NCBI GenBank assembly: GCA_035290025.1
Contig: DATDVL010000060.1
Location: 1 to 24,000, forward strand
Direction of reading: 5' to 3'
From: Candidatus Nanoarchaeia archaeon
GTDB taxonomy: Archaea > Nanobdellota > Nanobdellia > SCGC-AAA011-G17 > DATDVL01
Length of the DNA stretch: 24,000 nucleotides
Shown: positions 1 through 24,000 of the stretch, piece after piece
Numbering within the stretch: the first letter of the stretch is position 1
How the letters are laid out: every line of letters begins with the position of its first letter
Position numbers and translations under genes: made by a program
Notes under the pieces: model-generated
What the model was told of the DNA's origin: nothing
What the model saw: the letters and a program-made list of their open reading frames with translations, nothing else
Databases searched by the model: none

Positions 1-823
1 TTGCATAATCACCATTGTTGATAGTAGTCTCTTCTGTTTGGTCTTCTGTGGTAATAGTAATGCTTCCTTCAGCGAGTTCTGTTCCCTGTGTTTGTACAGT
101 TCCTTTGATGTCTAAGTTTTTTCCGGGAAGAACGTGGTTATTATTAAGGTTGTGCGTGACAGTAAGCGTGTTCGTGAGTTGAATATTTTCAAGGGCGAAT
201 GTTCCTTGGTTGCCGACGTTATCTTGTGCTTGTACTTGAATAGTGTAGGTGCCGGGTGGTTGCGCTGCAGTATTTTTTTCGTGGGTCATTTTTCCTTCTT
301 CAATAGGTGTTGTTTCGATGTTAGTAATAGTTTCTCCCTGTTTGTAATAAATCGTTGCTTGTCCGTTGATGAGTGTGCCGTCAAGTTTGTAGAATTCTCC
401 AGTGAGAGTAAGTGTTTCTCCTAGTTGTGCTTGTTGGTGGTCTACTGCTATTTTCCCTTGGAGTTCTTTGCTGATAGTGAATGTTCTGCTGGTTGCTTCA
501 TCAATGATAAGGTTATTTTCCGTAATACTTGTTTTAAAGACGCAGGTGTTTTCAAAGTATAAAGGTAAGGGTAGTTGTTCGTTGAAGGTTACGCGTTGGT
601 TTTTCTTGATGCTGACTATTTTCGCGAAGAGTTGTACGTTGCCTTGGCATTGAAGGTCTATTTTTAGTTGTCCTAAGATGTCTTTAGTTGTAGTGATGAC
701 TCCGGTAAGTGTTGCTGTATCTCCTATGTTATAGACAGTGTTACTCGGTCCGTCAACAGTTATGGTTGCTTCGACAATAGGGAGAAGGAGGAGAAAGAGA
801 ATAAGCAAAGCACCTTTTTTCAT
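1..823 (-). CDS. Secreted/cell-surface protein, N-terminal 274 aa (partial, continues past the left window edge)
   Basis: I translated the minus strand by hand from ATG 823..821 and it stays open to position 1. It starts MKKGALLILFLLLLPIVEATITVDG (signal peptide) and continues with T/Q/N/G-rich beta-type sequence containing a PGTYT motif like the envelope proteins at 20-24 kb. The ORF track omits it because it is truncated; the + strand ORFs at 134..653 are its antisense. Confidence 0.7.
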   Translation of the reverse strand, partial: MKKGALLILFLLLLPIVEATITVDGPSNTVYNIGDTATLTGVITTTKDILGQLKIDLQCQGNVQLFAKIVSIKKNQRVTFNEQLPLPLYFENTCVFKTSITENNLIIDEATSRTFTISKELQGKIAVDHQQAQLGETLTLTGEFYKLDGTLINGQATIYYKQGETITNIETTPIEEGKMTHEKNTAAQPPGTYTIQVQAQDNVGNQGTFALENIQLTNTLTVTHNLNNNHVLPGKNLDIKGTVQTQGTELAEGSITITTEDQTEETTINNGDYA

Positions 824-846
824 AGTGTTTTCTTGGTTATTAGCAG

Positions 847-854
847 TTTTTATA
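847..854 (-). promoter_or_regulatory. TATA box for the partial surface-protein gene
   Basis: tttttata lies 24 nt from ATG 823, the same spacing seen at most genes in this window. Confidence 0.45.
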
Positions 855-881
855 GTTTATCGTAAGAAAAGTACAGATATC

Positions 882-889
882 TTTAAATA
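882..889 (+). promoter_or_regulatory. TATA box for thrS (leaderless spacing)
   Basis: tttaaata ends 23 nt before ATG 912. Confidence 0.5.
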
Positions 890-911
890 GGTTCTTTATT
901 CTTTTTTGTTT

Positions 912-2633
912 ATGGAAAAGGTGCCTTCCGAATTGGATAAACTAAGACATACAGCAGTACATGTCATGACACATGCAATTAAAGAGTTGTATCCAGAGGC
1001 TTTGCCCACACTAGGGCCGCCTATTGAGAACGGTTTCTATAATGACTATTTTAACTTACCTATCAAAGAAGAAGATTTAGGAAAGATTGAAGAAAAGATG
1101 AAAGAAATTGTTAAGCGTAATCTTTCTCTAGTGCGTATAGAAACATCAAAAAAGGAAGCGCAGCAGTTATTTATTCATAATCGTTTTAAATTAGAACTTA
1201 TTAAGGACTTGAAAGATGGTGAAATTACTATTTATCAACAGGGTGATTTTATTGATTTGTGTCGCGGTGGACATCTGGATTCAACTAGTGAAGTGAAACA
1301 TTTTAAGCTGATGAAACTAGCAGGTTCGTATTGGCGTGGTGATGCAAAGAATCCAATGCTTACAAGGATTTATGGTACTGCTTTTTTTTCTAAACAAGAA
1401 TTAGACAGCTACTTGCAAATGTTGGTCGAGGCGGAGAAGCGCAATCATATGGTTCTAGGTAAGCGTTTGCAGTTGTTTGAAATGCATGAGGAGTCTCCTG
1501 GCGCTCCTTTTTTTTATCCTAAGGGCACAATTATCTATTTAGAGCTCATGAAGTTTTTGCGTGAACAGTATGCAAATCGTGGTTACAAGGAGGTTATTAC
1601 GCCATTGTTATATGATAAGTCATTGTGGGAGACCTCTGGCCATTGGGAACATTATCAGCAGAACATGTTCGTGTTGAATGTTGATAATCGTGAGTTTGGT
1701 TTTAAGTCTATGAATTGTCCTTCTCATTGTTTAATGTTCAGAAATTTGGTGAATAGTTATCGCGATCTTCCTTTGCGTTTGGCGGATTTTGCTGCTTTGC
1801 ATCGTAATGAACTGAAAGGTACACTTGCTGGTTTGACGCGTGTTCGTAAGTTTTCTCAGGATGATGCCCACAATTTTATTGCTGAAGAGGACTTGCAAAA
1901 CGAATTATTGAAGGTTATAGATTTTGTAGATTTCGTTTATAAGAAAACATTTAATGTGGAAGTAGAAATTAAATTGTCAACGCGCCCGGAAAAACGTTTA
2001 GGTTCTGATGATCATTGGGATAAAGCTGAAGCTGCTTTAGAAATGGCCTTAAAAGAGAAAAAGTTAGATTTTACTATTGACGCGGGTGAGGGTGCTTTTT
2101 ATGGTCCTAAGATTGACATTTTTATGAAGGATTCTTTGAAGCGTTTGCATCAGCTTGCAACTATTCAAGTTGATTTTCAAATGCCGTTACGTTTTAATTT
2201 GCAGTTTGATGGTGCTGATGGTAAGAAGCATACGCCTATTATGATACATCGTGCCATTCTTGGTTCTTTGGAGCGTTTTATTGGCGTGTTAACAGAGCAT
2301 TTCGAAGGTAAGTTCCCGTTGTGGTTGTCTCCTATACAGGTTATTGTTATGAGCCTGTCTGATAAGAATATTGCGTATGCACAAAAGGTTGCTGTTGCGC
2401 TATCTCAAGCGGGTTTGCGTGTGGAGACGGATATTTCTGGTGAGACGATCGCTAAGAAGGTTCGTAATGCTCAGTTGCAGAACATTAATTATATGATTAC
2501 GGTGGGTGATAAGGAAGAGCAGGCTTCTTCGTTAGCTATTCGCACATTGGATGGTAAGGTGAAGTTTGGTGTTCCCATTTCGGATTTTGTTGCTGAACTG
2601 GTGGAGAAGATGCGTTCCAGATCTTTAGCATGA
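912..2633 (+). CDS. thrS: Threonyl-tRNA synthetase with bacterial-type N2 editing domain, no TGS domain
   Basis: Editing-site motifs are HTAVHVMTH (HxxxH) at the extreme N-terminus and CRGGH. The class II core includes FRNLVNSYRDLPLRLADF, HRNE, GLTRVRKFSQDDAH, FYGPKIDI and IMIHRAILGSLERFIG, followed by a C-terminal anticodon-binding domain. The track ORF starts at TTG 906; ATG 912 fits the TATA spacing better. Confidence 0.93.
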   Translation: MEKVPSELDKLRHTAVHVMTHAIKELYPEALPTLGPPIENGFYNDYFNLPIKEEDLGKIEEKMKEIVKRNLSLVRIETSKKEAQQLFIHNRFKLELIKDLKDGEITIYQQGDFIDLCRGGHLDSTSEVKHFKLMKLAGSYWRGDAKNPMLTRIYGTAFFSKQELDSYLQMLVEAEKRNHMVLGKRLQLFEMHEESPGAPFFYPKGTIIYLELMKFLREQYANRGYKEVITPLLYDKSLWETSGHWEHYQQNMFVLNVDNREFGFKSMNCPSHCLMFRNLVNSYRDLPLRLADFAALHRNELKGTLAGLTRVRKFSQDDAHNFIAEEDLQNELLKVIDFVDFVYKKTFNVEVEIKLSTRPEKRLGSDDHWDKAEAALEMALKEKKLDFTIDAGEGAFYGPKIDIFMKDSLKRLHQLATIQVDFQMPLRFNLQFDGADGKKHTPIMIHRAILGSLERFIGVLTEHFEGKFPLWLSPIQVIVMSLSDKNIAYAQKVAVALSQAGLRVETDISGETIAKKVRNAQLQNINYMITVGDKEEQASSLAIRTLDGKVKFGVPISDFVAELVEKMRSRSLA

Positions 2634-3139
2634 TGGATATTTTTAAGGTTGTTGAGCGTTTGCGTGCGGATAGTAAGTTTCAGGAGTGGCAGGCTGCTAA
2701 TAAGAAGTCTTTCTTGTATGTTGTTTTCGGTATTCATGCTGATCCTCAGGTGTGGGAGGTTGGTTTTTTTAATGCTAAGGAAAATACTGCTAAAACATTT
2801 ATGGTGGGTGATGTTATTTCTGATGTTGCTGAGGAGTCTAAGATTTTTAAGCCTACAGATCAGGTTGTTGATGAGTTACATTTAGATAAAGTAAAAATAA
2901 GTGTTGCTGATGCGTTGGCTATTGTTGAGTCTGTTCGTAAGGCTGATTATCCTAAAGAATTGGTGAACAAGACCATTATGATTTTGCAGCAGATGAAGAG
3001 GCCGTTATGGAATATTACGTTGTTAACGTCAACGTTGAATGTGTTGAATGTGAAGATTGATGCTCGTTCAGGCGACGTTGTAGAGAAAAGCTTGGTTGCT
3101 GCATTGTCGTTTAATTCTGCAAAGCAAAAAGCCTCTTAA
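2630..3139 (+). CDS. Hypothetical protein (169 aa), translationally coupled to thrS
   Basis: Its ATG overlaps the thrS stop (ATGA at 2630-2633) and its composition is coding-like. I recognise no family; a PepSY-like C-terminus (NVKIDARSGDVVEK) is only a guess. Confidence 0.55.
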   Translation: MMDIFKVVERLRADSKFQEWQAANKKSFLYVVFGIHADPQVWEVGFFNAKENTAKTFMVGDVISDVAEESKIFKPTDQVVDELHLDKVKISVADALAIVESVRKADYPKELVNKTIMILQQMKRPLWNITLLTSTLNVLNVKIDARSGDVVEKSLVAALSFNSAKQKAS

Positions 3140-3453
3140 GGAGTGCTATAACTTTCGCCTGGTCGATCTAGTTTATAGTTACAGCGTGAGCAGAGAAGAT
3201 GTGTTCTCAGATCAAGAAAGGGTAGGGTGTGGAGGCATGATGAACAATATTTATTATGCATAGGCACACCGCCTTTGGTTACAGTTACAGGTACAAAAGT
3301 GTCTTGACTAGGGCTTAAAAAAAGTTGTCGTGTGGGTGGTGCTGTTATAACCATTGCTTGCACATCAATTGATGGTAGTCGTAACCGCCGATGTTCTGGT
3401 AATGAAACTGTTCGTACAGAAATATCCTCTTTTTCTTGACTCATGGAATCCAC
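3136..3453 (-). CDS. Hypothetical zinc-ribbon protein (CxxC-x17-CxxC)
   Basis: The ORF is 105 aa and contains CSSC...CSRC. A TATA-like tttatata (minus sense, about 3515-3522) lies upstream. Amino-acid composition is atypical for this window (R/P/S/H/C-rich, K-poor) and the ORF contains a T7 run, so coding status is uncertain. Confidence 0.35.
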   Translation of the reverse strand: MDSMSQEKEDISVRTVSLPEHRRLRLPSIDVQAMVITAPPTRQLFLSPSQDTFVPVTVTKGGVPMHNKYCSSCLHTLPFLDLRTHLLCSRCNYKLDRPGESYSTP

Positions 3454-3536
3454 CTGTCTAGAGTTGTTGTTTTGTGGCCTGATACCTGAGGTCTTATGTG
3501 TGGGGGTTAGCTTCTATATAAACATTGCTGTACTAT

Positions 3537-3749
3537 TCAAGAAAGTTGTACTAATTTTTTCTTTGCGGTCATGCCGGTGATGATAGTTGCTTTTTTATGG
3601 TAAGTTTTTTCTAAGAATTTTAGTAGTTCTTTGTTTGCTTCGTTATTTTTTGGTTGTGCATGGAGTGTAATAATAAGATTGTTTTCTTCTTGGTGGAGTA
3701 TCTTTGTTTCTTTTTTTCCAGTTTTTACGGTGATGTTAAGGTAGGGCAT
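3537..3749 (-). CDS. DUF167/YggU-family small protein
   Basis: The protein is 70 aa. The LIITLHAQPKNNEANKELLKFLEK...ITGMTAKKK pattern matches UPF0235/DUF167. It overlaps the dph5 3' end by 14 nt. Confidence 0.7.
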   Translation of the reverse strand: MPYLNITVKTGKKETKILHQEENNLIITLHAQPKNNEANKELLKFLEKTYHKKATIITGMTAKKKLVQLS

Positions 3750-4464
3750 GTTTTTTCCAGAACTGTAGTGCTTCTTCTTCTAAAAAGTGTAGTTTCCCTG
3801 GTATGATAAAACATTGTGGGTAGTGAGTAAGTTGTAGGTGTTCTGCGGTTGCGATTTTTATTTCTGGTTGTTCGCTTCCAAGTGCTGCGCATCCAATGAT
3901 GGTTGTTGTGGGTGGTAGTCCTTTGCTCATAAGATAGTTGAGTCCTTCTCGTGCAGTGAGTGGTTTTTCTTGGGTGTCAAGTAAGAAGAGTGTGTGATGT
4001 CCTTGTTCGTGATTGTTGAGGTAGTTTTTGTAGGGTGTTTCTAAGTGTTTATTGTCTCGTGGTATACTAATAGTCATGCCGAATTTGTAGAGGAATAATC
4101 CGGTGATGCCTATGGCGGAAAAGACGGATGCGTTTTCTATGATATGTACGGGTATGTTTTTCTTTTTTGCTTCCATGACATAGGTGAAGTGTGTTGTTGC
4201 TGCTGTTGGGCTTCCGATGATGAGGAGTGCGACGTCATCTTGTTGTGCTTCTTTTAGGATGTTTTCCATGCCATTTTCTAGTTGTTCTCTTCCTGCTGCG
4301 ATAATATTTTTTCCATAGTAAGTTGCTAATTGGTCTATCGCAACTTGTAGTTGTGATGTGTAGACGTCTAGGTAAAGCTTTCTTGCTTGTTTTATTGCTG
4401 CGAGTCCTTTGATGCTAATATCTCTTTCATCTCCTAATCCTAGTCCTATGAGGTAGAGTGCCAT
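3736..4464 (-). CDS. dph5: Diphthine synthase
   Basis: The N-terminus is MALYLIGLGLGDERDISIKGL and the 242-aa length fits the tetrapyrrole-methylase fold. This enzyme is specific to archaea and eukaryotes. Confidence 0.9.
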   Translation of the reverse strand: MALYLIGLGLGDERDISIKGLAAIKQARKLYLDVYTSQLQVAIDQLATYYGKNIIAAGREQLENGMENILKEAQQDDVALLIIGSPTAATTHFTYVMEAKKKNIPVHIIENASVFSAIGITGLFLYKFGMTISIPRDNKHLETPYKNYLNNHEQGHHTLFLLDTQEKPLTAREGLNYLMSKGLPPTTTIIGCAALGSEQPEIKIATAEHLQLTHYPQCFIIPGKLHFLEEEALQFWKKHALP

Positions 4465-4486
4465 GTTTTTTCTTAGGGAAAGATGG

Positions 4487-4494
4487 TTTTTATG
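4487..4494 (-). promoter_or_regulatory. TATA box for the dph5 operon
   Basis: tttttatg lies 23 nt from ATG 4464. Confidence 0.45.
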
Positions 4495-4506
4495 GTTTGT
4501 TATTCT

Positions 4507-5001
4507 TTAGTAAAGGAGGAAGAGGATGCCGGTGCTGAAGTAGAAGTAGTGGATAACAATACCAATAATGATACCTATAACTGTTAGAGTAAGATTGTTT
4601 TTCCAGGTGTTGTTGATGCTTGATTCTGCAAGGTTATTTAGATAATAAAGGACAGGTAAGGGTAAATAGCTGGGAAGTATGCCTATGCATATGCCGTGAA
4701 TCAGTGCTGGTTGCAGGAAATACAAGCTGAAAGTCATAATAATAAATAAGAAGATGCTGATAAAAATAAGCCAGGGCATTTTCGTGTTAATGCTCATATA
4801 GCCTATGATAAGTAATGGTGAGATTATGCCTAGAAGGTTTACCCATGTTTCTATCCATCGTCTTCCTTGCTGTACTTCTTTGAGAGTGTACTTTTTTATG
4901 GTTTTTCCTACGAAGTAGCTGATGATGCCGAGGATGATAATGGCTAGGTAAGTCATGGTATGAGTATTTAAGAATTGTAAGTAGGTGGTGAGGAGTGTCA
5001 T
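4507..5001 (-). CDS. Hypothetical polytopic membrane protein (164 aa)
   Basis: It has about five hydrophobic segments. Its start overlaps the alaX stop by 4 nt, indicating an operon. Confidence 0.6.
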   Translation of the reverse strand: MTLLTTYLQFLNTHTMTYLAIIILGIISYFVGKTIKKYTLKEVQQGRRWIETWVNLLGIISPLLIIGYMSINTKMPWLIFISIFLFIIMTFSLYFLQPALIHGICIGILPSYLPLPVLYYLNNLAESSINNTWKNNLTLTVIGIIIGIVIHYFYFSTGILFLLY

Positions 5002-5705
5002 GGTTGTAGTTGGAAGTAGATTCTTTTTCTTCCCTTTCCTTTATTTTCTGTTTTGGTGAAAACAACGTTGCCGAGTTCTTTGAGGCTTTTCACGTGCGTC
5101 CCACCGTCTGCTTCTTTGTCTATGCCTTGTATGTCTACGATCCGTATCTTTTCTAGGTGGGTGTGTTTGAATCCTGCTGCTAGTTTGAAGAGTGTTGTGT
5201 CTTGAAGTGCTTCTTGTGCTGGTAAGTAGTAAACCGTTACGGGTAAGTCTTGTTGGATATAATGGTTAATTTTTTCTTGCCAGGTATCCAGTTGTTGTTT
5301 GTCCAATTGTTCCAAGTCTAAGTCTACTCTGCTAGTAGCAATATTAAGTTGGTTGCCTGTCGTGAGTGCTTTTGTTTCTCGTTCAATTACGCTGCAGATG
5401 AGGTGTGCTGCGGTGTGCATTTTCATGAGTTGGTATCTTCGTTCCCAGTTGATAGTACATTGTACCTGTTGTCCTGTGGTGATTCCTGTTTTGTCTACTT
5501 CGTGGGTGATAATATCATGTTCTTTCGTGACGTTAGCGACAATATAGGTTATTCCATTACAAATAATTGTTCCTGTGTCATGAGGTTGTCCTCCGCTTGA
5601 AGGGTAGAAGTAAGTTTGTGCTAATTGTAGTTTGTTTCCTTCTGCGTGAGTTATGGTTGTGGTAAACTCTTTAGTATAGGCATCATCTAAATAAGCTGCG
5701 TGCAT
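4998..5705 (-). CDS. alaX: Free-standing alanyl-tRNA editing protein (AlaX-M type)
   Basis: It carries the HTAAHLICSVI (HxxxH) motif and a GGTHV motif. The N-terminal beta-barrel region (YFYPSSGGQPHDTG) and the 235-aa length fit AlaX-M. The usual CGGTH reads DGGTH here. Confidence 0.85.
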   Translation of the reverse strand: MHAAYLDDAYTKEFTTTITHAEGNKLQLAQTYFYPSSGGQPHDTGTIICNGITYIVANVTKEHDIITHEVDKTGITTGQQVQCTINWERRYQLMKMHTAAHLICSVIERETKALTTGNQLNIATSRVDLDLEQLDKQQLDTWQEKINHYIQQDLPVTVYYLPAQEALQDTTLFKLAAGFKHTHLEKIRIVDIQGIDKEADGGTHVKSLKELGNVVFTKTENKGKGRKRIYFQLQP

Positions 5706-5726
5706 AAAAGTAAGGAACGAAAACCA

Positions 5727-5734
5727 TTTTTATA
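5727..5734 (-). promoter_or_regulatory. TATA box for alaX
   Basis: tttttata lies 22 nt from ATG 5705. Confidence 0.5.
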
Positions 5735-5742
5735 GTTTGTTG

Positions 5743-6108
5743 TTAGAGAAAACTTCCTTCTAGGTAGCTTTTCATGCGTTCTGCGAAGTGTGTTCTTGGT
5801 ACGACTCTGTTGCATCCTGCTTGTTCTGCTTGTTGTTTGAGTTGTACTTGGACGTGTGATAAGTAGCCTACCATGGGTATGCTGGATAGTTTAGGGTCTC
5901 GTTTGATGCGGGTGATAAGGCTGAGTGCATCTACTTTGGTGTTGTTCAAGTCTACAATGATAAGTTCTGGTGTTACGGTGAATGGTCTGAATACTTCTGT
6001 GGGTGTTCGTAAAAAGAATACTTCTTTTCCTAGTCCTCGTGCTAGTTCATGGATTTTTGTTGAGAAGTGAAAGTCTGCTACTGCTGCGAGGATGAGTTTT
6101 TTTGGCAT
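5743..6108 (-). CDS. Stand-alone CheY-like receiver domain, degenerate acidic pocket
   Basis: The alternating beta/alpha pattern is KKLILAAVAD...ELIIVDLNN...IPMVGYLSH...NRVVPR. The phospho-acceptor Asp is retained (IIVD), but the N-terminal DD pair reads AD and the conserved K-P reads P-R. The track start 6117 is TTG; ATG 6108 is preferred. Confidence 0.55.
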   Translation of the reverse strand: MPKKLILAAVADFHFSTKIHELARGLGKEVFFLRTPTEVFRPFTVTPELIIVDLNNTKVDALSLITRIKRDPKLSSIPMVGYLSHVQVQLKQQAEQAGCNRVVPRTHFAERMKSYLEGSFL

Positions 6109-6265
6109 GGTAGACAAATAGTTGCGGAGGTTTGCTTATATAGTTTATTGTTACTTTTTCTGTAAGAAGTGTATCATTTTTTATTTTTAGAGTATACAAG
6201 AAAAGTGAGTAAGAAAGTTTTAAAAACGCTAATTTCTGGTGGTGATAAGGGGGTTTGCATAGATT

Positions 6266-7525
6266 ATGAGTTGGGTTAAGAGTACGTTTGAGAAGGTTCC
6301 TCAAGGGGAGAGAGTGGCTCTTGCTGAGAGGGCTTTGGATTTGTATACACAGATGCCTACGCCTTATTATGCAATTCCTAGTGGTATAGTTGTTCCTGAC
6401 GCTATTGATCGTTGGCCTTCCTCAGAAGTATTAGGCGAACGATGGTTGCAAGAAGATGAAATATTCAAGGATATAACAGATGTGTGTAGTGGTCTTCCTC
6501 CTGACTGGACGGCTTTGCAGGAAAGGGTTAAAAATAATAGGAGGCACATGCAGGTTTTAGCTGCTAGAAGTTCCTCTCGTCGTATGCGTCTCTCGTTGCA
6601 TAAGCTGCCTCCTTTTTTTGATGATTTTGATGGGAAAGTAAAAAAGTGGTATAATCTGCCAGAGTGTGTAAACGGTGCAGAGTATGTCGTTACAAAAGAA
6701 CATTTGGGTGAAGGTGGTTTCGGCACAGTGTACAAAGTACAAGCAGATGATGGTAGGGTGTATGCTTTGAAATTACTGCATCCTCGTCACGTTCTAACAG
6801 GGCATCAGCAAGATACGCATCATGATGCTGGTGATGTAATAAGAAAAGGATTGGTCCAACGTCAAGAATTATTCAGAAATGATTGGTTTGCTCGTCTGGA
6901 GTTTATAACGTGGAATAGGCATGATAGTTTCAGAGTAGCAGTCATGAAAGAGTTCGTTCCTGGTAAAACCGTTTATCAGGTATTGCGAAGTTTTGATGGT
7001 CCTGATAGTTTTACGCAAAGAATGGCTGCTGCTTATCGCATAGTTTTGCCCTATGCTCATTTTTTGCAGTGGATGCATCATCAGGGTTTGTTGTTTGTTG
7101 AGAATCGTTGGGATAATGTTATGAAGCATGGTGATACTATAAAAGTTATTGATTATGATTTTGTGACACCTATTGCTGAAATGGGTAATGCAGAGCATGA
7201 TTTTGTTCGATGTGTTTCTTCTCGCTCTTTTGCTTCACGACAACAAAGGCATGATACATTGCAACGCACGTTATTAAGTGATGTGGAGTGTTTTGCTTTA
7301 ATGCTTGATCAATGGTTTGTTGGTTATCCTTGGATCAGCGGTAAGGATTATGGAAATATGTTACGACATATGGATCAAGCAGCAGAAAATAAACGAGCCT
7401 ATCCAAGAGAGCGTATGCATGCTTTGCCGAAGCCGATAAGGCAAGTCGTGCATGATCTTCTTCGTTACCCGCAAGATGAATCGTTGACTATTGATGATGT
7501 GGTCAGTGCATTGGAGATGTTGTAA
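6266..7525 (+). CDS. Hanks-type protein kinase-like protein, paralog 1 (N-terminal unknown domain plus kinase-like domain)
   Basis: Motifs present: Gly-loop LGEGGFGTVYKV, VAIK-like VYALKL, catalytic-loop region FVENRWDNVM, KVIDYDF in place of DFG, and activation-segment SRSFASRQQ. Confidence 0.7.
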   Translation: MSWVKSTFEKVPQGERVALAERALDLYTQMPTPYYAIPSGIVVPDAIDRWPSSEVLGERWLQEDEIFKDITDVCSGLPPDWTALQERVKNNRRHMQVLAARSSSRRMRLSLHKLPPFFDDFDGKVKKWYNLPECVNGAEYVVTKEHLGEGGFGTVYKVQADDGRVYALKLLHPRHVLTGHQQDTHHDAGDVIRKGLVQRQELFRNDWFARLEFITWNRHDSFRVAVMKEFVPGKTVYQVLRSFDGPDSFTQRMAAAYRIVLPYAHFLQWMHHQGLLFVENRWDNVMKHGDTIKVIDYDFVTPIAEMGNAEHDFVRCVSSRSFASRQQRHDTLQRTLLSDVECFALMLDQWFVGYPWISGKDYGNMLRHMDQAAENKRAYPRERMHALPKPIRQVVHDLLRYPQDESLTIDDVVSALEML

Positions 7526-7527
7526 AC

Positions 7528-8811
7528 ATGCAGTATATTATCGATTGTCTTGAAGCAATGCCTACAGGTCAGCGTGTTGCTGAAGCGGAAAGTTTGTTTC
7601 ATGCATTTGCTGATGAGAAAGATTGGGAAAGTTCTTTTCCGTATGGTTTCTTGAGAATGGTTTCTGTTTTTAACATGCCAAGTAGGGACTATTGGGAACG
7701 TTTCGTTACAAGTGAAGAATCATTTTTTGGAAAATTACAAGCGTTGTGTGGTGGTTCTTTGCCGCAGGTGTGGTCTGATCATTATCAGCGTTGTTTAAGG
7801 AATAGAGAACATATGCTGGCATTACTAGAGAAGGTGCGAACGCGGGAAAGAACCCCTATGATACACGAAATTCCTCCGTTTATTGATAATTTTGAAGCTA
7901 AAGTAATAGACTGTTATGGTTTGTTCCACGATATCAACGGGTTGCCGATAAGAATTACAGAAGATCGTTTAGGGAGAGGTGGTTATTGCCATGTCTACAG
8001 AGCAAGCATAGGTGATGAAAAAGTAGCGTTGAAGTTGTCTATTCCTAGTCAATTAAAAACTTCATGGGCCTTAGAAGTAAATAACTTCCCGTTAGTATAT
8101 AGATCTATTAGGAAGAATTTGCAGGATCATAGTGGTTTGTTCCAACAGTCACCTTTTGCACGATTGTATCAGACAGTTGGTGGTAAGTATGATATGTATG
8201 CAATATTCATGGAACTAGTTGAGGGAACGGATATGTATACCTTAGTTTCAGAAAATGATAATAGTAACCTAGATGATAAGGTTGCCAAAACAGCTTTTTT
8301 AGTATATGCACAGATGTTATCAACATTGCATAACAAGAGTTTCGTGTTTGGTGATAATAAATTATCAGCAGTTATGATAAGAAATGAAGGAACTTGTTCG
8401 GTAGGTGATAGAACTATTATTCCTGAAGATGTAAGAGTTATTGATTATGACTTTGCTATGCCTCTAGAAGTAATGAACGCAGAGGAAAATAAGCATTTGT
8501 TGCGTATTGGGACCCCACAGTATAGTTCTCGAGAGCAGCGTTTGGCACATTTAACGAGGACGACGATGAGTGATTTGGAGGGTTTTGCTTTGATGTTGGA
8601 TCATTGGTATACAGGTTCTTTATGGAAAGAAGTTTTCAGGGATAATTTTCGTGCTGAAGAAGCTGATAGCATTAATAAGAGAGAATACCCTACCAATCGT
8701 CTCGCTTGTATTCCCGCTCCTCTACAACCTTTGATAAGGGGTGTTCTTGAATATCCGCAAGATGCGAAAATAACAAGTGGTGATTTTGTAACAGAACTGG
8801 AAAGGGTATAA
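7528..8811 (+). CDS. Hanks-type protein kinase-like protein, paralog 2
   Basis: It starts 2 nt after the paralog-1 stop and is collinear with it throughout. Motifs: LGRGGYCHVYRA, VALKLS, FVFGDNKLSAVM, RVIDYDF and GTPQYSSREQ (GTPxYxAPE-like). Confidence 0.7.
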   Translation: MQYIIDCLEAMPTGQRVAEAESLFHAFADEKDWESSFPYGFLRMVSVFNMPSRDYWERFVTSEESFFGKLQALCGGSLPQVWSDHYQRCLRNREHMLALLEKVRTRERTPMIHEIPPFIDNFEAKVIDCYGLFHDINGLPIRITEDRLGRGGYCHVYRASIGDEKVALKLSIPSQLKTSWALEVNNFPLVYRSIRKNLQDHSGLFQQSPFARLYQTVGGKYDMYAIFMELVEGTDMYTLVSENDNSNLDDKVAKTAFLVYAQMLSTLHNKSFVFGDNKLSAVMIRNEGTCSVGDRTIIPEDVRVIDYDFAMPLEVMNAEENKHLLRIGTPQYSSREQRLAHLTRTTMSDLEGFALMLDHWYTGSLWKEVFRDNFRAEEADSINKREYPTNRLACIPAPLQPLIRGVLEYPQDAKITSGDFVTELERV

Positions 8812-8859
8812 TACGCCACGGATGGGATTTGAACCCATACGTCCTTGCGGACACAGGAT

Positions 8860-8870
8860 GTTTACCTAGT
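8860..8870 (-). other. tRNA-Ser intron 2 (11 nt, canonical 37/38)
   Basis: Central helix UUGC/GUAA (one G.U), bulges UAA and ACA, 4-nt loop. The outer helix is the anticodon stem. Confidence 0.65.
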
Positions 8871-8878
8871 TAGCAATC

Positions 8879-8898
8879 TTACGCCATTTTTTAGATGT
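8879..8898 (-). other. tRNA-Ser intron 1 (20 nt, position 29/30, non-canonical)
   Basis: BHB drawn by hand: central helix GCGC/GCGU, 3-nt bulges AGA and AAG, inner helix CAU/AUG. Cutting after bulge nt 2 joins CAG|GA. Confidence 0.65.
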
Positions 8899-8929
8899 CT
8901 GCGCGCTACCAGGTTATGCGACCGTGGCT

Positions 8930-9538
8930 CTAATTTTTAAAAATCAAGAGGTATTTATTTAAATGTTTCGTATTAGAAGAACCGACTAATTTCATCCATT
9001 TTTTAATCATTTTAACACCATTTACACAAATTCTGTAAGTTTGGGTTCTCCTATCAACCCATTGATGAAAACGTAAGTCAAAAGTTGTGAGTAACAAAGA
9101 GACATCATTAATAAGTTTTAGTGAGGAACTGCCGATCTCAATTCGAGGATAATCAACTTTGTCAAACCGTAAACACCCATCAGTATCAAATAAACCACGT
9201 AGAAAATATTTAGAACTTACTGATGATTGTAGAATAACTTCAGGAATCCAAATAATATGACTCTTTTTACCAATAGGCATCTCGTTTTCTAGTAAAAATG
9301 ATGTTAGTCTTTTATCACAGGTCTGAACCCCAATACAACCATTTTTACCTCCGCTTCGATATTTCAAGATAAAGTCTCTTTTAAAAATTTTCTTTAGTAA
9401 CGGCAAAACGTGTAAGTGATAATAACCATATTCTTTTAGATCACCTCGAAGTTCCCAAACAAGTGTGCTATTTACTCTGTATAGAGTCCCATCTCCTACA
9501 TGCATCCCTAATAATTCAGCCTCAAACTTAGATACCAT
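8930..9538 (-). CDS. Free-standing double-motif LAGLIDADG homing endonuclease, paralog 1
   Basis: Motifs LLGMHVGDG and LRGLFDTDG both retain the catalytic Asp. The ORF is open to 9640, but ATG 9538 (MVSKFEAELLG) has a TATA-like ttatatta 24 nt upstream, and the longer form would overlap the rtcA start. GC was about 27-32% in two 60-nt hand counts. Confidence 0.8.
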   Translation of the reverse strand: MVSKFEAELLGMHVGDGTLYRVNSTLVWELRGDLKEYGYYHLHVLPLLKKIFKRDFILKYRSGGKNGCIGVQTCDKRLTSFLLENEMPIGKKSHIIWIPEVILQSSVSSKYFLRGLFDTDGCLRFDKVDYPRIEIGSSSLKLINDVSLLLTTFDLRFHQWVDRRTQTYRICVNGVKMIKKWMKLVGSSNTKHLNKYLLIFKN

Positions 9539-9608
9539 AATGGGTAGAAAGAGAAATTTCTTAATATAATCTTCGGAAGAAATATCGGAAAAATTCCGGA
9601 TAAAATGG

Positions 9609-9616
9609 TTTATAAA
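9609..9616 (+). promoter_or_regulatory. TATA box for rtcA
   Basis: tttataaa ends 23 nt before ATG 9639. Confidence 0.5.
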
Positions 9617-9638
9617 GATAATCCTTCTTAGAGTATGC

Positions 9639-10661
9639 ATGATTACAATTGATGGTACTAATGGTGGTGGTCAGGTGTTGCGTACTGCTTTATCGCTGTC
9701 TGCTATTACACAGCAGCCTTTTTTGCTGCAGAATATTCGTGGTGCTCGTCCGAAGCCAGGTATGGGTGCTCAACATGTGATGGCAGTGAAGGCAGCGAGT
9801 GATATCTGTCATGCTTCTGCGGAGGGTGCTAAGCGAGATAGTATGTCTTTGCGATTTATGCCGGGTAAGATTAAGGGTGGGTCGTTTTCTTGGGATATTG
9901 GTACTGCTGGTTCTACAACGTTGATTTTGCAGACGGTGCTCCCCATATTATTCTATGCTGATGGTCCTTCTAAAATAACCATCAGGGGTGGTACAGATAC
10001 AGAGCATGCGTTGCCGTCGTTGGATGCTCGTGATGTTTTTCTTGATGTGGTATGTCGTATGAATCTAGACGTTGATATGTCTATTGATAGTTTTGGTTTT
10101 TTTCCTAAAGGCCAGGGTCAGATTACTGCTACTATTGTTCCTAATAAAAGATTTTCTGGTGTGCATATATCTAATCGTGGTCTTCCTGAGCGTTTGCAGG
10201 TTACTGCTGTGGTGAGTAAGGATTTGCAGGGAAAGAAGGTTGCTGAGCGTATGGTGCAGGCGTTTATGGAGAAAGTAGTTTGGGTAAATAGTAAAGAAGT
10301 TAAGGAAGATTATGTTACGACTGCTGACACAGGTGGTTTTTTGCATGCACACACGCATTTTACGAATACAGTTTTAGGTGCAACAGTCTTGGCGGAGAAG
10401 AAAAAGTCTGCTGAGCATATTGGTTATGAGGTTGCTGCGTTGTTGAATCAAGAATTAGCGAGTGCTGCAACAGTTGATGGTTATACTGCTGATCAGTTGA
10501 TGGTATATTTTGCTTTGGCAGGTGATGGTAGTTGTAAGGTTCGTGAAATTACTGATCATATGCGTTCAAATGCTGCTGTTATTGAACAATTTTTGCCTGT
10601 CAAGTTCACTTTTGAGAATAATGAATTAAAAGTAAATACTATTAAAAGTGAAAGGGGTTAA
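9639..10661 (+). CDS. rtcA: RNA 3'-terminal phosphate cyclase
   Basis: The N-terminal signature is GGGQVLRTALSLSAITQQPF..NIRGARPKPGMGAQH, and the 340-aa length fits. Confidence 0.88.
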   Translation: MITIDGTNGGGQVLRTALSLSAITQQPFLLQNIRGARPKPGMGAQHVMAVKAASDICHASAEGAKRDSMSLRFMPGKIKGGSFSWDIGTAGSTTLILQTVLPILFYADGPSKITIRGGTDTEHALPSLDARDVFLDVVCRMNLDVDMSIDSFGFFPKGQGQITATIVPNKRFSGVHISNRGLPERLQVTAVVSKDLQGKKVAERMVQAFMEKVVWVNSKEVKEDYVTTADTGGFLHAHTHFTNTVLGATVLAEKKKSAEHIGYEVAALLNQELASAATVDGYTADQLMVYFALAGDGSCKVREITDHMRSNAAVIEQFLPVKFTFENNELKVNTIKSERG

Positions 10662-11310
10662 ACTTAGTAGTATAATCATAAGCGTCCACGCCTTCTGCTC
10701 GTTTTAGGAACTTTACAATTCGGTAAGTAAGTGGTGTTGCTATAATTTCATAAACAACCTTGAGGATATATCCAGAAAGGATTGCAGGTAATAACAAGTT
10801 ATTGGGAAAAACGCCGTAAAATGCTAATATTACAAAAACAGTACTGTCAATTCCTTCTCCCACGATGGTTGAGCCAATAGTTCTCATCCAAAGATGTCTT
10901 CCTTGAGTAAGAAGTTTCATTTTTGCGAGCACAAAGGAGTTTGAAAATTCTCCTAACCAGTAAGCGATGAGTGATGCTAGGGCTATACGAGGTACTAATC
11001 CTAGAATAGTATTATATGCTGTTTGATTCAGCCAGCCCATGGCGGGTGGTAATATACCAACAAGCCAGTAGACAAGTGACATAAGTAATAAAACAAAAAA
11101 TCCTGTCCAAATAATCTTTCTTGATTGTTTATAGCCATATACTTCAGTAAGAACATCTCCAAAAATGTAGGTTAAGGGAAAGACGATAATACCTCCAGAA
11201 ACAATGAATGGACCAATACTGATAAGTTTTGTTGCAACAGTGTTTGATAGCATGAGTAAGGCAACAAATAATGATGAAATAAAGGTGTAATATCTATAGG
11301 ATGACGACAT
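10642..11310 (-). CDS. yhhQ: VUT/DUF165 (YhhQ-like) queuosine/archaeosine-precursor transporter
   Basis: It carries the FPLTYIFGDVLTEVYGYKQSRKIIW motif and multiple TM segments, 222 aa. It overlaps the rtcA 3' end convergently by 20 nt. Confidence 0.8.
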   Translation of the reverse strand: MSSSYRYYTFISSLFVALLMLSNTVATKLISIGPFIVSGGIIVFPLTYIFGDVLTEVYGYKQSRKIIWTGFFVLLLMSLVYWLVGILPPAMGWLNQTAYNTILGLVPRIALASLIAYWLGEFSNSFVLAKMKLLTQGRHLWMRTIGSTIVGEGIDSTVFVILAFYGVFPNNLLLPAILSGYILKVVYEIIATPLTYRIVKFLKRAEGVDAYDYTTKFNPFHF

Positions 11311-11377
11311 AAAAAGTAGGTATAAAATTAGGTTTTATATAGTTTATTAAAAGTAAAAAAGAAATAAAAGGATGTTG

Positions 11378-11620
11378 TTACATCCCACAGCATTTTCTGC
11401 AATTCATGCCTTTCTTTTTGAAGACGTGTCCTGCGACTAAGAGTACCATACCTACTAAGTACCAGATATAGGTCATAAACCATGCTTCATTGCCTGTTTG
11501 CATTATCCATCCTTTAACTAAGAAGAATAGTGCTGCTGCGCAGAGTATGACGCCGATTAGTCCGCTTCCTAAGTTGCACGTACATTGTAGTTCTTCCATT
11601 CTGCTCATTGTTTTTGCCAT
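11378..11620 (-). CDS. Small Cys-rich membrane protein (80 aa)
   Basis: It has two hydrophobic helices and Cys clusters CTC and CRKCCGM at the termini. A strong SD, GGAGGTG (complement of 11630-11636), lies 9 nt upstream of ATG 11620, so the longer track start 11638 is unlikely. Confidence 0.55.
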   Translation of the reverse strand: MAKTMSRMEELQCTCNLGSGLIGVILCAAALFFLVKGWIMQTGNEAWFMTYIWYLVGMVLLVAGHVFKKKGMNCRKCCGM

Positions 11621-11723
11621 AAAGTATAACACCTCCAAAATGTGTTGGTTTTCTTAAGGAAAATTATATTAAAAAGCTTCTGGAGTACTCCGAGGGGGTA
11701 GTTTTTTGCCGATTCCATAAGGC

Positions 11724-11731
11724 TTTTAAAG
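11724..11731 (+). promoter_or_regulatory. TATA box for tRNAi-Met
   Basis: ttttaaag ends 22 nt before tRNA position 1 (11753). Confidence 0.45.
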
Positions 11732-11774
11732 AGTCTGGGGTACATTCATTGCAGCGAGGTAGAACAGCCAGGAG

Positions 11775-11792
11775 ACTTGTAAAAAGCCTGAA
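11775..11792 (+). other. tRNAi-Met intron A (18 nt, D-loop)
   Basis: BHB: outer helix AGC/GUU, bulge AAU, central helix CAGG/CCUG, bulge AGA, inner helix CUU/AAG. Boundaries are good to about 1 nt. Confidence 0.6.
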
Positions 11793-11800
11793 TGTTCGTC

Positions 11801-11823
11801 TCTGTCGTCAACGATGGCGAAAG
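11801..11823 (+). other. tRNAi-Met intron B (23 nt, position 28/29)
   Basis: BHB: central helix UUCG/CGAA, bulges UCU and AGG, and a 6-bp inner hairpin with UCAA loop. It joins UC|GGG. Confidence 0.65.
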
Positions 11824-11827
11824 GGGC

Positions 11828-12643
11828 TCATAGCTGTTGTGAGGCACCCGAATAATAGTCCTGCAAAGGATTCTTCGGGATGGTCGGAGGTTCAAATCCT
11901 TCCCTCGCTATCACTTTTAAGTAGTACTTATTTATCTTTTCTAAATGTTTCGGGCTTTGAAAGTTTAACGTTTCGCACCAATGGTTTAAATTTTCGAAAC
12001 CGGACATTTCTAAACGACTAATAATAGTATAACATTTCTTATTTCGTTTGTCCTTTACCCGATAGTTATAACGTGTAGCCACATTAAACCCAGCATTACG
12101 TAAATAATTAGTAACTTGGTTAATAAGGTAATCTTTTTTCGATGATAATGAAATAACAGGATAATAAGGATAATCCCTGTAACGTTTTTTAAAAGAGATA
12201 CATCCATCAGTGTCGAATAATCCTTGGATAAAATAAGGTATAAGGTCCGGTCTCTCTAAAATTACTAAAGGTATCTGAAGATAGTCATACTTTTTCCCTA
12301 TAGGTAATCCAATAACTTGAGTAAGATAAAGAAATAAGCTTTTTGAATATATTCTAAAACCATAAATAGTCCCTTTTTTATTCTTTTTAAAGAACTGCAT
12401 AGCTGGGCTAATTCCAAAAAGATTTTTGAGAAGTGATCTAATAATCAGGTCATAATAAGATTTCTCATCAATAGGATGCCCAGCACAATGAATAGAGTAT
12501 TCATGTTTATTTTTCCTGTAATGAATGCAGCCATCACCTGTTAAAACACCAATTAAGTAAGCAAGTTCGGGGGTTATAGTTAAAGGAAGAACTAAACCTT
12601 TAGAACGATCAAGTTTTGAAAGAGGAATGTTAAATTGAGTCAT
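11828..12643 (-). CDS. Free-standing double-motif LAGLIDADG homing endonuclease, paralog 2, with antisense read-through into tRNAi-Met
   Basis: Motifs LIGVLTGDG and IQGLFDTDG. It shares PIGKK, GLFDTDGC and a KHLxK..KY C-terminus with paralog 1. GC was about 33% in one 60-nt hand count. The last 27 codons are antisense to the tRNA gene. Confidence 0.8.
   Translation of the reverse strand: MTQFNIPLSKLDRSKGLVLPLTITPELAYLIGVLTGDGCIHYRKNKHEYSIHCAGHPIDEKSYYDLIIRSLLKNLFGISPAMQFFKKNKKGTIYGFRIYSKSLFLYLTQVIGLPIGKKYDYLQIPLVILERPDLIPYFIQGLFDTDGCISFKKRYRDYPYYPVISLSSKKDYLINQVTNYLRNAGFNVATRYNYRVKDKRNKKCYTIISRLEMSGFENLNHWCETLNFQSPKHLEKINKYYLKVIAREGFEPPTIPKNPLQDYYSGASQQL
11833..11845 (+). other. tRNAi-Met intron C (13 nt, canonical 37/38)
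   Basis: BHB: central helix CUCA/UGAG, bulges UAG and GCA. The outer helix is GGG/CCC of the anticodon stem. Confidence 0.7.
11853..11881 (+). other. tRNAi-Met intron D (29 nt, position 44/45)
   Basis: BHB: central helix CCCG/CGGG, bulges AAU and AUG, inner hairpin capped by a GCAA tetraloop. It yields the variable loop AGGUC. The register can slide by 1-2 nt. Confidence 0.55.
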
Positions 12644-12666
12644 ATCAAGTCAAAGAATAATTTTAA

Positions 12667-12674
12667 TTTATATA
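12667..12674 (-). promoter_or_regulatory. TATA box for LAGLIDADG paralog 2
   Basis: tttatata lies 24 nt from ATG 12643. Confidence 0.45.
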
Positions 12675-12689
12675 CATTCTCGGCGCGCT

Positions 12690-12706
12690 TGTCAAGTATG
12701 TCAAGT
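12690..12706. repeat. Tandem direct octamer TGTCAAGT-a-TGTCAAGT preceded by GC-rich CGGCGCGC
   Basis: Exact 8-mer copies lie at 12690-12697 and 12699-12706, in the spacer just upstream of the LAGLIDADG-2 promoter. Confidence 0.6.
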
Positions 12707-12747
12707 GACCTCCTTTTGTGCCTAGAACTGCCGGAAATCTTTCGGTT

Positions 12748-13233
12748 TTATGGTCGCTGCATAAACTGTTGAAACTCTTGATATTCTTTATCTCGTTGTT
12801 CCTGTTCTTCCATGCTCATTTCGGGAATTTTGTTAGAATCAGGTAGCTTGTAGATGAATCCAAGTCGTGATTTCAGATTTTCAGCAAGGTTTGGTCTCAC
12901 GACAAGTCTAAAAGGGCGAGAATCAAGGAAGCGCCAGTCAGCGGTTTCTCCTTCTACGTATTCTTCTACTGTTGTTTTGTCTCCATCCAAATCGCAGTAG
13001 AGTTTTCTTTTTCCATAGTTTACTGCTGATCCTTCTACAATGTTAATATAGTTAGGTGTTGGTAATGCTGGTTGGTTTTTTATTTTTTTAATATCTCTAA
13101 TAATAACGTGTCCTGCAACTGCAGCAACGATGCCTACAAGTACACTGGTGTATAATGTTTTTCTTCTCATTTTTTCCCCTATTAACATTAAGACAATAGG
13201 TAAAAAAGAATATTTAAGTATTGTTTCCTCCAT
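12748..13233 (-). CDS. Hypothetical membrane-anchored protein (161 aa)
   Basis: It has an N-terminal hydrophobic segment (LYTSVLVGIVAAVAGHVII) and an acidic C-terminus. I recognise no family. Confidence 0.55.
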   Translation of the reverse strand: MEETILKYSFLPIVLMLIGEKMRRKTLYTSVLVGIVAAVAGHVIIRDIKKIKNQPALPTPNYINIVEGSAVNYGKRKLYCDLDGDKTTVEEYVEGETADWRFLDSRPFRLVVRPNLAENLKSRLGFIYKLPDSNKIPEMSMEEQEQRDKEYQEFQQFMQRP

Positions 13234-13253
13234 AAGAGGATATAGTCGATAGG

Positions 13254-13261
13254 TTTTTATA
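13254..13261. promoter_or_regulatory. Single shared TATA box between divergent genes
   Basis: tttttata lies 21 nt from ATG 13233 (-) and 23 nt from ATG 13284 (+). The whole divergent spacer is only 50 nt. Confidence 0.5.
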
Positions 13262-13283
13262 ATAATAGCAAGAAGAAGATAGG

Positions 13284-14036
13284 ATGGATTTTCATATATT
13301 AGAAGAGATTGGCTTTACGAAGCGCGAAGTGCAGGTCTATGTTACATTGTTAGAACTAAATGAGTCTTCTATTGGTAATATTGCTAAAAAGTCAAGAGTA
13401 ACACCAGCTAAGACTTATTTAATCTTGGAGAAGTTGAAGGAAAAGGGTCTTATTACTTCTGTGATTAAGAATAATATACAATGGTTTCAGGCTTTGAATC
13501 CAGACCGTATTCTTTATTATTTAAAAGAACAAAAAAGAATTATTAATGAAAAGGAATCGATAGTAAAAAATATTCTTCCTCAGTTACAGAAAAAGCAGGA
13601 ATTAGTTGCTCAACACAGTGCTACAATTTATGAGTCTGCGCAAGGTTGGCGTGCTTTATATGATGAAATATTGGATTACTTAGTAAAACAGAAAGAGGAT
13701 TTTATTGGTTTCACACTAGGTAATGAGTTTGATGCGCCCGATGCTAATCTTTTCTTTAAGCAATATGACGCTCGTCGTGAAGAACAAGGAATTACTGTAC
13801 GATTAGTGGGTTTAGAGAAACAGCGTAAATTTTTAGTGGAACAGTATACAAAGCGTAAAAATGTTAAATTGCGATATACTGATCTTCCTCTTCCTACGGG
13901 TATTATTATCTTTGCTGATAAGGTTGCTCAGTTGGTGTGGGGTGACGTCCCTGTTGCCTTTGTTATGCAGTCTAAGAGTGTTGCTGATGACTATCGTAAG
14001 TTTTTCGAGTATGTTTGGAAGATCGCTAAGCCGTAA
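13284..14036 (+). CDS. TrmB-family transcriptional regulator
   Basis: The N-terminal winged HTH is LGFTKREVQVYVTLLELNESSIGNIAKKSRVTPAKTYLILEKLKEKGLI, followed by a C-terminal TrmB-like effector region. Length is 250 aa. Confidence 0.8.
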   Translation: MDFHILEEIGFTKREVQVYVTLLELNESSIGNIAKKSRVTPAKTYLILEKLKEKGLITSVIKNNIQWFQALNPDRILYYLKEQKRIINEKESIVKNILPQLQKKQELVAQHSATIYESAQGWRALYDEILDYLVKQKEDFIGFTLGNEFDAPDANLFFKQYDARREEQGITVRLVGLEKQRKFLVEQYTKRKNVKLRYTDLPLPTGIIIFADKVAQLVWGDVPVAFVMQSKSVADDYRKFFEYVWKIAKP

Positions 14037-15194
14037 TTATTTATATATAACCATTTCTGCTTGTTGTACTGCTTCTTCTACCAGTTCTGCTATTTTCGTT
14101 TTCTTTTCTAGTTGGTTGATCTTGTCGGTTGTTGCTTTGATGTCGGGGTGTTCTGCTATCATGTAACTGCAGCAGTCTCCGTAGGGTCGTATGCTTATCT
14201 CATAAGTCCCATATTTTTTTGCTTCTTTGATGATGTCGTCTTTGTTGTAGGCTATGAGTGGTCTGATGATGGGTAGTTTCGTGTTTGCTTGTATTGCTGT
14301 TAGGTTTTCTATGGTTTGGCTTGCTACTTGTCCTAGATTTTCTCCGGTGATGAGTGCTTGTGCTTGTTCTTTTGCCGCTATTTTTTCTGCTAGTTGGAGC
14401 ATGGCTCTTCGGTAGAGGAGCATGCGTTGTTCTGCGGGTATGGTTATAATAATATTGTCTTGTATCTTGTCGAAGGGTAGGATGTAGAGTTTTGTTGTTT
14501 GTTGGTAATGGTTTAATTGTTCTGCTAAGTCTTTTATTTTTTGTAGTGTTGCTTCGTTGTTGACGGTTTTGTTATAAACGTGTGCTAGGATGACGGTTGT
14601 TCCTCGTTTCATGAGTTGTGCTGCTGCTACGGGGCTGTCGATGCCTCCGGAGAGTAGGCATATCATGGTTCCTGAGCTTCCGGTGGGTAGTCCTGCTACA
14701 CTTTCGTATTTTTTTGTGTAGATGTAGGTTTGTTGTTGGGTTATTTCTATGGTGTAGGCTATTTTTGGGTTGGTGAGGTCTACGGTTGCTGTGGGGTATG
14801 CTTCAAGTAGTGCTTCTCCTAGGAGTTCGTTGACTTCTGTTGATTTATGGCTGAATTGTTTGTTGCTGTTTTTTGTTCTTATGGCGAACGGGTTTTGGTG
14901 TTCTTTCGCTGCGAGTGCAAGTACTTTTTCTTTGATGATGGCTAGGTCATTGGGGCATGTTTCTGTGAGTGCATAGTTGTTGATGCCGGGTATGGTTGCT
15001 AGTTGTTTGAGGATACCTTCGTTGTTAGTATGTTCGTTTAGGTTGATGATGATTCTTCCGTAATCTTTTTGTATTTTTCCTGGTTTGTAGGCTGCTATTT
15101 TTTTTCTTATGTTGTCTACGAGGAGGTTTTCGAAGTAGTTTCTTCGTCCTTTTTTTATGGCTATTTCTCCGTAGTGGATAATGATAGTTTGCAT
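14037..15194 (-). CDS. thiI: tRNA 4-thiouridine synthase ThiI (THUMP plus PP-loop ATPase)
   Basis: It has the PP-loop LLSGGIDSPVAA and an N-terminal ferredoxin-like/THUMP region (IIIHYGEIAIKKGRRNYFE). Length is 385 aa. Confidence 0.88.
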   Translation of the reverse strand: MQTIIIHYGEIAIKKGRRNYFENLLVDNIRKKIAAYKPGKIQKDYGRIIINLNEHTNNEGILKQLATIPGINNYALTETCPNDLAIIKEKVLALAAKEHQNPFAIRTKNSNKQFSHKSTEVNELLGEALLEAYPTATVDLTNPKIAYTIEITQQQTYIYTKKYESVAGLPTGSSGTMICLLSGGIDSPVAAAQLMKRGTTVILAHVYNKTVNNEATLQKIKDLAEQLNHYQQTTKLYILPFDKIQDNIIITIPAEQRMLLYRRAMLQLAEKIAAKEQAQALITGENLGQVASQTIENLTAIQANTKLPIIRPLIAYNKDDIIKEAKKYGTYEISIRPYGDCCSYMIAEHPDIKATTDKINQLEKKTKIAELVEEAVQQAEMVIYK

Positions 15195-15266
15195 GAATGA
15201 TGGCTTTTTAGTGTTCTTTTAAGGGTTGTGAATGCGTGTTGTTGTGAAAGTAAGAAAGTTATAGAA

Positions 15267-15881
15267 TTAGCGAGATTTATTATAGGTAAATAAGTGGTTG
15301 TTTCTTGCCGAGTAGCGTAGTCGTGCGCAGTTGACATGGCGTCCTATTCTTCGGGCGTGGTAATCGTCTAATTGTTTTTTTGCTCCGTGCGGTTTTCCTG
15401 TTTTCACTTCAATGAGTGTTACAGGTATATCATCAAGGCGGAGTACTTTTCCTTGTTCATTGTGTATATGGAGGGGGAGTCGTGGATATTGGCAGAGGAT
15501 GTCAGGCATTTTTTCTCCGGGTTTTTGGTGGGGTACTTCTGGTGCTCGTTCAGCATAGAAAAATAGTTCAATAAGCCCGTCAACAAGTGCATCAACGACA
15601 AGTTCATGGAGTGAAAAAGAAAGTGCTGAAACGAGTCGGCGATGGCTCTGGTCATGAGGTGTTGGTTCTAGTCGTAATTGGTGTATGTGCTGCCGCAACC
15701 ATTGATAATGTGGTTGTTGGTCTGCTAAAAATCCTTTCATGGCTTGTTCTAGGTCATAACTTTGCAGGCGGTGATTGAATGCTTGAGCGACGATTTTTCC
15801 ATAAATGACAGGTAAAAATAGTGGATCTGCAGGATGGTCGGGTGTGTCAAGAAGGTAGTCTAGTTGCTTCACCTCGTGCAT
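15267..15881 (-). CDS. PD-(D/E)xK (RecB/Cas4-like fold) nuclease-family protein with helical N-terminal domain
   Basis: The C-terminal motif string is LRLDD-x7-LIEVKTGK-x8-QLDDY, matching the D...ExK...QxxxY pattern. There is no Cys cluster. Confidence 0.55.
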   Translation of the reverse strand: MHEVKQLDYLLDTPDHPADPLFLPVIYGKIVAQAFNHRLQSYDLEQAMKGFLADQQPHYQWLRQHIHQLRLEPTPHDQSHRRLVSALSFSLHELVVDALVDGLIELFFYAERAPEVPHQKPGEKMPDILCQYPRLPLHIHNEQGKVLRLDDIPVTLIEVKTGKPHGAKKQLDDYHARRIGRHVNCARLRYSARNNHLFTYNKSR

Positions 15882-15902
15882 GTATTTGGTAGTTGGTACT
15901 TG

Positions 15903-15910
15903 TTTATATA
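15903..15910 (-). promoter_or_regulatory. TATA box for the nuclease gene
   Basis: tttatata lies 22 nt from ATG 15881. Confidence 0.45.
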
Positions 15911-15960
15911 TTTGTCGTAGAAGATTTTTATTATTTTATAATGACAGTAAAAATGGTAGT

Positions 15961-15968
15961 TTTTTATA
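15961..15968 (+). promoter_or_regulatory. TATA box for rnhB
   Basis: tttttata ends 23 nt before ATG 15991. Confidence 0.5.
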
Positions 15969-15990
15969 GTGTTACTAAAGTAGTAAGGTC

Positions 15991-16650
15991 ATGGTAAAAT
16001 TCATAGCAGGTATTGATGAGGCTGGCCGTGGTCCGCTTATTGGTCCTTTAGTTATTGCGGGTGTTCTTGTTGCTGAGAAAGATGTTCCTAAATTGGTCGC
16101 TCTTGGTGTTAAGGATTCTAAGTTGTTGTCTCCTGCGCAGCGTGAAGGTATGTTTGAAGCAATAAAAGGTATTGTTAAGGATTATAAAATAATTATAGTT
16201 CAGCCGCAGGAAGTTGATGCTGCTGTTGAGTCTGTTGATGGTTTGAACTTAAATTGGTTGGAGGCTCATAAGACTGCCGATATTCTGAATGCGTTGAAGC
16301 CTGACAAGGCGTTTATTGATTGTCCTTCGACAAATATTAAGAAATATACAGAATATCTTAAAGATTTATTAAAAAACAGTATGGAACTCGTTGTCGAGCA
16401 CAAATCTGACTTCTTGCATAAAGAGACAGGTGCTGCCTCAATTTTGGCCAAGGTGACACGTGATCGCGAGATTGAGAAGTTGCAAAAAAAGGTTAAAGAA
16501 CCTTTAGGTAGTGGTTATCCTTCTGACCCTATTACTAAAGAGTTTGTTAAGAAGTATTGGAAGAAATATCCTGATATTTTTCGTCATTCCTGGTCGACGT
16601 ATAAGGTTATTGCTGATCCTGAAAAACAGTCTGGTTTGGATAAGTTTTAA
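15991..16650 (+). CDS. rnhB: Ribonuclease HII
   Basis: It has the GIDEAGRGPLIGPLVIAGV catalytic motif. Length is 219 aa. Confidence 0.92.
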   Translation: MVKFIAGIDEAGRGPLIGPLVIAGVLVAEKDVPKLVALGVKDSKLLSPAQREGMFEAIKGIVKDYKIIIVQPQEVDAAVESVDGLNLNWLEAHKTADILNALKPDKAFIDCPSTNIKKYTEYLKDLLKNSMELVVEHKSDFLHKETGAASILAKVTRDREIEKLQKKVKEPLGSGYPSDPITKEFVKKYWKKYPDIFRHSWSTYKVIADPEKQSGLDKF

Positions 16651-16736
16651 TGCGCTGGGTGTGGGATTCTCGCTAGCGTTTCAAACCCACAAGACGTTTG
16701 GCATGTTAGTTAGAGGCGAAGGTGTTTACCATTTTT

Positions 16737-16757
16737 GGGTTCCGCCAACCCGTTTTT
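16737..16757 (+). terminator. Hairpin plus oligo-T downstream of rnhB
   Basis: GGGTT-CCGCC-AACCC is followed by GTTTTTCTT. A second T5 run lies just upstream at 16732-16736. Confidence 0.4.
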
Positions 16758-16793
16758 CTTATCATTCTAGAGTAGGAAACTGTCTGAATAACG

Positions 16794-16801
16794 TTTATAA
16801 A
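16794..16801 (+). promoter_or_regulatory. TATA box for smc
   Basis: tttataaa ends 27 nt before ATG 16828. The same gtttataaag word occurs at the rtcA promoter. Confidence 0.4.
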
Positions 16802-16827
16802 GCTTTAAACCCATCTTTTCATGAGCT

Positions 16828-19800
16828 ATGACCTATATTACTAAACTGTATCTTCACGGTTTTAAGTCGTTTGCGAAGCCGACGACGTTAGAGTTTGGTA
16901 ATGAGTTCAATTGTTTTATTGGGGCTAATGGTTCGGGTAAAACAAATCTTGCTGATGCTATTGTTTTCGTTTTAGGTTCTTTGTCCCCAAAACTGATGCG
17001 TGCAGAAAAGGCTGCTAATCTTATCTTTAACGGTGGTAAGAAGGGGTCTCCGATGAAAGAAGCCGAGGTTTCCATCTTTTTTGAGAATAGTAAGAAGATT
17101 TTTCCTTTGGAAACATCGGAAGTGAAGATTACTCGTTTGATCAAGCAAAATGGGAATTCTGTATACAAAATTAATGATGAGACGGCTACACGTCAGCAAG
17201 TAATTGAATTGTTAGTGCATGCGTCTGTTGATCCTGATGGTCACAATATTGTTTTGCAGGGTGATATTGTCAAGTTTGCTGAGATGCGTGGTGATGAGCG
17301 TCGTGGTATTATTGAGGATATTGCTGGTATTTCAATGTATGAAGATAAAAAACATAAGGCGTTATTGGAACTATCAAAAGTTGATGCCAAGTTAAATGAG
17401 GCGGAGATTATTCTTACAGAACGTCGCACATATTTGAAGGAACTAAAGAAAGACCGTGATCAGGCTGTGAAATATCGTGAATTGGAGAAAGATATTAAGA
17501 GTAGTAAGGCGACAGTGTTGAATTATCAGTTAGTACAGAAGGAAGGTAAGCGCAAGGAAGTTGATGATCGTATTGCTGAGTATACAAAAGAGATTGAAAA
17601 GATTAATAGTAAGATTGCAGAACTAAAAAGGTTTATTGATGAACAAAAACTTGCTATGCATAATTTGAATAAGGAAATTGAGGAAAAGGGTGAGGTAGAA
17701 GTTGTCAAGTTGCAGAAGGATATTGAAGAATTGAAGACGACTGCTGCTCGTAAGTCTGAACGTCAGAATACGGTGGTTCATGAGATTAGTCGTTTGCATG
17801 AGCGTTTAAAGCAGTTGCAGGTTTCTGTTAAGGATACGGATGCTACTATTGTTGGTTTGGAGAAGTCTAAAAAGGAATTAGAACAGAAAGTTGTTCATTT
17901 GGAAAAGAAAGAATTGTCCTTATCTGATGAGATTAAGTCGTTCCGTGAAGATCATCAAATGGCTGATGCTTCTGAATTGTTGGCTTTGGAGAAGAAGGTG
18001 GAAGTTGCAGAGGGTGAAGTGCAGGAATTAACACAGGAGTATAATCAGTCCTTGCAGAAGAAGTTTTTGTTGGATGCGCAGGTAAAACAGTTGGAAGAGC
18101 AGGTTGCTGAGTTGAGTAAATTGGGGTCTTCTAGTGAAGTGAAAAAGTTGCGTAGTGATTTAAAGTTGATGACAGAGGAGTTGCAGAAGTGTTTGGCTGA
18201 GGATTCTTCTTTGGCTATTCAGTTGAATAAGGCTCGTGTTGCTTTAAATGATGCTAATACAGAGTTGTATAAACTGCAGGCAAAGCAGTCTTCTTTGCGT
18301 GAGTTGGCTGCTGCTGATCTTGCGTTGAAACGTATGTTGGGTTTAAAGCATGAGGGTATTTTTGGTTTGGTGACTGACTTGGGCGAGACTGATCCTCGTT
18401 TTGGTTTGGCTTTAGAGGTTGCTGCTGGTCCTCGTATGAAAGGTTTGATTGTTGATTCTGACAAGACTGCTGCTGATGGTATTAAGATTTTGAAGGAAGA
18501 AAAGTTGGGTACGTGCATTTTCGTTCCGTTGAATACGATGAAAATTGTTCCTAAGGTTAATATGTCAGGGGCAGGTATTGTGGGTAATGCTTTGGACTTA
18601 GTAAAGTTTGATCCTAAGTTTAAGAATGCGTTCTCATATATCTTTGGTTCTACATTGGTTGTTGAGAACGTGGAAACTGCTCGTCGTTTGGGTGTTGGTC
18701 GTGTTCGTATGGTTACTTTAGAAGGTGATTTATTTGAGACTTCGGGTGCTATTGTTGGTGGTCATCGTAAGGTCACGAAGAGTTTCCAGTTTAAAGAGAA
18801 GGACGCTGATGAAAAATTGCAAAAGTTTGAGAAGGATATTGAGCAAAGTCAGAAATTGATTGACCATTTGAGTACGAAACGTTCAGCCTTGGAAGATAAT
18901 ATTATGGGTTTGCGTGAGCGTAAGAGTGATGTTGAGGCTAAATTGATGACGTTGGAGAAGACTGCTTCTTTGGTGGATACGGAAGAATTGGAGCGTACGA
19001 TGAGTAAATTGAAGGATGATACTATCTTCGTGCAGGTAAAGAAGTTAGAAGGAGCATTGAAGGATAAGTCAGAAGTTATTGAAGAGTTACGTAAGCAACG
19101 TGATCGTGCAAAGCAGAATGCGCAAGATTTAAGCAATCCTGAAGTCGTTGCTGCTTTGGAAAAACTTGAGCAGTCTAAGGCTAAGACGCGTGAAGAAATG
19201 GTACAATTACGTACAGAACTGAAAAACATTGATCTACAATTGCATAACATTTATCTTCCAGAAAAGGATAAAGCTTTGCAGATTTTAAAACAGCAAGAAA
19301 AGGAGTTGGAACTATTTTCTCAGGAAAAGGTTGCTTTGGAGAAAGAGTTGAAGGAAAATGTTGCTGGTTTAAAGGAGCGGGAATTGCAAGAAGAAAAGTT
19401 CCAAAAGAATTTCAGGAGTTTGTTTGCCCAGCGTAATAAAATTTCTGAGGAGACAGTAAAGAAAGAGTCTTTAGTAAATAATGAGCAAGGTAAGATTCGT
19501 GAGATTGAAAACAAGTTGAATAATACAAATATTGCTCGTGCAAAGATTGTTGCAGAGTATGAAGCTTTGCAGGTAGAGTTTGAGCCTTTCAAGGGTATTT
19601 CTTTGCGTAAGAACGTTTCTGAAGAAGAATTGAAGTCGGAAATTCGTAAGTTTGAGCATTTGATGCAGCAGATGGGTAATGTTAATTTGCGTGCTTTGGA
19701 GATTTATGAGAATATTGATAAGGAATATCAGGAATTGTTGGAAAAAGCTGAAAAGTTGAAGATGGAAAAAGAAGATGTGTTGAAGATGATGACAGAGATA

Positions 19801-20262
19801 GAGTCTAAAAAGAAGTATATGTTTATGAAGACGTTCCGTGAGATTGCTAAGAATTTTGAGAATATTTTCTTGTCACTTTCTACTAAGGGTGAGGCGTTTT
19901 TGGAGTTGGAGAACAAAGAAGAGCCGTTATCTGCGGGTTTGGATATTAAGATTCATATGGCGGGTTCTAAGTATCTTGATTTACGTTCCATGTCGGGTGG
20001 TGAGAAGACGTTAACTGCTTTGGCGTTGATTTTTGCTATTCAAGAATACCATCCTGCGTCGTTTTACTTGCTGGATGAAGTTGATGCTGCTTTGGATAAG
20101 GGTAATTCCGATTTGTTGTCGAAGTTGATTGCAAAGTATTCTCAACGTGCACAATATATTGTTATTTCTCATAATGATAATGTTATTACTGAGGCTGCTA
20201 GAATTTATGGTGTAACAATGCAGGAGGATAATGTTTCTAAGGTGGTAAGTTTGAAGTTTTAG
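16828..20262 (+). CDS. smc: Chromosome segregation protein SMC
   Basis: It has Walker A GANGSGKTN, two long coiled-coil arms, a central hinge, the signature LSGGEKTLTALALIFAIQ, and Walker B FYLLDEVDAALD. Length is 1144 aa. Confidence 0.93.
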   Translation: MTYITKLYLHGFKSFAKPTTLEFGNEFNCFIGANGSGKTNLADAIVFVLGSLSPKLMRAEKAANLIFNGGKKGSPMKEAEVSIFFENSKKIFPLETSEVKITRLIKQNGNSVYKINDETATRQQVIELLVHASVDPDGHNIVLQGDIVKFAEMRGDERRGIIEDIAGISMYEDKKHKALLELSKVDAKLNEAEIILTERRTYLKELKKDRDQAVKYRELEKDIKSSKATVLNYQLVQKEGKRKEVDDRIAEYTKEIEKINSKIAELKRFIDEQKLAMHNLNKEIEEKGEVEVVKLQKDIEELKTTAARKSERQNTVVHEISRLHERLKQLQVSVKDTDATIVGLEKSKKELEQKVVHLEKKELSLSDEIKSFREDHQMADASELLALEKKVEVAEGEVQELTQEYNQSLQKKFLLDAQVKQLEEQVAELSKLGSSSEVKKLRSDLKLMTEELQKCLAEDSSLAIQLNKARVALNDANTELYKLQAKQSSLRELAAADLALKRMLGLKHEGIFGLVTDLGETDPRFGLALEVAAGPRMKGLIVDSDKTAADGIKILKEEKLGTCIFVPLNTMKIVPKVNMSGAGIVGNALDLVKFDPKFKNAFSYIFGSTLVVENVETARRLGVGRVRMVTLEGDLFETSGAIVGGHRKVTKSFQFKEKDADEKLQKFEKDIEQSQKLIDHLSTKRSALEDNIMGLRERKSDVEAKLMTLEKTASLVDTEELERTMSKLKDDTIFVQVKKLEGALKDKSEVIEELRKQRDRAKQNAQDLSNPEVVAALEKLEQSKAKTREEMVQLRTELKNIDLQLHNIYLPEKDKALQILKQQEKELELFSQEKVALEKELKENVAGLKERELQEEKFQKNFRSLFAQRNKISEETVKKESLVNNEQGKIREIENKLNNTNIARAKIVAEYEALQVEFEPFKGISLRKNVSEEELKSEIRKFEHLMQQMGNVNLRALEIYENIDKEYQELLEKAEKLKMEKEDVLKMMTEIESKKKYMFMKTFREIAKNFENIFLSLSTKGEAFLELENKEEPLSAGLDIKIHMAGSKYLDLRSMSGGEKTLTALALIFAIQEYHPASFYLLDEVDAALDKGNSDLLSKLIAKYSQRAQYIVISHNDNVITEAARIYGVTMQEDNVSKVVSLKF

Positions 20263-21748
20263 TTTCTTCTTGTTTTTCTTCTGCTTTGTTGAGGACGTAG
20301 TCAATGGCGTATTCTGGCCAGTTGGCGTCGTCGAATTGTTTTCGTAATTGTTCTCTTGTGTAGCCTGCCTTTTCTGCTTGTTGTACAAGTTTTATTGCTT
20401 GTTCTAGGTATTCTGGGCTGATGCCTTCTTTTTTAAGTTTATCTTCGTAGTGGGGGAGGTGCATGATACCTTCAATTTTTCTTATTTTTTTGTATTCATA
20501 ATATATCCAACCAAGGGTGAGCATAACAACAATTATCAGTGCCCATACAACAGTTGTGCTAGGCTTTTGTAGCTCTATAGGTTGTTCAATGACGATACGT
20601 TTTGCTGCAATAGTAAAGAGTTCGCTGGCGGTAGCTACTTGCCCTTCGGTGCTTGCTTGTACAATGTAGACGTATTGTCCTGCGGGTAGTTCTGGTGGTA
20701 ATTCCAGTGTTTTAGTGATCATGAACTGGTCTTTTATTTGTACGCGTTCTGATGTTTGGGTGATAACTTTGTTGTTAAAGTCTTTAACAAAGTAGTCTAT
20801 GTCGACAGTGGTCTCTTCTTTGTTGAGGTTATAGACATTAATCGTTCCTGTTATTGCTTCCCCTGAGTTGATAGTTCGTCGTTCTGCGGGTATGTCAAGG
20901 CTTACATCCAAATGTTGTTCTTTACTTTCTGCTTCTAAGATAACTGGGATATCGTTACGTTTATTACCATTAGTAACAATTATTCTTCCGAGATAGGTTC
21001 CTTCTTGGTTTACAAGTACTTGATAGTTAACAACGTATTGACTTCTGCTGTTCAGTTTGAAGGTTGTTTCTAGTAGTTGGAGATACCGTTCAATATTTTC
21101 TGTTGATAGGTAAATTTTTGCAGGAACATTTCCTTGGTTGGTAATGATTATTTGTCCTCCTTCTATGTTTCCTGTGGTAAGTTTGAGTTTGATAATAGCA
21201 GGTGTAAATGTGAGCGGTACCTCGGCTCCGCCACCGCCTCCTCCACCACCACCGCCTCCGCCACCGCCTCCACCACTCCCACCGCTACCGCCAGTTCCTG
21301 TAGTACTCACAGTAAAATTATTACTAGTAATATTTAGGTTTCCTGCAGTGTCATTAGCAAATAAATGAAATGTGTAGTCGCCTGCTGCTGATACACTGAA
21401 AAGTGCTAGGGTTTCTGTACAGTTAAGCTCATTAAGACTATTTCCTGTAAGAACACCGCTCGTGGCAAAGGTAATATTAAATCCGCAGGTTTCTATGAGC
21501 TGAGTATCATTAATGCTATAATTAATAGGTATGTCACTAACAGTTGTTACGGTTCCGTTGGGTTTGTTAAGGATTATGCGTGGTGATACAACGTCGTTGC
21601 CATATTCTAGGGTGAAGTTTACTTTTCCTGTATTGCTTTCGCTTGCTGCTCTGCCAGTTATTTGTGCTGCTTGAAGTATATTGTAAGTGCCGTAAAGTGA
21701 GAGGAGGGTTATGATGATAAGTGTGCTTGCGGTTAGTTCTCTTCTCAT
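20237..21748 (-). CDS. Type I membrane surface protein with beta-sandwich domains, poly-Gly linker and cytoplasmic tail (503 aa)
   Basis: It has a signal peptide and several N-x-S/T sequons. A 24-aa Gly/Ser tract is followed by PAGQYVY-type beta-sandwich sequence, a TM segment (VVWALIIVVMLTLGWIYY) and a charged tail of about 90 aa. It overlaps the smc 3' end by 26 nt. Confidence 0.65.
   Translation of the reverse strand: MRRELTASTLIIITLLSLYGTYNILQAAQITGRAASESNTGKVNFTLEYGNDVVSPRIILNKPNGTVTTVSDIPINYSINDTQLIETCGFNITFATSGVLTGNSLNELNCTETLALFSVSAAGDYTFHLFANDTAGNLNITSNNFTVSTTGTGGSGGSGGGGGGGGGGGGGGGGAEVPLTFTPAIIKLKLTTGNIEGGQIIITNQGNVPAKIYLSTENIERYLQLLETTFKLNSRSQYVVNYQVLVNQEGTYLGRIIVTNGNKRNDIPVILEAESKEQHLDVSLDIPAERRTINSGEAITGTINVYNLNKEETTVDIDYFVKDFNNKVITQTSERVQIKDQFMITKTLELPPELPAGQYVYIVQASTEGQVATASELFTIAAKRIVIEQPIELQKPSTTVVWALIIVVMLTLGWIYYEYKKIRKIEGIMHLPHYEDKLKKEGISPEYLEQAIKLVQQAEKAGYTREQLRKQFDDANWPEYAIDYVLNKAEEKQEETKTSNLPP
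21227..21298 (-). repeat. Gly-rich low-complexity coding tract (GTGGSGGSG16)
   Basis: There are 16 consecutive Gly codons (21227-21274) using mixed GGA/GGC/GGT, then S-GG-S-GG-T-G. It is a local GC spike in an AT-rich gene. Confidence 0.9.
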
Positions 21749-22155
21749 GACTTCACCTTTTTTTGCCGAACAGTAATATGCCCTTGGTAGGCACCAATTT
21801 TTTTTGGTGGTATATGAAGATAAATAGTTATTTCTTTTGTGATATTAGGAACTAGAATAATATTATTTTCTTCAGGGTAAACATAGTCTTCATCGGTGAA
21901 TATACTAATATATGTTTCTTCTTGAGGTGTAATTTTTATGGCTCGTTCAAGTATAGTTCCAGGGAGTCCTGCTCCAAAGTGTAGTTGGTCATTATCTGCA
22001 TTAAATCCGATATAATCTGCAATGCGGTAATCGTAAGGAATAATTATCGTTTCGTAAGTACTATAATAGATGGTTGCAGTAATAACTATGGTTATCGCTG
22101 CTATGAGTGTGTAGGCGATAATAGTTTTTAGGATTTTCTTTTTCTGAGTAACCAT
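21745..22155 (-). CDS. Small N-terminally anchored envelope protein (136 aa)
   Basis: It has an N-terminal TM segment (IIAYTLIAAITIVITATIYY) and a beta-rich ectodomain. It overlaps both neighbours (28 nt and 4 nt), indicating an operon. Confidence 0.55.
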   Translation of the reverse strand: MVTQKKKILKTIIAYTLIAAITIVITATIYYSTYETIIIPYDYRIADYIGFNADNDQLHFGAGLPGTILERAIKITPQEETYISIFTDEDYVYPEENNIILVPNITKEITIYLHIPPKKIGAYQGHITVRQKKVKS

Positions 22156-23246
22156 AGGATATCGATGATAACAATAAGAGCGATGGCAACGATGAGGATA
22201 TAGGTAGTGTTAATGTGGATTTTTTTATAAATAAGTATTTGCCCTTTTTCTACCGTGCTTCCTCCTAGATAATGAAGGGTGATAACAATGTCATAATAGC
22301 CAGGTGTTAGTGTTGCAGTTTCAATATAAGTTCGTAGTATACTGCTTTCCCATGGTCCTAGGCTTATGCTGGGTGTTTTTAGTGTGGTAATGCCTCGTCC
22401 TTCTTGTGCGACATCAATAGTTGCATAAACGTCATCTATATTACCATTCCATCTGCCGGCAATGGCAATAATCATTTCTCCTATTTTTCCTTGTTCGAAG
22501 GTTTTGGTGTAATTAGTAACATTTACATAACGACTTCCAATCCGAAAGTCAGTGTTTGCTTCTCCATAGATCCCATCGTACGTAAGGCTTGCTTGTGCAT
22601 GGTAATCTCCAGGAAGGAGGTTTTCTGTTGTTAGTACTTGGTGATAGCTCTTTTCTTCTTCTGATTGTACTGAGTTAATGGTTACGGGGAGTATGGATTG
22701 TATTTTTTCATCATTACTAATAGTTATCGTTCCTTGAATAGTATTAATAGTTTCTTTTCCCAAGCTCTTTGTGGTGAGGGTGACAGGTAGTTTTTCTCCA
22801 GTGTTAATGTAGGGTATATCTAGTTGGAATCGTGCGTATTTTCCCGGGTAGGGTATATCAAATTTTATTTTCATTTCTATGCCGACACGTGGTGCTATGC
22901 CTTGTGTAACACGATTGGCAGGGTTTTCTACAGCTCCTATTTTTACATGATGAGGTCCGGGTTCAAGAAGGGTTGATGGAAAAGTTATGCTTGCAGCCAC
23001 TTCTTTGTTTTGCCATGGTGCTACGCGCACAACAGGTTCTTTGAAGGTGATGAAAGTGGCATATTCACCATCAGTGTAAAGACTAGCGTCCATGTCTACT
23101 CCTAGGTTATTAACAATAAAAAAATTGAATGTTTTCGTCACCCCAGGTTCATAATTAATGAATATGCTGGTGGGGCTGAGTCCAATAGCTGTTGTAGAAG
23201 GCAGAATCATTGCTAGTACAAGAAGAATCAAGTACCCCTTTTTCAT
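22128..23246 (-). CDS. Type I membrane surface protein with repeated PGxY beta-sandwich domains (372 aa)
   Basis: It has the signal peptide MKKGYLILLVLAMILPSTTAIG and the motifs EPGPHHV, LPGDYHA and TPGYYDI. The C-terminus is a TM segment plus basic anchor (LLRKRKS). Confidence 0.65.
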   Translation of the reverse strand: MKKGYLILLVLAMILPSTTAIGLSPTSIFINYEPGVTKTFNFFIVNNLGVDMDASLYTDGEYATFITFKEPVVRVAPWQNKEVAASITFPSTLLEPGPHHVKIGAVENPANRVTQGIAPRVGIEMKIKFDIPYPGKYARFQLDIPYINTGEKLPVTLTTKSLGKETINTIQGTITISNDEKIQSILPVTINSVQSEEEKSYHQVLTTENLLPGDYHAQASLTYDGIYGEANTDFRIGSRYVNVTNYTKTFEQGKIGEMIIAIAGRWNGNIDDVYATIDVAQEGRGITTLKTPSISLGPWESSILRTYIETATLTPGYYDIVITLHYLGGSTVEKGQILIYKKIHINTTYILIVAIALIVIIDILWLLRKRKS

Positions 23247-23285
23247 GGTTTTTAAATGGAAGAAGTTGGTATATAAGTTTTCTTC

Positions 23286-23942
23286 TTATCCAATGAAGTG
23301 TTCTCCACGCAGTTGTACAGCAGTATCGGTGTAAGTTCTTCCTGCAGGCGTGTCTGCGGAAAGGTTAAGGTATATTTCTATGATTATTTCATCAGTAGCA
23401 TCAGCAAACGTGAGGTTACTGCAGACGCGTGTGTGGGTATTACTCATGGCGGTAATGTTGCCAGTAATATTTTTTGTTGAGTAGTTAAGGCCGCTTGCTC
23501 CGCAGCTGTTGCTTTCGTTATCGCTTGCATTCCACATGTAGCTGGGTGTTGTTCCTCCAAGGAATTGTGCTGCAGTGCTGCCATTGATAGTAAGATTGAT
23601 ATCGACATTGCCGTCATTGCGTATGACTAAGCCGTAAGGTTCGTTGAACGTGCTGGGGTTGGTTCCTGCTGTGGTATTAATTGGGGTATAGGAGGGTGCT
23701 GCTGCTAATGATCCGTTCCCAAAGTCTACGAAACTTGTGTTCAAACTAATAGAAATCGTGTTAGATATCGTGACATTGACGGTTCCTGTTGCTGTTGATG
23801 ATGCTGCTAGTCCTGTAATAAGAGGGAGTTCTACTTTTCCTAGTTTTACAAAACTTACCGTTGCTCCAAATAAGGTGATGAATATAGCCAATATGGACAA
23901 GTAGAGTAATGTCCTATTGGTTATTTCTCCTTTATGGTTCAT
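23286..23942 (-). CDS. Secreted or anchored, densely sequon-decorated beta-rich protein (218 aa)
   Basis: It has an N-terminal hydrophobic segment (LLYLSILAIFITLFGATV) and at least a dozen N-x-S/T sequons. The SD-like AAGGAG lies 9 nt upstream of the ATG, which suggests the operon continues upstream beyond the window. Confidence 0.6.
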   Translation of the reverse strand: MNHKGEITNRTLLYLSILAIFITLFGATVSFVKLGKVELPLITGLAASSTATGTVNVTISNTISISLNTSFVDFGNGSLAAAPSYTPINTTAGTNPSTFNEPYGLVIRNDGNVDINLTINGSTAAQFLGGTTPSYMWNASDNESNSCGASGLNYSTKNITGNITAMSNTHTRVCSNLTFADATDEIIIEIYLNLSADTPAGRTYTDTAVQLRGEHFIG

Positions 23943-24000
23943 TTGTTTGTGCTCCTTCTGTTGTTTCTAAAGGTATAATACCTATGCTTACCTTCCCTGT

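What the first reader, a model, noticed from the sequence alone, without database searches (positions are those of the whole stretch)
8814..12674. Candidate system: tRNA-flanking LAGLIDADG endonucleases paired with hyper-fragmented tRNA genes
The window contains only two tRNA genes. Both are multiply interrupted by BHB introns (2 and 4), including non-canonical positions. Both have a paralogous, apparently active, AT-rich free-standing LAGLIDADG gene whose 3' end touches a tRNA terminus within 1-2 nt, in two different relative orientations. That co-occurrence is unlikely to be chance.

Two non-exclusive readings:
- The endonucleases target tRNA gene sequences for homing or insertion, and the introns disrupt their recognition sites. 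This fits the published idea that breaking up archaeal tRNA genes protects them from integrating elements.
- The endonucleases mobilise the intron-bearing tRNA alleles, or the introns themselves, at the DNA level.

Between the two loci lie rtcA (which makes 2',3'-cyclic phosphate RNA ends, the chemistry of the archaeal splicing and ligation pathway) and a transporter for a tRNA-modification precursor. thiI, thrS and alaX are nearby, so the neighbourhood is strongly tRNA-themed. I know of no described association between free-standing LAGLIDADG genes and BHB-intron tRNA genes.
Basis: inference. Interest (0 to 1): 0.8.

Follow-up and report, generated by a model that had tools for sequence, protein, structure and literature searches.

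The report
tRNA-flanking homing endonuclease genes in DPANN archaea
Two selfish-type DNA-cutting enzyme genes in this tiny archaeal genome each sit flush against a transfer-RNA gene, and this pairing proves to be the rule for a large, undescribed family across related archaea, while the many introns in the two tRNA genes are probably a separate feature of these genomes.

Summary
The window has two tRNA genes, tRNA-Ser(GCU) with 2 BHB introns and initiator tRNA-Met with 4. Standard finders see them only after in-silico splicing. Each is abutted by the 3' end of a free-standing single-chain LAGLIDADG gene (32% identical paralogs, both catalytic Asp kept).

In 160 related DPANN loci, 129 of 158 assessable homologues (82%) have an adjacent tRNA, 121 at the ORF's 3' end; about 2 are expected by chance. 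Each protein lineage tracks one tRNA and one geometry: LAG1 sits upstream of tRNA-Ser(GCU), and LAG2 converges on tRNAi-Met. Many ORFs take their stop codon from the tRNA.

In one clade the endonuclease plus tRNA-His block is 89-98% identical between genomes whose neighbouring hisS gene is saturated at synonymous sites. That indicates horizontal cassette replacement.

The proposed link to hyper-fragmentation is not general: 60% of adjacent tRNAs have introns against 48% of background tRNAs (p=0.17), and close cassettes differ in intron content. It stays suggestive only in the two clades present here. The "tRNA-themed neighbourhood" is not conserved.

Best reading: tRNA-gene-targeted free-standing homing endonuclease cassettes, a new variant of a known kind, with no prior description found.

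The parts
8814..8928 (-). tRNA-Ser(GCU) gene, 115-nt precursor. Exons 8928-8899, 8878-8871 and 8859-8814. Discriminator G at 8814. No CCA is encoded.
   Evidence: T-arm and acceptor detected. ARAGORN calls the spliced 84-nt product as tRNA-Ser(gct) but does not call the precursor.
8879..8898 (-). BHB intron 1 of tRNA-Ser, 20 nt, non-canonical position 29/30 in the anticodon stem.
   Evidence: Central helix GCGC:GCGT, 3-nt bulges, inner helix of 3 bp. An orthologous intron occupies the same site in most LAG1-clade loci.
8860..8870 (-). BHB intron 2 of tRNA-Ser, 11 nt, canonical position 37/38.
   Evidence: Central helix TTGC:GTAA, 3-nt bulges.
8930..9538 (-). LAG1, a free-standing single-chain LAGLIDADG endonuclease gene (202 aa from M35; the maximal ORF runs to 9640). 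The stop codon TAG at 8930-8932 lies 1 nt upstream of the tRNA-Ser 5' end on the same strand. The last codons (KHLNKY) spell TTTAAATAAATA 27-38 nt upstream of the tRNA.
   Evidence: Pfam LAGLIDADG_3. The 202-aa gene call appears on the source contigs. Orthologues at 43-55% identity sit upstream of tRNA-Ser(GCU) in other genomes.
11753..11910 (+). Initiator tRNA-Met(CAU) gene, 158-nt precursor. Exons 11753-11774, 11793-11800, 11824-11832, 11846-11852 and 11882-11910.
   Evidence: A1:U72 and G29-31:C39-41. ARAGORN calls the spliced 75-nt product as tRNA-Met(cat).
11775..11792 (+). BHB intron 1 of tRNAi-Met, 18 nt, in the D-loop (about 20/21).
   Evidence: Central helix CAGG:CCTG, outer helix 3 bp, inner helix 3 bp.
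11801..11823 (+). BHB intron 2 of tRNAi-Met, 23 nt, anticodon stem (28/29). The boundary is ambiguous by 1 nt.
   Evidence: Central helix TTCG:CGAA, inner helix 7 bp.
11833..11845 (+). BHB intron 3 of tRNAi-Met, 13 nt, canonical position 37/38.
   Evidence: Central helix CTCA:TGAG, outer helix 3 bp.
11853..11881 (+). BHB intron 4 of tRNAi-Met, 29 nt, variable loop (44/45).
   Evidence: Central helix CCCG:CGGG. Splicing restores the variable-loop sequence AGGTC. Introns at the same site occur in L012, L016 and L022.
11828..12643 (-). LAG2, a free-standing single-chain LAGLIDADG endonuclease gene (271-aa ORF). The homologous body spans 11911-12643. The last 27 codons (11828-11910) are an antisense read-through of the tRNAi-Met 3' exon and intron 4, because there is no stop codon at the tRNA boundary.
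   Evidence: Pfam LAGLIDADG_3 and LAGLIDADG_1. AlphaFold2 model pLDDT 94, with best PDB matches I-Tsp061I, PI-PfuI and I-DmoI. Orthologues converge on tRNAi-Met in about 20 genomes.

Best explanation
LAG1 and LAG2 belong to two lineages of a large, DPANN-specific family of free-standing, single-chain (I-DmoI/I-Tsp061I-like) LAGLIDADG homing endonuclease genes. The genomic niche of this family is the immediate flank of a tRNA gene. Each lineage is tied to one tRNA gene and one geometry: LAG1 lies just upstream of tRNA-Ser(GCU) on the same strand, and LAG2 converges on the 3' end of initiator tRNA-Met.

Proposed mechanism (inferred). The enzyme recognises a long DNA site that lies in, or straddles the end of, its cognate tRNA gene. 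tRNA genes are the most conserved short sequences shared by diverged genomes. The enzyme cuts alleles that lack the endonuclease gene, and recombinational repair copies the endonuclease gene together with the adjoining tRNA allele. The unit of inheritance is therefore an endonuclease-plus-tRNA cassette.

Why the gene sits flush against the tRNA. This placement does not harm the tRNA. With the strong deletion bias of these genomes, the ORF has lost its own stop codon and spacer. It ends in tRNA-derived sequence, and in same-strand cases it may carry the tRNA's TATA box in its last codons.

History. Some cassettes have recently replaced resident alleles horizontally (His clade). Others, including the LAG2/tRNAi-Met locus of this window, have been resident and under purifying selection for a long time.

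Introns. The many BHB introns in the two tRNA genes are mainly a general trait of these lineages. They ride along with the cassette and are not an obligatory component of it.

What is shown and what is inferred. Shown: the anatomy, the family-wide association, the concordance between lineage and tRNA, the nuclease fold with conserved catalytic residues, and horizontal sharing of the block in one clade. Inferred: DNA cleavage activity, the location of the target in the tRNA gene, and the homing mechanism.
For: Association. 129 of 158 assessable family members have an adjacent tRNA, 121 of them at the ORF 3' end, against about 2 expected. Rfam independently finds an abutting tRNA in 14 of 20 loci that my detector missed. 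There are no tRNAs near 69 distant viral relatives.

Specificity. The nearest protein relative (below 90% identity) is next to the same tRNA type and anticodon in 58 of 89 cases, against 7% expected at random, and has the same geometry in 77 of 89. LAG2-clade genes converge on tRNAi-Met in about 20 genomes. LAG1-clade genes lie upstream of tRNA-Ser(GCU).

Nuclease character. Both LAGLIDADG motifs and their Asp residues are invariant or nearly so in alignments A1 and A2 and across 161 copies. The AlphaFold2 model has pLDDT 94 and its top structural matches are active archaeal homing endonucleases. dN/dS is about 0.1.

Selfish-element signatures. GC content is lower than in neighbouring genes. 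Six copies are pseudogenised. Empty sites exist (L019 for LAG1; L107, L109 and L111 for LAG2). Some genomes carry several paralogs.

Mobility. Between L036 and L046 identity is about 0.3 to the left of the cassette. It is 0.79-0.98 across the 5' region, the endonuclease gene and pre-tRNA-His. It falls to 0.60-0.66 exactly after the tRNA 3' end, in hisS. Endonuclease pS is 0.31 against 0.79-0.86 for flanking genes. L046/L049, L036/L049 and L076/L077 show the same trend.

Junctions. ORFs end in tRNA-derived stop codons: tRNA nucleotides 13-15, the antisense T-loop TGA, or the antisense terminal CTA.

Closest precedent. T4 SegB is a free-standing endonuclease gene inserted between tRNA genes that targets the tRNA region (PMC2988022).
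Against: No cleavage activity or target site has been demonstrated, so the claim that the target lies in the tRNA gene is inferred from position only.

In the LAG2/tRNAi-Met clade, the one present in the window, synonymous sites are as saturated as in the flanking rnhB and smc genes. Protein divergence (45-53% identity) is like that of housekeeping genes, and the order smc-rnhB-LAG2-tRNAi-Met recurs. This fits long vertical residence and is equally compatible with a domesticated host function.

All 11 contigs carrying this locus have both genes, so no presence/absence polymorphism was seen.

In the transferred His cassette the left flank is non-homologous between genomes. Simple two-sided homologous repair does not explain that.

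The strong bias for the ORF's C-terminus to face the tRNA (121 of 129) is not predicted by homing alone.

The loci were chosen as the best 80 matches to each window protein, so the 82% figure describes these clades and not all LAGLIDADG_3 genes.
Confidence: 0.6

Rival explanations
1. Collaborative homing with introns as immunity. The endonuclease cuts the intronless form of the neighbouring tRNA gene at or near an intron insertion site. The BHB intron(s) split that site and protect the carrier allele. Endonuclease and intron then spread together as a two-part element.
For: All 22 solved LAG2-adjacent tRNAi-Met genes have an intron within a 10-bp zone (53/54 in 15 loci; about 44/45 in the window, L012, L016 and L022). 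Three tRNAi-Met genes without LAG2 have none there, and two of them have no introns at all, with exons identical to the spliced exons.

LAG1-adjacent tRNA-Ser(GCU) genes carry introns at 29/30, with or without 37/38, only 8 nt apart. The two intronless exceptions (L028, L110) have altered anticodon stems. The syntenic LAG1-empty site L019 is intronless with the canonical sequence.

In L036/L046 the intron-bearing tRNA-His allele lies inside the horizontally shared block, with 37 of 39 intron positions identical.

The mechanism is known for phage group I introns (PMC2988022).
Against: Family-wide there is no significant excess of introns: 60% against 48% (p=0.17), and for two or more introns 29% against 17% (p=0.12). 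51 of 129 adjacent tRNAs have no intron.

Cassettes with 83-84% identical endonucleases differ in intron presence (L036 and L046 against L049).

Asn(GUU) genes without a LAGLIDADG neighbour have introns, while several with one do not.

The tRNAi-Met and Ser patterns rest on very few endonuclease-free comparators, some from GC-richer lineages, so shared ancestry can explain them.

The window's other introns (D-loop, 28/29 and 37/38 in tRNAi-Met) are not explained.
Confidence: 0.22
2. Domesticated LAGLIDADG proteins with a host function at their cognate tRNA gene. Examples would be a sequence-specific DNA-binding regulator of that tRNA gene, or a maturase-like factor that helps the heavily interrupted pre-tRNA fold for splicing. 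Such genes would be inherited vertically.
For: The LAG2/tRNAi-Met locus is syntenic (smc-rnhB-LAG2-tRNAi-Met) in many Woesearchaeota, and LAG2 diverges like housekeeping genes, with dN equal to or below that of rnhB and smc.

There is strong purifying selection.

Each lineage is faithful to one tRNA.

LAGLIDADG maturases (bI3, I-AniI) are among the structural matches.

The His clade has an extra N-terminal region of about 130 aa that looks like a helix-turn-helix domain.
Against: Both catalytic Asp residues are retained almost universally, unlike in known domesticated LAGLIDADG proteins (own knowledge).

Pseudogenised copies and empty sites exist.

About 40% of partner tRNAs have no intron, so a splicing-helper role cannot be general.

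The His cassette has been transferred horizontally.

GC content is lower than in surrounding genes.
Confidence: 0.14
3. Chance adjacency in a very compact genome, or remnants of another kind of element (a tRNA-targeting integrase element with att duplications, or ORFs that really lie inside tRNA introns or between split tRNA halves).
For: Intergenic spacers are tiny throughout the window. Examples are the overlaps at 7525/7528 and 9640/9639, and the kinase stop codon 2 nt from tRNA-Ser.
Against: 121 adjacent tRNAs were observed against about 2 expected.

The window contains no duplicated tRNA fragments, no flanking direct or inverted repeats, and no integrase or transposase.

Acceptor halves flank the ORF in only 2 of 55 tested loci, and both hits are spurious.

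Both window tRNAs are complete on one side of the ORF.
Confidence: 0.02

Closest known systems
Phage T4 SegB (free-standing GIY-YIG homing endonuclease in the tRNA gene cluster)
   Same: It is a free-standing endonuclease gene inserted between tRNA genes. Its target is in the tRNA region, and it promotes preferential inheritance of the adjoining tRNA genes (PMC2988022, Table 1 and reference 38). This is the same logic as an endonuclease-plus-tRNA cassette.
   Different: SegB belongs to a different nuclease family (GIY-YIG, not LAGLIDADG). It is a phage gene, not a cellular archaeal one, and a single gene, not a radiated family with one lineage per tRNA. It does not share a stop codon with a tRNA, and BHB introns are not involved.
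Archaeal intron- and intein-encoded LAGLIDADG endonucleases (I-DmoI, I-Tsp061I, PI-PfuI)
   Same: These are the best sequence and structure matches. They share the single-chain two-motif fold and the conserved catalytic acidic residues. They also come from archaeal hosts that use BHB splicing.
   Different: Those enzymes are encoded inside rRNA BHB introns or inteins and home to the intron or intein insertion site. The proteins here are free-standing, lie outside the tRNA and are not within any intron. They are about 20% identical to the solved enzymes.
Collaborative or trans homing (F-CphI with the psbA intron; T4 mobE with I-TevIII)
   Same: A free-standing endonuclease gene lies next to a gene that carries an ORF-less intron, and the intron could interrupt the target site (PMC2988022). 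The tRNAi-Met and Ser(GCU) clades fit this picture.
   Different: Those introns are self-splicing group I introns in phage protein genes, whereas these are protein-spliced BHB introns in cellular tRNA genes. The coupling between intron and endonuclease is not general in this family.
The Randau and Söll hypothesis that tRNA gene disruption protects against integrating elements
   Same: The idea is that introns break up the conserved tRNA gene sequences that mobile elements use (as summarised in PMC4090602).
   Different: The hypothesis was proposed for integrase-mediated viral or plasmid integration at att sites, not for homing endonucleases. Here the mobile gene is present alongside the introns and is not excluded by them, and intron load is not significantly higher next to the endonuclease genes.

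Membership tests
LAGLIDADG homing endonucleases (single-chain, two-motif) | Two LAGLIDADG motifs, each with a catalytic acidic residue at its C-terminal end | tested here: met
   LAG1 has GMHVGDG and GLFDTDG; LAG2 has GVLTGDG and GLFDTDG. In alignments A1 and A2 the motif-1 G-D-G, and in A2 the motif-2 D-T-D-G, are fully invariant; in A1 the first Asp and last Gly of motif 2 are at least 90% conserved.
LAGLIDADG homing endonucleases (single-chain, two-motif) | Pseudo-dimeric alpha-beta-beta-alpha-beta-beta-alpha fold with a DNA-binding beta saddle | tested here: met
   AlphaFold2 pLDDT 94.1, pTM 0.92. Foldseek probability 1.00 to I-Tsp061I, PI-PfuI, I-AniI, I-DmoI and I-SceI. HMM hits to PI-PfuI and I-DmoI at E 3e-11 to 6e-10.
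LAGLIDADG homing endonucleases (single-chain, two-motif) | Site-specific double-strand DNA cleavage of a 14-40 bp target | not testable with these tools
   Requires a biochemical assay. Only conservation of the catalytic residues and dN/dS of about 0.1 speak for activity.
LAGLIDADG homing endonucleases (single-chain, two-motif) | Mobility: horizontal spread into the same site in endonuclease-free genomes (homing) | tested here: inconclusive
   Met in the His clade, where the endonuclease-plus-tRNA block has pS 0.31 against 0.79-0.86 for flanking genes and sharp boundaries. Not seen in the LAG2/tRNAi-Met clade, where saturation equals that of the flanks. Empty sites and pseudogenes exist.
Archaeal BHB (bulge-helix-bulge) tRNA introns | A 4-bp central helix flanked by two 3-nt bulges that carry the splice sites, with at least one outer helix | tested here: met
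   All six window introns have 4 of 4 paired central helices at the exact boundaries. Four introns have an outer or inner helix of at least 3 bp; the canonical tRNA-Ser intron and the tRNAi-Met variable-loop intron have at most 2 bp.
Archaeal BHB (bulge-helix-bulge) tRNA introns | Removal restores a canonical cloverleaf with the identity elements intact | tested here: met
   ARAGORN calls tRNA-Ser(gct) (84 nt, long variable arm, G73) and tRNA-Met(cat) (75 nt, A1:U72, three G:C pairs) only after splicing.
Archaeal BHB (bulge-helix-bulge) tRNA introns | Excision by the splicing endonuclease EndA; non-canonical sites need a broad-specificity type | not tested
   No EndA gene lies in the window. 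RNA data would be needed.
Collaborative homing pair (free-standing endonuclease plus ORF-less intron at its target) | The endonuclease gene lies adjacent to the intron-bearing gene | tested here: met
   True at both window loci and in many related loci.
Collaborative homing pair (free-standing endonuclease plus ORF-less intron at its target) | Presence of the endonuclease and of the intron at a specific site co-vary across genomes | tested here: inconclusive
   Holds for tRNAi-Met (22 of 22 against 0 of 3) and largely for Ser(GCU). Fails family-wide (p=0.17) and within the His clade.
Collaborative homing pair (free-standing endonuclease plus ORF-less intron at its target) | The enzyme cuts the intronless allele at the intron insertion site, and the intron confers immunity | not testable with these tools
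   Needs cleavage assays on intronless and native alleles.
tRNA-targeting integrative elements (integrase with att sites) | An integrase gene and a duplicated tRNA fragment bounding the insert | tested here: not met
   The window has no tRNA fragment repeats of 11 nt or more apart from the shared T-loop, no repeats flanking the ORFs, and no integrase domain in neighbouring ORFs.

The most novel reading that the evidence does not exclude
Endonuclease-plus-tRNA cassettes act as a DNA-level vehicle that spreads BHB-intron-bearing tRNA alleles between DPANN genomes. The enzyme cuts the resident (intronless or differently interrupted) tRNA gene, and repair installs the donor allele with its introns. 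Introns that split the recognition site are then favoured as immunity: 53/54 or 44/45 in tRNAi-Met, and 29/30 with 37/38 in tRNA-Ser(GCU). This would give protein-spliced archaeal tRNA introns, which have no mobility machinery of their own, a trans-acting drive. It would help explain the intron proliferation seen in these lineages.
Probability: 0.2. Interest if true: 0.88.

Novelty: new variant of a known kind. Interest (0 to 1): 0.7.

Why it matters
Free-standing homing endonucleases are well studied in phages but are hardly described in cellular archaea. This finding shows a large family (more than 4,000 clusters at the 50% identity level score E ≤ 1e-10 against the family profile) whose members have partitioned the tRNA gene set among themselves in DPANN archaea.

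If the enzymes do recognise tRNA gene DNA, several things follow:
- They explain a recurrent and previously unannotated feature of these genomes.
- They provide a ready-made panel of natural meganucleases, each with a different conserved target.
- They make the origin and spread of non-canonical archaeal tRNA introns directly testable, through cleavage assays on intronless and intron-bearing alleles.
- They show that essential tRNA genes, including the initiator tRNA, can be replaced horizontally as part of a selfish cassette.

There is also a practical point. Standard tRNA finders miss both tRNAs in this window, one of which is an initiator tRNA, so completeness estimates for such genomes are affected.

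Tried and rejected
1. ARAGORN and Rfam on the raw window found no tRNA. I replaced them with an end-based detector plus BHB enumeration.

2. My first strict detector under-called adjacent tRNAs. It missed those with T-arm introns and many intronless ones, which biased the early intron statistics (70% against 50%, p=0.04). After merging direct ARAGORN calls the difference vanished (60% against 48%, p=0.17).

3. The BHB solver is lenient. It still "solved" 35 of 100 Met precursors and 4 of 200 Ser precursors with shuffled introns. It also mistyped several multi-intron tRNAs (L008, L095). Intron counts and identities for multi-intron genes in the survey are therefore approximate.

4. ORF inside a large tRNA intron, or between split tRNA halves: rejected.

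5. Integrase or att element, and flanking repeats: rejected.

6. Group I intron context: there is no Rfam hit in the window, and the archaeal group I introns found by Nawrocki et al. 2018 are all in rRNA genes (PMC6125680).

7. Conserved "tRNA-themed" operon with rtcA, yhhQ, thiI, thrS and alaX: rejected.

8. Viral carriage of the family: only relatives at 22-34% identity, with no tRNAs nearby.

9. Exact-sequence lookup of the 236-aa LAG1 ORF found nothing because gene callers use the M35 start.

10. Intron position biased towards the endonuclease-proximal end: seen only for the tRNAi-Met clade T-arm intron, not for same-strand loci.

11. Fold-back repair as the origin of the intron-loop/trailer inverted repeat: considered but not supported, because only the loop of the intron hairpin is complementary.

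Full report
**What is in the window**

Standard tools see no tRNA here (ARAGORN; Rfam gathering threshold). Reading the sequence shows a T-arm plus acceptor on the minus strand at 8814-8928 and on the plus strand at 11753-11910. An end-based detector (T-loop, T-stem and a 3' acceptor strand paired to an upstream 5' acceptor strand followed by U8) finds exactly these two sites in 24 kb and nothing else.

I scanned the precursors for bulge-helix-bulge geometry: exon positions x-5 to x-2 paired to intron positions n-5 to n-2, flanked by 3-nt bulges. I then spliced them in silico.
- The first product is an 84-nt tRNA-Ser(GCU), with introns of 20 nt at 29/30 and 11 nt at 37/38.
- The second is a 75-nt tRNA-Met(CAU) with the archaeal initiator hallmarks A1:U72 and G29-31:C39-41. 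Its introns are 18 nt in the D-loop, 23 nt at 28/29, 13 nt at 37/38 and 29 nt at 44/45.

ARAGORN calls the spliced products but not the precursors. All six introns have a fully paired 4-bp central helix at exactly the boundaries needed to restore the cloverleaf.

**The two ORFs**

ORF 8930-9640 (minus strand; gene callers use M35, giving 8930-9538 and 202 aa) and ORF 11828-12643 (minus strand, 271 aa) are both Pfam LAGLIDADG_3. They are 32% identical and have lower GC content than their neighbours. Both keep the acidic residue in both motifs.

An AlphaFold2 model of LAG2 is confident (pLDDT 94). Its best matches are I-Tsp061I, PI-PfuI, an intein-associated endonuclease, I-AniI and I-DmoI.

LAG1 stops (TAG, 8930-8932) 1 nt before the tRNA-Ser 5' end on the same strand. 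LAG2 converges on tRNAi-Met. Its homologous body ends at the tRNA 3' end, but there is no stop codon there, and the ORF runs 83 nt antisense through the tRNA (tail ...IAREGFEPPT...). So "touches within 1-2 nt" is right for LAG1 and only approximately right for LAG2.

**Is the pairing chance?**

The contig comes from a Rifle aquifer metagenome, and the closest named homologues are from Woesearchaeota and Nanoarchaeota. The first hint came from homologue C-termini such as GEGFEP and NSGERI*, which are antisense translations of a tRNA 3' end.

I fetched 80 loci from species-representative genomes with a LAG2-family alignment (463 relatives confirmed) and 80 metagenome loci with a LAG1-family alignment. 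I called tRNAs with three methods: the end-based BHB pipeline, direct ARAGORN, and a dedicated initiator-tRNA solver.
- Of 165 LAGLIDADG genes, 7 lie at contig ends.
- Of the other 158, 129 (82%) have an adjacent tRNA.
- 86 lie upstream of the tRNA 5' end on the same strand, 35 converge on the 3' end, 6 lie downstream on the same strand and 2 are divergent.
- The rest of the same loci hold 46 tRNAs in 906 kb, so about 2 adjacent cases are expected.

Rfam independently found an abutting tRNA in 14 of 20 loci that my pipeline had scored as negative, so 82% is a lower bound. Sixty-nine distant viral LAGLIDADG relatives (22-34% identity) have no tRNA within 233 kb. The association is real and specific to this family.

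**Each lineage has its own tRNA**

Close LAG2 relatives (42-55% identity) converge on tRNAi-Met in about 20 genomes. Close LAG1 relatives (43-55%) lie immediately upstream of tRNA-Ser(GCU). Other clades go with His(GUG), Arg(GCG), Arg(UCG), Asn(GUU), Ile(GAU), Phe, Gln and Leu(CAA).

The nearest protein relative below 90% identity is next to the same tRNA type and anticodon in 58 of 89 cases, against 7% expected at random. It shares the geometry in 77 of 89. Most discordant cases are multi-intron tRNAs that my solver mistyped.

**The junctions**

Overlap lengths recur. Same-strand ORFs often stop at tRNA nucleotides 13-15. Convergent ORFs stop in the antisense T-loop (TGA) or at the antisense terminal CTA. 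His-clade ORFs have no stop codon of their own, and some read through the entire tRNA.

When the N-terminus faces the tRNA there is a spacer of 48-131 nt. I read the flush junction as deletional compaction acting on a true adjacency.

In same-strand loci the last 45-15 nt of the ORF carry TATA-like octamers as often as genuine tRNA upstream regions: 27% against 30% score at least 7 of 8. The figures are 14% for convergent ORF ends and 11% for random ORF segments. In the window the KHLNKY codons spell TTTAAATAAATA 27-38 nt upstream of tRNA-Ser. This is weak support for a tRNA promoter embedded in the ORF tail.

**Are the introns part of it?**

Not in general. Adjacent tRNAs have at least one intron in 78 of 129 cases (60%) against 22 of 46 (48%) for other tRNAs in the same loci (Fisher p=0.17). 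For two or more introns the figures are 29% against 17% (p=0.12). An earlier apparent enrichment (p=0.04) came from a detector that missed intronless genes.

Cassettes with 83-84% identical endonucleases carry tRNA-His with (L036, L046) or without (L049) a 39-nt canonical intron. Asn(GUU) genes without an endonuclease neighbour have introns, while several with one do not.

The two clades present in the window do show a pattern.
- All 22 solved LAG2-adjacent tRNAi-Met genes have an intron at 53/54 (15 loci) or about 44/45 (the window, L012, L016, L022). Three tRNAi-Met genes without LAG2 (L107, L109, L111) have none there, and two have no introns at all, with exons equal to the spliced exons.
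- LAG1-adjacent tRNA-Ser(GCU) genes have the 29/30 intron, with or without 37/38. The exceptions are L028 and L110, whose anticodon stems differ.
- L019 is syntenic with the window (LAG2, tRNAi-Met, rtcA, tRNA-Ser) but lacks LAG1. Its tRNA-Ser is intronless with the canonical sequence.

This is what intron-mediated immunity would predict. However, the comparators are few and partly from other lineages, so shared ancestry is an adequate alternative explanation.

**Mobile or resident?**

Both occur.

In the LAG2/tRNAi-Met clade the order smc-rnhB-LAG2-tRNAi-Met recurs. LAG2 identity (45-53%) falls between that of rnhB (49-61%) and smc (41-44%). Synonymous sites are saturated like those of the flanking genes, and dN is equal to or lower than theirs. 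That indicates long vertical residence under purifying selection.

In the His clade, L036 and L046 are unalignable to the left of the cassette (identity about 0.3). Across the cassette they are 0.79 identical in a 5' region of about 210 nt, 0.89 in the endonuclease gene and 0.98 in the intron-bearing pre-tRNA-His. Identity drops to 0.60-0.66 right after the tRNA 3' end, in the adjacent histidyl-tRNA synthetase gene. Endonuclease pS is 0.31 (dS 0.40, dN 0.04), against 0.79-0.86 for the flanking genes. L046/L049, L036/L049 and L076/L077 show the same direction.

A selfish-type gene that is much less diverged at synonymous sites than a neighbouring aminoacyl-tRNA synthetase gene points to recent horizontal replacement of the endonuclease-plus-tRNA block. 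Pseudogenised copies (six) and empty sites complete the picture of a homing-endonuclease life cycle.

**Rivals excluded**

- The ORFs are not inside tRNA introns or between split halves.
- There are no att-like tRNA fragment duplications, flanking repeats or integrases in the window.
- There is no group I intron signal.
- The rtcA, yhhQ, thiI, thrS and alaX neighbourhood is not conserved next to homologues (0-2 of 80 loci). In L019 rtcA sits next to tRNA-Ser without LAG1, so that linkage is independent of the endonuclease.

**Comparison with what is known**

By fold, motifs and sequence the proteins are members of the single-chain LAGLIDADG endonucleases and are nearest to archaeal intron- and intein-encoded enzymes. 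They are nevertheless free-standing.

The closest functional precedent is T4 SegB, a free-standing GIY-YIG endonuclease gene inserted between tRNA genes that drives inheritance of the tRNA region (PMC2988022).

Full-text searches found no description of LAGLIDADG genes paired with tRNA genes in archaea. All 39 archaeal group I introns found by Nawrocki et al. 2018, 21 of which encode a LAGLIDADG ORF, are in rRNA genes (PMC6125680).

A family profile search counts 4,142 clusters at the 50% identity level with E ≤ 1e-10, and 803 with E ≤ 1e-30.

**Verdict**

The window shows two examples of a widespread DPANN family of free-standing LAGLIDADG endonuclease genes that live flush against specific tRNA genes. 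They most likely use the tRNA gene as their homing target and travel as endonuclease-plus-tRNA cassettes.

The proposed functional coupling to hyper-fragmented tRNAs is not a general property. It remains an open, testable possibility for the tRNAi-Met and Ser(GCU) lineages.

**Limits**

- No biochemical data are available.
- Intron counts for multi-intron genes are approximate, because the solver is lenient.
- The background tRNA sample is small (46).
- The loci were selected by similarity to the two window proteins.
- I applied no phylogenetic correction.

Noticed in passing
L005, L007, L009, L020, L103 (tRNAi-Met T-arm intron and the first ~15 nt after the tRNA 3' end); The hairpin loop of the 53/54 intron is complementary to the tRNA 3' trailer, which is the antisense of the last LAGLIDADG codons. 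The differences co-vary: ATTGGGAAGG/CCTTCCCAAT, TGGGAAAG/CTTTCCCA, GGAAGGG/CCCTTCC, TGGAAGGA/TCCTTCCA and GGAAAGA/TCTTTCC. Five of 14 loci have a Watson-Crick run of at least 7 bp, against 6.5-9% in shuffled and cross-locus controls. The feature is absent in the other loci and I did not find it in the window. It could be a pre-tRNA intron-trailer pairing or a structure at the 3' end of the mRNA. It remains unexplained.
   Followed up: partly
L036 3440-4795, L046, L049 (and L034, L043, L056, L059): His-clade proteins carry an extra N-terminal region of about 130 aa that looks like a helix-turn-helix domain and has no Pfam hit. Upstream there is a conserved region of about 210 nt containing a hairpin (CTTC-AGGA-GAGTG-TTCAT-CACTC-GAAG) and a TTTATAAA box 25-32 nt before the ATG. 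The ORFs have no stop codon of their own and read into, or right through, the sense strand of tRNA-His.
   Followed up: partly
L036 4674-5977, L046, L049: tRNA-His lies immediately upstream of the histidyl-tRNA synthetase gene, so the order is endonuclease, tRNA-His, hisS. The high-identity block ends exactly at the boundary between the tRNA and hisS.
   Followed up: partly
window 8933-8975 and 9539-9640: The conserved C-terminal motif PKHL(N/E)K(Y/I) of the family is encoded in LAG1 by AAACATTTAAATAAATA. This places a TATA-like box 27-38 nt upstream of tRNA-Ser. The maximal LAG1 ORF overlaps the rtcA start head-to-head (9639/9640). The likely real start is M35 (9538), with TTATATTAA about 25-33 nt upstream, which suggests a leaderless mRNA.
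   Followed up: partly
window 6266-7525 and 7528-8811: Two tandem paralogous genes of about 420 aa carry eukaryotic-type Ser/Thr protein kinase domains (Pfam Pkinase) and are separated by 2 nt. The second ends 2 nt from the tRNA-Ser 3' end. They were not found near LAGLIDADG homologues elsewhere.
   Followed up: no
L019 6172-6599: This is a syntenic empty site for LAG1. rtcA (minus strand) is followed by an unrelated 84-aa ORF (6250-6504) and then an intronless tRNA-Ser(GCU) whose sequence equals the spliced exons of intron-bearing alleles. It would be a useful natural substrate for cleavage tests.
   Followed up: partly
L023, L029, L039, L097, L161, L162: These LAGLIDADG copies have internal stop codons or frameshifts and still sit beside their tRNA. 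They are degenerating copies, as expected in a homing-endonuclease life cycle.
   Followed up: no
window 8814-8928 and 11753-11910; L015, L024: Standard tRNA finders miss both window tRNAs, including the initiator tRNA found here. Some related tRNAi-Met genes appear to have 4-5 introns, including one inside the T-loop. tRNA-based completeness estimates for these genomes will be too low.
   Followed up: partly
L028 56-2990; L026; L103: As in the window, several other contigs carry both a LAG2/tRNAi-Met pair and a LAG1/tRNA-Ser(GCU) pair within a few kb. The two tRNA genes are therefore themselves loosely linked in these genomes.
   Followed up: no

Follow-up and report, generated by a model that had tools for sequence, protein, structure and literature searches.

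The question raised by this locus is whether a stretch of archaeal DNA that begins and ends like an initiator tRNA-Met, but is far too long to be one, is a working gene whose extra segments are spliced out. The window (the whole 24,000-nt stretch of DNA that was analysed) originates from aquifer groundwater, and judged by the similarity of its ThrRS the host belongs to the Nanoarchaeota/Nanoarchaeia (DPANN), in the Woesearchaeota-Pacearchaeota neighbourhood. A preliminary description of this DNA had divided the gene into five exons of 22, 8, 9, 7 and 29 nt separated by four bulge-helix-bulge (BHB) introns. The features of the locus, together with the initiator genes of related genomes, are listed in Table 1.

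Table 1. Features of the initiator tRNA-Met locus in the window, and initiator genes of relatives (H, central helix of the BHB motif)
Feature	Position	Strand	Description	BHB elements
Initiator tRNA-Met gene	11753-11910	+	158 nt	
Putative BRE/TATA promoter	11719-11733	+	aagg-CTTTTAAA-gag; TATA box about 23-30 nt upstream of tRNA position 1	
Exon 1	11753-11774	+	22 nt; tRNA positions 1-20a; AGCGAGG (acceptor 5' strand), U8 A9, GAAC (D-stem 5' strand), D-loop AGCCAGGAG	
Intron A	11775-11792	+	18 nt; D-loop, position 20a/21	H CAGG 11769-72 / CCTG 11787-90; bulges AGA 11773-75, AAT 11791-93; h' 11776-78/11784-86 and h 11766-68/11794-96, 3 bp each
Exon 2	11793-11800	+	8 nt, TGTTCGTC; T21, GTTC (D-stem 3' strand), G26, T27 C28	
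Intron B	11801-11823	+	23 nt; position 28/29; HBh' type	H TTCG 11795-98 / CGAA 11818-21; bulges TCT 11799-801, AGG 11822-24; h' 6 bp, 11802-07/11812-17, TCAA loop; no outer helix
Exon 3	11824-11832	+	9 nt, GGGCTCATA; G29-G31, C32 U33 of anticodon loop, CAU anticodon, A37	
Intron C	11833-11845	+	13 nt; canonical 37/38; hBH type	H CTCA 11827-30 / TGAG 11840-43; bulges TAG 11831-33, GCA 11844-46; outer helix GGG 11824-26 / CCC 11847-49, 3 bp (5 bp once B is removed); inner part a 6-nt loop only
Exon 4	11846-11852	+	7 nt, ACCCGAA; A38, C39-A43 (anticodon-stem 3' strand), A44	
Intron D	11853-11881	+	29 nt; position 44/45; HBh' type	H CCCG 11847-50 / CGGG 11876-79; bulges AAT 11851-53, ATG 11880-82; h' 11854-62/11867-75, 8 pairs (2 bp + 6 bp) with one mismatch, GCAA loop; no outer helix
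Exon 5	11882-11910	+	29 nt; G45-C48 of variable loop, T-arm GGAGG-TTCAAAT-CCTTC, CCTCGCT (acceptor 3' strand), discriminator A73	
T-rich tracts, likely transcription stop	11915-11940	+	TTTT 11915-18; tttatctttt 11931-40	
LAGLIDADG_3-domain ORF	11828-12643	-	271 aa; converges on the tRNA gene; Pfam E = 1e-12	
tRNA-Ser(GCT)	8928-8814	-	two introns	
L143 initiator gene	16557-16705		four introns: 20a/21, 28/29, 37/38, 43/44	
L135 initiator gene			four introns, the D-loop one at 15/16; identical gene in L136-L138	
L130 initiator gene			three introns: B, C, D	
L133, L139, L150 initiator genes			three introns each	
L141, L148 initiator genes			two introns each	
L134, L145 initiator genes			one intron each	

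Together the four introns account for 83 nt, leaving a spliced product of 75 nt. The five exons are collinear within the gene, which is neither split nor permuted, and CCA is not encoded at the end of exon 5. The spliced 75-mer displays the hallmarks of an initiator, namely the CAU anticodon, A1:U72 and a run of three G:C pairs (29-31:39-41) at the foot of the anticodon stem. We judge the locus to be a real initiator tRNA-Met gene made of five exons and four short BHB introns. The D-loop given in the preliminary description had to be corrected to AGCCAGGAGT (10 nt), the final T of which is contributed by exon 2.

The exon structure was examined by spliced alignment with a BHB-constrained dynamic programme, and products were ranked against an initiator profile, an HMM built from 44 intron-less initiator tRNAs of diverse archaea. 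ARAGORN accepts 300 of the 5306 BHB-compatible splice products and is therefore unable to rank them, which is why the HMM was used instead. This independent alignment recovered exactly the exons and introns first proposed, with all four stems perfect. The proposed central helices are all in exact register, each with 4 Watson-Crick base pairs and 3-nt bulges, and the single rule put forward earlier (cut after the second bulge base), applied at all eight sites, produced the 75-nt product. Its cloverleaf is both the minimum free energy (MFE) and the centroid structure (-27.5 kcal/mol, z = -2.7), with standard pairs at 21/21 stem positions, and ARAGORN identified it as tRNA-Met(CAT). With 68.6 bits it ranked first among the 5306 products (runner-up 61.5, median 20.9), its residues 1-75 falling on profile columns 1-75 without an indel. 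Different bases flank the two cuts of each intron, 5' and 3', so that every junction is unambiguous, and intron C was found by the profile alone, with BHB information left out.

A functional gene with some other exon structure, having fewer or larger introns, or with one insert (most likely intron B) retained or removed by a route that does not involve a BHB, would be very improbable. This arrangement draws on the energetically poor BHB of intron B, on a one-intron 'tRNA-Thr' that ARAGORN reports over the gene at low stringency, and on a profile-only spliced alignment, made without BHB or stem information, that divides the 5' half into a different set of five pieces. The profile-only solution, a five-intron artefact, was rejected because it leaves the D-stem unpaired, whereas the four-intron solution is the optimum under BHB-constrained junctions. 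Likewise, the 'tRNA-Thr' takes no account of the CAU loop and reaches a score only at relaxed stringency, a setting at which ARAGORN returned 48 mostly spurious calls for the window. Additionally, the 3' strand of the D-stem can be obtained from exon 2 only and covaries with the 5' strand, and intron B is conserved in two related genomes (L143 and L130) with compensatory changes in its h' stem.

In the unspliced window, neither ARAGORN with default settings nor Rfam at gathering thresholds detected anything. At E <= 10 the Rfam tRNA model matched the 3' half of the gene only (exon 5, E = 0.82, sub-threshold), next to two chance matches. The silence of both tools is expected for such an architecture, yet it provides no independent support. 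When introns were allowed, the sole ARAGORN match was a 'tRNA-Pyl(cta)', a misreading of the two-intron tRNA-Ser(GCT); removal of two BHB introns by the identical cut rule restores this second hidden gene. Both tRNA genes of the window are thus missed by default ARAGORN and by Rfam.

Motifs resembling a BHB are common by themselves, with 64 relaxed candidates within the 158 nt, and such abundance would favour a resemblance due to chance or a chimeric assembly in which tRNA-like ends surround unrelated sequence. When each intron was shuffled, the chance of an in-register 4-bp helix was 0.5-4% per junction and about 4e-8 for the four jointly. Five independent assemblies (L001-L005), from as many samples, contain the gene in identical form; nearby, they differ only by three substitutions located 27-38 nt downstream of it, all in L002. 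Orthologues are found in other genomes. As far as computation can refute a reading, the comparative data refute this one, and we assign it a negligible probability.

The preliminary description had called for a comparison of orthologous loci, and these were found in related DPANN archaea, with introns at or beside the same positions, other intron sequences, preserved BHBs and compensatory stem changes in the exons. L143 (GCA_964365915.1), from a genome with a ThrRS 74% identical to that of the window, carries a syntenic locus between RtcA and ThiI. Introns A-C of the two genes are 71-78% identical and the exons 91%, with H and the bulges kept, and three acceptor pairs as well as the T-stem show compensatory changes. 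The fourth intron of L143 lies one base upstream of the intron D position. The orthologue of intron A in L143 is 17 nt long (13/18 positions identical, same H and 3' bulge), and this intron is absent from L130. Intron B is shared at 18/23 positions with L143 and at 15/23 with L130, its h' stem being kept by different bases, and introns also occur at its position in L150 (28/29) and beside it in L133 and L135 (29/30). A 37/38 intron interrupts 9 of the 11 clade genes, and the relatives' counterpart of intron D is found at 43/44, with H ACCC/GGGT and a sequence that is unalignable with intron D.

All 11 initiator genes examined in the clade are interrupted, by one to four introns at no fewer than nine different sites, and each of the 11 spliced products is a perfect cloverleaf. 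In an alignment of eight spliced sequences all cloverleaf pairs (100%) are standard, and ten pairs have changed on both sides, in line with selection on the spliced product; among these are D-stem pairs 11:24 and 12:23, which span the D-loop intron A. None of 500 shuffles reached the observed pairing, and slid controls were 39-55% paired. Introns were scored in the first eight genes, 24 in total: H is a full 4-bp helix in 19 and has 3 bp in five, against 0.36 full helices expected from shuffling. This count is partly circular because orthologue junctions were chosen with the BHB as a constraint. The strict BHB filter was relaxed for L133 and L135, in which H of the canonical intron has 3 bp and the 29/30 intron must go first. 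Inner exons, 7-9 nt long in the window gene, measure 6 nt in relatives, and exon 4 in several of these consists of exactly the 4-nt helix strand and two bulge bases. A pattern scan of metagenomes matched only three genes, each with two introns. We consider this conservation across species, as read from the aligned genes, to be the decisive evidence for the four-intron architecture.

The same comparison bears on whether the gene could be redundant or in decay, its inserts never being removed and the working initiator being an uninterrupted gene elsewhere. Such a pseudogene would fit with a search that covered 24 kb of genome, with the failure of standard tRNA finders to call the gene and with BHB conformers that are not minimum-energy structures. 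Against it stand the eight splice sites in register with intact stem pairing, a conserved promoter box, the recurrence of the four-intron layout in L143 with compensatory acceptor and T-stem changes, exons that are better conserved than introns in that species, and the interruption of every clade gene, with no intact copy adjoining in the fetched loci. A pseudogene is thus improbable. With a probability of roughly 85%, we favour the reading that a DPANN archaeon uses this locus as a functional gene for initiator tRNA-Met and expresses it as a single precursor from which four BHB introns are spliced stepwise.

Signals around the gene are in line with expression. An A/T-rich box (CTTTTAAA, CTTTAAAA, TTTTTAAA; TATATAAA in L134) lies equally far upstream in 7 of the 8 aligned initiator genes, and in the eighth (L130) the box region is a run of N. 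By analogy with known archaeal promoter architecture, this box may serve as a promoter. Downstream of the gene, T-rich tracts occur in each of the eight aligned loci and are likely to act as a transcription stop.

For the functional gene, we infer transcription, EndA cleavage, ligation, an order of splicing and the status of sole initiator. A TATA-type promoter would give rise to one precursor of about 160 nt with BHB introns at 20a/21, 28/29, 37/38 and 44/45. The archaeal splicing endonuclease EndA would cleave behind the second base of every 3-nt bulge and an RtcB-type ligase would seal the exons. The product would be a tRNAiMet of 75 nt, with a D-stem and an anticodon stem that are present only after splicing. 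The nucleotide sharing between motifs A and B and between C and D that had been described earlier is borne out as an overlap, although the exact parts differ: the nucleotides in question belong to the outer helix of A and the central helix of B, and likewise to the outer helix of C and the central helix of D. Due to this overlap, the four BHBs are not formable all at once, and with inner exons of just 7-9 nt, excision would have to proceed stepwise, with ligation and refolding in between.

The energetically favoured order would remove A and D first, then B, and the canonical intron C last. Within the full precursor, the free energy needed to form the BHB is 3.3 kcal/mol for A, 11.2 for B, 6.7 for C and 3.0 for D; it drops to 5.2 kcal/mol for B once A is removed and to 3.8-3.9 kcal/mol for C once B and D are removed. 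Folding costs in L143 follow the same pattern, with C down to 0.4 kcal/mol. The ordered splicing suggested at the outset is therefore consistent with both motif overlap and folding energies. Under nearest-neighbour models no BHB conformer is the MFE structure, so that thermodynamic modelling is suggestive for the splicing order only, and the costly BHB of intron B (5-11 kcal/mol) competes with the continuous helix GUCUCU/AGGGGC. Because introns B and D are of the HBh' type, a broad-specificity endonuclease would be needed. Enzymes of this kind are known in DPANN archaea, as the epsilon2 type of ARMAN and as alpha4 with an L3 loop in several lineages (PMC3239211, PMC5829648). No EndA was found among the 23 window ORFs run through Pfam, a set that left out smaller ORFs (21745-22155, 23286-23942, 134-424, 402-653 and others).

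The tRNA gene is also overlapped from its 3' side by the LAGLIDADG ORF, the last 83 nt of which are antisense to exon 5, intron D, exon 4, intron C and part of exon 3, with its TGA stop codon lying opposite the TCA of the anticodon loop. Homologues of the protein, about 50% identical, occur across DPANN, and in 10 of 10 distinct homologous loci the gene is convergent with tRNAiMet and abuts or, in most cases, overlaps it. Two LAGLIDADG motifs with the acidic catalytic residue (..LTGDG.., ..LFDTDG..) are found in both paralogues, which points to a putative LAGLIDADG homing endonuclease. Similarity to I-DmoI is weak (E = 0.07), and no informative NCBIfam name was obtained for either the LAGLIDADG proteins or the two small neighbouring ORFs. 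It is conceivable, if rather unlikely, that the intron pile-up is tied to this protein and not to neutral drift. The protein would then be, or descend from, a free-standing homing endonuclease targeting the uninterrupted tRNAiMet gene, and BHB introns would accumulate because they disrupt that target, providing immunity, or would have been captured during the repair of cuts. Were this the case, tRNA introns would be protective at the DNA level, and their antagonist would be identified. A protective role of this kind was reportedly proposed for split tRNAs by Randau and Soll.

The premise that archaeal tRNA genes carry three introns at most agrees with published accounts (PMC4033280; PMC8450103), and we found no report of a four-intron archaeal tRNA in the literature. 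The gene would thus raise the documented ceiling of introns per tRNA gene from three to four, in a tRNA that every cell needs for the start of translation and in genomes of about 1 Mb. The preliminary description had regarded four introns as exceptional, which holds with respect to the published maximum but not in the sense of a unique case, as two further four-intron initiator genes exist (L143 and L135). The architecture is kept across species and is no one-off. It also offers a concrete explanation for 'missing' tRNAs of DPANN genomes: incomplete tRNA sets of new genomes have been taken to point to unidentified disrupted tRNA genes, with a call for manual curation on that account (PMC5829648), and a survey from 2026, covering 208 complete genomes of the phylum, still lists missing tRNAs that lack an explanation. 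Additionally, a precursor whose inner exons span 6-9 nt and whose BHBs exclude one another lends itself to testing ordered cut-ligate-refold splicing, and the 6-nt exon 4 of relatives tests the smallest exon manageable by the endonuclease-ligase system.

Among known systems, the multiple-intron tRNA genes of Thermoproteales in the Crenarchaeota (e.g. Pyrobaculum, Thermofilum, Caldivirga), described by Sugahara et al. 2007/2008 (cited via PMC4033280 and PMC8450103), resemble the window gene in three ways: one cis gene carries short BHB introns, both at the canonical position and at others; relaxed HBh' and hBH motifs occur; and introns are so crowded that formation of one BHB must await removal of a neighbouring intron (PMC8450103). 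They belong to TACK and have a maximum of three introns, whereas the window gene has four, in an initiator of a DPANN nanoarchaeote with inner exons of 7-9 nt. Disrupted tRNA genes of the same superphylum also show non-canonical introns and relaxed BHBs, but no four-intron gene was described among them (PMC3239211, PMC5829648). In ectopic and multiple-intron nuclear tRNA genes of the red alga Cyanidioschyzon merolae, up to three BHB introns occupy D-loop, 37/38 and T-loop sites, and experiments showed that flanking introns are removed before the canonical one (PMC3728597), in parallel with the order predicted here; this organism is a eukaryote with a different endonuclease, and some of its genes are also permuted. 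The split and tri-split tRNAs of Nanoarchaeum equitans and Caldivirga maquilingensis resemble the window gene in extreme fragmentation, BHB-like motifs and EndA-dependent joining, and according to the preprint 10.64898/2026.05.13.725050 the split genes of N. equitans include the initiator tRNA. Their separate transcription units are joined in trans, in contrast to five collinear exons behind one promoter. As the splicing mechanism looks the same as in genes with two or three introns, the window gene would extend the multiple-intron class.

No RNA gene was called anywhere in the 24-kb window by ARAGORN or by Rfam at curated thresholds, and the Rfam tRNA model at a permissive threshold recovered only the 3' part of the initiator gene (11838-11910, E = 0.82). 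From the 158-nt gene (AGCGAGG...CCTCGCTA), removal of the four segments that the preliminary description had proposed as introns A-D leaves exactly 75 nt (AGCGAGGTAGAACAGCCAGGAGTGTTCGTCGGGCTCATAACCCGAAGGTCGGAGGTTCAAATCCTTCCCTCGCTA). ARAGORN called this spliced product as tRNA-Met(CAT). A cloverleaf is both the minimum free energy (MFE) and the centroid structure of this product (-27.5 kcal/mol, 54% of the ensemble, z = -2.7). The claimed initiator identity is borne out by the archaeal marks A1:U72, CAU and G29-31:C39-41 (GGG/CCC), together with the top profile score; CCA is not encoded.

All four introns fit exactly the canonical bulge-helix-bulge (BHB) layout, taken here as outer helix (h), 4-bp central helix (H), 3-nt bulge cut after its second base, intron-side helix (h'), loop, h', H, 3-nt bulge and h, with every H Watson-Crick and in register under one cut rule, as originally claimed. 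Because BHB-like motifs are frequent singly (64 relaxed candidates within the 158 nt), the combination was tested. Products of 70-95 nt obtained by recursive removal of any BHB-compatible segments were scored with an HMM built on 44 different archaeal initiators without introns, taken from a genome pattern scan, and the proposed product ranked first of 5306, aligning end to end without an indel at 68.6 bits (runner-up 61.5, median 20.9). A dynamic programme that allowed introns only at BHB candidates, and scored exons by the same profile with acceptor columns neutralised, returned exactly the four introns first proposed, with product stems of 7/4/5/5 and all pairs perfect; for introns C and D the profile sufficed even without any BHB input. 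For this product every junction is fixed in place, since at each intron the base following the 5' cut is not the one following the 3' cut. When each intron was shuffled, the chance of an in-register 4-bp helix was 0.5-4% at a single junction and 4e-8 for the four together.

Features of the window and of two related loci (L143 and L135), with BHB helices and BHB formation costs, the latter being indicative energies only
Feature	Location	Strand	Size	Position or context	BHB helices	Formation cost in full precursor (kcal/mol)
Initiator tRNA-Met gene	11753-11910	+	158 nt	four introns
Intron A	11775-11792	+	18 nt	20a/21, D-loop	H CAGG/CCTG; h 3 bp; h' 3 bp	3.3; about the same after other removals
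Intron B	11801-11823	+	23 nt	28/29, anticodon stem 5' strand	H TTCG/CGAA; h' 6 bp; no h	11.2; 5.2 after A removed
Intron C	11833-11845	+	13 nt	37/38, canonical	H CTCA/TGAG; h GGG/CCC; h' nearly absent	6.7; 3.8-3.9 after B and D removed
Intron D	11853-11881	+	29 nt	44/45, start of variable loop	H CCCG/CGGG; h' 8 pairs with one mismatch; no h	3.0; about the same after other removals
LAGLIDADG_3 ORF	11828-12643	-		convergent on initiator gene, covering its last 83 nt
LAGLIDADG_3 paralogue	8930-9640	-		32% identical to 11828-12643 ORF
tRNA-Ser(GCT)	8928-8814	-	115 nt	hidden, two BHB introns
tRNA-Ser intron	8898-8879	-	20 nt	29/30	H GCGC/GCGT
tRNA-Ser intron	8870-8860	-	11 nt	37/38	H TTGC/GTAA
RtcA (RNA 3'-phosphate cyclase)	9639-10661	+		1.1 kb upstream of initiator gene
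Tandem protein-kinase-domain ORFs	6266-7525, 7528-8811	+
L143 initiator gene	L143:16557-16705	+	149 nt	between RtcA and ThiI; introns 20a/21, 28/29, 37/38, 43/44
L143 RtcA	L143:15508-16515			41 nt upstream of four-intron gene
L135 initiator gene	L135:2237-2405	-		introns 15/16, 29/30, 37/38, 43/44

From its sequence we infer that the four-intron gene is spliced, most likely by the known mechanism, with the packing of the motifs as its special feature. The precursor would be transcribed, cleaved by the splicing endonuclease EndA at each BHB, and joined by an RtcB-type enzyme at 2',3'-cyclic phosphate and 5'-OH ends; no EndA was found among the 23 window ORFs scanned with Pfam. As previously proposed, neighbouring BHBs share nucleotides: the outer helix of A (GUU, 11794-96) overlaps the central helix of B (UUCG, 11795-98), and the outer helix of C (CCC, 11847-49) lies in the central helix strand of D (CCCG, 11847-50). 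BHBs that share bases in this way are therefore mutually exclusive. In seven related genes (L143, L130, L135, L133, L139, L141 and L150) exon 4 has only 6 nt (ACCCGA, ACCCGG or ACCCAA). These six are precisely the H strand and two of the bulge bases belonging to the following intron, and the leading base of the exon also serves the canonical intron as third bulge base. With simultaneous cutting at all sites, only a few pairs would retain the exons of 6-9 nt. The formation costs, obtained by constrained partition-function calculations, predict a stepwise cycle of cutting, ligation and refolding in which A and D would be removed first, then B, then C. The cost ranking is the same in L143, where C falls to 0.4 kcal/mol with B and D out, these energies being indicative only, as no BHB is the MFE structure and that of intron B competes with a continuous helix. 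Not being the MFE structure is usual for protein-stabilised motifs. Ordered splicing with refolding, suggested at the outset, is consistent with both the overlap and the costs, and the predicted order is similar to that shown experimentally for a three-intron tRNA of C. merolae, in which flanking introns are removed before the canonical one (PMC3728597).

When 185,579 species genomes were scanned with a pattern for the T-loop and acceptor 3' strand, at least 120 stretches matched. Among the matches listed, roughly 75 are archaeal initiators of the AGCGAGG type, mostly 75-76 nt and uninterrupted, and a few initiators of 113-198 nt with two inserts come from Aenigmatarchaeota, Woesearchaeota, Pacearchaeota and one thaumarchaeon. 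Closer relatives, located through neighbouring genes, carry one to four BHB introns. The locus L143 (GCA_964365915.1; ThrRS 74% identical, synteny ThrRS-RtcA-ThiI-RNase HII-SMC) has four, three of them at exactly the positions seen in the window. Identity is 13/18 in intron A, 18/23 in B, 10/14 in C and 68/75 in the exons, with H strands and bulges conserved and h' stems preserved through different bases. Intron D of L143 is unalignable with that of the window, lying one base upstream with H ACCC/GGGT versus CCCG/CGGG, and the acceptor stems (AGCAGAG/CTCTGCT versus AGCGAGG/CCTCGCT) differ at three pairs, all compensated. A second four-intron architecture is that of L135, identical in L136, L137 and L138 (four assemblies), where the D-loop intron lies at 15/16, not 20a/21, and the stem intron at 29/30, which implies independent gain or sliding. 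Three introns (B, C and D), with an uninterrupted D-loop, are present in L130 (neighbour protein 75% identical), three also in L133, L139 and L150, two in L141 and L148, and one, at 53/54, in L134 and L145. Altogether, the clade has at least nine intron sites (13/14, 15/16, 20a/21, 28/29, 29/30, 37/38, 43/44, 44/45 and 53/54). In the first eight genes H has the full 4 bp in 19 of 24 introns and 3 bp in five, against 0.36 full helices expected from shuffling, a partly circular comparison given the BHB-constrained junctions.

The spliced products of all eleven genes are 75 nt with perfect stems. When eight of them were aligned, the cloverleaf was 100% paired (slid controls, 39-55%) and ten pairs had changed on both sides (19 cells), a value reached by none of 500 shuffles. 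The covarying pairs include 11:24 and 12:23 of the D-stem, between whose two strands the D-loop intron lies in the window, L143, L135 and L139. Such covariation is behaviour that a pseudogene would not show. Additionally, an A/T-rich box (CTTTTAAA, 11723-11730, preceded by purines) lies 23-30 nt upstream of position 1, with a similar box in seven of eight aligned loci (the eighth, L130, has a run of N there), and all eight have a T-tract downstream of the gene. An upstream A/T-rich box and a downstream T-tract are archaeal promoter and terminator architecture, and we regard the two elements as a putative promoter and terminator.

The RtcA protein of the window is present on 11 contigs, and the identical 158-nt gene was found in five fetched contigs (L001-L005; five samples, different assemblers), the sole nearby differences being three substitutions 27-38 nt downstream in one of them (L002). 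The four-intron structure is not an assembly artefact. The samples, by their names ('ANAN16' naming), are presumably Rifle aquifer metagenomes. The ThrRS is 85%, 74% and less identical to proteins labelled Nanoarchaeota, Nanoarchaeia or Woesearchaeota, which places the organism among the DPANN archaea, in that lineage. The GC content of the window is 39%, and GC skew is positive in 24 of 24 one-kb windows (+0.01 to +0.43; at least +0.13 in 20), irrespective of coding strand.

The LAGLIDADG_3 ORF that overlaps the initiator gene keeps the acidic residue in both motifs, and its TGA stop is the complement of the anticodon-loop TCA. Homologues (48-75% identity) converge on tRNAiMet in ten of ten distinct loci (window, L130, L133, L134, L135, L139, L141, L145, L148 and L150), each tRNA having one to four introns, with an overlap at the tRNA 3' end of 3-83 nt in the eight loci measured (L145, L148 and L150 left out). 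At the roughly 75 pattern-found initiator loci among the matches listed, no LAGLIDADG homologue was found in the sequence fetched (up to 8 kb), and L143 has four introns without such a neighbour. The linkage is striking and unexplained, in a sample biased by how the loci were found.

The LAGLIDADG_3 paralogue and tRNA-Ser(GCT) share a strand, and the ORF stops 2 nt upstream of the tRNA gene, which would place the tRNA promoter inside the 3' end of the ORF. ARAGORN in intron mode misread 8814-8928 (-) as tRNA-Pyl(cta); removal of two BHB introns under the cut rule of the initiator leaves 84 nt that carry G73 and a long variable arm and are called as tRNA-Ser(gct). The orthologue is intron-less in L133 and has one intron in L144 and L139. 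The 3' ends of tRNAiMet introns 28/29 and 29/30 (..ATGGCGAAAG, ..GCGGAA; 11801-11823, L133, L135) and of the tRNA-Ser 29/30 intron (..ATGGCGTAA; 8898-8879) are alike. The likeness may reflect movement of introns from one tRNA gene to another, an idea put forward for Thermoproteales, although over so short a stretch chance could account for it. RtcA is an RNA end-healing enzyme linked to RtcB ligation, and its proximity to the four-intron genes may be coincidence. A phage-type integrase gene adjoins the tRNAiMet locus in L139 (L139:2743-3783), where tRNA-Ser(GCT) lies between the two, and in L148 (L148:2382-3120), an arrangement that points to these tRNA loci as hot spots of integration. Compared with its syntenic counterpart L143, the window has one extra block upstream of RtcA (kinases, tRNA-Ser and LAGLIDADG-1) and another around tRNAiMet (Vut_1, LAGLIDADG-2, a 161-aa ORF and TrmB).

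For Thermoproteales, tRNA genes with several introns have been well documented. The premise of the preliminary description, at most three introns per archaeal tRNA gene, agrees with the 'maximum of three introns' stated by Fujishima and Kanai (PMC4033280) and with a second paper that likewise allows up to three (PMC8450103); four introns exceed that number, and the gene is not unique, L143 and L135 having further four-intron initiators. Full-text searching of an incomplete literature collection turned up no description of an archaeal tRNA with four introns. In DPANN archaea, Kaneta et al. described endonucleases of relaxed specificity and held that incomplete tRNA sets point to unidentified disrupted genes (PMC5829648), and a preprint of 2026 that covers 208 complete genomes from the phylum still lists missing tRNAs without an explanation. 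Compared with the multi-intron tRNA genes described so far, the proposed machinery and the motif are the same. The differences are an intron number above the published maximum, a new lineage, and an initiator as the interrupted gene.

What the first reader, a model, noticed from the sequence alone, without database searches (positions are those of the whole stretch)
11753..12674. Second LAGLIDADG paralog abuts the 3' end of tRNAi-Met on the opposite strand and reads antisense through it
The region homologous to the C-terminus of paralog 1 (KHLEKINKYYLKV versus KHLNKYLLIFKN-stop) ends at 11912, which is 2 nt from the tRNA 3' end (11910). With no stop there, the ORF continues antisense through the T-arm, intron D and exon 4. 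This adds a 27-aa tail (IAREGFEPPTIPKNPLQDYYSGASQQL). It terminates at a TGA that is the complement of anticodon-loop nucleotides 33-35 (11828-11830).

The EGFEPP stretch is the classic signature of translating a T-arm backwards. This looks like a cassette inserted flush against a tRNA gene end. Convergent transcription of the endonuclease gene would also produce RNA antisense to the 3' half of the initiator tRNA precursor.
Basis: seen in the sequence. Interest (0 to 1): 0.65.

Follow-up and report, generated by a model that had tools for sequence, protein, structure and literature searches.

The report
Endonuclease gene flush against initiator tRNA
A homing-endonuclease gene sits flush against the end of an intron-riddled initiator tRNA gene in a tiny (DPANN) archaeon; its odd 27-residue tail is only read-through into the tRNA, but the same gene pair recurs in about 40 related genomes and tracks with tRNA introns, hinting at how archaeal tRNA introns spread.

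Summary
ORF 11828-12643 (-) is an I-DmoI-type LAGLIDADG endonuclease. Its conserved domain ends at 11912, 2 nt from the 3' end of a real four-intron tRNAi-Met (11753-11910, +). It then reads 27 codons antisense into the tRNA, to a TGA opposite U33-C34-A35.

The tail is a by-product. In 33 homologous junctions all three reading frames over the tRNA end occur (13/9/11). They give no tail, an 'SGERI' tail or 'GFEPPT' tails.

The junction itself is not a one-off. In 40 loci, all apparently DPANN archaea, this family lies in the 3' flank of tRNAi-Met (37 convergent, 3 inverted). Related genomes have tRNAi-Met directly upstream of RNase HII with no endonuclease gene, so this is a single-gene cassette present or absent at a fixed site.

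An intron between the anticodon stem and the T-loop occurs in 38/40 occupied loci and 3/11 unoccupied ones (Fisher p=1e-5). Paralog 1 likewise abuts an intron-bearing tRNA-Ser(GCT).

Best reading, and an inference: this is a free-standing homing endonuclease that targets the uninterrupted tRNA gene, with bulge-helix-bulge introns protecting the host copy and spreading with it. That would be an archaeal version of phage 'collaborative homing'. Cleavage and transcription are untested.

The parts
11912..12643 (-). LAGLIDADG endonuclease (paralog 2), conserved two-domain part, residues 1-244. Catalytic Asp residues lie in LIGVLTGDG (D37) and IQGLFDTDG (D146).
   Evidence: Pfam LAGLIDADG_3, E 1e-12. 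The family profile matches I-DmoI, I-Tsp061I and PI-PfuI. AF2 model has pLDDT 89 with two alpha-beta-beta-alpha-beta-beta-alpha repeats. Foldseek top hits are PI-PfuI, I-AniI and I-DmoI. Both Asp residues are invariant.
11828..11911 (-). 27-codon read-through tail (I245-L271, 11831-11911) plus the TGA stop (11828-11830). It is antisense to tRNA exon 5, intron D, exon 4, intron C and U33-A37.
   Evidence: Translation. Not aligned in homologs. Low pLDDT. Homologs use all three frames over the tRNA end.
11753..11910 (+). Initiator tRNA-Met gene, a 158-nt precursor. Exons: 11753-11774, 11793-11800, 11824-11832, 11846-11852, 11882-11910 (75 nt when spliced).
   Evidence: Splice-aware alignment to the intronless L019 tRNA. 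The spliced product is called tRNA-Met(CAT). Fold z = -4.6. Rfam gives a partial tRNA hit.
11775..11792 (+). Intron A (18 nt, D-loop, between positions 20a and 21). Central helix CAGG/CCTG.
   Evidence: Bulge-helix-bulge geometry script.
11801..11823 (+). Intron B (23 nt, position 28/29). Central helix TTCG/CGAA.
11833..11845 (+). Intron C (13 nt, canonical position 37/38). Central helix CTCA/TGAG.
11853..11881 (+). Intron D (29 nt, position 44/45, variable loop). Central helix CCCG/CGGG. This is the intron class that tracks with the presence of the endonuclease gene.
   Evidence: Association across loci.
12661..12674 (-). TATA-like box TATATAAATTAAAA, 18-31 nt upstream of the endonuclease ATG. 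Putative promoter of a leaderless mRNA.
   Evidence: Read from the sequence. Inference only.
11723..11731 (+). TATA-like CTTTTAAAG, about 26 nt upstream of the tRNA 5' end. Putative tRNA promoter.
   Evidence: Read from the sequence. Inference only.
11781..11785 (-). First run of five or more T on the endonuclease strand after its conserved domain. It is the antisense of intron A. A transcript ending here would be antisense to tRNA positions 21-73.
   Evidence: Read from the sequence. Inference only.
8930..9640 (-). LAGLIDADG paralog 1 (236 aa). Its TAG stop lies 1 nt from the 5' end of tRNA-Ser(GCT) on the same strand.
   Evidence: LAG1-type homologs in L018, L035 and L130 show the same tandem arrangement.
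8814..8928 (-). tRNA-Ser(GCT) gene with two bulge-helix-bulge introns (8879-8898 and 8860-8870).
   Evidence: Splice-aware alignment to the L007 tRNA-Ser. The spliced 84-nt product is called tRNA-Ser(GCT).
15991..16650 (+). RNase HII, the syntenic anchor. In 22 of 52 related loci it lies divergently upstream of the endonuclease gene. In empty-site loci it directly follows tRNAi-Met.
16828..20262 (+). SMC, second gene of the conserved block.

Best explanation
**What it is.** The ORF encodes a genuine, probably active, monomeric two-domain LAGLIDADG endonuclease of the archaeal I-DmoI type. It belongs to a family found almost entirely in DPANN archaea (Woesearchaeota, Nanoarchaeota, Pacearchaeota, Aenigmatarchaeota, by record title). 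The family's gene occupies one fixed site, the immediate 3' flank of the single initiator tRNA-Met gene. It usually lies between that tRNA and RNase HII, on the opposite strand.

**The tail.** The junction is so tight that the stop codon is often the complement of the tRNA's terminal C-U-A. In this window the frame misses that TAG, so the ORF runs on for 27 meaningless codons into the tRNA. The tail is a by-product with no function of its own.

**How it most likely works.** The gene behaves as a single-gene cassette that is present in some lineages and absent in others. Most likely it is a free-standing homing endonuclease that cuts the uninterrupted tRNAi-Met gene of cassette-free relatives, in or near the variable-loop/T-stem segment (about positions 40-58). 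Repair from a cassette-bearing copy then transfers the endonuclease gene together with the nearby bulge-helix-bulge introns. An intron at 43/44-47/48 or 53/54 (here intron D, at 44/45) interrupts the target in the host's own gene and so protects it. This is the archaeal, protein-spliced-intron counterpart of phage collaborative or trans homing.

**Shown:** domain identity, the junction, frame-dependent tails, presence/absence at a fixed site, and the association with introns.

**Inferred:** nuclease activity, the location of the target, homing, and protection by introns.
For: **Identity.** Pfam LAGLIDADG_3. The family profile hits I-DmoI. The AF2 and Foldseek results show a two-domain LAGLIDADG fold. 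The catalytic acids GDG and DTD are kept in 46 of 46 sequences, with one D-to-E change.

**Tail is a by-product.**
- Homologs stop aligning at about residue 240-244.
- Three frame classes occur, 13/9/11. They give overlaps of 3 nt (TAG = complement of CUA), 19 nt (SGERI*) or at least 26 nt.
- pLDDT collapses after residue 240.

**Fixed site.** 37 convergent loci, 3 inverted ones in the 3' flank, and 2 with the gene on the 5' side.

**Cassette.**
- A conserved block SMC-RNase HII / LAG / tRNAi-Met is present.
- Empty sites have tRNAi-Met followed by RNase HII after 10 to 970 nt, with no LAG remnant even with hmmsearch --max.
- LAG-negative lineages are interspersed with LAG-positive ones in an RNase HII tree, and L123 (empty, intronless) is nearest the window.
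- Only 1 of 10 RNase HII-linked tRNAi-Met loci from metagenomes carries the gene.
- A few copies are decayed: L028 and L041.
- The two LAG genes have GC 0.31-0.32, against 0.39 for the window.

**Intron link.**
- An intron between the anticodon stem and the T-loop is present in 38/40 occupied and 3/11 unoccupied loci, Fisher p = 1e-5. Fully automated calls give 36/40, p = 1e-4.
- At least three different insertion points (about 44/45, 47/48, 53/54) serve in different LAG-positive lineages.
- Introns at the D-arm, 37/38 and 59/60 also occur without LAG.

**Second paralog and intron mobility.**
- Paralog 1 and its relatives always abut an intron-bearing tRNA-Ser(GCT).
- A near-identical T-arm intron sits in two different tRNAs, each next to a LAG gene (L022 and L043).

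**Precedents.** Collaborative and trans homing (PMC2790892, PMC6083498). SegB, which cuts tRNA genes (PMC2330249).
Against: - No activity, target or transcript data exist.
- The family is as conserved as RNase HII (mean pairwise identity 48.5% against 49.2%). Its divergence correlates with that of RNase HII (Mantel r = 0.34, 7 of 5000 permutations). This fits long vertical inheritance under purifying selection, which is unusual for a purely selfish endonuclease gene.
- Two occupied loci lack the 'protective' intron: L019 has none, and L035 has introns only at 29/30 and 37/38. Three unoccupied loci have it (L122, L128, L130).
- The loci are phylogenetically non-independent, so the Fisher p-value overstates the evidence.
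- The RNase HII tree is a single-gene neighbour-joining tree without support values.
- LAG-positive and LAG-negative loci came from different collections (GTDB genomes and JGI/ENA metagenomes).
- The tRNA-His subfamily mostly sits next to intronless tRNA-His genes.
Confidence: 0.55

Rival explanations
1. Domesticated or host-retained LAGLIDADG protein. It would be an old chromosomal gene inherited vertically next to tRNAi-Met, kept for a cellular role such as DNA binding, repair or regulation. It would then have been lost in some lineages. Under this view the introns are an unrelated lineage trait, and the abutment reflects only genome compaction.
For: - Conservation equals that of RNase HII, and divergence is partly correlated with it.
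- Synteny with SMC and RNase HII is conserved.
- The catalytic residues are kept in essentially all copies.
- Only distant relatives occur in viral contigs.
- The window is tightly packed. The kinase ORF ends 2 nt from tRNA-Ser, and the RtcA and Vut_1 ORFs overlap.
Against: - Distribution is patchy. Nine of ten RNase HII-linked tRNAi-Met loci from metagenomes lack the gene, and they are interspersed with carriers.
- The cassette occurs in both orientations and on either side of the tRNA.
- Different subfamilies each sit next to a different tRNA: iMet, Ser, His, Phe and an Ile-like tRNA.
- The association with introns at 43-54 uses several different insertion points.
- The protein has no WhiA-like helix-turn-helix domain and has not lost its catalytic residues.
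Confidence: 0.25
2. Classical free-standing homing endonuclease whose target is the empty junction itself (tRNA 3' end plus downstream spacer). Introns would be passengers carried along in co-conversion tracts, not protective elements.
For: - The junction is flush at the tRNA end in nearly all loci, with the stop codon often using the tRNA's terminal CUA.
- Empty sites exist.
- MobE trans homing is a precedent (PMC2790892).
Against: - The introns nearest the cassette (59/60) are not associated with it. They occur in unoccupied loci L128, L130, L141, L148 and L168.
- The association is specific to positions 43-54.
- The spacer downstream of the tRNA is not conserved between empty sites.
Confidence: 0.12
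3. The overlap is functional. Either the endonuclease mRNA acts as an antisense regulator of the initiator tRNA precursor, or the 27-residue tail is a functional C-terminal extension.
For: - The first T5 run on the endonuclease strand lies beyond the stop codon, inside the antisense of intron A. A transcript could therefore cover tRNA positions 21-73.
- Gene callers report the 271-aa product in six contigs.
Against: - All three frames occur, and tail lengths range from 0 to more than 30 residues.
- The orientation is inverted in L009, L022 and L035, and the gene is upstream of the tRNA in L032 and L036.
- Tail similarity among homologs is fully explained by tRNA sequence.
- The tail has low pLDDT.
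Confidence: 0.05

Closest known systems
I-DmoI and other archaeal intron- or intein-encoded LAGLIDADG endonucleases (I-Tsp061I, PI-PfuI)
   Same: - Monomeric protein with two LAGLIDADG motifs and an acidic residue in each.
- Same fold.
- Best sequence and structure matches.
- The target is presumably a conserved stable-RNA gene.
   Different: - It is not encoded inside an intron or intein. It is free-standing, outside the tRNA, and usually on the opposite strand.
- The neighbouring introns are 13-40 nt and carry no ORF.
Collaborative homing (cyanophage F-CphI with the ORF-less psbA group I intron) and trans homing (T4 MobE with the nrdB intron): PMC6083498, PMC2790892
   Same: - A free-standing endonuclease gene lies beside a gene that contains ORF-less introns.
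- The proposed logic matches: the enzyme cuts the intronless allele, the intron protects the host copy, and both move together by co-conversion.
   Different: - Different enzyme family (LAGLIDADG rather than Endo VII-like or HNH).
- Cellular archaeal chromosome rather than phage.
- The introns are protein-spliced bulge-helix-bulge tRNA introns, not self-splicing group I introns.
- Cleavage is not demonstrated here.
Phage T4 SegB (PMC2330249)
   Same: A free-standing homing endonuclease embedded among tRNA genes. It cleaves a tRNA gene of related genomes and drives inheritance of the tRNA region.
   Different: - GIY-YIG family.
- Phage rather than a cellular chromosome.
- No introns are involved.
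tRNA intron transposition in Thermoproteales (Fujishima et al. 2010, cited in PMC10714607) and the idea that disrupted tRNA genes resist mobile elements (Randau and Soll 2008, cited in PMC4033280)
   Same: - Multiple non-canonical bulge-helix-bulge introns occur in one tRNA.
- Related introns occur in different tRNAs (L022 and L043).
- Gene disruption is seen as protection against a DNA-targeting element.
   Different: - Those studies name no enzyme that moves or selects for the introns. Here a specific endonuclease gene is physically linked.
- Different lineage (DPANN).
- Intron counts of 4-5 exceed the maximum of three reported there.
WhiA (domesticated LAGLIDADG transcription factor)
   Same: - A two-domain LAGLIDADG scaffold on a cellular chromosome.
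- A weak Foldseek match at rank 45.
- One JGI homolog is annotated as WhiA.
   Different: WhiA has lost the catalytic acids and has a C-terminal helix-turn-helix domain. This family keeps both acids and has no such domain.

Membership tests
LAGLIDADG endonuclease (two-motif, monomeric) | Two LAGLIDADG helices, each ending in a conserved acidic residue | tested here: met
   The motifs are LIGVLTGDG (D37) and IQGLFDTDG (D146). They are invariant in alignment A1 and kept in 46 of 46 family members, with one D-to-E change.
LAGLIDADG endonuclease (two-motif, monomeric) | Two alpha-beta-beta-alpha-beta-beta-alpha domains forming a DNA-binding saddle | tested here: met
   The AF2 model has pLDDT 89 and pTM 0.87, and its DSSP pattern shows the two repeats. 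Foldseek hits PI-PfuI, I-AniI, I-DmoI and I-SceI at probability 1.00.
LAGLIDADG endonuclease (two-motif, monomeric) | Profile match above the curated threshold | tested here: met
   PF14528 scores 48.4 bits against a cutoff of 22.5. PF00961 scores 23.6 against 23.1.
LAGLIDADG endonuclease (two-motif, monomeric) | Site-specific double-strand DNA cleavage leaving 4-nt 3' overhangs | not testable with these tools
   Needs a biochemical assay.
Homing endonuclease gene (mobile) | Present or absent at one homologous site among related genomes | tested here: met
   Occupied sites. Empty tRNAi-Met to RNase HII sites in L123, L124, L126, L137, L139 and L141.
Homing endonuclease gene (mobile) | Gene phylogeny incongruent with the host, or evidence of lateral spread | tested here: inconclusive
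   Mantel r = 0.34 with RNase HII. Carriers and non-carriers are interspersed in an unsupported neighbour-joining tree.
Homing endonuclease gene (mobile) | The enzyme cleaves the allele that lacks the element and spares its own | not testable with these tools
   Needs an in vitro or in vivo assay.
Collaborative / trans homing | A free-standing endonuclease gene within co-conversion distance of ORF-less introns in the neighbouring gene | tested here: met
   The gene lies 2 nt from the tRNA. The introns are 13-29 nt and lie 29-136 nt from the junction.
Collaborative / trans homing | The intron co-occurs with the endonuclease gene across genomes | tested here: met
   38/40 against 3/11 for introns at positions 41-54, p = 1e-5. 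The test is not phylogenetically corrected.
Collaborative / trans homing | The cleavage site coincides with, or lies near, the intron insertion site of the intronless allele | not testable with these tools
   Inferred only from which intron positions associate with the gene.
Archaeal bulge-helix-bulge tRNA intron | A 4-bp central helix flanked by two 3-nt bulges that carry the splice sites | tested here: met
   All four window introns fit. Across loci, 55 of 82 introns fit at the exact predicted boundaries, against 24% of random placements.
Archaeal bulge-helix-bulge tRNA intron | Removal yields a canonical cloverleaf | tested here: met
   ARAGORN calls tRNA-Met(CAT) at 75 nt and tRNA-Ser(GCT) at 84 nt on the spliced sequences.
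Archaeal initiator tRNA | CAU anticodon, A1:U72 pair, and three consecutive G:C pairs at the bottom of the anticodon stem | tested here: met
   The spliced sequence is AGCGAGG...TCGGGCTCATAACCCGA...CCTCGCTA.
WhiA-type domesticated LAGLIDADG | Loss of the catalytic acids plus a C-terminal helix-turn-helix domain | tested here: not met
   The acids are kept. No helix-turn-helix domain is found, and the C-terminus is tRNA antisense.

The most novel reading that the evidence does not exclude
Free-standing LAGLIDADG endonucleases parked next to tRNA genes may be the missing engine of bulge-helix-bulge tRNA intron gain in DPANN archaea. Each enzyme subfamily would cut the uninterrupted form of 'its' tRNA gene (iMet, Ser-GCT, His and others). 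Short protein-spliced introns inserted in the target would give immunity and be copied with the endonuclease gene by gene conversion. Intron numbers would ratchet up to four or five per tRNA. This would be the first case of collaborative homing outside phages and the first involving non-self-splicing introns.
Probability: 0.4. Interest if true: 0.85.

Novelty: new variant of a known kind. Interest (0 to 1): 0.72.

Why it matters
How archaeal tRNA genes acquire and multiply their protein-spliced introns, and why some lineages carry so many at odd positions, is unresolved. Intron 'transposition' has been inferred from sequence, but no enzyme has been linked to it.

A conserved physical and statistical link between a nuclease gene and introns in the adjacent tRNA gene gives a concrete, testable mechanism. 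The enzyme can be expressed and assayed on intronless and intron-containing tRNAi-Met DNA.

It would extend collaborative homing from phage group I introns to cellular archaea and to bulge-helix-bulge introns. It would also supply a real example for the old idea that disrupting a tRNA gene protects it from DNA-targeting elements.

There are two practical consequences:
- About a quarter of the database proteins of this family carry spurious tRNA-derived C-terminal tails.
- Standard tRNA finders miss these essential genes. ARAGORN found 1 of the 42 tRNAi-Met genes that lie in the loci; the window tRNA and L133 (never scanned with it) are outside that count.

Tried and rejected
- **Standard tRNA detection.** ARAGORN and Rfam at gathering threshold find no tRNA in the window. 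I replaced them with a splice-aware alignment and a bulge-helix-bulge geometry script.
- **Functional tail.** Rejected because of frame diversity and low pLDDT.
- **Virus or plasmid origin.** Viral contigs hold only relatives at 34% identity or less.
- **Decayed endonuclease remnants in empty sites.** None found with hmmsearch --max on six-frame pieces.
- **Pairing between the T-arm intron loop and the tRNA 3' trailer** (which is the antisense of the ORF's last codons).
  - It is striking by eye in L001, L002, L004, L007, L016, L023 and L044.
  - Across all loci it is only marginal (own versus other trailers, Wilcoxon p = 0.02).
  - It is absent in the window.
  - I kept it as a side note only.
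- **First pairwise-identity script.** It timed out and was redone.
- **Automated intron calls.** They merged two neighbouring introns into one in L027 and L041, and shifted the T-arm intron in L001, L002, L006 and L016. I report both the automated and the hand-corrected counts.
- **L043 tRNA.** My hand parse of this Ile-GAU-like tRNA is off by a base at one intron. Its identity is therefore tentative.
- **Literature.** Six searches found no description of a LAGLIDADG-tRNA gene pair in archaea.
- **Bacterial promoter/terminator scan.** Not used, because it does not apply to archaea.
Full report
**1. The observation**

The ORF at 11828..12643 (-) encodes 271 residues. It matches Pfam LAGLIDADG_3 at E 1e-12, well above the cutoff. 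It is 30% identical to a second copy at 8930..9640 (-). That alignment ends at ...PKHLEKINKYYL against ...TKHLNKYLL.

Reading the codons against one search gives this map:
- V244 is 11912-11914.
- I245 (11909-11911) straddles the last two tRNA bases.
- The tail IAREGFEPPTIPKNPLQDYYSGASQQL occupies 11831-11911.
- The TGA at 11828-11830 is the complement of U33-C34-A35.

One detail was left out: the tail also crosses intron C.

**2. Is the tRNA real?**

ARAGORN and Rfam at gathering threshold see nothing in the window. Rfam at E-value threshold finds only the T-arm and acceptor 3' half.

A splice-aware alignment to an intronless relative (L019), together with a geometry script, shows a 158-nt gene at 11753-11910 (+) with five exons and four introns. 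The introns are:
- 11775-11792, between positions 20a and 21.
- 11801-11823, at 28/29.
- 11833-11845, at 37/38.
- 11853-11881, at 44/45.

Each intron has a perfect 4-bp central helix flanked by 3-nt bulges: CAGG/CCTG, TTCG/CGAA, CTCA/TGAG and CCCG/CGGG.

Three further results support the gene:
- The spliced 75-mer is called tRNA-Met(CAT) with a normal cloverleaf, and it has the archaeal initiator marks A1:U72 and three G:C pairs.
- It is nearly the same as the intronless tRNAi-Met of contig L123.
- The precursor folds far better than shuffles, at z = -4.6.

**3. Where the protein ends**

The family is large. The search returned 400 hits, and the named ones are Woesearchaeota, Nanoarchaeota and Micrarchaeota. 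Typical lengths are 235-250 aa, covering about 87% of the query.

In the alignment, conservation stops at ...SPKHLxKIKK plus a few residues. Beyond that, some homologs end, some add 'SGERI', 'SGEWI' or 'GKRI', and some add 'GEGFEPSTFT', 'GGFEPPTYAQV' or 'GGRFELPTYT'. These are the three reading frames of the reverse complement of a tRNA 3' end, TAGCGGGGnnnGGATTTGAACC.

In 33 junctions measured at DNA level, the frames occur 13, 9 and 11 times. They give:
- overlaps of 3 nt, where the stop TAG is the complement of C-U72-A73;
- overlaps of 19 nt, where the stop TGA lies in the T-loop;
- overlaps of at least 26 nt.

The AlphaFold model is confident (pLDDT above 90) up to about residue 240. It then falls to 68, 54, 45 and 34 over residues 241-271.

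The tail is therefore a frame-dependent by-product, conserved only as far as the tRNA beneath it is conserved. Gene callers nevertheless report the 271-aa product.

**4. The junction is family-wide**

A scan of one genome per species returned 52 loci. All but one carry archaeal record titles, mostly DPANN. L040 is titled Candidatus Omnitrophota bacterium, and five others are titled 'uncultured Methanosarcinales archaeon'.

The count of 37 convergent loci is made up of 35 genome loci, the window, and metagenome locus L133. In all of them the endonuclease ORF is convergent with, and abuts or overlaps, the 3' end of an initiator tRNA-Met.

Other arrangements also occur:
- In L009, L022 and L035 the gene lies in the same 3' flank but is inverted.
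- In L032 and L036 it lies just upstream of the tRNA.

The histidine of the conserved PKH motif (H233 in the window protein) is a median of about 32 nt from the tRNA end. ARAGORN detects only the intronless tRNA, in L019. The others carry one to five introns.

**5. A cassette at a fixed site**

RNase HII (window 15991-16650) and SMC (16828-20262) lie divergently upstream of the endonuclease gene in 22 and 10 of the 52 loci. In the window, four other genes have come between.

Using RNase HII as bait in metagenome contigs gave ten loci where tRNAi-Met is linked to RNase HII. Only one of them (L133) has the endonuclease gene.
- In L123, L124, L126, L128, L130, L137, L139 and L141, nothing LAGLIDADG-like lies between the tRNA and RNase HII. 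The tRNA is co-oriented with RNase HII and 10 to about 1,300 nt upstream of it.
- In the tenth locus, L132, the tRNA lies about 5.8 kb upstream of RNase HII. It also has no family endonuclease gene; the only LAGLIDADG-like hit in that locus lies inside the SMC ORF (section 11).

None of the nine has a remnant detectable with an unfiltered profile search of all six frames.

In a neighbour-joining tree of RNase HII, the empty loci are scattered among the occupied ones, and L123 is nearest the window. This tree is weak evidence, because it rests on one gene and has no support values.

Other observations bear on the same question:
- Close family members are absent from viral contigs.
- Two copies are decayed, L028 and L041.
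- The two window copies are AT-richer than their surroundings, at GC 0.31-0.32 against 0.39.
- On the other side, the family is as conserved as RNase HII (48.5% against 49.2% mean identity). Its divergence correlates with that of RNase HII (Mantel r = 0.34, 7 of 5000 permutations). Much of its history is therefore vertical and under purifying selection.
- The catalytic acids are retained in all 46 sequences examined.

**6. The link with introns**

Across loci, introns cluster at six places: the D-loop, 28/29, 37/38, 43/44 to 47/48, 53/54 and 59/60. An intron between the anticodon stem and the T-loop (positions 41-54) is distributed as follows:
- It is present in 38 of 40 loci with the endonuclease gene in the 3' flank. 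The exceptions are L019, with no introns, and L035, with introns only at 29/30 and 37/38.
- It is present in 3 of 11 loci without the gene (L122, L128, L130).
- Fisher p = 1e-5. With fully automated calls the count is 36/40 and p = 1e-4.

Three points make simple co-inheritance a poor explanation:
- Different carrier lineages use different insertion points (about 44/45, 47/48, 53/54).
- D-arm, 37/38 and 59/60 introns occur freely without the gene (L132, L137, L141, L148, L168).
- L019, the intronless carrier, has an unusual variable loop (AAGTC instead of AGGTC).

The caveat is that the loci are not phylogenetically independent, and the two classes came from different collections.

**7. A second paralog shows the same pattern**

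Paralog 1 (8930-9640, -) ends 1 nt before the 5' end of a tRNA-Ser(GCT) on the same strand (8814-8928). That tRNA has two bulge-helix-bulge introns, and its spliced form is recognised by ARAGORN.

Its closer relatives in L018, L035 and L130 (47-51% identity) have the same tandem, intron-bearing tRNA-Ser(GCT). The tRNA-Ser(GCT) genes in L005, L007 and L014, which have no such neighbour, are intronless. That comparison is biased, because ARAGORN only sees intronless genes.

The only two T-arm motifs in the 24-kb window are these two tRNAs.

More distant subfamilies sit next to other tRNAs:
- tRNA-His in L045 and L047-L050.
- tRNA-Phe in L052.
- An Ile-like tRNA in L043. Its 21-nt T-arm intron matches that of tRNAi-Met in L022 at 19 of 21 positions, with a compensatory change in the splice helix.

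**8. Most likely mechanism**

These steps are shown:
- an intact I-DmoI-like nuclease gene;
- a fixed chromosomal site at a tRNA end;
- presence or absence among relatives;
- co-occurrence with introns in one segment of the tRNA gene.

These steps are inferred. The enzyme cuts the uninterrupted tRNAi-Met gene around positions 40-58. An intron there splits the 20-22-bp site expected for LAGLIDADG enzymes (from general knowledge of the family) and protects the host. Repair of a cut, intronless allele from an occupied one copies the endonuclease gene and the introns together, since they lie within 140 bp of the junction.

This is the logic of collaborative homing (F-CphI with the psbA intron) and trans homing (MobE with the nrdB intron) described in phages (PMC6083498, PMC2790892). 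T4 SegB is a precedent for a free-standing enzyme that cuts tRNA genes (PMC2330249).

**9. Rivals**

- A domesticated, vertically inherited protein. Conservation, synteny and the partial correlation of divergence support it. The patchy distribution, variable orientation, tRNA-specific subfamilies and intron association count against it.
- A classical free-standing element that targets the empty junction, with introns as passengers. The lack of association for the nearest (59/60) introns counts against it.
- A functional antisense RNA or a functional tail. Frame and orientation diversity count against it.

**10. Novelty**

Six literature searches found no report of LAGLIDADG genes paired with tRNA genes in archaea. 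A 2014 review gives three as the maximum number of introns in an archaeal tRNA (PMC4033280). tRNA intron 'transposition' is known from sequence comparison, but no enzyme has been linked to it (PMC10714607).

I class the finding as a new variant of a known kind: collaborative or trans homing, here with a LAGLIDADG enzyme, a cellular archaeal chromosome and protein-spliced introns.

What lies behind it is more interesting.

**11. Things seen along the way**

- In a subclade with a T-arm intron, the intron loop (for example GATGGAAGG) is complementary to the tRNA 3' trailer. That trailer is the antisense of the endonuclease's last codons. The signal is clear by eye in about eight loci, only marginal overall, and absent in the window.
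- L132 has a LAGLIDADG hit inside its SMC ORF, probably an intein.
- The window also holds RtcA, ThiI and a Vut_1/YhhQ-type transporter near the two tRNAs.

Noticed in passing
window 11753-11910 (+); L030 4695-4895 (-): The initiator tRNA-Met gene has four bulge-helix-bulge introns in the window and five in L030. A 2014 review gives three as the known maximum for an archaeal tRNA (PMC4033280). ARAGORN and Rfam at gathering threshold miss these genes.
   Followed up: yes
window 8814-8928 (-) and 8930-9640 (-): A tRNA-Ser(GCT) with two introns (8879-8898 and 8860-8870) lies between LAGLIDADG paralog 1, whose stop is 1 nt from the tRNA 5' end, and a kinase ORF that ends 2 nt from the tRNA 3' end. 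The same LAG1/tRNA-Ser tandem occurs in L018, L035 and L130.
   Followed up: yes
L022 3774-3871 (+) and L043 4784-4905 (+): A 21-nt T-arm (53/54) intron, AGGTAAGAAATTA(C/T)CG(G/A)CGAA, is nearly identical in a tRNAi-Met and in a different, Ile-GAU-like tRNA of another genome. It carries a compensatory change in the splice helix, and both tRNAs sit next to LAGLIDADG genes. This suggests intron movement between tRNA genes.
   Followed up: partly
L001, L002, L004, L006, L007, L016, L023, L044 (tRNAi-Met T-arm intron and 3' trailer): The loop of the T-arm intron hairpin (TGGAAGG, TGGGAAAG and similar) is complementary to the tRNA 3' trailer. That trailer is the antisense of the endonuclease's last codons (W-K-E/G). 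Over all loci the signal is only marginal (p = 0.02), and it is absent in the window.
   Followed up: partly
L045, L047, L049, L050 (about 4677-4749 +); L046/L048; L052 309-380 (-): A distant LAGLIDADG subfamily (32-34% identity) ends about 25 nt upstream of tRNA-His on the same strand, and its ORF reads through that tRNA. The tRNA-His is intronless in four loci and has an intron in L046 and L048. Another member overlaps tRNA-Phe.
   Followed up: partly
L009, L022, L035 (tRNAi-Met upstream of the LAG start); L032, L036 (tRNAi-Met downstream, same strand): The endonuclease cassette also occurs inverted in the tRNA 3' flank, and in two Pacearchaeota-like loci it lies on the 5' side of the tRNA.
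   Followed up: yes
L168 4678-5274 (-) and L122 2653-3270 (+): Weakly related LAGLIDADG-like ORFs lie on the 5' side of tRNAi-Met. In L168 the ORF ends 2 nt from the tRNA 5' end. In L122 it is divergent and 106 nt away.
   Followed up: no
L132 7608-12638 (+): A LAGLIDADG profile hit (E 4e-5) lies inside the long SMC ORF. It is probably an intein.
   Followed up: no
window 8930-9640 and 11912-12643: Both LAGLIDADG genes are AT-richer (GC 0.318 and 0.310) than the window (0.388) and than their neighbours (0.35-0.42).
   Followed up: partly
window 9639-10661, 10642-11310, 14037-15194, 6266-8811: Several RNA-related genes surround the two tRNAs: RNA 3'-phosphate cyclase (RtcA), a Vut_1/YhhQ-type transporter (the two ORFs overlap by 20 nt) and ThiI. 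There are also two tandem protein-kinase paralogs. GC skew is strongly positive across the whole window.
   Followed up: no
protein database entries P0005, P0012, P0017, P0031, P0039 and others: Public protein predictions of this family often carry tRNA-antisense C-terminal tails (GFEPPT, RFELPT, SGERI). This is an annotation artefact that follows from tRNA genes the finders do not detect.
   Followed up: partly
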